This document shows, one piece after another, positions 1 to 64,000 of a stretch of 64,000 nt of DNA. The stretch comes from Emiliania huxleyi CCMP1516 (lineage: Eukaryota), in NCBI RefSeq assembly GCF_000372725.1, contig NW_005202113.1:1-64000 (forward strand). Reading direction: 5' to 3'. Within the stretch, counting starts at the first letter, position 1, and the number at the start of each line of letters is the position of its first letter. Both the position numbers and the translations under genes were made by a program. The notes under the pieces were generated by a model, which saw nothing but the letters and a program-made list of their open reading frames with translations, was not told the DNA's origin and did not search any database.

Positions 1-460
1 AAGCGTGCTCGACCTCGTCGATCCAACCTGTACTACAGCGCTTGTAGGCGCGATGAGCGTCGTTCCACCTGACTCGAGACGAGTCTCAGGCGTCGTACCG
101 AGCGCGTCGAGACCGTGTCCTGATGTGATCTGCACGGGTGAGTCACGTCGGCGTCAAAGGAGCGACGTGCGACCTGTCAGAGCTTGATCTCCAATCGCAG
201 CTGCCTCTGTGCGTCCTGGGGAGGGACAAAATTGTCGCCGCCGGAGACGACTCGACGCCGCTGAGATTGGAGATCAAGCTCTGACAGGTCGCACGTCGCT
301 CCTTTGACGCCGACGTGACTCACCCGTGCAGATCACATCAGGACACGGTCTCGACGCGCTCGGTACGACGCCTGCGACCCGTCTCGGGTCAGGTGGCACG
401 ACGCTCATCGCGCCTACCAGCGCTGCCGTACAGGTTGCCACGACGAGGTCGAGCACGCTT
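1..460. repeat. Long imperfect inverted repeat (arms about 1-201 and 260-460, loop about 58 nt); left arm may extend beyond the window
   Basis: AAGCGTGCTC at 1 pairs with GAGCACGCTT at 451-460; the same peptide appears in ORFs 5..187+ and 274..528-. Confidence 0.9.
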
Positions 461-1029
461 CTATACGCTCGCCGAGCCTTCCTTTCCATCCAATTAGGCA
501 GCCTGGGAACGGTGGCGGTCAGAGGCAAAGCCTACGAGGGGTGGTGGAACCACATGTCACGGCTACTGCCGGCGGCTCGACCCCACGATAGCCTCCGAAG
601 GCTGACTTTGCGGCACCATCATCGGACGATGTCGACGAGTTGGGTCGCTCTCGCGGTAGCCAGATGACCTCTCTTTCTAGGAGCATCGGCCATGGCCGCA
701 GGGAGCGCGGGGGAGGGCGCTGGAAGCAACACGGAGCTCCGTTGGAGACGTTTTCAAGATTAGCGTGTCAGAGTAAAATATGGCACTAGTTCCTCTCTTT
801 CGACACAGAGAGCACAGAGGCGGCTTTACATGTAGCCAAAATACGCGCCAAGCCCAGCACGAGAGCTGTTCGTAGTTTCGAAGCGTGCACAGGGAGCCAG
901 AGGGGTCGAGCACGCTACTGGCGCGGCGTGCGGGGGCGAGCGGGCGCGGCGGGGGGACAGCGGACACAGCACAAGGGGGTCGTGGCTCCTTTAGGGAGGC
1001 TCAGGGCCGCCGCGAGCACACTGCCGACC

Positions 1030-2213
1030 TCAGCCGACCGCCTCCATCGCAGCTGGCGCCTCTGCTGGGGCGGAGGTGGGACCGTCGCGCGTGGAGACGA
1101 CCTCATCGATGAGCCCAAACTCGCGCGCCTGCTCGGGCGACATGAAGTGGTCCCGCTCCTTTGCCGATGCAATCTCCTCCACCTGCGGGGCCGGAGGCGA
1201 ACGGGTGCATGCGGGGGCGGGCGGTGGGCCGGCGAGGACACGAGTCACACGCCACTCAATGCGATGCAGCGCAGAGACTAGGGGCACCGCGATCTGCTCG
1301 CAGCGGCGGCCTCCGGAGGGATGCAGCGACTCTCTCTTTTGCGTCTCTCCTAAAGGGGCGGCTCGACCGTCCGGCCGCTGTGCGCCGCGTAGAGCCCGAC
1401 CAGCCTGCGTGCCGGCCGCGCAGAGGGGTGGTGTGAGAGCACGAGATGGGGTGAGAGGCGGGAGGCGGAGCTGCTGAGGAGAGGCTGGGCGGCGCGGAGC
1501 TGCTCAAGGGGCAGCTGCGCGGAACCAGAGGTTTGCGTCTGTGCTTTCGGCGGTGGGCACGCCGCCCCTCGAGTCCGGCCAGACGCGCGGCAGACTGCGT
1601 GTGGGGGCGCACCGCTGCTCGGGCGTCGGTATCAGCTGCTCTCGGCGCAAGAAGCGCTCGTCTCTCGTCTCTCGATACTCGTCTCTCGATAAGCTGCTCA
1701 CCTCTCTCGCGTCGCCAGGATCTCTCGAGCGTGGATCTCGATGTCGGTCGCCTGGCCGGAGACGCCGCCCGAAGGCTGGTGGATCATCACGCGCGAGTTT
1801 GGCAGCGCCCGCCGCATGCCCGGCGCGCCGGCTGCGAGCAGCAGCGACCCCATCGAGCACGCCTGCCCGACACATAACGTGGCGACCGGCGGCCGCACGA
1901 ACTGCATGGTGTCGTAGATGGCGAGGCCGGCGGTGACCACGCCGCCGGGCGAGTTGATGTACATGTAGATGGGCTTCTCCACCGACTGGGACTCGAGGTA
2001 CAGCAGCTGCGCCACCACGACGTTGCTCGTATCGTCATGGATCGGCCCGTTGAGGCAGACGATGCGCTCCTGCAGCAGCCGCGAGAAGATGTCGAAGGCC
2101 CGCTCGCCGCGCGGCGTGGACTCGAGCACCATCGGCACCAGGGCCATGCTTCGCCGCGGCGGCCGCCCGCAGAGCGGCGTGCGGCGACAGGCCGCCGACC
2201 GTATCGCCCGCAT
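1030..2213 (-). CDS. clpP: ATP-dependent Clp protease proteolytic subunit (organellar, spliced)
   Basis: Motifs [49 protein letters not shown]; exons about 2213-1702, about 1414-1373 ([10 protein letters not shown]) and about 1182-1030 ([20 protein letters not shown]). Confidence 0.93.
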
Positions 2214-2452
2214 ATGTCTACATTTCGAGTTTGGATAAAAAAATTCCCGCGTGTGGTGCTGGGCGGCAGCGGCAACACCAGCACCAGCAGCATCAGCGAC
2301 CAAGCAGCAGCAGCAAGCATGCGCGAGCACAGCACTCCAAGATGCGCCAGTCTTGGCAAGTCAGCAGCTAATTTTGATCTCGGGCATCCCCGAGGTGTGG
2401 GGTGGATGCAAGCGAGACGGAAAGACGGTCACACTGCACACACAGACACACA

Positions 2453-2588
2453 AAAAGAAAGAAAGAAAGAAAACAGACACGCCAAACGAGGGATGGGACG
2501 AGGACAGGGTCCCCACCTGCACGAGCAGGATTTTGGAAGGACGATCAGGGGGACAGGTGGGGCTCTCCTGCTCCTGACAAGGGACACG
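2453..2588 (-). mobile_element. Truncated retroelement-like end with (TTTC)n tail and 11-bp TSD
   Basis: ACAGACACACA at 2442-2452 and 2589-2599; the body matches modules near 20000, 20135 and 20816. Confidence 0.75.
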
Positions 2589-2738
2589 ACAGACACACAG
2601 ACGCTGCAGCTGCCACTGGAAGAGATTTTTCTTTAAAAGCATGTCCGCGAAGCTTTGAGATCCCCAAAACGCGCTGATTCCGCGGTTCCGATTATAATAA
2701 CCGCCGGCCCGCTCTACCCCGCGCACGTACTCGTACCA

Positions 2739-3798
2739 ATGCGCGCTGCTGCCCGGGGCGCCTGTCGATCGCTGTCCACCGCTGCGCCGCCTCCGCCCCT
2801 GTCGATGGCCGATAAGGTGCGGGCATTTGGCTCCCTCCTCGGAACTGGCTTGGCCAGTGGCGCTCTTGGCGGGCTGGTTGGGCTTGGGGCCCATGGTTCC
2901 CCCATTATGGTCCCTGCTCTCAAGTCGATGGCAAAGCACTCGACAGCCACGGCGACGGGCACCGCTGCTGTGGCAGTCGTCTCCACCGGCCTCGCGGGGT
3001 GCCTTGGATTTGCGACGGCGGGGAGCTTTGAGCCATCCAAGGGCATGTTTGGGAAGGTGACTCGGACGCTCTCTAGCTGTCTTTGCTCATTTACTTCTGC
3101 CACTGGTGCTCGGACCCTCTCCCCAGCCTCGCTTGCCTCACGCCTGCCCGCATGCCCCCCGCCCTTAGATCGAGGTCTTCACCGCCGTGATGACTGGAGT
3201 GGGCGCGGCGATCGGCTCGCGCATCGGCACACCCCTCGCTTCCAAGCTGAACCCACAGCTGCTGCAGCGCTCCTTCGGCGTCGTGCAGCTGGTTCTTGCG
3301 CCGCTCGTACTGTACAAACCGATCTACGACAAGCGGGTCAAGGAGGAGGCGGAGCAGCGGAAGAAGCTGCTCCGCAAGTCGACCACTGTCATCTCCTGGG
3401 GGAAGACATATACCGACGCGTACACCACCGTCGGGCGCTTCGCGGAGGCGGCAGGCAGGTCGCCGCCCATTGGCCTCGCCGCGGGCACCATCTTTGGCGT
3501 CCTCGGCGTCGGCGGCGGCGTCGTTATTGCGCCATGCCTCTGCCTCCTCACCAACCTCGACCACGCGACGGTGCTCGGCACCACTCTCGCAGCAATGCTC
3601 CCGGCCAGCGCCATGACCGCCCTCTCGCACTGGCGCGCGGGCAGCGTGTGCATGTACAGCGCCGTCCCCCTGGTGCTCGCCACGGCGGCGGGCGGCTACT
3701 ACGGGTCGAAGCTTGCCGTCGACCTGCCCGAGGAGCAGACAAAGACGCTCTTCGCCGCGACGATCTTTGGACTCGGCGTGCGCCGCCTCATGCTGTAG
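2739..3798 (+). CDS. TauE/SafE (TSUP) family sulfite exporter-like transporter, 2 exons
   Basis: GLASGALGGLVGLG..MVPAL, ATGT, GVLGVGGGVVIAP..ATVLGTTLAAM; intron about 3057-3168. Confidence 0.85.
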
Positions 3799-4157
3799 AC
3801 GCGGGGCCGCGCCAAACCTCTCACATATGTGTACGGAGAATCACAAGCGCCGAACGTTGGGCGCTGACATTTGGCGAGAGGGGAGTCGCTACGCCTGCAG
3901 CGGCAGCGGACAATCTCGTTAACACGGGGACGTCGCCTCTGTGCTCTAGTGCTCTCTCTCTGAGTCGACTAATAAAGACTGGGTACAAAAAGGAGAGACC
4001 GCGCGGGTCCCAGCGGCTCTGGCCCTCTAGTCTGGCCCGCGACTCCCACGTCCCAGGGCGCGCGATGCGCGCCGCGGGGCCCGGTCCCGTGCTGGCTCGC
4101 CGTGCGCGCGGGGAGAGAGGCGCGGCGCCGCGGGTCTCGGCTCTGCGCGGGGCGCGG

Positions 4158-5500
4158 CCGGCACCAACTTGATTCGTAGATCGGCGTCTCCCCCTCCCCC
4201 TATGGGCCGCCACCCCCCTTCAATCCGTAAATCCGTAAAAATCGCGTAAAAATCGCCCAAATTGAGCGTGCTGCGTGGAAGCGGCTCCAGCCGGTTCGGA
4301 GCGTGCCCCAGCTTGCGGGAGGCGATACACGGCGTGAACGAGGACTTTCGGCGACGTCAATTCCGTTGGGCTGGGACACGCGACAAGGGTCTGCTCAACG
4401 AACTCGGGATAGCCGACCTCAGTACGTTCGAGGCTTCGCTCTTGCACGATACAGGCGCGGTGCTCGACGCGATCCGAAGCACCGCTGCAGCCGCAGAGGC
4501 TGGTGTGGCGGCTTATGCCAGCTCGGCCACGAGCAATGTTGTTGTGTCCCCAAGCAGCGCTGATGTAATCTCCGCGCAGCACAAGGGCAGCTTCTCCCGC
4601 ACTCTCGTCAGCACAGACGCGCAAACCACGCGAAAGGGCTCGGACATCCATGCAGCTGTGAGTAGTGCGAGTGCTGAGATGCTGCTCCGGCAGGAGTTGG
4701 AAGAGAAGTTGCGGTCACAGACCAAGGAGCTCGCTTCTGAGCAGCGCTCTGCGGGCGCTGTGAAGAGGGCGCTCGCGTCGGCGCGGGCTGAGCTTGCTGC
4801 GGCACAAGAGCTGAGGCGCTCCGACCGCGACAACCTGAGGACAGCGCAGCAGGCTGCTAAACGCGACATCAAAGCGGCCGAGCGGATGGCCGACGAGGTA
4901 AAACACGCAGCTCGAGCTGATTTTGAGTGGCGTATCGGCGAGATGCGTGCCAAGATGCAGGCTGAGCTGCGCGAGCAGCTCGACGCGCTGCAGATTTCGA
5001 TGGAGGCAGAGGCGAGGCGCGCTGATGCCGCAGCGAGGCGGAGAGGTCAAGGCGCTGCACAACAAGATGGAGGGGATTATGCACACGCGTGAGGGGTTGA
5101 TAGTCGCACTCGCAGAGGCGCAGCTCGGCAAGCACGAATATAGTGATTGTTAAGAGATATACGTAGCGTTACAGTCGTACGGTCGTTGACCCTCCCACCG
5201 TGTGCCCTGGGCCGCCCGGACCCCAGAGCTGCGCACGTGCAGACAGCGTTGCGCGAGCGTTGGAGAGGCCAGCCTCCGGCTTCTCAGCGTGTCGCGAGTG
5301 CTGTGTCTCATATCTGCCTGGTGGATGGGTGTGGTCTAGGGGGTGTGGTGGGGGACTCCTGGTGCCGGTGGTGGCTTTTCGTTACAAATTTACGGAATTA
5401 CGCTTTACGGATTTACGGTATTTTTACGGATCGACCCCCCTCCCTCCCCGTCCCGCGGCCCGGCCGTGAGACGCCGATCTACGAATCAAGTTGGTGCCGG
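4158..5500. mobile_element. Putative non-autonomous TIR element carrying a coiled-coil gene fragment
   Basis: 33-bp perfect inverted repeat CCGGCACCAACTTGATTCGTAGATCGGCGTCTC (4158-4190 / 5468-5500) with inverted subterminal ATCCGTAAA repeats; no TSD found. Confidence 0.65.
4262..5153 (+). pseudogene. Coiled-coil protein fragment with no ATG and a frameshift near 5040
   Basis: Heptad-rich ORF 4262..5092 continues in another frame (EVKALHNKMEG...) to 5153. Confidence 0.5.
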
Positions 5501-5749
5501 ACCGCGAGGTGGCATGAAGGTTGGGTGGTTGCAGCGAGAATCGGGAGATAATTTTTTCGTGTCCAGCGTGCCGGCGGGCGCGAGACGCGGTTTTTTGGGT
5601 TTGTCTATTGACGAGACACACGGTGTGGAAAAAGAGGCATTTTTAAACGTGGCGGCGCACGCGCCGGGCGCGCGCCGCCGGCACGCTGCACACGAAAAAT
5701 TGACAGGTGTACCACCTTCGTAGGTGTGCGTCCGCAACTCGGCAAGTCC

Positions 5750-6277
5750 TCATGCAGCCCCGTCGCCCGGCGTCCCGGAATCCTCGCCTCCGCTGCCTCC
5801 GCTGCCGCCGCCGCCGCCGCTGCCGCCGCCGCTTCCACCACCACTCTCATCATCGCCAGCGCGTCGCTTCTCGAGGATCGGCCGAAGGAGGCGCGAACCC
5901 ACCGAATAAGCGACGAGCAGAACGAGCCCACCAGTCGGCCGCAGCGCCTCGGACGGCCCGAACGGCGTGCCCGCATCATCTTGCTGCTGCTTCACCGAAA
6001 CCGTCTTCAGAGGCGGCTCTCCTAGCCATCGTCCGACCGGCGTGTCGCCGAGTGCCAGCGACGTGAGGCCCAGCAGGCCGACGCCAATGAGCCCTCGCGG
6101 GTTGGGAACGAGCTCCGACCAGCCTCCACCGGTTGCTTTTTCCACCTCCTTATCACGCTCTTTGTTTTCGTACAGAAGCACCCTCTGGATCCGGCGAGGC
6201 GCGCCGACCCGGACCGAGGAGAGGCTCAGGCCGCCAGCGAGAGAGGGCAAGCAGCAGCAGCAGAGGAGGAGTCGCAT
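5750..6277 (-). CDS. Hypothetical membrane protein with signal peptide (possibly plastid-targeted)
   Basis: MRLLLCCCCLPSLAGG signal peptide, two hydrophobic segments and a Gly/Ser tail. Confidence 0.6.
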   Translation of the reverse strand: MRLLLCCCCLPSLAGGLSLSSVRVGAPRRIQRVLLYENKERDKEVEKATGGGWSELVPNPRGLIGVGLLGLTSLALGDTPVGRWLGEPPLKTVSVKQQQDDAGTPFGPSEALRPTGGLVLLVAYSVGSRLLRPILEKRRAGDDESGGGSGGGSGGGGGSGGSGGEDSGTPGDGAA

Positions 6278-6309
6278 CGAACACCGCTGAACACCTCTGA
6301 GCACAGAAA

Positions 6310-6425
6310 CGAAATAAATAAATATCCGATTTCATGCCACGGAAACCCAAACACAGGCGGCGACGTGGCATACGAGCTCATACGAAAGGAGGCGCACAAG
6401 TTCCAAGGACGCACGAGCGAAAAAA
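6310..6425 (-). repeat. Copy of the retroelement-like end, family A
   Basis: GAAACCCAAACACAGGCGGCGACGTGGCATACGAGC is shared with about 20780; related copies lie at 13125, 19365 and 20400. Confidence 0.75.
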
Positions 6426-6521
6426 AACTTTCTCAACGAGCGAGCTCGCGCGGCGCTAGGCTCGAACGGCGTGCGCGGGCCGGCGGGGTGAGGACCCAGC
6501 CTTCGACGAGCGAGCAGTGCG

Positions 6522-8006
6522 ATGCCGAAAGGTCGGAAGCAGCCCGAGCAGCGCAGCGCGAGCAAAGGTGGGATCGGCATCGGCTATGTAGACAAAGCGA
6601 CCGGCAAGACGACGATGTTAAAGCTCAAGGACAGTTCGCTGCATCGGATTCCAGCGGATGAGGCCCTCGTGATCAGCGCTCCGCCATCACGGCAAGGTGC
6701 ATTCGCCGGGCTGGGTGAGTGGGGCGGCCGCCATTCACGACCAACCGATGAGGAGCTTAAGGAAGAGGCGATCGATGCGACTGTTGCTTCGATGGAAGCT
6801 GCTCACCTCATAGCCGAGGATGTACTCAACGCAGCTAGCGGTAAGCCTTTCGACGTCAGTGAACCATTCCAGGCGTTCGATGTGCTCGGCCATGTCGACA
6901 TGATTTCCGTTGCTGACCCCCAGCGGCTGGTCGCTACCCTGCACAGCTGTAGATCATGGGCTGAGCTGCGTGGAAAGTTTCGGGACTGGCCGAGGACCCC
7001 TCGGCTCTTCAAATTTGCCGACATGACTGAGTCCCAACTGGATGCAATGGGTCGATGGCCAACGCCAGTGACAGCTTCCGGGTACTTGGTCATGCTGTCC
7101 AACAGGGAGTATTGGCTCGCATACGGCGTCAAAGCCGACCACCGGGAAGTCGTGATCCATGAGCTCTTTGCCAACATCCGCCCAGAAGCCAGCGACGTGA
7201 GAGCCGACAATGCATCACGTCGAATCGCTCTTACGATGCTGCAGGCAGGGGCAGAGGCCGGCGATCTTCACACGCTGCTGACCGTGGGTGCGAGCATCTC
7301 ACGAGATGCAGCGTTGGCTCGCAAGCGCCCAGACATCCATGCCACTGCTGTTCAGACATACATGCCGCTGCTACTCAGAGCCAGTCACAAGACGGCGGTA
7401 CAAGACGTATGCTACTTTTCGACCGTCTGTGGCGAGATGTTCGAGATGGCGAGCGAGCGTGGCGTGCCCGGCGCAGCTAGATCTGCCATATTGGCGTACA
7501 AGTGAGGTGCTGAATTTGTTTCTCAGCCCAAGGCGTTCGTGGCTAGTGGCTACTACCAATACATGTGGAATAATCTCGGGCTAGCGCTCAAGCGAGCAGG
7601 TGAGTTTGACATGGCAGAACGGGCGTACCTCTGGGGAATGGCCGTGCCACGTCCACTCCGCAGGCCAGAGGCAGGCGGTGAAGACATGCTAGCGTCGATC
7701 CGGAGCCACCTGGTCAACAATGACAAAGCGCGCTCAAAGACGCCTTCAGAGCAGGCACGTGACGCCGCGTGGGGTATTGGGATGCAGTGCTGGTCGGCCC
7801 GGCCTGCAGTCTGCGGCCTATCAGAGTCTTGCGGCCAATGTGCAGCTTGTGGCATAAGCTCTTTCAATGTCCGATCCGTCTGCAAAGGCTGTAGAATGGT
7901 GAAGTACTGCGACCAAGATTGCCAAAAGGCCCATTGGCCGCATCACAAAAAGTGGTGCAAAGAGCAACAAAAGAAGATGGCAGCTTCTCGGGCGCTTGCT
8001 GATTGA
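6522..8006 (+). CDS. TPR + MYND zinc-finger protein interrupted by an in-frame TGA at 7503-7505
   Basis: ORFs 6522..7505 and 7539..8006 share a frame; WNNLGLALKRAGEFDMAERAY (TPR) and CAACG..CKGCRMVKYCDQDCQKAHWPHHKKWC (MYND). Confidence 0.75.
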
Positions 8007-8304
8007 GAGTCAGACGATGGCGTTTGGCGGTCTGTCGTTTTGGCGGTTTGAGGAGAGTGTATTATTCTTCTGTGTAGGATATTGTGGGATGGACCTACGG
8101 TGCGGACGATCGGAAGTTATGGTGCTCATTGGTAATCAACTAATCATTTGTTGCGCAGAGCCCGCCCCCAGCTGTACACAAGTCTAGTGTCATATGTCCA
8201 AGACGTCGGTGTCGACAAGACTAACGGCTGGAGACGAGACCCAGACCGCGACGAACCGACGAATCTCCGGAATCGCTCGCGATTGAGACAACGTTGTCAC
8301 GTTC

Positions 8305-8601
<297 letters not shown>

Positions 8602-9129
8602 CTCTGGCTGGCTGAGGTCATGATGACCAAACAATAAATAAAAACGGACACCTCTCTACTGTGAGATGGGTAAAAAGGAACAGGTCCCCGCCCTTGCGAT
8701 CTTTGTGCAGGGTTCTTTGTGGGTGTGGTCGGCGACTAGCCGGGGTCGTCCTCCCGGTGGGGGACTAGCACTAGCCGTCTTCCACATGGTCCCTCGGGTC
8801 CCTGCTACTCCTAATCTCTTCGTACATCCTCCTGCTGATCTCCGCAAAGTCCTGCTCCCTCCCTCGTCTCGCCCTGCGCGTCTGCTCCGCCTCACCGTCT
8901 TCTGCCCTGCGTCGTCTGGCGACGGGTCCTCCATAGTCGGTCGAGGTCGCCGCCCTCCTCTTGCCTCTTCCCAACGTTCCCTCGGCGGCCGATGCCGTCT
9001 GCTCCGGCTCCCCAGTCCCCGGGTCTGCCCTGCTCTCGTCTGCGCTAGTTTCTGCTTCGTCCTCACCGGCGTCTCTCCTCTTCCTTCTCCCCCTTCTTGT
9101 ATGCTTTGCACATCGCGTGGAGACCGTCT

Positions 9130-9775
9130 TTTTTTTTCCTTCGCGGCAACGCAATGGCGGCAAGGCCTCTTTGCGCGCCCGCCTCGTCACGCAGAAGACC
9201 AACGGGCGTCGGACCGCGGTGAGACCGCGCCGCCCTCCGCGCCCGCCCGCGCCCGCAGCGTGAACACATACGCGCGTCCCTCGCCGCACGGAAACATACG
9301 CGCCAGCCGCGCACACAGCCTCACATGCAGCGCAGACCGCATGCCCGCGCCCTGGGCCGCCGACGACCCGGTCGGGCGGGCTGAGCGGCCGCCGCACACC
9401 ACCAGACAGGCGCACAACCACCCGCAGCGCGCCGCAGCCCACCGCGCAGCCCTGCCAGCCAAGCCTGCGCCTCCCAGCTGCACAAACCGGCGCACAACAG
9501 AGCACAGCGCACAGCACACGCCGGCGCGCGCGCAGCACACGCAGACGCGCGCGCGACCGCAACACGCACACGTACACAGCACGCGCGCGTCGCACGCCAG
9601 CGCAGCGCCACACACAGAGCACACTTCCCATCAGCAGCAGCAGCCTGCCACAATCCACATCTCACACACGCGCGCGCACGCACACTCCCCACGCCGGCGC
9701 ACGCATTGGGCGTCGCCGAGAGCTCCCAAAGCTGACTTGTGTGGCTGCTTGTGCTGCCTGCTCATGAGCAGTTAA
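9130..9775 (+). repeat. Dispersed about 650-bp repeat (second copy inverted at about 44157-44800)
   Basis: TTCCTTCGCGGCAACGC...GGCTGCTTGTGCTGCCTGCTCAT is shared between the copies, with near-identical translated ORFs. Confidence 0.85.
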
Positions 9776-9790
9776 TAAGCTCCGGGGTCG

Positions 9791-9890
9791 NNNNNNNNNN
9801 NNNNNNNNNNNNNNNNNNNNNNNNNNNNNNNNNNNNNNNNNNNNNNNNNNNNNNNNNNNNNNNNNNNNNNNNNNNNNNNNNNNNNNNNNN
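9791..9890. other. Assembly gap (100 N)
   Basis: N run. Confidence 1.
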
Positions 9891-10060
9891 GGCCGCAGCA
9901 CGCGAGATGCGCGGAGACTACGTCAGCTACTTCACGCGGGCTCGCCGGCAGCGCTCGGGGCTGACAAGCAGGCAGCACAAGCAGCCACACAACCCAAAAG
10001 CTCACTTGTATGGCTGCTTGTGCTGCCTGCTTGGCAGCACAAGCAGCCACACAACATCCC

Positions 10061-10492
10061 GCTTCATCTCGCCTCCTAGTCTCGCCTCATCTCGCCTCAT
10101 CTCGCCTCACCTCGCTTCATCTCGCCTCACCTCGCTTCATCTCGCCTCACCTCGCCTCATCTCGCCTCACCTCGCCTCATCTCGCCTCACCTCGCCTCAA
10201 CCCTCATCTCGCCTCACACCTCGCCTCATCTCGCCTCACCTCGCCTCATATCGCCTCACCTCGCCTCATCTCGCCTCACCTCGCCTCATCTCGCCTCATC
10301 TCGCCTCATCTCGCCTCATCTCGCCTCATCTCGCCCCCCACCTCGCCTCACACCTCGCCTCATCTCGCCTCATCCTCGCCCCATTTTTTTCTTTTCTAGA
10401 TGCATGACCCGAGATGACCCGAGATCGACCCGAGATCGACCCGAGATCGACCCGAGATCGATCCGAGATCGACCCGAGATCGACCCGAGATC
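10061..10492. repeat. Minisatellites (CTCGCCTCAY)n followed by (GACCCGAGATC)n
   Basis: 10-mer array at about 10061-10380 and 11-mer array at about 10406-10492. Confidence 0.95.
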
Positions 10493-11723
10493 GGCACGAG
10501 CGATCAACCCAACAATGCCCCAAAGCCCCCTCTCTGGGGGACCCCCCCTCACCCCGAGTGTCCGTGTCCTTCGCGAGTCACCGATGGGGAGCGGGGGGGG
10601 GTGCGAGATGCACAGGGGAGGCTGGGGAGGGGGGGGTCCACTCTGAAGACAGCCGACCGCGGGGGGGTTTTGTCCCACAGGGTTTTACCCTCCGCGTGAG
10701 GATCGGCGCGGCGAGGGGGTAGGTTCGAATTCGCCGCGCAACATTTCACCCCCACAGGACCCCGCCCACCCCCCCTCATGGTCCCACCTAGCACCCCAAT
10801 GAGCTTTCGCACCCCCTCCTTGCGCAGTGTCCCCCACTATGTGTCGCCGTTATCGGGGCATGCTATCCTGTGCAGTCAGGGCAAGTGGGGGCGAGGCGCA
10901 GTCCCTTTGACGTATGTATCTCTGGGTTCTGTCCCTAGTCTCGGAGGGGGGCTTGAAGCTAAGAATATTTTATTTTTTGCACATCGCGTCGATTCCTTTT
11001 CGCGTGAGCACCAGCCTGAAGCCCGCCCAGCATCTGAACCGCTCCCTAAGTCGAAGGAGCATCATCAGTCTCACCCACTTCGCTCTCTGCCCACTGTCTC
11101 CGCTCCCTCCCGCTTGAGCTGCCGTCGCGGCCCTCGTTCGTCCCACTGGCTGTTGGACCGTCCCTGCGTTGCCTGCGTTATCCCTCCTCTGCGACTCCCT
11201 CAAGGCCGGCCGAGCTTCTTTCCGCCCAGTGAAGAGCTTCCTCAGCCACTCGATGTGTTCCTCTCTCTTCATTATGCGCGCCGTAGCCTCATCATTGAGC
11301 CGGATCCACCTCTGCACCGCGCCCGTCGCCGCCTCGGCCACGACTGGACTTGCAAGTTCCTCGTGACCCCGGCGCCAAGGTCCCTCCAGCTCTTCTCCGA
11401 GAGATCATCTACCAGCGCCGGCAACACCCCCCCGACGGCTGGGGCTAGTGCATCTGAGCAAAGAAACGAACGCGCGGCGCCGTATTTATGTATTGATATA
11501 ATAGGCTAGTCGTAAGAGGTAGTCGCAGGGTCCTAATGGTTGATCGATATAAGGCGCGCCCGCGACGCGGCGCACAACCACACTGCAGTGTACATGATAC
11601 ATGGGTCAAGTCTCTCATCGCTGCCGTCGCTATCGCTTTCGTGCACCCTCTGCATTCGCCGAGACAGCCACTGACACCCCATACGCAGAGACGAACGTGT
11701 GTCGTACTCGTAGCGTCAAAGGG

Positions 11724-13022
11724 CTAGTCGAAAGGGTCCTCGCCGCCCTGATGCAGCAGCATGTTGCCCAGAAGCTTGAGCTGCATATCTGCGGGCAGTC
11801 CGGGCCCGAGCGGCATGGCAGGCACCGTCTCGGACGATGATGCAGCCGGCGGAGCTGTGCGCTTCGCGGCCTTCTTCTTTCGCGAGCGTGCCGCTGCTGC
11901 TTCCTCCGCCGCAGCCTGCTCCTCCCGCCGCCGCTTCTCCTTCTGTGCCAGCGGCAGCAGCGTTTTCTTCCAGTCCTCGCCCGCCTTTTGGATACACCTG
12001 TCTCGCAGCTTTGTGCTGGCGTCGCTGCCGGGATGCTTCATCGCCGCCTCGAGCAGCGGCATTGCGACGTCACTGCCGAGGTTGTCCAGGAACGACTCGT
12101 CGACGACGGCCTCCAGGAAGCTCGCGTCAATATCGTCCGCGCGCCGGGTGCAGTAGTCTGCGACAAGCCGCACGACACACCACGACACACCAGCTCCCCC
12201 GTGCCTCTGGTGGTAGTAGCCCCCGCCGTGGTAGTAGCCCCCGTGGTCGGCCTCCGGTCTGTGGTCCGATGTGACCACACGAGCGAAGAGCGTGTGGTGC
12301 AGAGCAAACAGATCGTGGAGCTCCGGGCAGCCGCTGAAGTTATCGGCCGTAGCCGGGTCGAAACGATGATCTCCAGGCAAAAAGACGTGGTCCGCGTACA
12401 GCTGGAGTTGTTCGGCGGCAGCCTCCACCGCAGCGTCTATCAGCTTGTCCTGCGAGAAGAGATGAGCGTGCGCGATGTACGTCGGAGCGCACGTGTAGTC
12501 GAGACTCTCCTCGAGATACAGCTTCACCTCAGCATGGAGCGAGGGGTTCGCCGTATACTCGGCCAGGTGGAACAGCGCGCAAGCGTTTTCTTTGGTCGCT
12601 TGCAGCTCACCCGTGTACACATAATCGAGGAAAGCGGGCATCGCCTCCGCAGCCTCGGCATCCAGGTCCAGCTTGCTCTCGCCACGCGCTGCCTCTGCGA
12701 GGCGCGAAGCGCCATTGCCGCGGCACTGTCGCACGAAATAGTCACTCTTGCGCGGGCCGCCTGCAATCACGACCTTGTGGACATGATACGTCTTGCTGTT
12801 CCGGGCGGCGTCCGGCACGTTGACCTCGATGCGCCAATCAGAGAGAGTCTCATCCGGATCATCACGCCACGAGAGCAACGCGCCCTTCGCCGCTGGCTCA
12901 TCGCCGCCGCCGTAGTCGCCGACATTGAAGCGACGAGTCATGGCATCAACAAGCACAGACGACCGCGTGTCAAACGTGTCACTTCTTTGTACTGGTAAAA
13001 AAGGAGTGCGTCGTGCGTCCAT
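11724..13022 (-). CDS. BTB/POZ domain protein (start at 13022 or 12941)
   Basis: LSDWRIEV..YHVHKVVIAGGPRKSDYF..MPAFLDYVYTGEL..NACALFHLAEY. Confidence 0.85.
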   Translation of the reverse strand: MDARRTPFLPVQRSDTFDTRSSVLVDAMTRRFNVGDYGGGDEPAAKGALLSWRDDPDETLSDWRIEVNVPDAARNSKTYHVHKVVIAGGPRKSDYFVRQCRGNGASRLAEAARGESKLDLDAEAAEAMPAFLDYVYTGELQATKENACALFHLAEYTANPSLHAEVKLYLEESLDYTCAPTYIAHAHLFSQDKLIDAAVEAAAEQLQLYADHVFLPGDHRFDPATADNFSGCPELHDLFALHHTLFARVVTSDHRPEADHGGYYHGGGYYHQRHGGAGVSWCVVRLVADYCTRRADDIDASFLEAVVDESFLDNLGSDVAMPLLEAAMKHPGSDASTKLRDRCIQKAGEDWKKTLLPLAQKEKRRREEQAAAEEAAAARSRKKKAAKRTAPPAASSSETVPAMPLGPGLPADMQLKLLGNMLLHQGGEDPFD

Positions 13023-14324
13023 CGCGCCGAAAGAAAGAAAGAAAGAAAGAAAGAAAGAAAACAGACAGCCCAAGCCGCCACCACACAGGGATTTTAAGGT
13101 GATGTTTTTTGTGCGAGGGAAAAGAATAAATAAATAAACAAAGTGCAATGGAAAATCCAAAATCCAAATCGCAAACATAGAAACCCAAACACACACAGCC
13201 ACGTGGCATGAGTAGGTTCGGGTTTGGGTGTTTTCAGTGCGTTTCAAGCGAGCCAGCCTGTGGCAGAACACTTCGCTTCGCGCTGCAGCGCTTGGGCCAC
13301 CGCCCTGGCCGTGAGCGAGCTTTTGCCGGCCACGGCGGCTACCAAGAGGATGGGCCCGGGCTCTGGCGCCGCGAGCACGGTGCCACCTCGACGTGAGTAG
13401 GCCCTGAAGCCGCCCGGCGCTCGCCGCGCTGCCCACGCCAGAGACTGGCTTGCTGCCGCACCACCTCTCGTGACTGTACTAGGCGGGACGGAGGTCGACA
13501 CTGGTCAGCACCGCGGCTGGTGACGCCGCGAGGCGCCCGCCAACTCTCGGCGACGGTGAGACGGTGCAAGATGTGCAGCTCTCGGCAGACGTCGAGGCGC
13601 TCGAGCTGCGGTGCAACGAGCCGCTCCGCTCCCGTACGACCCGCTTGTACAGTGACAAGTGGCACGGTTCGCTCCCGTCTACACGCTCGACTTCCTCACC
13701 AGGGTGCGCCGCTTGCGCGCACGCACACCTATTGCCCGCCGCACACGCGCACCCTGCCACAGACACGTCGATGTCGCGCACTGCTCAGGTGGGGCAGACG
13801 TTCCCAGGCTCGACGCCTGGGAGTGTTGTCCTATCATCCGCGCTCGTCGGCGACTCGACCGACTTCCCCAGCGAGAGTGTTGCGAGCAACAGGGTCGCCT
13901 CGGCGGCTTGAGCTGCGCAGCGACAGATCACTCCTCACCAGGCAAGCTGCGGCCCGGACGGCCGCGTCTCGTAGTTGCACACCCGTGGCGACTACGTTCC
14001 CGCGGCGGTGACAATGTCCCGTGTTGACGACGGGAGACACTGGTGTCACGCGCCGGCTTGCTTGCGGCTCGGCGCGCGCGCCGCCGCGCGTGGCGGCCGC
14101 GTGAGGCGTTGCACACCCTCGTTCGGGCGTGTGTCGTGGCTGTGTTATGTGTGTTTGGTCCTTGCCCCCAGATTTTGTCTTTTTAATAGTTTGCTACTCG
14201 CGTACTCGTGGGGAATGATCACTGGGAGACGCAAAAAAGAAGCGACGTCCGTCCTTTGAACGTTTCGCGCGAACCCACCCGCATCACGGCGCGCTGAAAG
14301 CCAGCGAGATCTCGGCTGCTCTCC

Positions 14325-16361
14325 ATGCAGGGCCTTCTCCAGGCCGGTGCCGCCGCCGCAGCCGCCGAAGGGATCGGCCTCGACGGTGATGACGCCAACG
14401 AGCCGAGTCTCACCTATTCCTACGCTCAGGCAGCCCGCCGAGCCCTCGGCGGCGCCGGGAGGAAGCGGCGCCAGAGTTTGAAGCCCGGCCAAGACAAGTG
14501 CTGGGTGGCCGGTTGCGAGTGCACCGTAGGCCTTGAGAGCATCCCTGCTTCCCGTGTGGAGGATGCCGCGTACATCATGGAGCACGAGATGGGCCTCAGC
14601 TTCACAAAAGACGGGAATCCACGTCCGCTGCCCCAGAAACAGAACAAGCTGTGCGGTACGCACCGGCCCGAGCTACCCGCGGAGCGCATCATTGGGGCAA
14701 AGGTGCTGCTTGAGGGCGACGAGTTCTTTGTCGACGCGACAGTCACGGGTCCCGCTCCGCCGCCTGCTGTGCAGCCGAGGCGGCCGCCTGGCTCTGCTCC
14801 TCTCAGACGGTGGCGTGCCACAGTCGACAGTGATGACTCCACGCGCGACCTCGACGGGGATGAGGAGGTGTGGCGTCTCTCCCGCCTGCGTAAGCTTTTC
14901 GCCACCACCACAGAGCGCTCCGAACTTGTCAAGAAGTTGAGGACCGAGGTGAGGCGCCTGCAGCGCCAAACGCGCGAGCTCAAGGCGGCGGCGGAGGAGG
15001 AGGGCGAGGGTGAGGGCGAGGGTGCTGGGCCAGACTCGAGCGCGCCTGCAGGACCACCTCCCGCCCCGACCGTGTCCTCAAAGACCGTGCGACTGCGGGT
15101 GCCTGTGCCCGAGGATTGGCAGCCACCGCAGCAGCCAATCATCTTTGAGGTGCCAGCTGGACAGGTCCGGCACTCGATGGCGAAGACATTGATGGTCATC
15201 CCTCCACCCTCGACTGTGCCTGGCGGGTTTATGCACGTCGATGTCGAGCTGAGGATTGAGGAGCCGCTACCGGTAGAGATGCCCGACAGGGGTGGAAGAT
15301 CTTCGAGGCATCTCCGTGACTACCTCGTCTCTCGTGCGTCGCAAGCCGGGCTCGAGTACTCTGCCGATGCAAACCCGCTCAACCCTCCTCGCGCATGGCC
15401 TCTGCGCGAGCAGCTCTCCTTTGCTAACTTGCGACCCGAGTACTTTGCTCTTCCAGAGCGCTCGAGGCTGTTCAAGAAGATGTTTGGCTTCGACTCGTGG
15501 GACGAGGCCATGAAGGTGTACGAGATGGTGTACCGGTGGGTCGAGAGGACGGATGGCGTGCGGCGAGCGAGGGAGGAGGGGCAGGCGGCGCTGCACCCGC
15601 GCTTCCAGTTCCTAGCGGCCCTGTGGCGAATGCGGGGATATAAAGATATCGACGAGCTCGCCTCTTTCTTTGGCCTCCTTGCCCCGCGAATGAGCGTAGA
15701 CTCTTCGCGGTGGATCCGTCGCCTCGGCCGCTTTGCGAAGGAGAACCTCGTCATCGAGCCCAAGGACTACCAGACGGTGCTCGACCTGCTGCCCAAGTCC
15801 TTCAAGGAGTGCGGCCTCGACACCGTGGTTGCCATCGGAGACTGCACCGACATCATGACCGAGACCTCACGCGAGAGCATCATGACGTCCAACCTCCTCC
15901 GTTCGGACAAGTCGAAGCACTCGGCGGCGATGGGGCTCACGTGGTGCACGCCGAATGGCCAGATCATCATCGCGACCGACCTTTTCATGGGCCGCTCCTC
16001 CGAGCACGAGGCGTGCAAGGCGTGCATCCCGGCCTTTGAGCGCATGCCGGCGAAGTTCTCAGTCATGTACGACAAGGGTGTCTCGAAGCTGCGCGTCCAC
16101 CTGCCGCACCTCAACGAGGTGATAACTCCTTGCTTCCTCAGAAAGGCGCCGCGCTTCACCATCGACCAGGGCATCCGCAACCGTGGCGTGACGTGCTGCC
16201 GCTACGTGGTGGAGGTGCCCTTCTCTGGCATGAAGGCGTGGAAGATGCTCGGCGACGTCGTGAAGGAGGAGGACAAGCCCCTGCTCAACTACGTGTGGTG
16301 GTGGACCATCGGCTTCCACAACCTCAACTGCGCAGTGCTCAAGCCGCCGTCGGGTGTGTGA
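14325..16361 (+). CDS. Transposase with THAP-like C2CH finger, HTH region and DDE_Tnp_4-type catalytic domain
   Basis: CWVAGC...LCGTH; IGDCTD, TPNG..GRSSE, MYDKG, PCFL, RYVVE..MKAWKML match ISL2EU/Harbinger-type motifs; intact 678-aa ORF. Confidence 0.88.
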   Translation: MQGLLQAGAAAAAAEGIGLDGDDANEPSLTYSYAQAARRALGGAGRKRRQSLKPGQDKCWVAGCECTVGLESIPASRVEDAAYIMEHEMGLSFTKDGNPRPLPQKQNKLCGTHRPELPAERIIGAKVLLEGDEFFVDATVTGPAPPPAVQPRRPPGSAPLRRWRATVDSDDSTRDLDGDEEVWRLSRLRKLFATTTERSELVKKLRTEVRRLQRQTRELKAAAEEEGEGEGEGAGPDSSAPAGPPPAPTVSSKTVRLRVPVPEDWQPPQQPIIFEVPAGQVRHSMAKTLMVIPPPSTVPGGFMHVDVELRIEEPLPVEMPDRGGRSSRHLRDYLVSRASQAGLEYSADANPLNPPRAWPLREQLSFANLRPEYFALPERSRLFKKMFGFDSWDEAMKVYEMVYRWVERTDGVRRAREEGQAALHPRFQFLAALWRMRGYKDIDELASFFGLLAPRMSVDSSRWIRRLGRFAKENLVIEPKDYQTVLDLLPKSFKECGLDTVVAIGDCTDIMTETSRESIMTSNLLRSDKSKHSAAMGLTWCTPNGQIIIATDLFMGRSSEHEACKACIPAFERMPAKFSVMYDKGVSKLRVHLPHLNEVITPCFLRKAPRFTIDQGIRNRGVTCCRYVVEVPFSGMKAWKMLGDVVKEEDKPLLNYVWWWTIGFHNLNCAVLKPPSGV

Positions 16362-16395
16362 GGTGTATGTGTTTCTCATTTTGTGACTCCCTTTT

Positions 16396-17271
16396 TTACT
16401 CATTAGTCATGTCTAGTTGGGCGACTGGGCCACGTCCGCCACGTCCGCCACGTCCACCCCGCTCCCGTCCTCCTCGCGACTTGCGCCGCTGCTTGCTCTT
16501 GCCCTGGCTCCGATTGAGTGTGTCGATGCTGCCAGGAGTTGGAACCGCATTCGAGGGCGTGCCCAGCTGCGGTGGCGACTCGAATGAGCGGGGTGGACGG
16601 GGCACCGGCCGTGGGCTCGAGACACCGGACGGACCCGCTGCCGCCGGCGCCGGCGACGCCTCCGCCTCCGCCTCCACCTCGGCAGCAGCCTCCGCCTCTG
16701 CGGCCGCAGCTTCCTCCGCTGCCTCGTCCGCCTCAGCTTGGGCTTGCGCCGCCGCTGCAGCTGCGAGCGCGTCTAGCCCACCGCCGCTCTCCTCGCCGTC
16801 AGCCTCGTCGTACGGTGCAACGATGAAGGGCATGTCCTTGTCGATGCACTCCTGCATCAGCCACGCCCAGAATGGCTCGGCGGGTCGTGCAGCAGTCTTC
16901 CACTCCTTGGAGGCGTCCTCGTTCCTCGCCTCCTTTGCCAGCGCCTCATCGACTGCCTGCTGGCTTGTCCCGCGCCGCCTCTCGCGCTCCTTCTTCTTTG
17001 GTGGGTACGCACGGCCATCAAGGACGAGACACACTTTGCCACCCAAAGCATAGACGCCCTGGAGGTGCTGCGTCACATACTGCTGCTGACGCTGCGAGAT
17101 TCCCTCCTGCGCCACCTGCTTCGGCTGCTTCTTCGACGCCCTGTGTGCGAGGCCCGAGATGTCGGTAAGCACCATCTTGCCGTCAAACGGGTTGTGGGCG
17201 CTGACGTGAACCAGGTCGCCGGCAGCGGGGGCAAGGATCTTGCCCTTGCCCGCACCTGAACCCCATCCCAT
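16396..17271 (-). CDS. EXO1/XPG/FEN1-type PIN 5' nuclease, N-terminal part only, followed by a low-complexity tail
   Basis: MG...GKMVLTDISGLAHRA, LVLDG..PPKK.ERERRR, FIVAPY(D)EAD align with EXO1 XPG-N/XPG-I motifs; later EDSD and GxDY motifs are absent. Confidence 0.8.
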   Translation of the reverse strand: MGWGSGAGKGKILAPAAGDLVHVSAHNPFDGKMVLTDISGLAHRASKKQPKQVAQEGISQRQQQYVTQHLQGVYALGGKVCLVLDGRAYPPKKKERERRRGTSQQAVDEALAKEARNEDASKEWKTAARPAEPFWAWLMQECIDKDMPFIVAPYDEADGEESGGGLDALAAAAAAQAQAEADEAAEEAAAAEAEAAAEVEAEAEASPAPAAAGPSGVSSPRPVPRPPRSFESPPQLGTPSNAVPTPGSIDTLNRSQGKSKQRRKSRGGRERGGRGGRGGRGPVAQLDMTNE

Positions 17272-18573
17272 GGAGAGCAGCCGAGATCTCGCTGGATATC
17301 AGCGGCCGTGATGCGCGTGGAGACTGGAGTTCGCGCGAAAGGTCAAAGGGGACGGACGTCGGTTCTTTATTTTTTTGCCTGCCAGTGATCATTCCCCGCG
17401 AGTACGCGAGTAGCAAACATTCATAAAAAGACAAAATCTGCGTGCAAGGACCAACACACATAACACAGCCACGACACACGCCCGAACGAGGGTGTGCAAC
17501 GCCTCACGCGGCCGCCGCCACGCGCGGCGGCGCGCGCGCCGAGCCGCAAGCAAGCCGGCGCGTGACACCAGTGTCTCCCGTCGTCAACACGGGACATTGT
17601 CACCGCCGCGGGAACGTAGTCGCCACGGGTGTGCAACTACGAGACGCGGCCGTCCGGGCCGCAGCTTGCCTGGTGAGGAGTGATCTGTCGCTGCGCAGCT
17701 CAAGCCGCCGAGGCGACCCTGTTGCTCGCAACACTCTCGCTGGGGAAGTCGGTCGAGTCGCCGACGAGCGCGGATGATAGGACAACACTTTCAGGCGTCG
17801 AGCCTGGGAACGTCTGCCCCACCTGAGCAGTGCGCGACATCGACGTGTCTGTGGCAGGGTGCGCGTGTGCGGCGGGCAAAAGGTGTGCGTGCGCGCAAGC
17901 GGCGCACCCTGGTGAGGAAGTCGAGCGTGTAGACGGGAGCGAACCGTGCCACTTGTCACTGTACAAGCGGGTCGTACGGGAGCGGAGCGGCTCGTTGCAC
18001 CGCAGCTCGAGCGCCTCGACGTCTGCCGAGAGCTGCACATCTTGCATCGTCTCGCCGTCGCCGAGAGTTGGCGGGCGCCTCGCGGCGTCACCAGCCGCGG
18101 TGCTGACCAGTGTCGACCTCCGTCCCGCCTAGTACAGTCACGAGAGGTGGTGCGGCAGCAAGCCAGTCTCTGGCGTGGGCAGCGCGGCGAGCGCCGGGCG
18201 GCTTCAGGCCTGCTCTCGTCGAGGTGGCACCGTGCTCGCGGCGCCAGAGCCCGGGCCCATCCTCTTGGTAGCCGCCGTGGCCGGCAAAAGCTCATACATG
18301 GCCAGGGCGGTGGCCCAAGCGCTGCAGCGCGAAGCGAAGTGTTCTGCCACAGGCTGGCTCGCTTGAAACGCACTGAAAACACCCAAACCCGAACACCCTC
18401 ATAGGAGAGCAGGAGGTGAAAGGAGGTCAGCACAAGTCCAAGGACGCACGAGCGAGAAGCACAGCAGAGCAGACAGATGACGATCACCACCCAGCGCACG
18501 ACCGCCAACTCTCCGGCGCAGGCCGCAGAACCGAGTCCGGGGGCCGACGGTCGCGGCGCGCTGGCGCGGCGCA

Positions 18574-19371
18574 GTGGACGCAGCCCGGTTCGCAGCTTCG
18601 CGAGCTACGGGGGCGGCCACGGCACGGCCCGGTGGCCGCCCCCGCAATGAGGCCAAGCGGTGGGCATCCGGCAAAAGCCGCAAGACGGGATTCGCGAAGG
18701 CGCGGGCCACCTTCTGCGGCGGAGGCCGCGGTAGCGCGGCGGCTGCGGAGAGGCACGACAGCATGATGACAAAAGCACGCTGGCGGGGCACCGAGGCAAT
18801 CGCAAGGGAGACCCCAGCGGGCTCTTTGTCGGTCGCATCGATGCCGCAACGCAAGGACTACACAAACGACGCCGAGCACCACGGCAAGTTCCAGGTGTGG
18901 CTCCAGGCAGGCAGCTTCGAAGGCAAGGCGCGTGATGGTGCGGCGGTGCGGGCAGAGCACGCCGCTCCCTTAGGCTCACACGTGTGGTTGTCTTTATAGG
19001 AGCGGCAGCAGCGGGTGAGCGCGCAGTACGAGAAGCGGGTGCTGGGCTTCGATGCGTGGCTTCAAAAGCAGGGGTATCCGTCCTTCTGCAAGGTGGTGAT
19101 GGAAAACGGCCTCGCCAAGCTGGAGATCATTGTTGATGCGGTCACCGGGCTTCCGCGTGTGTTTGCGGTGGAGGCGTGGATTGAGTTCTGCATCGGCATG
19201 ATGACCGGCGATGTGGAGAAGGGCGGATGCAGGGAGCTGCGAGCTAACACGGAGCTGTACGCCACGGCGCTCCATGGCCGCTCGCAGGCGGAGGTCCAGA
19301 TGCCGCTCGAGAAGAAGGGGAAGTTTGGGTGGGGGCCATACAAAGACGATCCCTTCAAGCTGCAGAAATAA
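18574..19371 (+). pseudogene. Spliced orphan coding fragment, 3' end abutting the repeat array
   Basis: Coding-like codon usage; apparent intron about 18946-19000 (GTGCGG...TTTATAG); the stop lies inside the family A repeat end. Confidence 0.35.
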
Positions 19372-20980
19372 ACAAAGTGCAGCAGAAAATCCAAAATCCA
19401 AATCGCAAACATAGAAACCCAAACACACACAGCCACGTGGCATAGGAGAGCAGGAGGTGAAAGGAGGTTAGCCAAGTTCCAAGCACAAGGACGCACGAGC
19501 GAGAAATATAACGGACATCCCAAGCTAGGGCTGGGTCGAGGACAGACACGTCCCCACCTTTGCAGGATTTTGCAAAAGCGACGGGGCAGGGCGCATCGCC
19601 GCGCGGATAGGGCTGGCTCTTCGGCCCGGTGGGGGGCGGGTAGGCTCTGTGTAGCGACGCTTCTTGCGCGCGAATACTACTCGCATAATGTAGGTAAACC
19701 ATAAAAGTAGATTTGAATACGCCCACGTAAGGCTTCGTGAGTGGTTGGGGTGGCCTCAAGCATCCCCAAGGGAGCCTCTGCGGTGCCACATAAGCAGCTT
19801 AGAATAAATAGAGCAGACAACGACCTTGCCAACAATATACATGTAGTACCTAAAACCCCTGGTAAAAAAAAGAAAGAAAGAAAACGGACAACCCAAGGGA
19901 GGGATGGGAGGACGGCACGCCGCCAGAAAGAAAGAAAGAGAACACACAACCCAAGGGAGGGATGGGAGAACGGCACGCCGCCACCACACAGGGAATAAAT
20001 AAAACGCGCACGCCAAACGAGGGGTGGGAGAAGGACAGGGTCCCCACCTGCACACGAGCAGGATCTTGTAAGGACGATCAGGGACACAGGGGAACGGGAG
20101 CGGGGAGCGCATCGCGACACGGAGGGGGGCTGGATAAATAAAACGGGCACGCCAAACGAGGGGTGGGAGAAGGGAGAAGGACAGGGTCCCCACCTGCACG
20201 AGCAGGATCTTGTAAGGACGATCAGGGACACAGGGGAACGGGAGCGGGGAGCGCATCGCGACACGGAGGGGGGCTGGGCAGGGTTCACCCACACGACAGG
20301 GATAGGACAGGTTGCACCCGGCGGCACGGGGGCAGGCGCGGGCCTCCTACTGGTTGAACAAATAAAACGGTCAAACAGAGAAGAAGATGAGTACTGAGAA
20401 ATAAATAAACAAAGTGCAGTAGAAAATCCAAAATCCAAATCGCAAACATAGAAACCCAAACACACACAGCCACGTGGCACATAGCACATAGGAGAGCAAG
20501 GAGGTGCAAGAATAAATAAAACGGGCACCTCTGCTAGGAGATGGCTGATGGGTAAAAAGGAGCAGAAATTGTCGGTGTATGTGCAGGGTTCTTTGTAGGG
20601 ATGGTCGGCGACTGTTCTTTGTAGGGATGGAATAAATAAAAACGGACACCTCTCTACTGTGAGGTGGGTTAGGGTAAAAAAGAACCAGCAAACACCGCAA
20701 CAGGTCCCCGCCCTTGCGATCTTAAATAAATAATAAACAAAGAGTTGGACAAATACCAAATTCCAAATCGCAAACATAGAAACCCAAACACAGGCGGCGA
20801 CGTGGCATACGAGCAATAAATAAAACGGGCAAGCCAAACGAGGGGTGGGAGAAGGACAGGGTCCCCACCTGCACGAGCAGGATCTTGTAAGGACGATCAG
20901 GGACACAGGGGAAAGGGAGTGGGGAGCGCATCGCGACACGGAGGGGGGCTGGGCAGGGTTCACCCACACGACAGGGTCCC
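19365..20980 (-). repeat. Head-to-tail stack of about 12 retroelement-like ends from 4-5 families
   Basis: On + each module opens with (AAAT)n or (GAAA)n plus AAAC; modules match solo copies at 2453, 6310, 8631, 13030, 24364, 42950 and 61803. Confidence 0.8.
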
Positions 20981-21023
20981 ACAAGTCCCGGAGCAAATTT
21001 CTTTTTGCACACACAATCGCACG

Positions 21024-22603
21024 ATGTTGGGCGCCGCCGCGTTAGCAACCTTGGCGGATGTTCCTTTTGGCTGGGAGTACCACTGCTTCTACGGCGCCAG
21101 CCTCTTCCGCGAACTGGACAGCTCGGGCACCGTGTACAACGAATTTCCTCAGGCTGCACAGCTCGTCCCGGCCGGCGCAAAGGCAGGCGAGAGCTCCGCG
21201 GCGGCGGCGGCCGTCTCCCCATCGTCGACGGCGACCGAGCGCGTGCGCGACGCGCTCGGCGCGCTCTCCGGTACCTGCTTCTTTATGCGCTCGGGGTACT
21301 GGACGTACGAGGTGTGCCCCGGCAACTCGGTGCGGCAGTACCACGCGGAGAACGCTCTCTCGGGCGCCGCCAAGGTGAGGACCGAGTTCTCGCTCGGAAC
21401 GCACAACCCCGCCGCGGACAAGTACATCGAGAGCTCGCAGCGCTTCATTCAGAAGTACGTGAGCGGCGCAGACGGCCGCTCATCGACCGTGCAGCACATC
21501 TGCGCCGGAAACCGACGCGACGAGGACGGAGTCATCTCGGTGGCGGAGCCGGCTGCACGGAGCTACCTCATCACGCTCCGCTCAGCCGCCATGTGCGCCG
21601 CCGCCGCCGCCGCCGCTGGCGCCGACGCCGACACAGGAGGCAAGGCGACTCGCGGTTCCTCCGCCGCCGCCGCCTCCGCCGCCGCCTCCTCCGCCGCCGC
21701 CTCCGCCGCCGCCTCTCCGGCCGCGGCGGCGTCTGTTGGTGCGAGCGGGGGCGTGGAGGAGGTGCCCGTGGCGCCTGACCTCGAGCTGGCTCCGCTGCGG
21801 CTGCTCGACAAGCTCGGCCGGCGCTGCTTCCAGCACTCTAAGGACTACTGGACGTACGAGGTCTGCCCCACCAAGCAGGTGCGGCAGTACCACCTCGAGG
21901 GCCGAAAGGTGACGACAGAGTTCCTGCTCGGCAAGTACGACCCCGCCGCCGACAAGCTCGGCACCGGCGCCACGTACACCCAGACGTACGTCAACGGCTC
22001 GGGCGCACGAAGCGCGGCTCTGCGCGTGCGGTGCGGACGGAAGAACGAGCACACGCTGCTCGGCGTCGAGGCGAGATGCGAGCCGAGATGCGAGCCGAGA
22101 TGCAGGCCGAGATGCGGGGCGGTTAGCAGCCGAGATGCAGCCGAGATGCAGCCGAGTCGCTGCTCGGCGTCGGGGAGAGAGGTTTGTTACGAAAGCCGCG
22201 CGCGAAGAGTCCCCCTCGCGCCCTGCTGCCCGCAGGAGCCGGCCAAGCACCAGTACGTCCTCGACTTTACCACCCCGTTCGCGTGCGCCCCTTTGCAGCG
22301 CCCTCTGCCCGCCTCCTTTCCCCGCTCGTGTCCCCGCAGCGCCGCTCTTGGCCGCAAGCCTCCACCCCCACCGCCCGCAGCTCACCCCGCGACAGTCGCC
22401 TGCCTCACGTCGAGCCCGCGCATGCCGCACGCAGTACTGTGCGCACTGTCTGTAAGACAAACGGCCTGTACCCGTCGTCGTGGCCCGCACCTCCCTCACT
22501 TCGGCCTCCGACGCCCCAAAGGTGCGACATCAACTGCGTAAGGGCGAGGCCGCGACCAGCAAAGCGCGGGGAGGCAGAGGAGCAGCAGGGTGGGTCTCCC
22601 TGA
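21024..22603 (+). CDS. OS-9/ERLEC1-like ER lectin with two MRH (PRKCSH) domains, spliced
   Basis: CFFMRSGYWTYEVCPG.SVRQYH and CFQHSKDYWTYEVCPTKQVRQYH; EP..C/Y..TPFAC; introns at about 22071-22235 and about 22281-22521. Confidence 0.85.
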
Positions 22604-23084
22604 GCGCGCTGGAGCGGGGGCCGCTGTGCGGCGCTCGTGCTAGACAGTATGAGAGTGGGGGGGAGCCGGAGACGGAAAGCGCAACGCGGGCGGTCTGTGG
22701 GGCTGCGGGCTGTCGCCGCGCATTGGAGGTCGCGTCGCTTATTTAATGAGACGTCAATATGACATTATACCTCAATGAAAAAAGGATAAGAGTTAAGGTA
22801 GTATACGATCTGTACCGCGTCTTTCCACGACGCGTGTTTTCTTGATTCCTTTCTCGCGGCATCCCGCATCCGGCAAAGCGTGAGCCGTGACGCCCGTGAC
22901 GCCGTGACGAGGGGAGAACTCTCCAGGAATCCGCGTTCGCGCGTCTCTCAAGCTTCCTGGGGGCAGAACACACTGCAAGTGTAAGCCGCGCACCCGCGCG
23001 GATGCGCCCCCGCAGCCGCACGCGATCCTCTCAGATGCGATCTCTCACCACTTTTCTCTGGCCGCCTCGACTGCGTTATCTCAG

Positions 23085-23699
23085 TCACGCAAGCCACACG
23101 TGCCGCATCCAGTGGGGAATGACAATGGCCGAGCCGTGCATCGCAAGTGCGGTCGCGCCGCCCAGGACAAGCGAACGGAAGGCGGCGCGCTTGACTCGCG
23201 GGGCGAGGTCAGCCTCGGCTTGATAAAAATCCCGGTTTAGCAGCAGCGTCTCGTAGATGAAGCTCAGGCCGGCTCCGAGCATGAATCCGCGTAGCATGGT
23301 TTCGAGCGAGGCGAAGATCATGCTGACTCGCTCTCCCTGCCTGCCCTCCTGCGCCCTCGTGGCACGGCGGCGCTCCCGAGCCTCGCTCGCCAGCGCCATC
23401 AGGATGGTTCTCTTGACCTCGGGAATGGGAAGCTTTGCTATCTGCTCGTCAGAGAGGAAGCGCACATCGTCTGGCGAGTCCACGCCCGCGCCGCCGGCTA
23501 GAAAGCTCGGGTTGCGCATGATGGGATCGATGCAGCACTCAAGGCCGTGGTCGGCGAGAAAAGTCCTCGTGTCGCTCGCGTGTCGCTGGTGCTCGGTGGA
23601 AGGAGCCATGCTGGGATCGGCTGCGCCATCGAAGGCGGCAGCTACACCGTGCACGTCGACGAACGACGTCACTACTGCGAGGGAGAAGAGCGCTTGCAT
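23085..23699 (-). CDS. Signal peptide + SAM-like domain + two transmembrane segments, hypothetical
   Basis: FLADHGLE..GVDSPDDVRFLSDEQIAKLPIP resembles a SAM pattern; hydrophobic C-terminus. Confidence 0.55.
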   Translation of the reverse strand: MQALFSLAVVTSFVDVHGVAAAFDGAADPSMAPSTEHQRHASDTRTFLADHGLECCIDPIMRNPSFLAGGAGVDSPDDVRFLSDEQIAKLPIPEVKRTILMALASEARERRRATRAQEGRQGERVSMIFASLETMLRGFMLGAGLSFIYETLLLNRDFYQAEADLAPRVKRAAFRSLVLGGATALAMHGSAIVIPHWMRHVWLA

Positions 23700-23879
23700 G
23701 ATGGGTTGATGAGACCAACAAGGCTAAAGATGGCGTCAGGCAGTCGGGTCAACTTGCTCTGGTGGCGCCCTCGATCCCGGCCGCGTCGTGCGACCCGTGC
23801 GTGACGCGTCCCGGCAAAAAAGGAAAATGCCCAGGCAGGAGGCGGCGAATTTTGTTTTGCTTTTCTTTTCGACCACGCG

Positions 23880-24293
23880 TATGGAAAGGGGTGGGTCAAG
23901 ACGGATACGGGCTGGAAGTGGATGGGGGCGCAGTACTACGACGCGAAGTGGGTCAAGAAGGCCATAACGCGGCTGGTGCTCGTGGAAACTTTGGGAGGCA
24001 TTGCGCCGCCCACCAAGCAGTTCCTCCACGTGTTCGCCAAGGAGGCGGCGGGCACCAACACGGACCGGACGGTGTACGGGGCGGCGTCGCGCGTCGGCGC
24101 GCGAGCGCCTCCTCCTTCGTCGTCCACCACACGCAGCCAGCAGATCTCCAAGGCGGCGGTGGCGGGCGACGCCGAAAACATCAACAAGCAGGCGTGCAAG
24201 GAGCGTATCGACTGGATCAACAAGCAAAAGAACAAGCAAGCGACAAACGGCTTCTTGTCCTCGGCCCCAGTGGGGGGTGCCCGCGCCGCCTAG
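23880..24293 (+). mobile_element. Degenerate C-terminus of an RLE-type (CRE-like) non-LTR retrotransposon ORF
   Basis: LVETLGG..DRTVYG..SFVVHHTQ/QQISKAAVAGDA with internal frameshifts; family recall only. Confidence 0.5.
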
Positions 24294-24363
24294 CTCTGCA
24301 GACGGGCCCCTCCACCCTTCGTGTAATCATGTAGTCCCCACATTCGCAATCGTGGGATCGCTT

Positions 24364-24425
24364 AAAGAAAGAAAGAAAACAGACAACCCAAGGGAGGGAT
24401 GGGAGGACGGCACGCCGCCACCACA
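24364..24425 (-). mobile_element. 62-bp family B end with (TTTC)n tail and 13-bp TSD
   Basis: CGTGGGATCGCTT at 24351-24363 and 24426-24438. Confidence 0.8.
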
Positions 24426-24505
24426 CGTGGGATCGCTTGTCATGTGAGAGAGTGCGGCCTCTTCTTTCTTTTTCACTCCGCACTTTTAGGTTGTTGTGTC
24501 GACAT

Positions 24506-25766
<1,261 letters not shown>

Positions 25767-26082
25767 TGTTCTTGTGCGTTGTGGGCGAATCGTGCTAAAC
25801 GTCTGATCTCTGTTACTGTCATGGCACACGACAATTCTCGCTGTGACTGACAAACTTACTAGTTAGGCCACGGAGAGGATGGTGAGGATGCCAGCCGTCT
25901 GCCCACACGATGCAAGAGAAGACGGAGGCCAGAGAGCACATACAGGACGACGCAAAATTACTCAATCTTTCGGCACCGGGCACCGCCTCGGTATACAAAA
26001 TGCGCCTGCGGGCGGACCCTTACCGATATACTATCTTTTTTCGAGACGCTGCGAAGAACCGGGCCCCGGCTCCGTGCGCAGC

Positions 26083-26652
26083 ATGACGACCACGATGACC
26101 ACGCTGGTGCTACTCCTGCTGTCGCAAGGCGCGCAGGCGGCCTTACATCAGCGCATGCCTCAGCAGCGGTCACGGCCAGGCGCTGAGGTGTCCATGCAGG
26201 ACGCGTCTCAACCGGCTGTGACCGCGCGAGCCGCGTCTGCCGCGCTCCTTCGCATTGGCACGGTGCCGTTCTGTCTGCTGCCGCTTTTGCCGCTCGTCTC
26301 AGACGACCTCCGACCGATTTGCGAGCCACTGCTGATATGCCACGCGAGCGTGATCATCGCCTTCATCGGCGGCCTTCAGCAGGCTGCGGCGATCCAGCAC
26401 GATCTGCCGCCGTGGATCGCAGTCCTGGCCATAGGCATTGCCCTCTTCGGAACGACGACCACTTCTGCCATCGCAACCGGCCTCATCTCAACCCACCTGG
26501 CGTTTATCACGCTCACGGTCGCCTACCTTTTGCAGCTGCTGATCGAGAGGACCATCCCGCCCACGGCGAAGCAGTCCATGCTCGCCGCCGAGCGCCAGCT
26601 GCCGATGATCGTGGCTAGTTTCTCTCTTGCGGTGGGCGCGGCTCTCACCTGA
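26083..26652 (+). CDS. DUF3429/TMEM69-like membrane protein
   Basis: GTVPF..HASVIIAFIGG pattern and multiple transmembrane segments. Confidence 0.55.
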   Translation: MTTTMTTLVLLLLSQGAQAALHQRMPQQRSRPGAEVSMQDASQPAVTARAASAALLRIGTVPFCLLPLLPLVSDDLRPICEPLLICHASVIIAFIGGLQQAAAIQHDLPPWIAVLAIGIALFGTTTTSAIATGLISTHLAFITLTVAYLLQLLIERTIPPTAKQSMLAAERQLPMIVASFSLAVGAALT

Positions 26653-27063
26653 CGCAGATGTTCGGCGCGGGCCGACGTTGGCTAATGTAGGATACTCCGC
26701 GGAACTCTAAGGGTAGGGGAGCAACACATCAGTTTGCGTCGAGATATTCTATGACGATAGCAATAGCATCTAGTATCTTTGTTTCTCTTGTCTTTTCACT
26801 TTAGACTTTTTTGTGTTTTTCGCGTCACCGTCGTTTGGAAGGCTCTCCACACACACATCCGCTAAACATCACATCCATGCGGCCCACGCCACACGCCACC
26901 ACTACAAGGAACAAGCCGACGCGACAAGCACCCACACAACGCTCACAATCGACAATGCTGGGGAAAGGATCTGAAGTGACTAGAAGTCAGATGGATAGTC
27001 ACCCTCTGCGACTCGCCCGCTCGGGTCACCACACGGCCATCGCAGGGGGGGGGGGGGGGGGCG

Positions 27064-30000
27064 TCAGGGGGAGGGGGTCCGTTTCACAAAAGCTCTCCCC
27101 AGAACAGGCCGCTTCGGCTTGGACAGCTTCCTCTCCTCGGCCTTGGCTGCATCGACCTGGTGGCCGTAGAGCGCCTCGACGCACTCCGCCACGTACTCGT
27201 CCCGCTGCCGCTCCGCATTGCCCCACGAGGCCGGCACGCCGAGCGCGCTCCGCACGTTGGCGAGCAGCGGCGGCAGCTGCCGCACGGGGTGGCGCAGGAG
27301 CGCCGTCGAGCGGAGGAGCGCCAGCAGCTCCTCCCGCTCGTCCGAGGGCGGCGGCAGCAGGTGCAGCACGCCGCCGCCGTCGCAGGCCGCCTCACGCAGC
27401 CGGCGGCGGAGGACGTGCGCCTGGAGAGGCGAGAGGCGGCTCCGGGAGGGCGAGGGGGGGGCAGAGGGCGCGGGTGGGCGGCCTCGCAAGCCGGGAGGGG
27501 GGGCGCGCCTCGGACGCGTTTGCGTGGCTGATCGGCAGGCTCGAGCCCAGCGAGTGCGCGAGGATCCTCCCCGCGGTGCCGCACGCCTCGGCGTTGTGAT
27601 GCGGGTGGTGCGGGTGGTGCGGGTGGTGCGGGTGCCCCTCCGGTGGCCCTCCCCCCTCCACATGCTCGTGGTGCCTCTGCTGCCTCCGCTCCGGGCCGTT
27701 CTGCGCGGCCCGGAGCTGCGCCCTCGCTCGGGCGAGGTCGTCCGAGGCGGCGTCGCGGAGCCGCGTCAGCTGCGACAGCGTCGGAACCTCCTCCTCCAAC
27801 CGACGCCCTCCTGCCACGGGCGCACGCCCGAGCAGCCCCGCGATTCCAGACAGGAAGCTGCCCAGCGGGCCGGTCGAGCCTGCCGCCGGCCCGGCCTGCG
27901 GCGACGCGGCCGGCCGGCTGTCGGACGAGGAGCAGCGCGGCAGCTGGGCGGCGTGCGAGCCCTTGGCGTCGACGAGCTCGGCCGCGGTGCTGTAGTGGAG
28001 GCGGTAGCAGGCGCGAGGCGGCATCCAGCCGCAAGTGCCGAGGAGGGCGCGGTGCGCGCCGCCTCGCCTCGTGAAGGGACGCACGCGGTGGCCGATGGTC
28101 TGCCCTGGCTTGTGCAGGCCGGCGCAGCCAACCTGCGCGGACACTCGGCCTCGCGCCTCGGCACGGCACGCCTCGGCGTATCGCGGCGTATCGCGGGCGT
28201 ATCGCGGCGCATATCTCGGGCGCATATCTCGTGCGCATCTCGTGCGCATCTCGTGCGCATCTCGGGCGCCGCTCCTGCGGGACGACGGGCACACGTCCGA
28301 GCGCGTGGCTGATGAGGATGAGGTTGCCGACGAGCAAGTCGAGCTGCTTGAGCGGACCTGCGGGGGCGGGGTCCGCTCGACGTGTCATGGACGTGTCGTG
28401 GGCGTGTCATGGACATGCCCTGCCGCGCGCAGCACGCTCGCGGCGGCTCTTCCCGTGGCGGCTCTCCCCCCACAGCTGCTCTCTCTCTCTCTCCGCCTCG
28501 CCTGACTCGAGCGGCGCGGCGCAGCTGCCGTTCCGCACCTCTCCCGCCGGCTCGGCGACCGCAAGGCGCGAGGTGCGGTTGGCCCAGCCGTAGTAGGCGG
28601 AGAGGAGGCGGTCGGCGCCAGCCTCCCACCAGCCGTGCGCCCGCAGGATGGCGCGGCGAGACCAGGCGCCTACTCTCGGAGCATCTGGTGCGACGTCGCA
28701 CCCTCTCTCGCCCGGAGGATAGGCGCGGCGTCGGCAGGCGCCGGTGCGGATGCCCGCCATGTGACCCATCACAAACGGGGCGCCGCCTGCCACCCCGCGC
28801 GCGGCACACGCGGGAGTGAGCACGCGGGCGCGGGAGGGAGGTGGCCCGCGAACCCTCTCAGTGGCCCTCGGGCCTCCACCAGACAGGCTTGGCGCGGCGC
28901 CTGCGCCGTCGACGCCCATCGTCCCGTTCCGCTCGCACGTGCGGATCTCGCGCGCGGAGAAGGAGCTCGGGAAGGGCATGAAGAGCCAGAGCGGCGCGAT
29001 CGAGAGCCATGCGCGGGCCGGCCTCGGCGAGCCAACCTCGTGGAGGGGGCGACGCGTTCTCCCACTTCATCGCCGGAGGTGCCTCCGAGGTGCCTCCGAG
29101 GTGCCTCCGAGGTGCTGCCGAGGTGCAGCCGAGGTGCTGCCGAGGTGCTGCCGAGGTGCTGCCGAGGTGCTGCCGAAGGTGCTGCCGAGGTGCTGCCGAG
29201 GTGCAGCCGAGGTGCTGCCGAAGGTGCTGCCGAGGTGCCGGGAGCCGGGAGCCGGCACCTCGTGGAGGGGGTACTTGCTGAGCCCGTTGAGGCGCGGCGC
29301 GCCGCACAACTCACCCACGCGCGCGGTCGCGTTGAGCTTCGCCCGCACCTTGCGGCGAGGCACCTCCTTGCCCAGAAAGTTGAGCAGCGCGTACTCTGCC
29401 GTCTCCTTCCACCTACGCCACTCCGACGGCCGACAGCGTCACCGACGCTCGTCGCACGACCGCGCGGGGGCGGGCCGCCGGCGCCGGAAGGTGCGGTTCT
29501 TGCGCGTGCCCGTCGCCCCCTTCTTCACCTCCCAGTGCGCCGTCGCCTGCGGGACGCGTCGCGGACGTGTCGCGGACGTGTCGCGGCGTGCAGCCTCCTC
29601 GCCGCCGCCGCCGCCCGCTCACGGCGCCTGCGCGTAGCTGGTGACGTTTGCGATCGAGGAGCGGAGCACCTGCGGCGCGGCGGCGGCGGGTCAAGCCACC
29701 GCGCCCCGCCGTCGCGCCCGGCCGGCCGGAGGCCGTCTCTCACATCGTTCATGAGCGTCTGCTCGTCGATGTTTGCAAAGTACGGCGGCTGCGCCCACGG
29801 CACATACTGCTTGACTGCGCTCGAGTTGGTGATGAAGAGGTGGAGGCGGCGGGAGAGCTCGCGCAGCACCCAGGCGGCGCCGTCGCCCGGCCTCACGTCC
29901 TGCGCGTAGAAGACGCCCGCGTTGACGAGCGGCGTGTCCGACATCGAGACGAGCTGGACGCCTCGATAGATGCCCTTGAGAGTCGGGTACGGGTTGGACA

Positions 30001-30439
30001 GCCACACGACGTCGGTGTCTGTCTGCAGCACGTTGACGCCAAACTCGATGGCGAGCCGCGCCGCATAGTGCTTGCGCAGGTCGTAAAAGTAGAAGGCGTA
30101 CCCCCAGTACATCTTGGCGCACAGGCCCGGGTTGGCCGGCATCGTCTTTGGCAGACGCGACGACCAGACGCAGGCGATGTCGGGCAGCGCGCCGCGCATG
30201 GAGAGGCAGGACGCAGGCGAGTCGGAGAGGAAGAGCACGTGGTGCAGGCCGAGCGCACGCAACTGCAGCACCGTGTTGAGAGCATTCGACGCGGAGGCAG
30301 TCGGCGCGGCGTCACTGCAGACGATAATGAGCTCGCGCTGGTAGGCGAGCTGCGACGCGACCCGAGCCAGGGCGCCCTCGGCCTCGAGGTCAGTGCCGAA
30401 GGCCGTGAAGGGCGGCAGCCTGCCAGCCGACTCGAGCAT
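27064..30439 (-). CDS. Nucleotide-diphospho-sugar transferase (GT77-like), multi-exon
   Basis: GVNVLQTDTDVVWLSNPY (DxD), NAGVFY, DEQ.LMND; downstream exons and the 3' end are approximate. Confidence 0.75.
29076..29240. repeat. Intronic (GAGGTGCTGCC)n minisatellite
   Basis: Seen directly. Confidence 0.9.
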
Positions 30440-30708
30440 TACGGCCGCGTCAAGAGCAGGTCTCGCATGCGGGCGGCGGGACGCTTGAGGGTAAAATTCT
30501 TTTTGAGCGGGCCCCGTACGGATCATAGTCCCCACACTAGTGTGGGACCTGCGGCGGTACCCGTCTCTGTTGTTCGGGCAGTGAGAGACGCAGGATCTGC
30601 ACGCCAAAGTGGGCCACTCATTTGCATTTTGGTTTTGGGTTGTCGGAGATCATCCATCAGAACACAATTGCTAAAAATCTCTCTCTCTCTCTCCATCAGC
30701 ACTCATGT

Positions 30709-30863
30709 CTCATCAGTCAGTCACGTCAGTCAAAGCAGTTCGTGGCACTCATCAGTCAGTCACGTCAGTCAAAGCAGTTCGTGGCACTCATCAGTCAGTC
30801 ACGTCAGTCAAAGCAGTTCGTGGCACTCATCAGTCAGTCACGTCAGTCAAAGCAGTCGTGGCA
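30709..30863. repeat. 4 x 39-bp tandem repeat
   Basis: CTCATCAGTCAGTCACGTCAGTCAAAGCAGTTCGTGGCA, with no spacers. Confidence 0.95.
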
Positions 30864-31218
30864 CGTGGAGCAGTCGCTGCATGCAACGGCGCCGCCACAC
30901 GCTCCGGACGACCCCGACAACCGACACACCACGCACAATGGGAGGCTATCGCGCACGATCGGGCATCGCGCCGCAAACAACTCGCCGCACAGATGGGGGG
31001 GGAGGCAGAATCCCACACACACCGGAGCAGCACAGACACCTTACACGTCAGCGCTCGCTCGATGTGGCCAGCGCTCTCCCCTCGGTCCTATCTCGCCATT
31101 TCAACGGCGGCGTGCGGCCACGCGCCGCGCCGAGCCGGTCTCGGCGGGAGACCTCGGAGCCGCACGCGATGCGGGCATGCGCGATGGCTCCGTTGGCTCC
31201 GTGCCTAAGGCAGATCGA

Positions 31219-31919
31219 TTAGGGTGTGAGCTGCGGCAGCCACCGTTTCTGTACCCGCTCGATCACGTGCAGGCCGTCGGAGGCCGCGCTGGATGGCCCA
31301 GGGCCGGCGGCGGTGAAGGCATCCGTCGATGAAGGGATGTCGTCGAGGGAGCCATCGTCCTCTGGTGCACCGGTCCAGTTGTCGGAGTTCGAGATCGCAG
31401 TCGACTTGGAGAGTGTGTTCGGCCCGTTGACGAACTCACGGAATGTGAGCGACTTGGTGCACGCTGGGTCGAGCATCATGACTCGCACCTCATCCTGGGC
31501 GAGGAACTCGCCCAGGGACCAGCTGTTGGCGTCGCCGTTTTGATCGAGCTGCATCCACTGCATGGTTTCGTAGTCAAGCGTAAACGCCCAGGAGTTGGTG
31601 CCTGGGTGACTTGCTGATGAGAGCGCCTTCCAGGCGGGTAGTCGTGCCCCTCACCTACGGTCATACGGCGGCGTCAGAGGGGGGGAAGGGGCGCGAAGCG
31701 TGAACATGGAGGCAAGCAGGTTGGTTTCTGCACCTGGCCAAAGCCGGCGACCTCGAAGTTGTCGTAGCTTGTGCGGATATCGCTGAGCGTGAGAGGGACC
31801 GGATCGGCAGCAGCATGGGCGGCCGCGTCAGCGGCCGGAGAGGCCGGAGAGCCATCCGACGGAGGCCGGTCGTGCATCGGCGCGTCAGCCGCAGGGGCCG
31901 GGGGGGCGGCGGCATCCAT
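31219..31919 (-). pseudogene. Degenerate spliced coding fragment of unknown type
   Basis: MDAAAPP...YDNFEVAGFGQ, probable intron about 31735-31679, an in-frame stop, then ...WMQLDQNGDANSWSLGEFL. Confidence 0.35.
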
Positions 31920-31951
31920 CGCTGCGGGTCGCTGCGGGCCGACGATTGTGG

Positions 31952-32483
31952 TGTGCTTATCACAGTAGCCCGAGGACGGGGGGGGGGCGGGCCTCACCCG
32001 GGACTCACCCCGAGACCCCACCCCGGGACGCGCCGGCTGCGGGTGAGGCCCCACCCCCGGGGCAGAGAGGGGCAGGGGCGGGGCGGAGCTCCTCAGAGTG
32101 AGGCGCCCCGGGTGCCCCCACCCCCCCCCACCCACCCGCCACCCCGGCGGCACCCGACCCGCCCATTCAGCTTTGCTCTTTCGTCCGGAGCGCGCCTTTC
32201 AGGGGGTAGAATTCTTAATCTTTTAGGCGTGGCGCTGGTGGGCCGGGGGCGCGCGGTAGCCGGTAGGCGTAGGTACGGGGCCGCGTGCGCGTGGGCTGTG
32301 GCCCGCCCGTGGTGCCCCTGCGCCCTGGCTGGGTCGGGCAGCGAGCTACCCCCCCGGGACAGCGCATCGCGAGTGAGGCCCCGGGGTGGGGCAGGTGAGG
32401 GAGGGGGCGGGGACGGCCGGGCCCCGGTGAGCCCCGGGTGAGGCCCGCCCCCCCCCCGTCCTCGGGCTACTGTGATAGGCACA
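31952..32483. mobile_element. MITE, about 532 bp, with about 58-bp TIRs
   Basis: TGTGCTTATCACAGTAGCCCGAGGACGGGG... is inverted at ...CCGTCCTCGGGCTACTGTGATAGGCACA; TGG flanks both sides. Confidence 0.8.
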
Positions 32484-32662
32484 TGGACTGATCGATCGTC
32501 GGCGGGCGGATTTCGGCTGGGACGTTCTACGGTTAAACCAAGAGCGTCGGCGCGGACACGAGAGACTTATAAGGGTAGATTCGCTGTCGTGGCATCGCGA
32601 GCGAAGTTTCTCTTTTTCGCCGTGGGCGCACAATCGAGCACAACCCAAAGGCAATCTCGAGC

Positions 32663-33508
32663 ATGCTGCCTTCGCTGCCACCACTCGTCGCCTGCTTGCT
32701 GGTGCCACCAACGCCTTTGGGAGCGCCGGCCGTGCAACGAGCACAACACACGGTGCGTAGCTTCGCCTTGCGCAGCGGCGGCGCCAGGATGCAGCACGCC
32801 GCTGCCGCGCCGGCCTCGGTCCTGTCTGGCTGCAAGCTTTCCTACTTTGGAATCCCAGGTCGGGCAGAAGCGATTCGCCTCTCCTTGGCCATTGGCGGCG
32901 TCGACTTTGAGGACAAGCGCATTCCCTTTCCGGAGTGGGGCAAGGTGAAGCACACGACTCCGTGGGCCACCGCCCCTGTGCTGGAGCTCGCCGACGGGTC
33001 GGAGCTTGCTCAGGCGCGGAGCATCTTGCGCTTCGTCGGCAGGCATGCCGGCCTGTACCCGGCCGACCCGCTCGCGGCGCAGCGAGCGGACGAGCTGATG
33101 GACGCACTCGAGGACCTCGGCGCGATCGTGACCAGCGTCGGCCAGGGCCTCCCGAAGGAGGAGCAGGAGGCCGCGCGCCGAGCCGCAGTGCCGGAGGGTG
33201 GGTCGGTGTACGACTTCCTTGCGAGGCTCGAAAAGTTCGTCGCAGCGCACGGCGTAGGCGGCCACGCGGTGGGCGACGAGCTCGACGTCGCGAGCATCCT
33301 GACGTTCACCGCGCTCGGCAGGCTGGTCGGCGGCGTCTACTTTGGTGTCCCTCCCACAGCATGCGACCCCTTCCCGCGCCTCCAGGCGGTTCGGAAGACC
33401 GTGGGCGCCCACCCTGCTGTCGTCGCGTGGTACCGGGCGCGGGTTGCGCAAACGTCGCTGGAGTCGCTCTCGCCCGCGGAGCGGGTGCTAGCGGGAGGCG
33501 CGACATGA
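32663..33508 (+). CDS. Glutathione S-transferase (sigma-like) with N-terminal targeting peptide
   Basis: KLSYFGIPGRAEAIRL, FEDKRI, TPW..PVLE, LAQARSILRFVG, GLYP.DPL. Confidence 0.93.
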   Translation: MLPSLPPLVACLLVPPTPLGAPAVQRAQHTVRSFALRSGGARMQHAAAAPASVLSGCKLSYFGIPGRAEAIRLSLAIGGVDFEDKRIPFPEWGKVKHTTPWATAPVLELADGSELAQARSILRFVGRHAGLYPADPLAAQRADELMDALEDLGAIVTSVGQGLPKEEQEAARRAAVPEGGSVYDFLARLEKFVAAHGVGGHAVGDELDVASILTFTALGRLVGGVYFGVPPTACDPFPRLQAVRKTVGAHPAVVAWYRARVAQTSLESLSPAERVLAGGAT

Positions 33509-34602
33509 TGTGTGAGGATCTCCCAAGATATTGCCGGAGACTACACCGTGCGGTGCACGTCTGCCCAGAATTTGTTTATGTATGTAAAAGAGGGATCGCG
33601 AATGTTGGAGACGGAGCTCGGAGGGTGTGGACGCGTCCAGTACACATGCATATCAAGTGAAAGAGCGAGTCAAAAGACCTCCCATTGCAATGCACAATGC
33701 CAATGGGAGGTCTTTTCACTTTTGACTCGCTCTTTGATTGCAATAAGCCAGTGAGCGTGTGAGAGACAGACCCAGGAAGGTTTTACAGCGTTACACGGCC
33801 CCTGCCCGAGGGCGAGGCCGAGCTCAGGCTCGACAGAGTCGTCTCGGTCCTCGGTGAACATTGTGCAATGCTCCATGCACTCCGCCCTCATCTTCACTCA
33901 CTTGCACTTCACACTTGTTCGATGTCCCGGTCGGCGTGTTCACGCAAAAAGCACAACCCCGGGCCCGAAATCGCACAGTGACAGTCACGCAACGCGCAGG
34001 AGCAAACACCTTCCTTCTCGCGCGCGCAAACGCCGACTCGCTCGGAGGCCGCACTGGCTGTTCACGTAAATAAAAGCACAACCGGACAAACAAACGTGTG
34101 AGTGTTAGAGTTGTTTGGTATTGGACCTTACACGCCTGTAACCTCTCTTTAAGGTATTGCTAAAAATCTCTCTCTCTCTCAACCGGACCCAAGACGCACA
34201 AGCACAGACAGTCGAGAAGGGTCAGACAGCAGCGACAGTCAGAATTGATTGATTGATAGTCAGAAGTCAGCGGCTGTTCACACAGAAACACAACCACGGT
34301 CGAGAGACCCCAGATTGGCATCCATGCCTCTCTGGACAGGGTGGCCCGCCACAACGACCCCTGGAATTGCGACTCGCCGCTTTCCTCCCGCTGTGATCCT
34401 GTGTGAGCTCTGTGTCTTGATTTGCCAACAACATACCTAAAACCCAAAAACGGACCCAGAGCACAAGCTCAGAGAAGTCAGCGGCTGTTCACACCCTGCT
34501 TTCGCTAGTCTGGCTCGGCCCTTTCGGCTCGCCCTGTGCTCGGTCCGCAGACGGTCCGCAGTCAGACGACAGCGCTCGCTCGACGTCCAACCGTCTGAGA
34601 AT

Positions 34603-37176
34603 ATGACGCCCCGCTCGCTCTTTGCGCTGCTCGCGCTCTCGTCCACCGATGCCTGCACCATGTACGGCGTCAGCCGCACCGCGAGCGCCGATGGATCCAC
34701 CATGGTCTCGCACAGCGACGACGGCGCCGGAGACTCAGATTCTCGGCTCTCGTATGTACCTCCCGCGCGGCACAAGCCTGGCTCGATGCGAGACATCTAC
34801 CCTACCATCGACGAGTACCCAAAATTCATCGGAGACGCCTTTGGCAAGACCTTTCTGCCGCTTCCAGGGCAGGCGCTCACAAAGCCGATCGGACAAATCC
34901 CACAGGTTGAGGCGACGCACGGCTACTACCTCAACGGCTACGCCATCCAGAACGACTGCGAGCTGAGCTTCGGCGAGAGCACCGCCTCGGCGGTCTTCCG
35001 TGCCGATGCGGTCGGGACGCCAAACGGCACCGCCCTCCTCGCCATTGAGGCGAGCTGAGCCGCTCGCCGCCACGACCGTCCTGCTACTTCCCTTCTGAGC
35101 GTCGGCATTCGGCTGTAGGAGCTGAGCCACCTCGCCGCGGAGCGCGTCTGCACGGCGAGGGAGGCGGTCCAGCTGATGGGCGACCTCGCCGTCCAGTACG
35201 GCTTCTTCGGGCCGGATGGCGGCGCGGGCGAGATGCTGGTCGTCGGAGACCCGGACGAGGTCTTCGTCTTCCACATCCTCTCTGACCCGACGGCGAGGAG
35301 CGCCATCTGGGCGGCGCAGCGGGTGCCCGAGGGGGAGGTGATGGTGGCGGCCAACCACTTTGTCATCCGCGAAGTGGACCTCGACGACGCGGACCGCTTC
35401 CTCGGCTCGCCGCACATGCACCGCGTCGCGCTGCAGCACGGCCTGTGGGACGGGAGAGGGAAGCTCGACTTCACCGCCGCCTTCTCGCTCGGCGAGTACG
35501 GAAACAAGTGCGGCTCGCCCCCGCCGCAGGCCCGAGGCGCCACTCCGTCGCACACGCACCTAGCCGCCTCCGCCCGCCAGGTACTACTCCGGCCGTCGGA
35601 TGTGGGACGGCTTCCGCCGCTTCGCGCCGTCGGTGGCGCTCCCACCCGCGTACAACAGCACCGACCCGTGGAGCGGGCTCAAGGAGAGCAGGCCGTACCC
35701 CTTCTCCGTCCCGCCGGACGCGCCGCTCGCCCTGACCGACCTGCTCGCCGCCCACCGCTCCCACTACGAGGGGACGAGCTTCGACATGACGCGCGGCGTC
35801 GCCGCGGGCCCCTTCGGCTCGCCCGATCGCTACGCCGTCCCGGGCACGCCAGGCGACACGAAGAGGGGCGCGTGGGAGCGCTCCGTCGCAATCTACCGCG
35901 CCGCCTTCGCCTGGATCGCGCAGGCGGGCGGGAGCGCGGACAGGGACCGCAAGCAGGACTCCGCCGTAGTGGACAGGGACTCCGCCGCGGCGTCGGGTGC
36001 GGTCGCCCTCCAGAAACTCCTTCCGGACCCTCCTCCCGAGGAGACCGGCGCGCTGCGACGGGGCGACCGCGGGGACGGGTGCGGCTGCCGCAGCAAGATC
36101 TGGTTCGGGCCTGCCGACCCCGCCACCACAGTCTTTGTGCCTCTGAGTGTCTGCGCGGGCCCTCCGCCCGAGCAGTACACGCGCGGAGGGCCGGGCAAGG
36201 TGGACCGCGAGTCGGCGTACTGGGCGCACCGGTACACGCAGAACCTGGCGCAGGTCCGCTACTCGGCGATGATCGTCGACATCCGCGCCCACTCGCTGGA
36301 GTGGGAGGAGCAGGGCGCGGCGCTGGCCCTCCAGATCGGCGCTCTCCAGTGCGGCGGCGGCGCCCCAGGCCAAGGCCAGGCAGCCTCCCCTCCGCCCGAC
36401 GCGCTGCAGCGCCTCCGCGGCGACTCGGCCCCGAGCCTCCGCCGGCAGATTGAGCGGCACGCGGCGGCGGTGCTCGCGCCTCGACGCGGAAGCAGCTCAG
36501 CCGTCTCGGAGCCCTCCCGGAACCTGCTTGGGAGCTCCTGCAGGTGCTCGCCTCGACGTGGGCGCTGACCGACGACCTCGTTGGCAAGTACGCAGACGGC
36601 GGAGAGGCGGCGCCGCGGGCGGGGCTCGAGCGCCGCCAGGCGGTCGCCGTCTCCAACCTCGGCTACAGCAGCGAGTGGCTGGCCGCCGCCGGCTTCGACA
36701 GCGGCCCGGCGCGCATCGAAGGGCACATCGCGGCAGAGGCGACGCCCGGCTGGCTCGAGCGGCAGCAGCTGCTGGGCCGCACCGAGCCGGCGGTGGCGGC
36801 GGTTGCGCTCCCCGCCCCCTCTCTTCGAGGCGCGGACACGGAGGCTCAACGCCAGGACGCCGCTCGTGCTCCTCAGACGCTCCGAGTCGTTGCGGTGTTG
36901 GCGTTCGCCGCCGCCGTCGTGGCCGCCGCCGCCGTGGCCGCCGCCGTTCGCAGGGTTGCGGCTTCGACGCGGGCGGTGCTACCGCTGGCGGTGCGACGAG
37001 AGTGGTCGATCCAGCGCCTCCACCCATGCTTAACGGTGCATCGTTGTGACTGGTGTAGGACAGCGCCGAGTACCAACAAGTCGCGTAGAGGCAAGAGACG
37101 AGCTCGCGCGAGGCGGCATCGCCCGCATGCTGGACAGTTCCTTTCACTATGCACACGCGTTCACCGTTCGGCCTAG
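34603..37176 (+). CDS. Peptidase family C69 (dipeptidase, Ntn-hydrolase), secreted or membrane-anchored, spliced
   Basis: Signal peptide then ACT..SADGSTMVSHSDD; GEST, TAREAVQLMG, WAAQRVP..ANHF, HRSHYEGT.FD, WERSV; the stop position is approximate. Confidence 0.88.
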
Positions 37177-39651
37177 CTAGATGGGTGGGGTTAGGGCCGT
37201 CCGCGCCACTTGGCCCTCCCGCTGGCCATCCGCGCGGCCGCGGGTACCGCCAGGTGACAAGTTTGTTTGTATTCGTACACGTAAAATAATATGTAAATTC
37301 GTCAAATGAGACACGCCCCCCGGGGGGCGCCAGGTTATGTCTTATGTCTCACTTTTTGGATTTTGCCAGTGTTGTGCACCCTCTGGGGTTGCAGTATGTG
37401 ATGCCTAGAGCACCTTTGATGCCGCAAAAGTACGCCGCCAGCTGCCTTCTCAGTGACGTGTGAGCTGTGAGCTGGCGTGACCCTTCCCCCGCGGGGCCCC
37501 TGCGTGGGTGTGGGCTCGGGCGCGTCCAGCCGGGAAGGGGCGGCAAGGGCGGCGGCGAGGGCGGTGGTAGGGGTGGCGGGTGAGAGGGCGGCGGCGGCGG
37601 CGAGGGCAGCGACGAGGGCGGTGGGGGCGAGGGTGGCTGCGCGAGGGTGGCGGGGGCAATGGTAAGGGTGAGGGTGGGGGCGGCAAGGCGGCAGCGAGGG
37701 CGGCGGGGGCGTGGTAGGTGGCGGCGACGGCAGCAAGGATGGTGGTGGGGGTAAGCTAAGGGCGGTGTGGCGGCGAGGGCGGCGGTGGAGACGGTGGTGA
37801 CGAGGCTCGAGGGTGGCGGCGGCGGTGGAGACGGTGGTGACGAGGCTCGAGGGTGGCGGCGGCGGTGACTGACGGAGGCGGCAATGGCGGGGCGGGGCGG
37901 CGGGGGGCGAGGGCAAGAGCGGTGGCATGCCGGCCGGCGCGGCGGAGGCTGGCGGGTTGGGAGGGGGCTGGGAGGGCAGCGGCGAGGGCGCGGCGGTAGG
38001 GACGGCGGGTGAGAGGAAGGCAGCGGGGCGGCTGGAGGCGAGGGCGAGAACGGCGGCATGCCGGAGGAGCCGAGGGGGCGAGAGCGCGATTTCTGCCCAA
38101 GGCAGCGCGCAGGCCACTGCGCAGACACAGCCGGCTCTCCCCGAGCCGCCACTGGGCGCTCCCGCGGTCCCCTCCGAGCTGAATGTGGCCTCCGGAGCGG
38201 GCGGCGCGAGCGTCTAAGTCTACTCAGAGCCTTTTACGCTCTTCTTTGCGACCGGCAGGTCTCTGCGAGAGCCCCGACCTCCCGACACGCACATCGATAC
38301 CTGTCTGCCCTCCCACTTGCTCAGCGCTCGTGCTCCCTCCCCTCGTAGGCCAAGCGGGAAAAACGAGCTGATAAAGTCAGAAAGGAGCCGCGACGCGCCG
38401 CTAGCGGGTACCGTAGCGCTACTGAACGAGACGCCGGACACGGTGCTCGCGCTGCTGCTGCCTTCGGGAGCGCGGCAGCCACTTCTCGCGCTGCCCTACG
38501 CACCTTCGCCGACCTCCACGCCATCGCGGATGGCGGCCAGCGCTACCGGCGCCACCGGCCGCGCCGGCCGCGCCGCTGCCGGCCGCTGCTGCTCTGTAGC
38601 AGTGATCCCTTGCGCAGGATCGCCCTCGGCGCCGCGGCTGAGGCCTGGGGAGACAGCGTGAGGGTGTCTGTGGTGGATACGGGCCCTTTGCACCTCGTGT
38701 CGCTGCGCGCTAGAGCAGCGGCGGCCCGCCTAGGGGGCTCAAGGCGGCCTGCCGGTGCGGAGAGTGGGCCCCTAACGTGAAACACCGAACCCCCGGTGGG
38801 GGGCCAACTTTGAGTGGTTATGCCGAGTACTGTTTATGTTGTGGGGCTGCTGTGGGCGGTTTTGGGCGTCCCTGGGGTACCTTCTGGAAGGGTCTGGCCC
38901 CGTTGGTTCGGGGAGCCTCGCGTCTAGGGGGTGTATTCACGAAAGGTACCAGTGGCCATCCTGCATTCGTCCCTACCTACAATCTGCTACAAGACCGGCG
39001 CCCACACGCTGCAGCTCCTGCGCATGGTCTCCGCGCAGGAGGACATGTTCATGAGCATGCGCACGACGGCAAGGGGCGCGGCACGCCGCGGCTCAAGGAG
39101 ACGGCCGCTTCAGAAAGGTCAAGACACAAGAGATCGAGACGGACACGGTCAATCAACGCTCACGCACGGACAGCACGTGACAGCACTTCACAGCAGCGCC
39201 ACCGCCTCCTAGAAACCGTAACCGACCCGTTCGAGATCGAGTCGCTCACGTCGTTCCTCTCGAACGCGAATGCGCAGGCAGGCGCGGGAGGGCCTGGCCC
39301 ACTGACCGACGGCGTGCCCAGTACACGAGTCACGACACGCCACGGACGGAGCACGGTGTGTAGACCCTACACTGTAGAGCCGTAATGCGTAAAGCCGTAC
39401 ACGCACGTCAAACAAAACGCAAGGTCAACCCCCGGCAAGATACACTTTTTCTCGGGGGTTCGCTGGGTGTGGACATCGGGATGCTGCGCAACCGTGTCAA
39501 CCCACGCGCCCCGGTACGACAGGTTAGGTTTGGCGTCGTGTATTTCGCCTTCTTCATGGTTTCTCATGCTGCATGGAACCGTTTGCCCCGACGGCATCGG
39601 GCGCCATCGGCATCGGGGAGAGCGAACCTCCTCTGGCGCGCGCGTGCGTCG

Positions 39652-41906
39652 CTACTCCTCGCAGACAAACTGGTCGGTCGACGGCGCCCAGATGTCCTCC
39701 CCGCAGTCGGCGTCCTCGACAGCCTGCTGGATGCCGAAGGAGGTCATCACGACGACGGCGACGGCGATGATCCCTCCGAGCAAAAACACGACGTACGACG
39801 GCCGCCCCGTCCTCTGGATGAGCCGCCGCACGAGCCGCTGGCCGGTCTGGCCGCCGACCGCGCCGACGGCGGCGAACCAGAGGAACATCTGCCAGGAGAG
39901 CTTGCCGATGGTGAGGTACTTTACCGTGCCGCCCATCGCGGTGAAGAGGATCATAAAGCCGGTGGTCGCGGTGCCGACCTGCGGCTGGAAGTCGAGCGCG
40001 ACGAAGATGGGGCCGAGGATCATCCCGCCGCCGATGCCGAGCAGCCCCGCCGCGGCTCCGGCGCCGACAGCGGCGGGGACGAGCATCCCCGCCGACTTGC
40101 GCGACCAGACGATGTCGCCGGCGACGGGCTCGATGCCCGCCTCGAGCATGCGAGCTCCCTCCGCGATGTTGCGGCGCGCCATGTAGAGCGTGGTTGCGCC
40201 GTAGAAGAAGAAGGGGGAGACGTAGGCCGGCCAGTACCCCACCACGCAGTTTGTGAAGTCTGGGTCGAAGATCTCGCCGAGGAGGAGGGAGTAGACGACG
40301 AAGAAGGTGACCATCGGGCCGAGGAGAGCCCTTGCGAGGGGGGGGGGGGGGGGGGCACTTCCCCAAGTTTGGGCAAACAAAAGGGGGCGGGAGTATGGCC
40401 AAGGGAGGATTGAAAAGGAAGGATGGTAAGGGGAGCACCTAAAAGGGGGGGGGGTGGGCGCCTGGGGGGGAAAAAGGGGGGAGCTTTTTTCCGTGTGGGG
40501 GGGGGGAAAAAGCTCTTTCATCGCCTCTTTTAGGGGGCGCCGCCCATACTCCTCGCGTGGAGACGGGGGCCTCTCCCCCCCCGAATTTTTTTTTTAGGGC
40601 CCCTGTTCCCCTGGACTTCCCGCGGCCCCGNNNNNNNNNNNNNNNNNNNNNNNNNNNNNNNNNNNNNNNNNNNNNNNNNNNNNNNNNNNNNNNNNNNNNN
40701 NNNNNNNNNNNNNNNNNNNNNNNNNNNNNNGGGGGGGGGAGAGGGCGCTCTCGACGTCGTCTATCGAGGGCCGCGCACCATGCCCACGGCTGGAAGCGGC
40801 GGGCCTGCGCCGCCAGGATCTTCTTCTTGAGCGCCTCGTTGCCCTGCACATCGAGCGCGACCAGGTTGGCAGACGAGCCAACATTGGACGTGCCAGCCTC
40901 CGACGCGCCGTCGCCGGTGCTGCCGTCGCCGCCCTCCTTGCCCTCCGCCTCGAGCGCGACAGCCTGCCGCAGGGTGGGAGGCGGCGCGTCTCCCTCGCCC
41001 GCCCCGGCCGGCCTTGCCGCCTTCTTCTCCGGCGCAGCAAAGGCCTTCGTCTCCGCAGCCCGCCTGTCGCCAGGCGAGGCCGGGCGGTCGTGGAGGGGGG
41101 GGGGCGTACCTAGGGGGGGTGAGGCTCCCCTCTCTGTCTCTCTCCCTCCCGGGCGGGGGCGCGCGCTTGGCGATGCCCTTCTTGATGGTCTTGTACGCGT
41201 TGAAGCCGAGCACCAGCGCCGAGAGCATGATGATGACAACCTGAGGCGCGAGGGGAGAGGGGCGGGGGTTGGAGCGCTCAGCCTCGCCTCTCTCTCCGCG
41301 CCGCCGTGTGCCCCTCGCCGACGCGTGCGTGTGGCCTGGCGGCTGCGGGCTCTACTCTGCGTGGGACGCCTCTCGCCTGAGGCAGCAGCAGGTTGAAGAG
41401 CACTCCGAGGACGACGCCCATCAGCTCGCCGCCCTGCATGAAGACGGCAGTCTTGTAGTCGATCAGCGGCCGGTCAACGTGCGGGTGCCGCTGCGACCAG
41501 AGGAAGGCGAAGTTGCCGCACGCAACTCCGAAGATGGTCCCCTTTGACAGCGCGACGGCAAGCGTCTGCGGCACGTCGAGGCCGATAAAGTAGAGCGGGA
41601 CGAGGAGGCCGCCGCCGCCGATGCCCGCCGAGACGGCCAGCGAGGTTATGATCCAGCAGAGCACGGTGACGACGCCGAGGCTGGCCGGGCTGAGGCCGTC
41701 ATCGCCAAAGAGGGGGTCATTAAAGTGGTCGACGCCAGAGTCAGAGTAGTTGCTGCAGCCTGCAAAAGCCGCCTGAGGAGAGAGGGAGCGCTGGCGCTCA
41801 CCGCGGAGAGGCTAGACTGGCTCGTCCACGGGCAGGTGGAGGGAGTGTGTGCGACGGGCGACGCGCGGAGTGCGTCGCGCGCCTGCGGAAGCAGCGCGAG
41901 CGCCAT
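39652..41906 (-). CDS. Eukaryotic TauE/SafE family transporter, spliced, spanning a gap
   Basis: AGIGGGGLLVP, LSKGTIFG, RHP..RPLIDY, AGLLGIGGGMILGP, GRPSYVVF. Confidence 0.88.
40631..40730. other. Assembly gap (100 N) with low-quality flank
   Basis: N run; homopolymer-rich sequence at 40340-40630. Confidence 1.
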
Positions 41907-42459
41907 AGACCCTTTCCGCCTCTTTTCGAAGAGGCCCCTTCCACGAGAGGCACCTGTGAGAACGAGGTCACTCGTCGAGGTCACAGGCGCCGCCGCATGT
42001 TTTTTCTTTCGAGAGAGTTCTTAAGATACAAGCCTCTCTCACGAGAGAGCTTGTATTTTAAGAATTCTTTCGTTTTGCCGATCAAAGTCGTCTGTTGTGT
42101 CGTTGTGCCCTTGTTTGTACTCTTGGCAACCCGGCCGTGGAGTGCTGGGGGGGGCGACAGGGAGGATGTGGCCCTGAGTTATGTGTACGCCAACTCAGGG
42201 TGTGTGGCAGCCACGCTGGCTGTGTGTCTTGTGAGGTTGTGAGAGCCTGTTTGTGTCTGTGTGTCGCTCGTGCGTGTCGTCATCATCTGTCCAGCGTCCA
42301 CCCATACCGCGTTGGTGTCCAGTCCGAGCCTGGCTGTTCTTCACCTTCCTACATACATACATACATCAAAGTGGAGGTCCGGTACAGGTGCTTGTCGCGA
42401 GAGTGGATCTGAGCAACGAGAGATGTACTCTACGACTTTTGCCTGATCGGAGCAGGAGT

Positions 42460-43105
42460 CAGAAAGAAGAGAGGGTTTCTTGCGCGAGGAGAGCTCGCCT
42501 GTGGAGCTGGGGGGCCCGGAAACAAACGAGGAGAGCGATGTTACGCCAAAGCAAAAGGTGAGAGAAGCGCGAGAGCAAGGGCTCGGAACGAGGCGTCGGC
42601 GTCGTCGCAGAACGAGGCCGAGGAGAGCGTGAGGCAGAGGACGACGCGGCAGGACGACGAGAGTGGGACAACCGCGTGCCCCGGTGGTGGCGTGAAAGTT
42701 GCTGCGAGATTTGGCGAGCAAGAGACTGCGAAGAGAGTCTCTCTAGAAACAAAGAGGCAGACGCCCAACATGACTTTTAGTTGCGAGGTGTGTCTTGAGC
42801 TAAGACAGCCCATGGGCAAACATGGGAGACGGCTAAAGCCGTAGCACATGGGCTAGCACCACACTCCGCTTTCTCTCTCCTTCTTCCTACCTTGTGTTTT
42901 GGCTTTTGCTTGCACGCCTTTTATTTTTAAAATCCCAAATCCACCATCTAAAAATCCCACCGTGTGGTGCTGGTGCGTGTGGTGGCGCTGGGCCCCACTG
43001 GCCAGTCACTGGGGCGGCGTGGCGGGGGGCGGCGTGCCCCCTGTCGCCTGCACGGTTCACGTTATCCCGTCGCTCCCTTGGGTTGTCTACTTTCTTTCTT
43101 TCTTC
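42460..43105 (+). mobile_element. Diverged family B retroelement 3' end
   Basis: PGGGVKVAARFGE, GGAGACGGCTAA (GDG*), UTR ending CCCTTGGGTTGTCTAC(TTTC)n. Confidence 0.65.
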
Positions 43106-43147
43106 CAGAAATAATTAAGACCCCTCCGCGCCCCATACCGTGTTATG

Positions 43148-43987
43148 CTAGATCTCGTCGTTGTCCGATAAGTGCGGCCGAATCGGCACGAATCCGTCGT
43201 CGCGAAACAGGTGCTTCGCCGCCGGGTCGGCCGCCTGCTTGCCTCGCGACGGGAAGGCCGTCTTGAGGCCCACCTGCGGGTGGCGCGCAGGGCCGCGTCA
43301 CGGGCAAGAGGGCGCGGGCGGGTTGCGGCGGGGCACGGCGCTGGGGCGGGGTGGCCGCTTGCAGCGTGCCAAGCGGACCTGCACGAGCCCGAGTAGCGTC
43401 CCGACGAGGTTGGGCCCCCACACCCAGACGTCCCCGATGGCGAAGCCGTAGACGGTCCAGGTGCCGCAGTTGACGCACTGGGCGAGCGTGAGCGGCGCGT
43501 AGATCGAGGTCGAGTCTCCGGTCGCCAGCACGAGCGCCGCTGTCGAGAGCGGCGAGGCAAACAGGATGACGCAGAGAGCCGAGCCGTACAGCCCGAGGTA
43601 GTAGGAGCGGGTTTCGGCCGTGCAGCCCGAGAAAATGATGCCGCCCCAGAGGGCCAGCTCGAACGCCACCCCTCCGACGACGATCGCCTGCACGTTCCAC
43701 CGCTGCGCATGCGCCTCCCGCGGGATCAGAGGCAGGGTGCTCACATAGTAGATGATCGACGCGAGCACGCCCGGCGCGTTTGCGGCGAAGAGGTACGCGT
43801 TCGGGACGGACAGCCCGTACATGGCCCAAGCAATCGTGCTCAAGACCATGATGGCCTGAGGAAGCGGGTTGAAGTTGCCGAGCAGGCCGCTCCGAACTAC
43901 GGCCGCGACGCCCGACGCCGGGGCAAAGTAGAGCGCGTTGGAAAGGACGACTCCGATGACAGGAAAGACGGTCTCGATGAAGCTCAT
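43148..43987 (-). CDS. SWEET: SWEET (MtN3/saliva) sugar transporter, 2 exons
   Basis: NALYFAP, FNPLP, WAMYG, LFASPLS, WTVYGFAIGDVWVWGPNLVG. Confidence 0.92.
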
Positions 43988-44156
43988 CGGGCGATTGCGC
44001 GCTCCGGCAACGGATCGCCGCGCGGTCGCGCTGACGCGGCACCCAGCGGCGATGGATATCAGCGGGGGGGGAAAGAATTGCGGCACGCCTCCAAGTGCTC
44101 CAAGAATACCCAGTCCCACCCAGTCCCACACAAGTTTCGGACTGGCGGGGGTTATA

Positions 44157-44800
44157 AATGAGCAGGCAGCACAAGCAGCCACACAACCCAGCTTTGGATG
44201 CTTGGTTGCTCACGGCGACGCCCAATGCGTGCGCCGGTAGGGGGGAGTGTGTGCGCGCGTGTGTGAGATGTGGATTGTGGCAGGCCTGCTGCTGCTGGTG
44301 GGAAGTGTGCTGTGTGTGTGGCGCTGCGCTGGCGTGTGGCGCGCGCGTGCTGTGCGCGTGTGCGTGTTGGATCCGCGTGTGCGTCTGCGTGTGTTGCGCG
44401 CGCGCCGCCGGTGTGTGCTGTGTGCTGTACTCTGCTGTGCGCCCTGTTTGTGAGTCTTTGAGGCGCAGGCCTGGCTGGCAGGGCTGCGCGGTGGGCTGCG
44501 GCGCGCTGCGGGTGTTCGTGCGCCTGCCTGGTGATGTGCGGCGGCCGCGCAGCCCGCCCGACCGGGTCGTCGGCGGCCCAGGGCGCGGGCATGCGGTCTG
44601 CGCTGCATGTGAGGCTGTGTGCGCGGCCGGCGCGTATGTTTCCGTGCGGTGAGGGACGCGCGTATGTGTTCACGCTGCGGGCGCGGGCGGGCGCGGGGGG
44701 CGGCGTGGTCTCACCGCGGTCCGACGTCGGTTGGTCTTCGGCTTGGCGAGGGCGGGCGCGCAAAGAGGCCTTGCCGCCATCGCGTTGCCGCGAAGGAAAA
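44157..44800 (-). repeat. Second copy of the 9130-9775 repeat
   Basis: High identity by eye. Confidence 0.85.
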
Positions 44801-44866
44801 AGAATCCTATTTTTTAGCTTAATTAATGGGAGAAAAGGAGAGGGAGCTAGACCCAGGGTCCAACAA

Positions 44867-44939
44867 CATGTGCATGTGCATGTGCATGTGCATGTGCATG
44901 TGCATGTGCATGTGCATGTCATGTTGTTGTTGTTGTTGT
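44867..44939. repeat. (CATGTG)n and (TTG)n microsatellites
   Basis: Seen directly. Confidence 0.95.
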
Positions 44940-44988
44940 AACCACATCATCCAAGATCCGTAGGCGCCCGCGTTGCACGCACATCTGA

Positions 44989-45993
44989 CTACTCGGAGGA
45001 CTCGGACTCGCTGGACGCGCCCATCTTTGTCGCCCAGCGGGAGGGCTGTGGTTCGACGAAGGGGCTCCATTCGCAGAGCCTGGCGCAGTCGGCGGCCATC
45101 CCACGTCGCACGCAAGCGTCGCAGAGGGTGAGGCGGCATCCGCTGCAACGCAAGACCGGGGCGCAGTCCGAGCACACGTGCGCCTCGCAGCCATCACACT
45201 TCATGCACAGGGTGAGATGCTCATCTTGGTGGTTTGCACCCCAGCGGAGGAAGCGCTCCTCCGCGCAGTAGATTGTCGAGCAAAGCGCGCAGCGCGCGAG
45301 CCCCGCCTCGAAGGCACAGTCGGTGTTGCCGCCCCAGCAAACCTTGAAGCCGCATTCGGCACACCCGCGGAGCAGCTCGACCTCTGAGACCGGCCCCCAG
45401 CCCATCGAGCGAGCGGCCACCTTGACGGATGGCGACGGAAGCGTCATCACGGCCTCGCAGAAGCCGCAACGGTCCAGCGTCAGGCCGCGAGGGAACGCGA
45501 GGTCGAGGGACTGGAGGTTGGACGTGAGCCAGAGTAACGAGCCGGGGATGCGACGGCAGCACTGGTGCATTTGCAGGTAGGCAAGCTTCGAGGGAAGGAT
45601 GGGTAGGAGAGACTGGTCGTCGATTTGCGGGCAGTTGAAGAGCGACAGCGCGAGCAGGTCGGGTGCTTGCTTGCGCAAGTCACCAAAGCATTCTGCGCTG
45701 AGTCCTTGAAAGCCGGACAGGGAGATCTCCTGAACCCGACCCATGGCGAGGCAGCGCCGAAGTGCTACATTGGTGAAGCAGTCACTTTGGAGATCGCACC
45801 CTACCTGCCCCTCTCTGGCGGCGTGCAGCGAAAGCGTGCGATGCAGCGATGGCCTCGATGCCACGTTCGCCCAGAGGACGCAAACACGCATGGCGCGGTA
45901 CGTCGAGAGCGAGCCGGCAAAATACAAGCAGAGCTCAAGCACGTCTCCCGTGAGCACATCCTCCCACCGTTGGGTGGGACCGTTGTCAGCCAT
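44989..45993 (-). CDS. F-box/LRR-like protein with Cys-rich C-terminus
   Basis: LTGDVLELCLYF..MRVCVLWANVA (F-box), LSLFNCPQIDD (LRR) and many CxxC pairs. Confidence 0.65.
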   Translation of the reverse strand: MADNGPTQRWEDVLTGDVLELCLYFAGSLSTYRAMRVCVLWANVASRPSLHRTLSLHAAREGQVGCDLQSDCFTNVALRRCLAMGRVQEISLSGFQGLSAECFGDLRKQAPDLLALSLFNCPQIDDQSLLPILPSKLAYLQMHQCCRRIPGSLLWLTSNLQSLDLAFPRGLTLDRCGFCEAVMTLPSPSVKVAARSMGWGPVSEVELLRGCAECGFKVCWGGNTDCAFEAGLARCALCSTIYCAEERFLRWGANHQDEHLTLCMKCDGCEAHVCSDCAPVLRCSGCRLTLCDACVRRGMAADCARLCEWSPFVEPQPSRWATKMGASSESESSE

Positions 45994-46338
45994 TTTTGAC
46001 CGCTCCGTGACACGCGTGACGGCTCGACGAGCGAAGGCTCCCGAGGTCTCGAGAAGTTCTTCCGTCGATTTAAAATGATTTAAAATGAGAGCAGGGCTCT
46101 CGACCCCCTGGGCTAGTAGATGGGGAGCGTGGACCGAGGTGCTATGTGGAATGTATTTGTTTCGGTTCGTGAATCGTGAGTCGTGTGCGCGAGGGCGCCC
46201 GTGTCCCCGGACCCCGCCGTGCGCCGTCCGCCGAGAGACAACATCAACAAAAGAGAAAAGTATGGGCGCTCCTTCAAAACAAAATAGAAGTGTACGGCCG
46301 AGAACGAAAAGGCAGCGGGCGACAGCCACGAGTGACCG

Positions 46339-47352
46339 TCACGGCACCGGCGATACGAGCGCCTCGGCACTCGATTGGCTCGCCTGCCTCGCGACCGCGG
46401 CGTCCCCCAGCTGGAGCGGGTTGAGCGCCTTGTGGCCGATGTGCGGCGCGAGGAAGGTTAGCGGGCGCGACATCGTCGACGAGTACGTGAGCACGCCGCG
46501 GTGCCTGTACTCGTACAGGGCGGCTCCGTCGGCGTCAAAGAGGAAGGTGCCGCCGCGCTGCGCGAGCTTCGTGGGGTTGGCGACGTAGGTGCTCCACCTG
46601 CCGAGCACCTCCACCATGTTCCGCAACCGGACGGTCGCGAGCTCGACCGGCCTCTGGTAGCCCTCCTCCTCCGCCCAGCCGTTCGCGTACGAGATTGGCC
46701 CGAGCTTGACCGGGCCGACGCCCGGCCCGATGACGACCGGGCCCGCGGTAACGACGGCGTCGGGCGCAAGCCGCTCTGGCGCGGAGCGGTCGCCGAGGTA
46801 TCCGCGGAGGATCTCTGGCAGCGTTCCGGGCGCGCCGATCCCGGCGCACATGGCCAGGTAGCGCAGCCAGGCGGTGAAGGCTGGGCGGAGTTGGGCGTCG
46901 TCAGCAGGGACGCCGCCGGGAAGCGTGCCGAGTAGCGCGGTCAGCACGCTGTCCGGAACTGCGTCCGGCACGCTCCACTCTGGCCCGGCGTGCAATCCGA
47001 GTGCCTCGTGGATCGCAGCGTCCGGGTCAACGCGCAGCACGTCCAGCGGCAGGCCAGTGAACTCGCTGAAGCGGCCGGCTCCGGCGGCGTCCCCGATGCC
47101 GACGACACACAGGTCAATGCTCGCCTCCTGCAGGTCCGGCCGCACAGCCACGAGCTGCTCGCACATCTCTGCGCTGTCAAACTCGCCGAGCTGAGGCAGG
47201 AGCACGACGAGAGCCTTGCGGCCCCGGCTGCTGAGCGGAGAGGTCAGGCTGCCGTCTCTCGGATCGACGACCCGCGCGGCCTGAAGCGTCTGAAAGGAGG
47301 GCGAGAGCGGAGCCGCGGTCGCGAGCGGTAGTGAGAGAAACAGCAAAGACAT
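46339..47352 (-). CDS. AhpC/TSA_2 (peroxiredoxin-like) thioredoxin-fold protein, probably plastid
   Basis: [38 protein letters not shown]. Confidence 0.85.
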
Positions 47353-49132
47353 CAACTTCTGCTGGGGCGATCGTTGTGTTGCTGCTCCTGCCTGCGCTCC
47401 TCCTGGCGAGTACAGACCACGCCTGCTATTCACAGCACAAGCCCTCGCCGGGGGCTCGAGCATGCGCAGCGAAAAGCAGGCGTGCGGCATGCGGAGCTCC
47501 CCACCGGCGGGCGGGCTTGAAGACACTGAGCCGAGCGCGCCGGCGGCGGACCCTCGCCGGCGCGCTCGCTTCGGCGGATGGCTGAGCGGCACAGTTTCTG
47601 GCCGCCCGGCCTGCGAGCAGTCACCGCGAGACGATCAAAGGCGCTCAATTCAAGCGCGCCGCCATGCCAGATCTCGCCCCACGCCCCGGCCAGACCGGGC
47701 AGTGCGTGCAGGAATGATGCAGGCATGATGGGTGGGTGTGGTGAGCACGCCAGCGGCACCGCTGCGCACTCTCAGGGTCGCAGCCGCCTATCTCGTGAGG
47801 GGCGTGGCTCGGGGCGGGTGCGAGAGAGTCGAGGAGCGCGGCGCGCGTGCGCGCGCGTGGTAAAGTCGGTTTATATTTCATCACTGGTATAAAAGAGACC
47901 CAAAACGGCACTCGCGCCGCGCCCACGCGCGCTCGTATCACCTCAACACTCACACAGCACGCTTGAATGAAGCCCCCGAGGGGCGAGCCGGACCGGCTGA
48001 AGACTTGAATAGACTCGACGGTTCTCTTCGCAGATCCATGAGGAGCTGTGAGGAGGCACATTTCCGGCTGGTTTCGGCTCCGGACTGTGCTGGACTCACG
48101 TGGAACCGCCGGCGGGGCGAGAGCCAGCAGCGGGCAAACCGCGCCTCCGGTGCTCCGCTGCGATGACGAGCTGGCGCCAGCCACGCGCGGCCTGGCCAGG
48201 TCGGCAGGCGAGCAGCAGGCATGCCGAGCGCGCGCGCGCGCGGCGGTCTCGTTGAGGCGGCAGAGCAGGCCGCATGTTGAGCAAAGAGGGCTCCAACACC
48301 CATCCTCGCCGAAAGACGGCGATCCAACCCTCCGCTTGTCACACGCCTCCTTTTTCCAGACCGATCCCCCCCTGTGAAAAAGTGAGGCGTGGTCTGTACT
48401 CGCCAGGCGCTCCTCAGCTATGTCGGTCGGGCGAAAAGAAATACCGGCGCGCAGGCCGCGGATGCGGGCGCGACGAGGCAGTGGGGCGACGCCCGAAAAG
48501 CGAGCAAGAGACCGAACCAGACCGAAGATTCGCCCTGATGGGTGCGGGACGAGGCCCCCGCGCCGGGGAGCCGCTGCACACCAAGCAGTGTACACGTTAG
48601 GTAGTCGTGTGTGTACGTGACGGGTGGTGTCGTAGTGTCCGTGTCCACTAGCTCCGAGTAGAGGGGGCGTTCTGCAGTTAAGGGGAAACCCGGTACACGG
48701 AGCCCTCTCGGAGACCCGTGTTTATTTTACGGCCCTCTCCCTGCGAACGCGCACCCCCCAGGGCTAGGGCTCTCTAGCCCGTAACCCGATCCCGATCATC
48801 CGGCCCGCTGGGTGCGCTTCTTAGCTCCCCGGCCCTGGATGTGAGGCTAATGACTGCACTCCAAGTGCTCCAAGTGACGTGCCACGTCCGCTTTCTTTCT
48901 TTCTTTACATTGGGGCAGTGTCGTGCGAAAAAGAATTTTAACCTGCACACTAGTCACGGGACTGGCGCGCACTGGCACTAACACCGAAAAAGAAATTCGT
49001 GGAGGGAGGAGGAAATACTACGCGGGGCCAGAAGTATGATGGGCATTAACTCTTGAGATCTCCGAGTGTGCCACACGGCTGTGAAGAGTTCGATGGGGCG
49101 GGTCCCTGCTCGTCTCGCTCGCCCTGAACACT

Positions 49133-50444
49133 CTAAACACTATCTGGCCCCGAGGGGTGAACCCCCGAGGGAAGGCTCCTAGTCGCACACCAGAGCCAAA
49201 TAAAACACTGGTGTTGAATGAGCAAGCTCACTGGTATTGGCGCGTCTGGCTGCAGCGTTTGTGTGAGTAGCCGCACAAGACAGGTGAGCTCTGCTGCATT
49301 CTGGGCGTAGGTTGCCTCGTGCGCAGTGCACATACCCGCAAGCCGCTGGAAGACGGTGGTGGCCTCTCGAAGTTCGTCGAGAGTGCGTTCCCCGAAGGGC
49401 CATTCTTCTCCGTATCTCCAGCTGTACAGGACGCGTCCCCTCATCATCAGTTGCGACTCAGTATGTCGGGATGATCGAATCATCACCTGTGCTGACAGCT
49501 CTTTGAGAGCATTGTCGTTCCACCACTCAGGTAAGCGCACCTCACGTCCCTGGGATTTGAGGTTCGATATTATTCGAAAAGGGAGAAAAGTCTGCCCAGA
49601 TATTCAAATCCACAGTATTGGTGATTGGGGAGACTTGATAATGAAGGTCAACGAGCTCGCGCGCTTTCATGTATTCCAGCAATGCTTGATCAGGCAGATC
49701 AGATCGGTCCAGTGCCGTTCCGAGGTTTGCGTGTGCCTGTATCAAAGTGTGAAGCAAAACAAAGCCTCCGGAGGGAGGGTTGTCGGGCGTCGCGAGTGGA
49801 GGCAGTGCTGTGATCTTGCGGAAGATCGCGGCAGCCTTTCTGTAGTCTTGCATCGCCATGCACTGTATGCCCTTTGCCAGCCACTCTTCCCCTTTCAGCG
49901 CCTGCGGGGCGATCTCAGCCATGCCCATCTGGCTCATTGAAGACAAAAGCTCTTTGGTGATTTGTTGCTGCTGCTGGTTGCTTTCACTATCACGCTGTTT
50001 ACCAGCGTCGGAGCGAGACTTTTCCCGTTGCTTCTGGTGCTTGTGCCATGCGTTGTGGCGAGGCCAGTGCTTCCTGAGGCACTCCGCGCTGCAGAAGTAG
50101 GAAGGGGGCAGCCTCCGCTCCTGGCAGAGACCGCAGCTCTTGAACTCGACACCGGCGGGGGCAGCACCCCCACAGCCCCAGCAGATGCAAGCTGGCCCAC
50201 TGCGTTGCTTGGGAATGCGTTGCTTGGGAACTTCAGCAGATGTAGTCGTATCCAGAGCAGCGGCTGCAGTAGATCCATCATCAAACTTTCGCAGCATCTG
50301 CCGCAGCTCCTTTGCGCCAAGCGTACAGTCCGGGTCTCGCTCTTTGAGCTGTGCCAGTAGCTTCTTGACACCAGCCGAGGGAGACTGCTGCCTCAGCTCG
50401 CGCAACGTCTGGAGCATGTTGCACTTAGGACCAGCGAGAGTCAT
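49133..50444 (-). pseudogene. MYND + TPR protein with a frameshift near 49590
   Basis: CWGCG..CGLC..YFCSAECLRKHWPRH, AHANLGTAL; continues in another frame as LPEWWNDNALKELSAQV. Confidence 0.7.
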
Positions 50445-50759
50445 CCCGAGAGCGGTGACGCAGCGCGGATGGGTGAGTCGACGTTTCTACTTTCGGCTGC
50501 GTGCCGGACCCCCCCCTACTCTGGGCTTCTTTCTTTCAGAATGCGAGCCAGGCAGGTGGGAGCGCGCCAGGCAGCGTGGGGTGGATAAAACTACTTCCAG
50601 AAAGATCCTCGACCCTCACCCTCTTCCCTCTTGCTCTCTACGTGGTCGATTTTTTTTCTTTTTGTGACACATTTCACAGAAGGAAATTCTCCATGTTGTA
50701 TTGTATGCACAAGAATACGATATGTAAGGATGTACACTGTCCGCTCGCAAGCCATACGC

Positions 50760-53084
50760 CTATCTCTCCGATGCCCGGTTTGGTAGGTGCTGCGTGGCGT
50801 CTGTTTCGCTGCCCCCCTCGACCATCCGCCCGAGGCTGGGCTGAAGGTCGTTTGCGCTGCTCCGAGACCTGCGCGGCTCGGAGACGAGCCGCGCCGCACG
50901 CTCGGTCCATGGGAGCGCCAGCGGCATCGGCAGCGGCGACGCGAAGGCGGTGCTGTCCGACGGCGCGGCGCGGCCGGGCGGCGTGGCGGCGCCGGGCGGC
51001 GTGGCGGCGCCGGGCGGCGCGGTCTGCGGCGGCTCGTTGCGCAGGAAGTAGGTGTGCATCTCGCCCTTTCCCTTGTAGACGCGCGTGCCGCGGTAGGTCG
51101 CGGCGAAGCGGCCGCGCAGCTGGCTGTACGCCGCCTCCGAGACGTGGACATGTCCCGGCTCCGAGCCGGAGCACATGCGGGCGGCGGTGTTGACGGCGTC
51201 GCCGCATAGGTCGTACTGGTACGTCATGTGCCCAATCACGCCGGCGATGGCGGAGCCAAAGTCGATGCCCACCTGCACGGTGAGCTCGTGCCCCTCGAGC
51301 GCCTGCCGCAGCTCCTTGTAGCGGTGCTCCTTGAGCTCGAGGTTGATGACAGTCATCACGTTGACCTGCGCGGCAGGGGCGGGGCGGGTGGGCCGGGGGG
51401 GGCAGGCCGGCCGCCAGCCGCACGCGCGCGATCGACAGAGAGCCGGCGGGCGAGGGCGGGCGGGGGGGGGGTCGCCATGGCGAAGCCAAAGCCGGCGATG
51501 GCCGCGGCGCGGTCGTGGCAGTTTGGCAACAGGTTGGGGTCGGGCAGCCCGGCCGCGACGAGGTAGTACTCGTTTGCCGTCTTGCGCACCTGCCGGCCCG
51601 CCAATTCGGGTCAGGGGCGCCGCCTCTCTCTCCCCCCTCTCCCCGACAGCGGAGGGGGGGGGGGGAGGGGGGTCGCGAAACGCGCCTTTTGCAGCTGAAA
51701 CACGTCGGCGAGCCGGTCGAAGCGGTCGAACATGCGCTGCAGCAGGCCGATGACGAGCTGCGGCTCTGCGAAGGGGTCGTTGATGAGCTGCGAGAGGCCG
51801 CGCACCTATGACAGGCTTCCGGGTGGGATGAGGGACGCTTCTCGTCGTGGCTGAGCCCGCGAGATGCCGCGCGCCTTGGCGAAGAGGAAGGCGCAGTCGT
51901 GGAAGCTCTCCGCGAGGAGCGAGCCGCGAGGCCGCACGGGCAGGCCGTCCGACGAGAAGCGCAGGCTCGCCGGCGTCCCGTTGGGCGGAGACACGCCGCC
52001 GCGCGGCGACGCCTCGCCGGCGCACGGGTCCCTCTGCGCCTGCGCGATCCGCTCGAGCGAGCCGAGCGTACCGACGAGCTGCGGCGGCAGAATGGACTTG
52101 AGCAGCCGGTCGCACGAGGCAGTCTCCTCCTCGATGCAGCGCATCACGGCGCGCTGGCGCGCCTCGAGCTTGAGGCCGCGCCACATGTCGCGCCCGTGCG
52201 ACCAGTGGTGCAGCAAGCCGATGATATTTGCAAAGAGGAGCATCAGCGCCATGCGCGCCAGCTCGAGCACGACAAAGTCGTCGAGGCCGGGCACCTGCCG
52301 GTGCGTCGACGAGTGGAGCTGCTCGTGCCAGAACGAGTCGACCTGCTGCTGCGCGAGCAGCACGACGGCGAGGGAGAGCGCCACGGCGGCGGGGCCGAGG
52401 AAGGTGGTGGGCAGGTGGGTGAGGCGGTACGCGAAGAAGATGTGCCACGCGGCGAGCTCGGAGACGTACTCGAAGGGGAAGTGCTCGCAGAGGTTCGGCC
52501 CGCCCGCCGGGTCCTCGTACTCGCTGCAGTAAAACGAGCGCGGCCTGTGCGCCGGAAAGAGCTCGCCACCCTCCGGCGGCGGAGGCGACGGCGGGATCGG
52601 CTGCGGGTCGACGTCGAACTGCTCGAGGAACGCCCCCGCGACCGTGCAGCCGGAGCCGGCGGCGGGCTCCGGCAGCGCGTCGTGGGCGGCGTCGTGCAGC
52701 CCGCCCGGCATGCCGTTGCACGGCACGATCGTGTAGGGACCGCGGCAGAGGACGGTGTCGAGCCGGATGTGCAGCACCGCCGCGACGAAGGCGGCGAACG
52801 GAAGCGCGAGCAGCGCGAGCGCCACCGCCGTGTTGCCGAGCGCGGTCGGCGTCCTCGCCGAGAGGCAGATGGAGCGCAGCAGGACGAGCGCCGGCGCGAG
52901 CAAGGCGTACCTCAGCATGAAGAGCGGCTTGACCGCGTCGAACCCGCTCCAGCGCACGCTGAAGTGGGTCATGTCGCTCGCGCCGTAGAGCAGCATGCAG
53001 AGCAGGTACGCAACCGTGTACCGCGCGAGGAAGAAGCGCGTCTGCAGGTCGCTCACGCGCCTCGACCCGCCTCCGCCCCCGCCC

Positions 53085-53122
<38 letters not shown>

Positions 53123-56100
53123 CCCGCCGCCGTGCCGCGCCGCCGACCAGCCGCGCGAGGGTAGCGGCGGGTCCTTGCTCAGCTTTGCAAAGTAGTTGGT
53201 CGCCTCGACAAAGTCCTCGCCCGTGTCGGACGAGTCGAGCCGCGCCCGCAGCGGCACCGACGTGGCGGTGCGCCGCAGCGAGAGGCGCGAGCCGCTGCCG
53301 GTGGCCGAGGAGGAGCGAGGCAAGCAAGTCGAGGTCCGCAGCGGGGCGGGGGGCGGCGTGGGCTCCGGCGACGGCTTCGTGTCCGAATGGCGCAGCTCCC
53401 AGCGCCTGGCTCCTCCGCCGCCGCTCTGCAGCTGACGCGCAAACTCGCCGCGAGACGTGCCCGTCAGCTCGGAGACGGGCTCGGACTCCTCCCAGCTGGC
53501 ACGGGCCCAAGCCGCGTCGGAGTTCTCCCCCGCTGGCAGCACGTGCGAGCCGCCGGCCATGCGGTAGATGGGGCTGCTGTGCCGCTCCACCTGGCCGCTG
53601 CGCCGCGGCGTCGCGGCGCCACCCCCGCCGGGCGGCTCCTCGGCCTCGCGCTCCTCCTCGCCCTCCTCCTCCTCCTCCTCGCCCTCCTCGCCCTCCTCGA
53701 TCGACGACTGCTCCTCGAGCCGCTGCCACACCATGTGAGAGCCACGGTACTGAGGCCGCCTCGCGCCGGCAAAATGCTGCGGCTCGGGCAGCTCGTGCTC
53801 CTGCTGCTGCTGCCGCCGCCGCCGTGCGGGCTCCTGCCGAAGCCGCTCCGGCTCCTGAGAGCGGAACGACGGCGGGAAAGACGAAGCCGTGTGCACCGAG
53901 AGCGCGGCGAGCGCCTCGCGGGCGTGCTGGAGGATCGCCATCGTCGCGTGCGTCGAGCGGCGAACGAACGACCGCTCGGCCGGCCCGTCCGGCGCGGCGT
54001 CGGCGGGGGCCGTCGGGTCGCGCGCCAGCGGCACCGGCTCGGACTGTGCCGGCACAAACAAGTCCTGGTCGAGTGCGACCGGCGCGGCGGTCTGCGCGCC
54101 CGTCTGCTGCGAGATGAACTCGGCCAGCCTTGAAGGCTTGCTCTCCGAGTCGCGCGGGCCGTTGCCGGTGCTCATCAGCGAGCCGCGGCTCCGCATCCAC
54201 CCCGGCGCCCCGCCGACGCCCGAGCTGCCAGAGGAGGAGACGTCGACCGACGAGCCGTCCCGGTACGTCCCGAGCTCGATGCCGGGGAATGGCTTCTTCG
54301 GCACGTGCCCCTCGAGCGCCTCGTCGTCGAGGTGCAAGCCGCCTACAGCAGCAACACAGGCCACGCTCGTCGCGACGCACGCCCGAGCGACGGGTCGCTC
54401 CAGGCGCGGCCCGCCCAGCAGGTGCATCTGCGACGCCGGGAGCAGGTCCTTCCGCTCCTCGACGTAGTAGGTGCGGTGGATGCCCATGTGGGCCGGGAAG
54501 ACGCCCTCTGCCGCCGTGCCCATCCCGTCGCCGTTGCCGGGCGCGGGCGAGAGCGCGAAGGTGTGGTAGAGGTGGTTCGCCTGCGGGCGGGGATGGGGCG
54601 GAGGGGCGAGGCGGACGGGTGGGCGGGCGGCGGGGGGGTGGTGCGAGGGGGAGGGGGGGGCGGGCGGGGGTCCGGCGGTGCGCGGCGCGAGGGGTCCGTG
54701 GCGCGCCGTCGCGTCAGAGACGTGGACGCGGCCGGCGGCGCCAAGCTCCTCGAGGCGCAGCGCGCCCGCCACCGCGCGGCCCCAGATGTCGAAGTGGAAG
54801 CGGACCTGTCGACAGCTCCGCCCCGTGACGAGGCGCCGTTTCACAGCTGCCGGAAGCGTCGAGGTGGGAGGGGCGCCGTGCCGATGATGCCTCCGATGGC
54901 GGTGCCGGTGTGGACGCCGACGCGGATGTCGATGTCCACCTGGAGGGTGCGAACAGCGCGCGTCTTCACGCTGCGGGTCGCGCGGGGAAGGGAGCAGCCG
55001 AGGCCGGCGTGGCCCACCTTGCGCTCCTCCTTGATGGCCTGCACCTCGCCGATCATGCCGAGCGCCATGGCGCCGACGCGCCGCGCCGCGTCGGCGGGGT
55101 TGCCTCTCGCCTCGCCAAAGGCGCCGCAGCAGACGATGTACGCGTCGCCTGTCCGCAGCAGAGGGGGGGGGGGGGGGGGTGAGAGGGCGCTGCTCGCGCG
55201 TGCGGCCCGCAGCGGATGACTGCGCTGCTCGCCGATCGTCTTGACCTTGTGCACGCCGTACCCCTCGGCCAGCCCGTCAAACTTCGCAAACAGGTCGGAC
55301 AGGAGGCCGAGGACAAAGTCGGCGGATCGCTCGCTCGAGAGCTTGGTGAAGCCGACCATGTCCGCCTGCAGGAGGGCAGGCCCGGGACACGTCATGGCCC
55401 TGTGCCCAGGGAGCGTCCACCGAGCCGACCGCGCAGCCGCCTGCAGCACCGTCACCTCGTCATACCTGTGCGCCACCTGCGTCGACCCCGACGCGATGTC
55501 TCGCACGATGGGCGCCGGGAGGGTGTTGAGGAGGAGCCGCTGCACGCCTGGGTGGGGCACGTCAGGGGCACGTACAGAGACACGCCAGGGACACGTCAGG
55601 GTCACGTCAGGGACACGTCAGGGTCACGTACAGAGACACGTCAGGACACGTCAGGGACGGGGTTGTGGACGGATCGTGGGACGAGTCTTTGCGGGAGGGA
55701 GGCGCGGCGCGCCGTCGCGGAGAGCGACCTTGACCTCCTCCTCCTCCTCGAGCAGCTTGTGCCTAGGGGGGCAGCCCCGAGACGGCTCAGGGAGGAGCCT
55801 CCGCCGCCTCCCGCCCCGCGCCGCGCCGCCTCGAGAAGTTGTCGCGGTTCTGTGCCTCGGCCATGCAGGCGAGGCACATGCAGGCGAGGTTGACGACGGC
55901 GTCGTGGATCGCGACCGAGGCGAGGCGCAGGCCGGGCTGCGGAAAGGCGCGGAGCAGCGCCAGCCGTGCGGCGAGCAGCGACCAGAAGGTGAGCGTCGCG
56001 TGCCTCGCCTGCAGGTGCGGCACCAGGGTCGCGTACCCAAGCAGGTGCATCAGCACGAGCAGCACCTGCGGAGAGGCGGACCGGCGCGGGCGCGTCGGTG

Positions 56101-56847
56101 GGGTGGGCAAAGCACGCCGCGGCGGGAGAGCGGCGGCGCCACCTGTTTGCTGCTCGAGCTGTGCAGCACGTCGGCAGCCGTCATCAGGAACCCGTCGCAC
56201 CAGAGCAGGGCGAGGAACATGGCGCTGAGCGTGGCTGGGTAGTCGAGCACCGCCACGCGGCCCGCGCGCCAGAGCGCCGCCGCGAGGCCCGCCGCCGAGA
56301 GGCAGACGGAGAGGCGGCCGAGGAGGAGCGCCGCGCCCAGCCAGCCGCCCGCCAGGTCCGCCTGCACGTCGAGCTTGACAGGCACCAGGAAGAGGGTGAG
56401 GCAGACGGGGCGCAGCGCGAGGATAAAGGCGGTGCGCAGCAGGGCGCCGCGCGACGCGGCGAGCGAGTACCGAAAGTACTCGGCCTCCAGATCCGGCGTG
56501 AAGCCGGGCAGAAAGGCGAGGTACGCGGCCGGGCGCGAGACGGGTCCCTGCCTCGCCACAACCCCAGCCTCCGCGGAGCCGTCAGCGCTGCGTGCGTGCA
56601 CCTCGCCCGCGGGTGGAGAGCCGGCGCCGGAACGGCCATGCTGCAGCCGCCGGATCGCGATCAGGGTGTTTGCCTGCCTCCAGCGCGCTCGCGCCGCGTC
56701 GCTACCCTTTCTTGGCCTGCCACTCCCGCCCTCCGAGTCGCCCGATATGGTCCGCGCGAGACGAACGGCGAAGTGCTGCGGTGAGGAGTGTGACGAGTCC
56801 GCGCTGTGCTCCTCCGGACTTGCGTCCGGCTCGGTGGTCGGCGTCAT
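50760..56847 (-). CDS. Membrane adenylate cyclase, class III, two TM blocks and two cyclase domains, multi-exon
   Basis: ADMVGFTKLS, KVKTIGDAY, RVGVHTG, FDIWG (C1); RKTANEYY, GVIG..QYDLCGDAVNTAARM (C2). Confidence 0.9.
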
Positions 56848-56948
56848 TCGTCAGCAGCAAGGCATGCGGGCGTGGGCGGCGGCAAACAACAAGCAAGGCG
56901 CCTCCAATGGTTGCGGGAAAAAGAGACAGCACTGCTGAGCAGTGGAGT

Positions 56949-58264
56949 AGCAGTGGATAGGGTCGATTCCGCATGGTACGGGACCTTATGAAGGAGGTGT
57001 ACGCGACCCAGAAGAAATCGGGCCGTGTCGTTCCCTCCGCTGGAGAGAGGTCCATCAGTTCGCCGGCACTAGCTAACTGCAGGTTCTTGCTCTTCGCCAT
57101 AATTACGCAGTCTTCCCTTCGGGGGCCCCTCTGGAAGAAGATTTTAGAAGATCAACAAGAAATCACGCCTCCCACAGTGATTTGGGCTCGGCAGCTTGTC
57201 AGCGCCCTCAGCCGAAGCTGGGGCCGGTCCCGTAGCCGAGAGAGCCCGCGCCGATGAGTTCGACGCGGTCGGGGGGCCTTGCGGAGAGGCCAGCGAGGTG
57301 GCGATCGCTGTACTTCATGGTGTCATCAAGTGACCGGCTGACAAGCCAGAGGTCGATACTCTGGACGACCCATAGGATGCCACGAATGCCTGGAGGAGAG
57401 GGAGGCGAGGCCAGAGGCAGGCTCAGCTGCTCTCGGGTGATCTCGCTTTGGTGGCCGAAGGACCCGATGGTCCTGTCACATTCGCATTCCGAGTCGTGGG
57501 GGTAGAAGAATTCGAGTAGGCATCGAGTCAGCACTTCCTTGTAGTACAGCGGACCGCCAGGCTCGCCGGCAGCATCCGCAGGGAGGCAGTATATGAGGCA
57601 CCAGTCTTCTGGAGAGCGCAACAGTGCGGCCGCGATGGTAGAGTCGGCCGCGGTTCGAGCGAGCAGCTTTTGGCTGCTGGATCGAATCGCGGAAGGCTCA
57701 TGCCCTCGCGGAGCGACGCGGGTCGCGCGGCGCGCGTGTGTGCGAAATGCGACAACAGACGACAGACGAGAGGCGCCTGAGCGCTGTACGCCTGAACTTT
57801 TGTCGCCGCAATCGCCACCGCCGCCATCTTGACGAGCAGCGCGAGCGCGCTCGTCGGCGGCCAGCCGTCGCGGGCCGGGCCGAGCCCGGCCTCGACCGGC
57901 CGCGCCGCCGCAGCAGGCCGGGAGGCCCGAATGGCGGCCGACCAGCTGATAAGGACTCTCTCTCTTCCCCTCTGCGCCGGGGAGGCGTTGTTGGAGGCTA
58001 GGACGCAAGCGTCCGTCGCCCTTTTCAAACTCGGGGCCCACTCCGCTACGCTCCGACCCGAATTTGGAGGGCCTGCAAGTTTAAGGTGTTGCTGCGCAAA
58101 AGGGGTCGGACACAGGGCGCAGCTCATGCTAAGAGCTAGAAGAGGAGATAGAGAGAACAACCACCCTGTCCCGTTATTGCGTACACCAACACCACAAAAG
58201 CTCTCTCTCCTGCTCCTTGAGCACTTGAGCACTGGATAGGGTCGATTCCGCGTGGTACGGGACC
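56949..58264. repeat. 37-bp direct repeats flanking about 1.25 kb of degenerate coding-like sequence
   Basis: AGCASTGGATAGGGTCGATTCCGCRTGGTACGGGACC at 56949-56985 and 58228-58264. Confidence 0.7.
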
Positions 58265-60026
58265 CCTCGATCGTCTCGCCCTCCCTCACTGGAGTGTTCA
58301 TGGGGGGGGGGGGGCATACTGTCCAAGCCTAAAGTCTGGGCAGGTTGTCGGGGACACGATCCCGGCATGAACACGCCGATCTGGCAAAATCCCGAGTGCC
58401 TACCGCACGCGCCGCGTCGCGGCGCGTGCGGTAGGCTTTGTTTGAAGTTAAAAGTCGAATCAGGGCGCCGTCGGCGTTGTCCCCCGATTTTGTCCCCCGG
58501 ACCGCCCGTCCGGACCGCTCCGGGACGCACGCCGGCGAAACACCATCAAGCAACAAACAAAGCCTCAACATACTCGGGCTGTCGCCGTCCCAAACTGTCA
58601 CTCCCCTCTCTCCCGGCCGGGGTGGGGCGCGCGCGGGGGCGGCGGGTGTGCGGCGAGTGTGCGGGATGTCTGTGGGCCCGAGAGCGATATGCCATGTCCG
58701 CCTTGCGTTGTTTCATAACATCGAAGGCTAAGCTCACAAACAAAACAACAACTCTCTCTCTCTCTCCGATCAAGCTGCTGTACGGCCCCGGCATCGCCTT
58801 CCCAGGCTTAGCTAGATTGAAAGATATTGTGGACATGATTCGTCTCTACAATATATACACTGACACTGAACCTCCCAGAGCTCGTCCCGGTCCGTCACGG
58901 CCATCCTCGGCCTCCGGAGGGCCCCCGGCCGCGGCGCGGTACGTCGGCGTCACAAATCCGACCACAGAGCACCGGGACGCGGTCGGGCGATCCGAGGCCC
59001 AACTAGGCGTATGCATTGCCTATCCAGGGCTATCACCTGGACCTATCAACAGGCGCCTGCGGCGCCGTGGTCAGGAGCTGCTGTTCACGCCGGTCCACAC
59101 TTTCATAGTGGACAGTAACAAACACGGTACAGGATCGAGGTGCACGCTGCCGAAGCAGTGTCGTCCCCCTCTCCTCGACGGTGATGGCGGTGTGACCGAT
59201 CGAGCTACAAGAGGAGCTTGTTCAGCAGGATCAGGGGTGGGCCGAGCAGTTCTATAGAACTAAGCTTAATATGAGCCATTTGGCCAACACACATTGCATT
59301 TCAACAACACAGACAGACACGCACGACTGACTTTTTTCCGTGACAACGATACGATGCAGACAGCAAGAAAGAAAGAGTAACGGGATGGGCGCAGGCAATG
59401 CGGTGAAGCGGATCGGTCGTGCCGACCAGTCACAGCAACTCGCGGGCCCTGCCGACGCCCCGCGCGAACTTTTCTTGTCTCGTCGCTCGATCAGCACCTT
59501 TTCTCGCCGATACGGTTTGGCGGAGCCACAGCTTCTCCCCGTTGGCTTCGGCACATGCCGAGCGAATGTGGCATGGAGAAGTGCGGTCTCCATAAACGAA
59601 GCGCAAGCAGCGACGAGCCAGCGGGGCGACCTGGGGCTCTGCCAAACCCAAGACGCAATCGCGCACAAAAAGCCGGTGGGCCGACCCCCGGAAAAGGGGT
59701 ACGCTAGCCACCCCCTACCACTGGAGGCGGGCTGCCGTCTGCCATCGACCTACCTTCCTCCTCCCTTCCCCTGAGAGATCCCGAATGTCCTTAGCGTGGA
59801 CGCACCCACGCACCTCCGCCGTCGTCCTTACCATAAAACCGACTTACCGCTGCAACGCGTTGACTTTGAATACCAACTGTGTCAAGTGTCAGACATGACT
59901 CGGTACTGTGTACGTGCGCGGCGCATGCGCATGCACAGTCCGTCGCCCGGGAAAGGCCCGCGTCCATGCTGCCGCGCTGGATTTCGTCACCGCGTGGACG
60001 TGGTCCGGTATACCGCGGTCCACCTA

Positions 60027-61430
60027 CTACACCAACGCTGGGACATCTACGATTTCGCCGTTGCGGCTCGTAACCAGAGCCCGCTCATGTGTACGACATG
60101 AGCACTTGGAGAGCTTCGCATAAGGGCACATCTGGTCAAGGAGCGCCGGCCTCTGAAGGTGGAGAGGCTCGGGCGGCGGGCCGCTGCGCTCCCACCAGCA
60201 CGCGCGGCTAAGCGTGCCGGTCGCAACGTGGCGCGCCAGAGTGACATCGCGCTCGGTCACAAGCAGCCCCCAGTGCAGGCTGAGATTGGTGCTCAGAGCG
60301 TGCCACGGCCATAGCGCGTGTGTGCCCAGGTAAGGCGAGAACCGGGAGAGCGCCATCGCGTACTCGTTCAGACGGCGCGTCGCGTCGCCCATCGCATCGA
60401 CCGCATCGGGGGCGCCGAGAAAGAGCCAATCGATCATCCAGTACGTGAACTCTGCCGGTGAGCGCCCGCCGTATGTCACGGGACACTGCTGTCCGCCAAG
60501 CGTGCATGACGTCGCGCCACTCGGCGTGACGGCCGGCTCTCCTTGGCAGCGTCCCGGGCAGTAGAAGGGGAAGACGACGTCGCGTCCAGCCAAGCCGAAG
60601 ACGGCGGGCGGCAGTCTCAGCGGCCGCAGCAGCGCTATGTCGTGCCGAGCCACGAGCACCAGATCGTACTTTTCGCCCACCTCGAGCTCGTGCTCGCGGC
60701 GAAGCGACAGAGCCTTTTCGAGCGACAGCACTTGCGACACGGTCCTCTCGCAGCCAATCGCAGGCACACGGCAGCGGAAGACGAGGTCGCTGGAGGACGA
60801 GGCGGTGGTGTTGGCGTAGCGCGTTGGCTCGTGCTTCTGACGGCGGATCATGCCACGCCACAGCTCCGTGAATGAAGTCGACGCTTCCGGCGACCAGCTG
60901 TGGGCAAAGACGTCAAAGGATATGTCGCGTGCATTGGATTGAAGCAGTTGGCTTGTCCAAGCAGCGTGCGCTACCTGAAGCAACCGCTCGTTCGCGCGAT
61001 GTCGAGGCAGCATACTTTGTGAGCGCAAGGCCGAGCCACTCTGCTCGTCGAAGTGTCCATGCTTACCGAAGAATACAAGCGCCACACGCTTCTTGCGCCG
61101 CGGCAGAGCAGTGCCGCCTCGGCTCACCATACCGCTGCGGAAGAGCCGCTCGGACTTGATATCTTCCAAGCTACACTCATGGTACCAGCTGCAGTCTTGA
61201 TATTGGAGCGAAACCGTGACGTACCTGCACTGCTCACAGCTTCGGCATTTGAGGACGCACTCATGGATTGCAGTGGGCCAGCCGCGCTTTGCATCCTGGC
61301 TGCTCAGGCCAAACGAGCCGACAAGTCCCATAGAGCAGTCGCCAGTGGCACCCGAGGTGATTCCACAGTGGCCGAAGTGCCAGGCGGTGCCGCCGTGCAC
61401 GCTCCTGTCCCGCCATGTGTTGTTCGCCAT
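60027..61430 (-). CDS. Cys-rich (PAN/apple-like) domain plus putative glycosyltransferase-like domain, intronless
   Basis: CVLKCRSCEQCRYVTVS..DCSWYHEC; RVALVFFG, DVFAHSW, YDLVLVARHD. Confidence 0.6.
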   Translation of the reverse strand: MANNTWRDRSVHGGTAWHFGHCGITSGATGDCSMGLVGSFGLSSQDAKRGWPTAIHECVLKCRSCEQCRYVTVSLQYQDCSWYHECSLEDIKSERLFRSGMVSRGGTALPRRKKRVALVFFGKHGHFDEQSGSALRSQSMLPRHRANERLLQVAHAAWTSQLLQSNARDISFDVFAHSWSPEASTSFTELWRGMIRRQKHEPTRYANTTASSSSDLVFRCRVPAIGCERTVSQVLSLEKALSLRREHELEVGEKYDLVLVARHDIALLRPLRLPPAVFGLAGRDVVFPFYCPGRCQGEPAVTPSGATSCTLGGQQCPVTYGGRSPAEFTYWMIDWLFLGAPDAVDAMGDATRRLNEYAMALSRFSPYLGTHALWPWHALSTNLSLHWGLLVTERDVTLARHVATGTLSRACWWERSGPPPEPLHLQRPALLDQMCPYAKLSKCSCRTHERALVTSRNGEIVDVPALV

Positions 61431-61802
61431 GGCGGTGCTGGACTGGTCGGGATGATATGATGTTGAGGTAGCTCTCTGCGTAATACAGTATAGAAAAACG
61501 CTACGCGTAACTCCAGAAATACCCATAGAAATCAACCCTAACCCTAACCATAGGTTGTACCCGTTCACCACTACACAGCAACAAATCACCCTAAACGAAC
61601 GCGGGAATCCAGAGTTCAAGTGCTCCAAGTTCACCTCAGCAACGCGCCCCAAAACGCAAAAAACACGCAAAATCCACTTCCCGGAAATCGTCGTCCAGAC
61701 TCGACCCAGCTTGACTCCGCTGAGTTGGGATCGGTCCTGTTGCATTTCTTCCCCGCCCTCCAAGTGCTCCTCCCCTCCCCAGAGGGGCATCCACCCATCC
61801 CT

Positions 61803-62149
61803 AAGAAAGAAAGAAAACAGACAACCCAAGGGAGGGATGGGAGGACGGCACGCCGCCACCACACAGGGATTTTAAGGAGAGGAGTGTGATGCGCTAGCCG
61901 TCGCCCACCCTAGGGAGTCTGCCTCTTCCTATCTCTTTTCGCAGTCTCTCGCCGATTCTCGCTGCAACCTTCATGCCACCTCGCGGCCGTCCCACTCTCG
62001 TCGTTCTCTCCCTTGTCACTTCCTCCTCTGTCGCGTCATTCTCTTCTGCCTCGTCCTGCGCCGCCGCCGCCTGCCGTTCCCTTGTTCTCTCGGCTTCTTT
62101 CGCCTTTCGGCGCAGCTCCGCCCTCCTTGCTGCATATCCTGGCCCCTCG
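61803..62149 (-). mobile_element. 347-bp truncated family B retroelement with ORF end, UTR, tail and 14-bp TSD
   Basis: ATCCACCCATCCCT at 61789-61802 and 62150-62163; the ORF ends RPRGGMKVAARIGE...RVGDG* at 61894. Confidence 0.85.
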
Positions 62150-62207
62150 ATCCACCCATCCCTCCTCAAATCGCGATTTCCGCATTTCTTCCCCGCCAAA
62201 GTGCGTG

Positions 62208-64000
62208 ATGGTCGCGCACGGCCCCGTGCTTCGCACGCTCTACGGCTCGCTGCTTCGGACGGCACGATCGATTGAGGCCCTGACCAACAAGCATAACGCG
62301 CACTTTGTCGGGCAGGTCCTGCGGAGGTCGACGATCAAGCAGTTTGCTGAGGCCTCTCTCGTGTCGCTCGTCTCGAAGCCCTTCTCTGCGGCCGACGGCT
62401 CGAGCCCGGCGTCGCTCGTGCGCGAGGCTTTCCGTGGCAGAGGCCGGCACCTCGCTGCGACCGAGGCGCGATCCACTTGCCCGCCGTCGCATTCGCTCGA
62501 CGACGCGTTCGCCGCCCTCCGCATCGGGAACGATATCTTGTCGTGGCTCCGCCTGAACGGCACGCTGCACAGGCTGCACGAGACCGATGCGGACGTGCTG
62601 GAGGGCGCCTGCGCCATTGCGGACGCGTTGCGCGGCGACGGCGAGCATTGCCTGCGCGGAACGCTGGCCGAGATCGAGCGCTACGCCACCGAGGCAGCCG
62701 ATTCTTGTGTGAAGTAGCTCGGAGATCTCTCGGACCCAGCCGCCAACTTGCGAGTAGGTCGAGTCGCTGCTCGAGGCGGACAGCGTCGCGCGCGGCGAGG
62801 TGAAAGGAGGGACGAGCACGCACACACACCGAGGCTCACACACTTTCAGCGGCCCTCGGCGCCTCGGTTGCAGGTGGAGGACCTGCTTGAGATTGCCGAC
62901 GAGGTCAAGACGCTGCTTGAGGCGGACGGGGCGAGGCTCGCGGGCGATGCGGCGGGCCGGCTCCGGACGCTGCAGCGCATCAACACGATCCTGTACGACA
63001 AGCTCGGCCTCAAGGGCCACTACGGCTCGGGTGACTTTGCGGACATCTCCCGCGGCAGCGGCATTGACCAGGCGCTCGCGCGGCGGCGCGGGCTGCCCAT
63101 CGCTCTGTGCGTTATCTACCGCGCGGTCGCGTCGCGGCTCGGGCTGCCGGTCCAGGTCACAAACTTCCCGAACCACGTGCTGCTGCGCCTCGAGACGGAG
63201 GGCGAGGGAGCGGTGCAGACGGCGGAGGGAAGCGAGGCAGAGGCTGGCGCGGGCGTCGACGTCTCTGCCGTGACGGGCCTCTTTGTCGCCGACTACGGCC
63301 CGCACGGCCCCGAGGTGGTGGACGTGCAGGTGGGGCGCTATTGGGGCGAGGTGCGGCTGGTGGCGACCAAGGTCACCGGCGACGCGCACGTCCCGGTGAG
63401 ATCGCCCTTTTCACCAGAGACCTCCCGCAGAGGGTCGAGACCGCCAGAGAGAATCTGAGATGGTCAGAGATGACCGGCGACGCTCGCGAGATCACCCGAG
63501 ACCACGCTGGGGCGAGCGTGGGTGCCGAGAGGTCGCGACTCGATGTAGGCGGGGCAGCAGAGCTGGTGGGCGAGGCTGGCGGCGGGCGACGGCGGCGCAG
63601 ACCCCCCTGTGGGCGTCGGGGCCGAGGCGCTGCCCCTCGTGCCGCCCCTTCCCTCGAGCGCGCCTCTCAAGCTCGAGGCGGGCGTGCAGCTCGCCGACGA
63701 GGGGTTCGTTAACCCGCGCTGGGAGGAGGGAGCGAGCCTCGAGGCGACGGCGGCGAGGGGAGAGGAAAAGAAGTCACACACACCCGCACCTCGAGCTCCG
63801 TGCGCACGCGCTTGCAGGTGCGGTCGGCGAGCAGCCTGCTGCTCACCTTCGGCGAGGCGCGAGGCAGCGATGCGGCCGCGCCGCCGCTGCTGTTTGAGCG
63901 GTGCGACCCGGCCGGCCTCTGGTTTGTCGACGCGTTTCGCGGGGGCGCGCTGCTCCCGCCGCAGGTGTGCGCCGAGATCCTGGCGCGCACCGGCATGCCT
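62208..64000 (+). CDS. SirB1/Transglut_core2 (FBXO21-like) domain protein, spliced, runs off the window
   Basis: INTILYDKLGLKG..IDQALARRRGLPIALCVIYRAVASRLGL..NFPNHVLLR. Confidence 0.8.

Follow-up and report, generated by a model that had tools for sequence, protein, structure and literature searches.

Can a transposon of the ISL2EU kind, in which the second gene encodes a YqaJ/lambda-type exonuclease, carry an unrelated 5′ nuclease in the same place? The question is raised by a locus in the window, that is, the whole stretch of 64,000 nucleotides analysed here (contig NW_005202113.1 of Emiliania huxleyi CCMP1516), where the original prediction had placed an element with an intact DDE transposase and a convergent EXO1-like gene. 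We consider it probable that the locus is an internally deleted copy from a multi-copy, two-gene family, which combines a PHIS-type DDE transposase with an EXO1-like–SWIM nuclease predicted to resect 5′ strands. Its features, with the evidence for each, are the following.

13208..13209, no strand: AT target-site duplication, left copy (sequence; empty paralogous site)
13210..14327, + strand: left terminal inverted repeat, 1118 bp, its inner end being the transposase ATG (14325-14327)
14325..16361, + strand: PHIS-type DDE transposase, 678 aa, intact (DDE_Tnp_4; alignment-conserved residues)
16396..16811, − strand: C-terminal tail of the accessory gene, of low complexity and continuing the reading frame of the remnant (tail of the SWIM ORF of metagenome contig L001)
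16808..16811, − strand: deletion junction with 4-bp microhomology (other-strain contigs diverge here on both sides)
16808..17271, − strand: 5′ part of the accessory gene, EXO1/XPG-type N-region and helical arch, up to APY (47-52% identity to relatives)
17269..18400, − strand: right terminal inverted repeat, 1132 bp, its inner end being the nuclease ATG (17271-17269)
18401..18402, no strand: AT target-site duplication, right copy (sequence)
19366..19486, + strand: empty paralogous site of the high-copy repeat entered by the element (single AT, 19442-19443)

The predicted extent of the element was borne out by the alignment of its arms and by the flanking sequence, which give a transposon of 5191 bp (13210-18400). 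The two arms are identical at 1087 of 1137 aligned columns (96%), with 95% identity in the outer 200 columns, 99.3% in the middle 680 and 86% in the inner 257, and their last 12 nt are the same. Each arm stops exactly at a start codon, that of the transposase on the left and that of the nuclease on the right, and the left arm is likely to be the promoter and 5′ leader of the transposase gene. The predicted AT duplication also held, as the direct repeats D3 and D4 meet across one AT at the paralogous empty site, although the same sequence would result if an element with T...A termini had inserted bluntly between an A and a T. The empty form of the insertion site is present in other runs too (loose ends behind 13209). 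Moreover, eight contigs from three of the four runs carry the element with other flanks, and AT adjoins its end in seven of them, the base outside the AT being C in five, A in one and T in one.

The transposase was likewise found as predicted, with a 678-aa ORF whose DDE_Tnp_4 match (E 5.5e-06) passes the Pfam threshold; this domain is also found in 13 of 16 family members. Its catalytic triad (D506-D583-E630) is conserved across the family alignment, and the residues D506, K531, E560 (in place of the second D), D583, P602, R626 and E630, spaced by 24, 28, 22, 18, 23 and 3, agree with the PHIS core pattern D(19-29)K(29)D(18-40)D(11-19)P(18-28)R(3)E as given in PMC4122938. Towards the N-terminus, C59, C64, C110 and H113 form a THAP-like C-x4-C...C-x2-H arrangement that is conserved across the alignment, and Pfam THAP matched neither this protein nor the 16 members. 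A helix-turn-helix lies at about 390-475; HTH_Tnp_4 was matched in 6 of the 16 members (best E 7.2e-05), and a sigma-4-like HTH was the best VIA structural match of the transposase model (Z 5.9). The DDE core of the AlphaFold model has a pLDDT below 50; a Foldseek search with this model gave no match at E 0.001 and only weak Tudor/PWWP/SAWADEE rows, and a PDB profile search with the alignment gave coiled-coil noise alone. None of the named ISL2EU, Spy, Pangu or Nuwa transposases was among the matches of the transposase searches, and the transposase tree holds 21 relatives that all belong to this lineage, three of them with any pairing evidence. Between the window copy and L001 there are seven synonymous and six non-synonymous changes over 263 codons, too few to weigh. 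Metatranscriptome contigs span most of the transposase and 16986-17176, where DNA carry-over is possible.

The second gene fared differently. A convergent 291-aa ORF (17271-16396, − strand), whose stop lies 34 bp from that of the transposase, does carry XPG_N-type motifs, but it is not a whole nuclease, as the frame breaks after APY at the deletion junction. Pfam XPG_N reaches E 0.022 on this ORF, below the cut-off, while relatives pass XPG_N and XPG_I. Residues 1-160 are 47-52% identical to complete relatives and keep the equivalents of D30, D78, K85 and R92. Beyond them, the I-region carboxylates, the H3TH, the SAP-like helices and the SWIM module are absent, so that the copy does not have both the N and the I region complete, as EXO1/FEN1/XPG 5′ nucleases do, and the tail follows the frame and sequence of the tail of the L001 SWIM ORF. 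Even the "APY.EAD" motif named in the prediction is a junction product, in which the acidic residues after APY come from the far side of the deletion. The missing DNA is present in contigs from other strains and in the metagenome: one loose end at 16808 (X3) continues into the I-region motif, another contig (X6) has 1430 extra bases ahead of 16811, and L001, which is 97% identical, matches 15568-16811 and then enters a SWIM exon. At least 1430 bp are thus gone at 16808-16811, and the deletion probably spans about 2 kb. A further joint (X1, 16811-17167 with 84 other letters) is a second deletion with the same endpoint as that of the window. An intron after APY was rejected, since none of the downstream reading frames contains an I-region exon. 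The nuclease gene of the window copy is therefore a deletion remnant and not an intact gene.

At the family level, the proposal of a 5′ nuclease fold in the accessory slot stands. The full-length gene is here a composite of contig overlaps and the relative P0078 rather than one DNA record. P0078 has 897 aa, comprising an EXO1-like nuclease, then SAP-like helices and then a SWIM module, with 40-44% identity to L001 over residues 529-768. Its best solved relative is human EXO1 (3qea, E 4.5e-14), ahead of FEN1 (4.9e-05), and its D39, D87, E159, D161, D183, D185, D242, K94 and R101 align with human EXO1; intact members have the seven active-site carboxylates, the basic arch residues and the H3TH of the EXO1/FEN1/XPG group. 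On full-length P0078 and P0249, Pfam gave XPG_I as the sole match, so YqaJ, which might have proved the real partner in complete copies, is absent by this measure. Nor is the nuclease near-identical to cellular EXO1: these proteins form their own group (12 rows versus 26, branch 98/96; the same split in a quick tree, 15 rows versus 105), with about 26-29% identity to the tree-nearest EXO1-like proteins, and they occur in many diverged forms that keep the catalytic residues. Pfam SWIM and SAP had no match in the accessory proteins, and the AlphaFold model of the SAP-SWIM half has a pLDDT of 30. The closest Atlas models to the SWIM part are animal YqaJ/alkaline-exonuclease clusters, at TM 0.55-0.57, which is below the tool's family-naming bar, and these alignments fall outside the YqaJ domain. 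By predicted structure, then, the SWIM part appears to resemble animal YqaJ-bearing proteins.

The prediction also asked for other copies with the same gene pair, and the pair recurs in a second family (53%/47% identity), as judged from the equal sizes of contigs bearing each of the genes. Three such equal-sized, same-source matches were found in a set of 25 × 9 long contigs, for which the null mean was 0.023 and none of 1000 offsets scored as high. A 3055-nt match (P0010/P0077) was set aside because the null for short contigs (mean 0.34) accounts for it, and contigs from different sources can also agree in length by chance, as one such match (4654) shows; for these reasons, only the three long matches were used. 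Among metagenome contigs, 195 pattern matches reduced to two loci, L001 and L002, the latter being a short fragment of a distantly related transposase that has no neighbours. No related locus was confirmed in viral contigs, none was found in genome contigs, and tblastn against plasmids gave no match.

Compared with ISL2EU, as described in PMC4122938 (Han et al. 2014), PMC4482050 and PMC9179366, the algal element shares the 2-bp AT target, the two ORFs, a DDE_Tnp_4 transposase with a putative HTH_Tnp_4 domain and a putative THAP-like C2CH finger, and a second gene for a 5′-type nuclease with, by predicted structure, a SWIM-type module. In contrast, its nuclease has an EXO1/XPG fold placed before the SWIM module instead of a YqaJ/lambda nuclease; its arms measure 1.1 kb and start with GAG, whereas those of ISL2EU measure 6-259 bp and start with GG; its target is mostly C|AT (C|AT|A here) rather than A|AT|T; and its intact form is estimated at about 7 kb, as opposed to about 4.8 kb. 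The hosts of ISL2EU are animals, while the host here is not.

Other systems share further traits. In maize MuDR, two genes run convergently from promoters in two long TIRs, the same layout as in the algal element if its arms act as promoters, but MuDR has a Mutator transposase, a 9-bp TSD, TIRs of about 0.2 kb and a second gene that is not a nuclease. The nuclease core, with all catalytic carboxylates and the basic arch residues, is shared with cellular EXO1 (human 3qea), which belongs to a separate branch; in the algal proteins, a SAP-like/SWIM C-terminal half takes the place of the EXO1 tail. In AcademX, a lineage of Academ, the accessory nuclease is of the XPG type and is fused within the transposase protein; an XPG nuclease as a transposon accessory is thus not new in itself. 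Like the algal element, AcademX combines a DDE transposase with an accessory nuclease (PMC10045372), but it belongs to another superfamily, with a TSD of 3-4 bp, and the algal nuclease is a separate convergent gene. Finally, Kolobok lineages offer a precedent for one transposase superfamily exchanging unrelated nucleases (lambda-exonuclease in KolobokE, DEDDh in KolobokD and His-Me in KolobokP), although their transposase is of the Kolobok type and XPG is mentioned zero times in PMC9587614.

What, then, might the nuclease do? Lambda-type exonucleases and EXO1 share 5′-to-3′ activity on duplex ends, and this chemistry and the SWIM-type module are all that the two unrelated folds have in common. 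This suggests that elements of this kind probably depend on a 5′ nuclease for their movement or multiplication. In the mechanism that we propose, the two genes would be transcribed convergently from twin promoters within the 1.1-kb arms, so that enzyme and helper would be made together. The transposase, bound at the ends through its THAP-like finger and HTH, would cut and paste the element into AT, while the SAP-like and SWIM parts would tether the nuclease to the element or to the transposase. The nuclease would resect 5′ strands at transposase-made breaks, and the resected excision break could then be channelled into repair by copying, with the sister chromatid or homologue as template. A completed copy would restore the donor and multiply the element, whereas copying that stopped early would produce internally deleted elements such as the one in the window. 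Deletion derivatives are known from single-gene transposons too, so they are no proof of resection by this enzyme. Donor-site resection is in our opinion the likeliest of the candidate jobs, although we stop just short of calling it probable. The window copy may still be able to supply transposase, and would need the nuclease in trans. More tentatively, the elements may form an old, separate algal PHIS group with the SWIM module as a constant dock, a swappable nuclease (of the EXO1 fold in these algae and of the lambda fold in animal ISL2EU) and a required element-encoded 5′-to-3′ resection; in the Emiliania family, both enzymes would then be co-expressed from twin 1.1-kb TIR promoters reaching exactly to the two start codons.

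The nuclease could instead be a direct subunit of cut-and-paste, trimming the element's own ends (the 5′ non-transferred strand or flap) or the insertion junction and helping to set the AT target. In its favour, enzymes of the EXO1/FEN1 fold cleave 5′ flaps in addition to ends, the two genes start where each arm of the inverted repeat ends on the inside, which implies equal expression, and TSD length is tied to accessory helicases or nucleases in Academ lineages (PMC10045372). Against it, the lambda-type exonucleases that ISL2EU carries instead work on duplex ends and not on flaps, and most members of the sister group Spy have one ORF (PMC4122938), which means that related transposases do move in the absence of such a gene. 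On balance, we regard this role as rather unlikely. It is far less plausible that the gene is captured cargo, a Pack-MULE-like fragment of host EXO1 with no role in transposition. Such an origin would fit the broken nuclease beside an intact transposase in the window, as well as the long TIRs, whose GC-richness and convergent inner ends are reminiscent of cargo-carrying Mutator elements, but it is largely refuted by the low identity of the nuclease to cellular-type proteins, its separate branch, its many diverged yet catalytically conserved forms, its attachment to a SWIM module of transposon type and the recurrence of the pair in a second family 47-53% apart.

A remaining alternative is that curators already know the family and its XPG-type second gene, for instance under an algal ISL2EU or Harbinger entry in Repbase or Dfam. 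This also seems improbable to us, if less so than capture. The host genome has been public for years, and many accessory nucleases, among them those of Kolobok lineages and AcademX, owe their description to Repbase curators. However, Han et al. (2015; PMC4482050), who screened E. huxleyi CCMP1516, reported ISL2EU in animals only, the name of the alga appearing once in three supplementary files, in the genome list, and no XPG/EXO1 partner of PHIS elements was found in the literature searched. From its sequence, the element would be a variant of the ISL2EU/PHIS kind that is new relative to this literature.

Because the slot is occupied by either of two unrelated folds, the role of the ISL2EU second gene becomes directly testable, and, given the multiple copies, the strain-variable flanks, the intact transposase and a globally abundant alga, active copies are probably obtainable. 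Annotation of such genes calls for care, as these transposon genes carry the label "exonuclease 1" in metagenomes.

The element proves to be a genuine two-gene transposon of ISL2EU-like kind whose accessory nuclease has the EXO1 fold; its parts are as follows.

Features of the element and its target in the window
13210-18400: two-gene DNA transposon
13210-14327: left arm, inverted repeat whose inner end is the transposase ATG
17269-18400: right arm, inverted repeat whose inner end is the nuclease ATG
14325-16361, + strand: transposase ORF, 678 aa, DDE_Tnp_4 above the Pfam cut-off
17271-16396, - strand: nuclease-remnant ORF, 291 aa, weak XPG_N score (E 0.022)
13128-13209, 18401-18445, 19366-19486, 20399-20510, 20728-20813: high-copy target module

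The alignment of the arms (1087 of 1137 columns identical) and the presence of an empty site bear out the original prediction of a 5191-bp element with terminal inverted repeats (TIRs) of about 1.1 kb and flanking AT, and the predicted 678-aa DDE ORF is indeed intact. AT flanks the element on each side, and in a flanking-repeat paralogue at 19366-19486 the left and right flanks are joined across a single AT; no second copy was found within the 64-kb window. Arm identity is 95% over the outer 200 columns, 99.3% over the middle 680 and 86% over the inner 257. The last 12 bases, which had not been remarked on before, are common to both arms and end in the ATG of each gene; thus, each gene owns a copy of one upstream region. 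The stop codons of the two convergent ORFs lie 34 bp apart.

The stretch is present whole or in part in 15 public runs, with half of its words or more in nine. Among named proteins, EMIHUDRAFT_222732 from Emiliania huxleyi CCMP1516 comes nearest to the nuclease N-part, at 97% identity, and the host is probably this species or close kin. At least eight contigs, from three of the four runs compared, join the element's left end to a different flank, some possibly being two sides of one insertion. Among the matches listed, AT adjoins the terminal GAG in seven of these eight, and the base outside it is C in five, A in one and T in one. Thus, the family is multi-copy with an AT target, and, since all ends abut AT, the sequence would look the same whether 2 bp were duplicated or an element with T...A ends went in bluntly. 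The element sits in a short repeat module of very high copy number (contig depths in the thousands), in which a GCCACGTGGC palindrome immediately precedes the AT. A mosaic lies between 19360 and 21000, its short modules meeting at AT or AATAAA; these may be nested non-autonomous elements. Subterminal TIR sequence (about 46-70 bp; window 13244-13289) is shared with different-element contigs in runs X2 and X6, which, judged by sequence, would belong to a related family of the host species.

The transposase has a conserved, THAP-like set of residues (C59, C64, C110 and H113), for which Pfam returned no match; HTH_Tnp_4 scores in 6 of 16 family members and DDE_Tnp_4 in 13. The PHIS residue pattern that Han et al. 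2014 (PMC4122938) set out fits with E replacing the second D. Residues ~120-185 (window 14680-14880, + strand) are confidently modelled as a beta-barrel. Its Foldseek matches to Tudor, PWWP and SAWADEE domains are weak, with E above 0.1, and the barrel is a possible chromatin-reading domain.

The convergent ORF had been credited with an EXO1 motif, APY.EAD, but this motif is created by a deletion junction, and the I-region of the relatives is absent. After APY, the relatives go on with I-region motifs (EADAQL...DSD), whereas the window protein passes into Ala/Glu-rich sequence. A contig from another strain departs from the window at 16808, reading on as APYEADEQL; three such contigs extend 312, 570 and 697 bases beyond this point, and in one of 1840 bases, position 16811 is preceded by 1430 bases missing from the window. 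The metagenome locus L001 is 97% identical to window 15568-16811 and then continues into an ORF that encodes a SWIM-type Cys/His motif; this ORF is probably interrupted by a short intron at ~1861-1930 (- strand; donor position uncertain), which P0078, a full-length relative of the nuclease, does not have. Four bases (16808-16811) are common to both sides of the junction, which marks it as an in-frame deletion by microhomology; run X1 holds another deletion, distinct from this one, with the same end point. Judged against P0078, the copy has lost about 610 codons, which puts an intact element at an estimated length of about 7 kb. On this reading of its sequence, the window copy's nuclease is dead. 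In another family, P0095, whose nuclease N-part is joined to the conserved C-terminal helix, seems to have undergone a comparable internal deletion.

The claim that an EXO1 fold replaces YqaJ is not supported for the deleted window copy; its support lies in the full-length relatives P0078 and P0249, Pfam finding no YqaJ in either. P0078, which a library-wide search with P0025 brought up, is a single uninterrupted frame of 897 aa. Human EXO1 is the best match for its first 254 residues (E 4.5e-14; FEN1 4.9e-05), with D39, D87, E159, D161, D183, D185, D242, K94 and R101 opposite EXO1 catalytic and arch residues, whose functional roles are established. Over residues 529-768, P0078 shares 40-44% identity with the L001 ORFs, so the nuclease and SWIM parts belong to one gene type. 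Between them, two predicted helices near 445-478, which we take from their pattern to be SAP-like, have no Pfam match. An ESM Atlas comparison of residues 500-690 gives 0.92 (173 features in common) for an animal SWIM cluster in which 28% of members carry PF04434; the L001 SWIM part scores 0.88, a lead only. The Atlas models that come nearest belong to animal clusters in which 98-100% of members have YqaJ; the alignments (TM 0.55-0.57) lie outside every named family and fall slightly short of the tool's threshold. These clusters would presumably be ISL2EU proteins. We read this region as the same module that is found alongside YqaJ in second genes of the ISL2EU type.

Could the nuclease be host cargo, or near-identical to host EXO1? 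It shares 26-29% identity with the cellular-type proteins closest to it. In a 38-row tree (the window protein, 11 relatives and 26 of the 105 EXO1-like proteins in the quick tree below), built without a FEN1/XPG outgroup, the 12 transposon-type nucleases, most labelled by kinship rather than by transposon context, form one side of a branch with support 98/96; a quick tree of 120 rows gives the same branch (98). Across the 15 relatives of the nuclease alignment (35-66% identical to P0078), the equivalents of D78, K85, R92, E150 and D152 are kept in all, D171 in 12, D173 in 13 and D225 in the five rows reaching it. We therefore regard the first possibility as very unlikely and reject the second.

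Among 23 transposase clusters, 10 are 62-98% identical in the core, and a distant set includes Prymnesium polylepis. Pairing was inferred from equal contig size, compared between 25 records of the transposase and 9 of the nuclease whose contigs measure at least 4.7 kb. Three same-source pairs (5633, 6561 and 16752) all join the P0005 transposase cluster to a P0078-type nuclease; shifted sizes gave a mean of 0.023 and reached three in 0 of 1000 trials, and a fourth match (3055) is within chance and was discounted. Thus, of the multiple diverged families expected to keep the gene pair, one is supported by DNA (window and L001) and a second, 53% identical to the window's in the transposase and 47% in the nuclease N-part, indirectly.

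The nuclease of AcademX is XPG-type. As described in the accessible portion of PMC10045372, AcademX combines its nuclease with another target-site duplication length, and the Kolobok lineages in that of PMC9587614 carry lambda, DEDDh and His-Me nucleases, XPG not being among them. In the portion of Han 2015 (PMC4482050) available, ISL2EU is confined to animals and has AT in A|AT|T, THAP-HTH-DDE, YqaJ and TIRs of 6-259 bp starting GG; CCMP1516 was screened, and the three supplements searched name no family from it. Our element resembles ISL2EU in its two genes, AT target and likely manner of working, but its family lacks YqaJ, the ISL2EU TIR form and that target context; as these three are defining features, we do not class it with ISL2EU. 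In the literature searched, no XPG/EXO1 gene turned up in any PHIS element; the search comprised accessible portions of PMC4122938, PMC9179366, PMC5718144, PMC5499597, bioRxiv 2021.09.26.461848, PMC12730594 (whose supplement also yielded nothing) and PMC11304231; those of PMC9963178 and bioRxiv 2023.08.08.552548 held nothing relevant to the element.

For the mechanism, anatomy, target, many insertion sites and catalytic residues are documented. The two genes would be transcribed convergently from twin promoters in the TIRs, and convergent transcription from TIR promoters is known in MuDR. The transposase would move the element by cut-and-paste, and the SAP-like and SWIM parts may tether the nuclease, which could then resect the donor break and so drive copy-restoring gap repair. 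We tentatively favour this job, at somewhat less than even confidence, because EXO1 and lambda-type exonucleases both digest duplex ends 5′-to-3′. Trimming of the element's own ends or junctions is a less likely job, and so are other roles. The microhomology deletions are compatible with aborted gap repair, without proving it.

The start of a BTB/POZ-domain gene (12941-11727, - strand; Pfam E 2.9e-07) is some 270 bp from the element's left end, which places the insertion in that gene's upstream region. Elsewhere in the window, 9130-9765 and 44158-44804 form a 650-bp inverted repeat pair, 90% identical and 34 kb apart.
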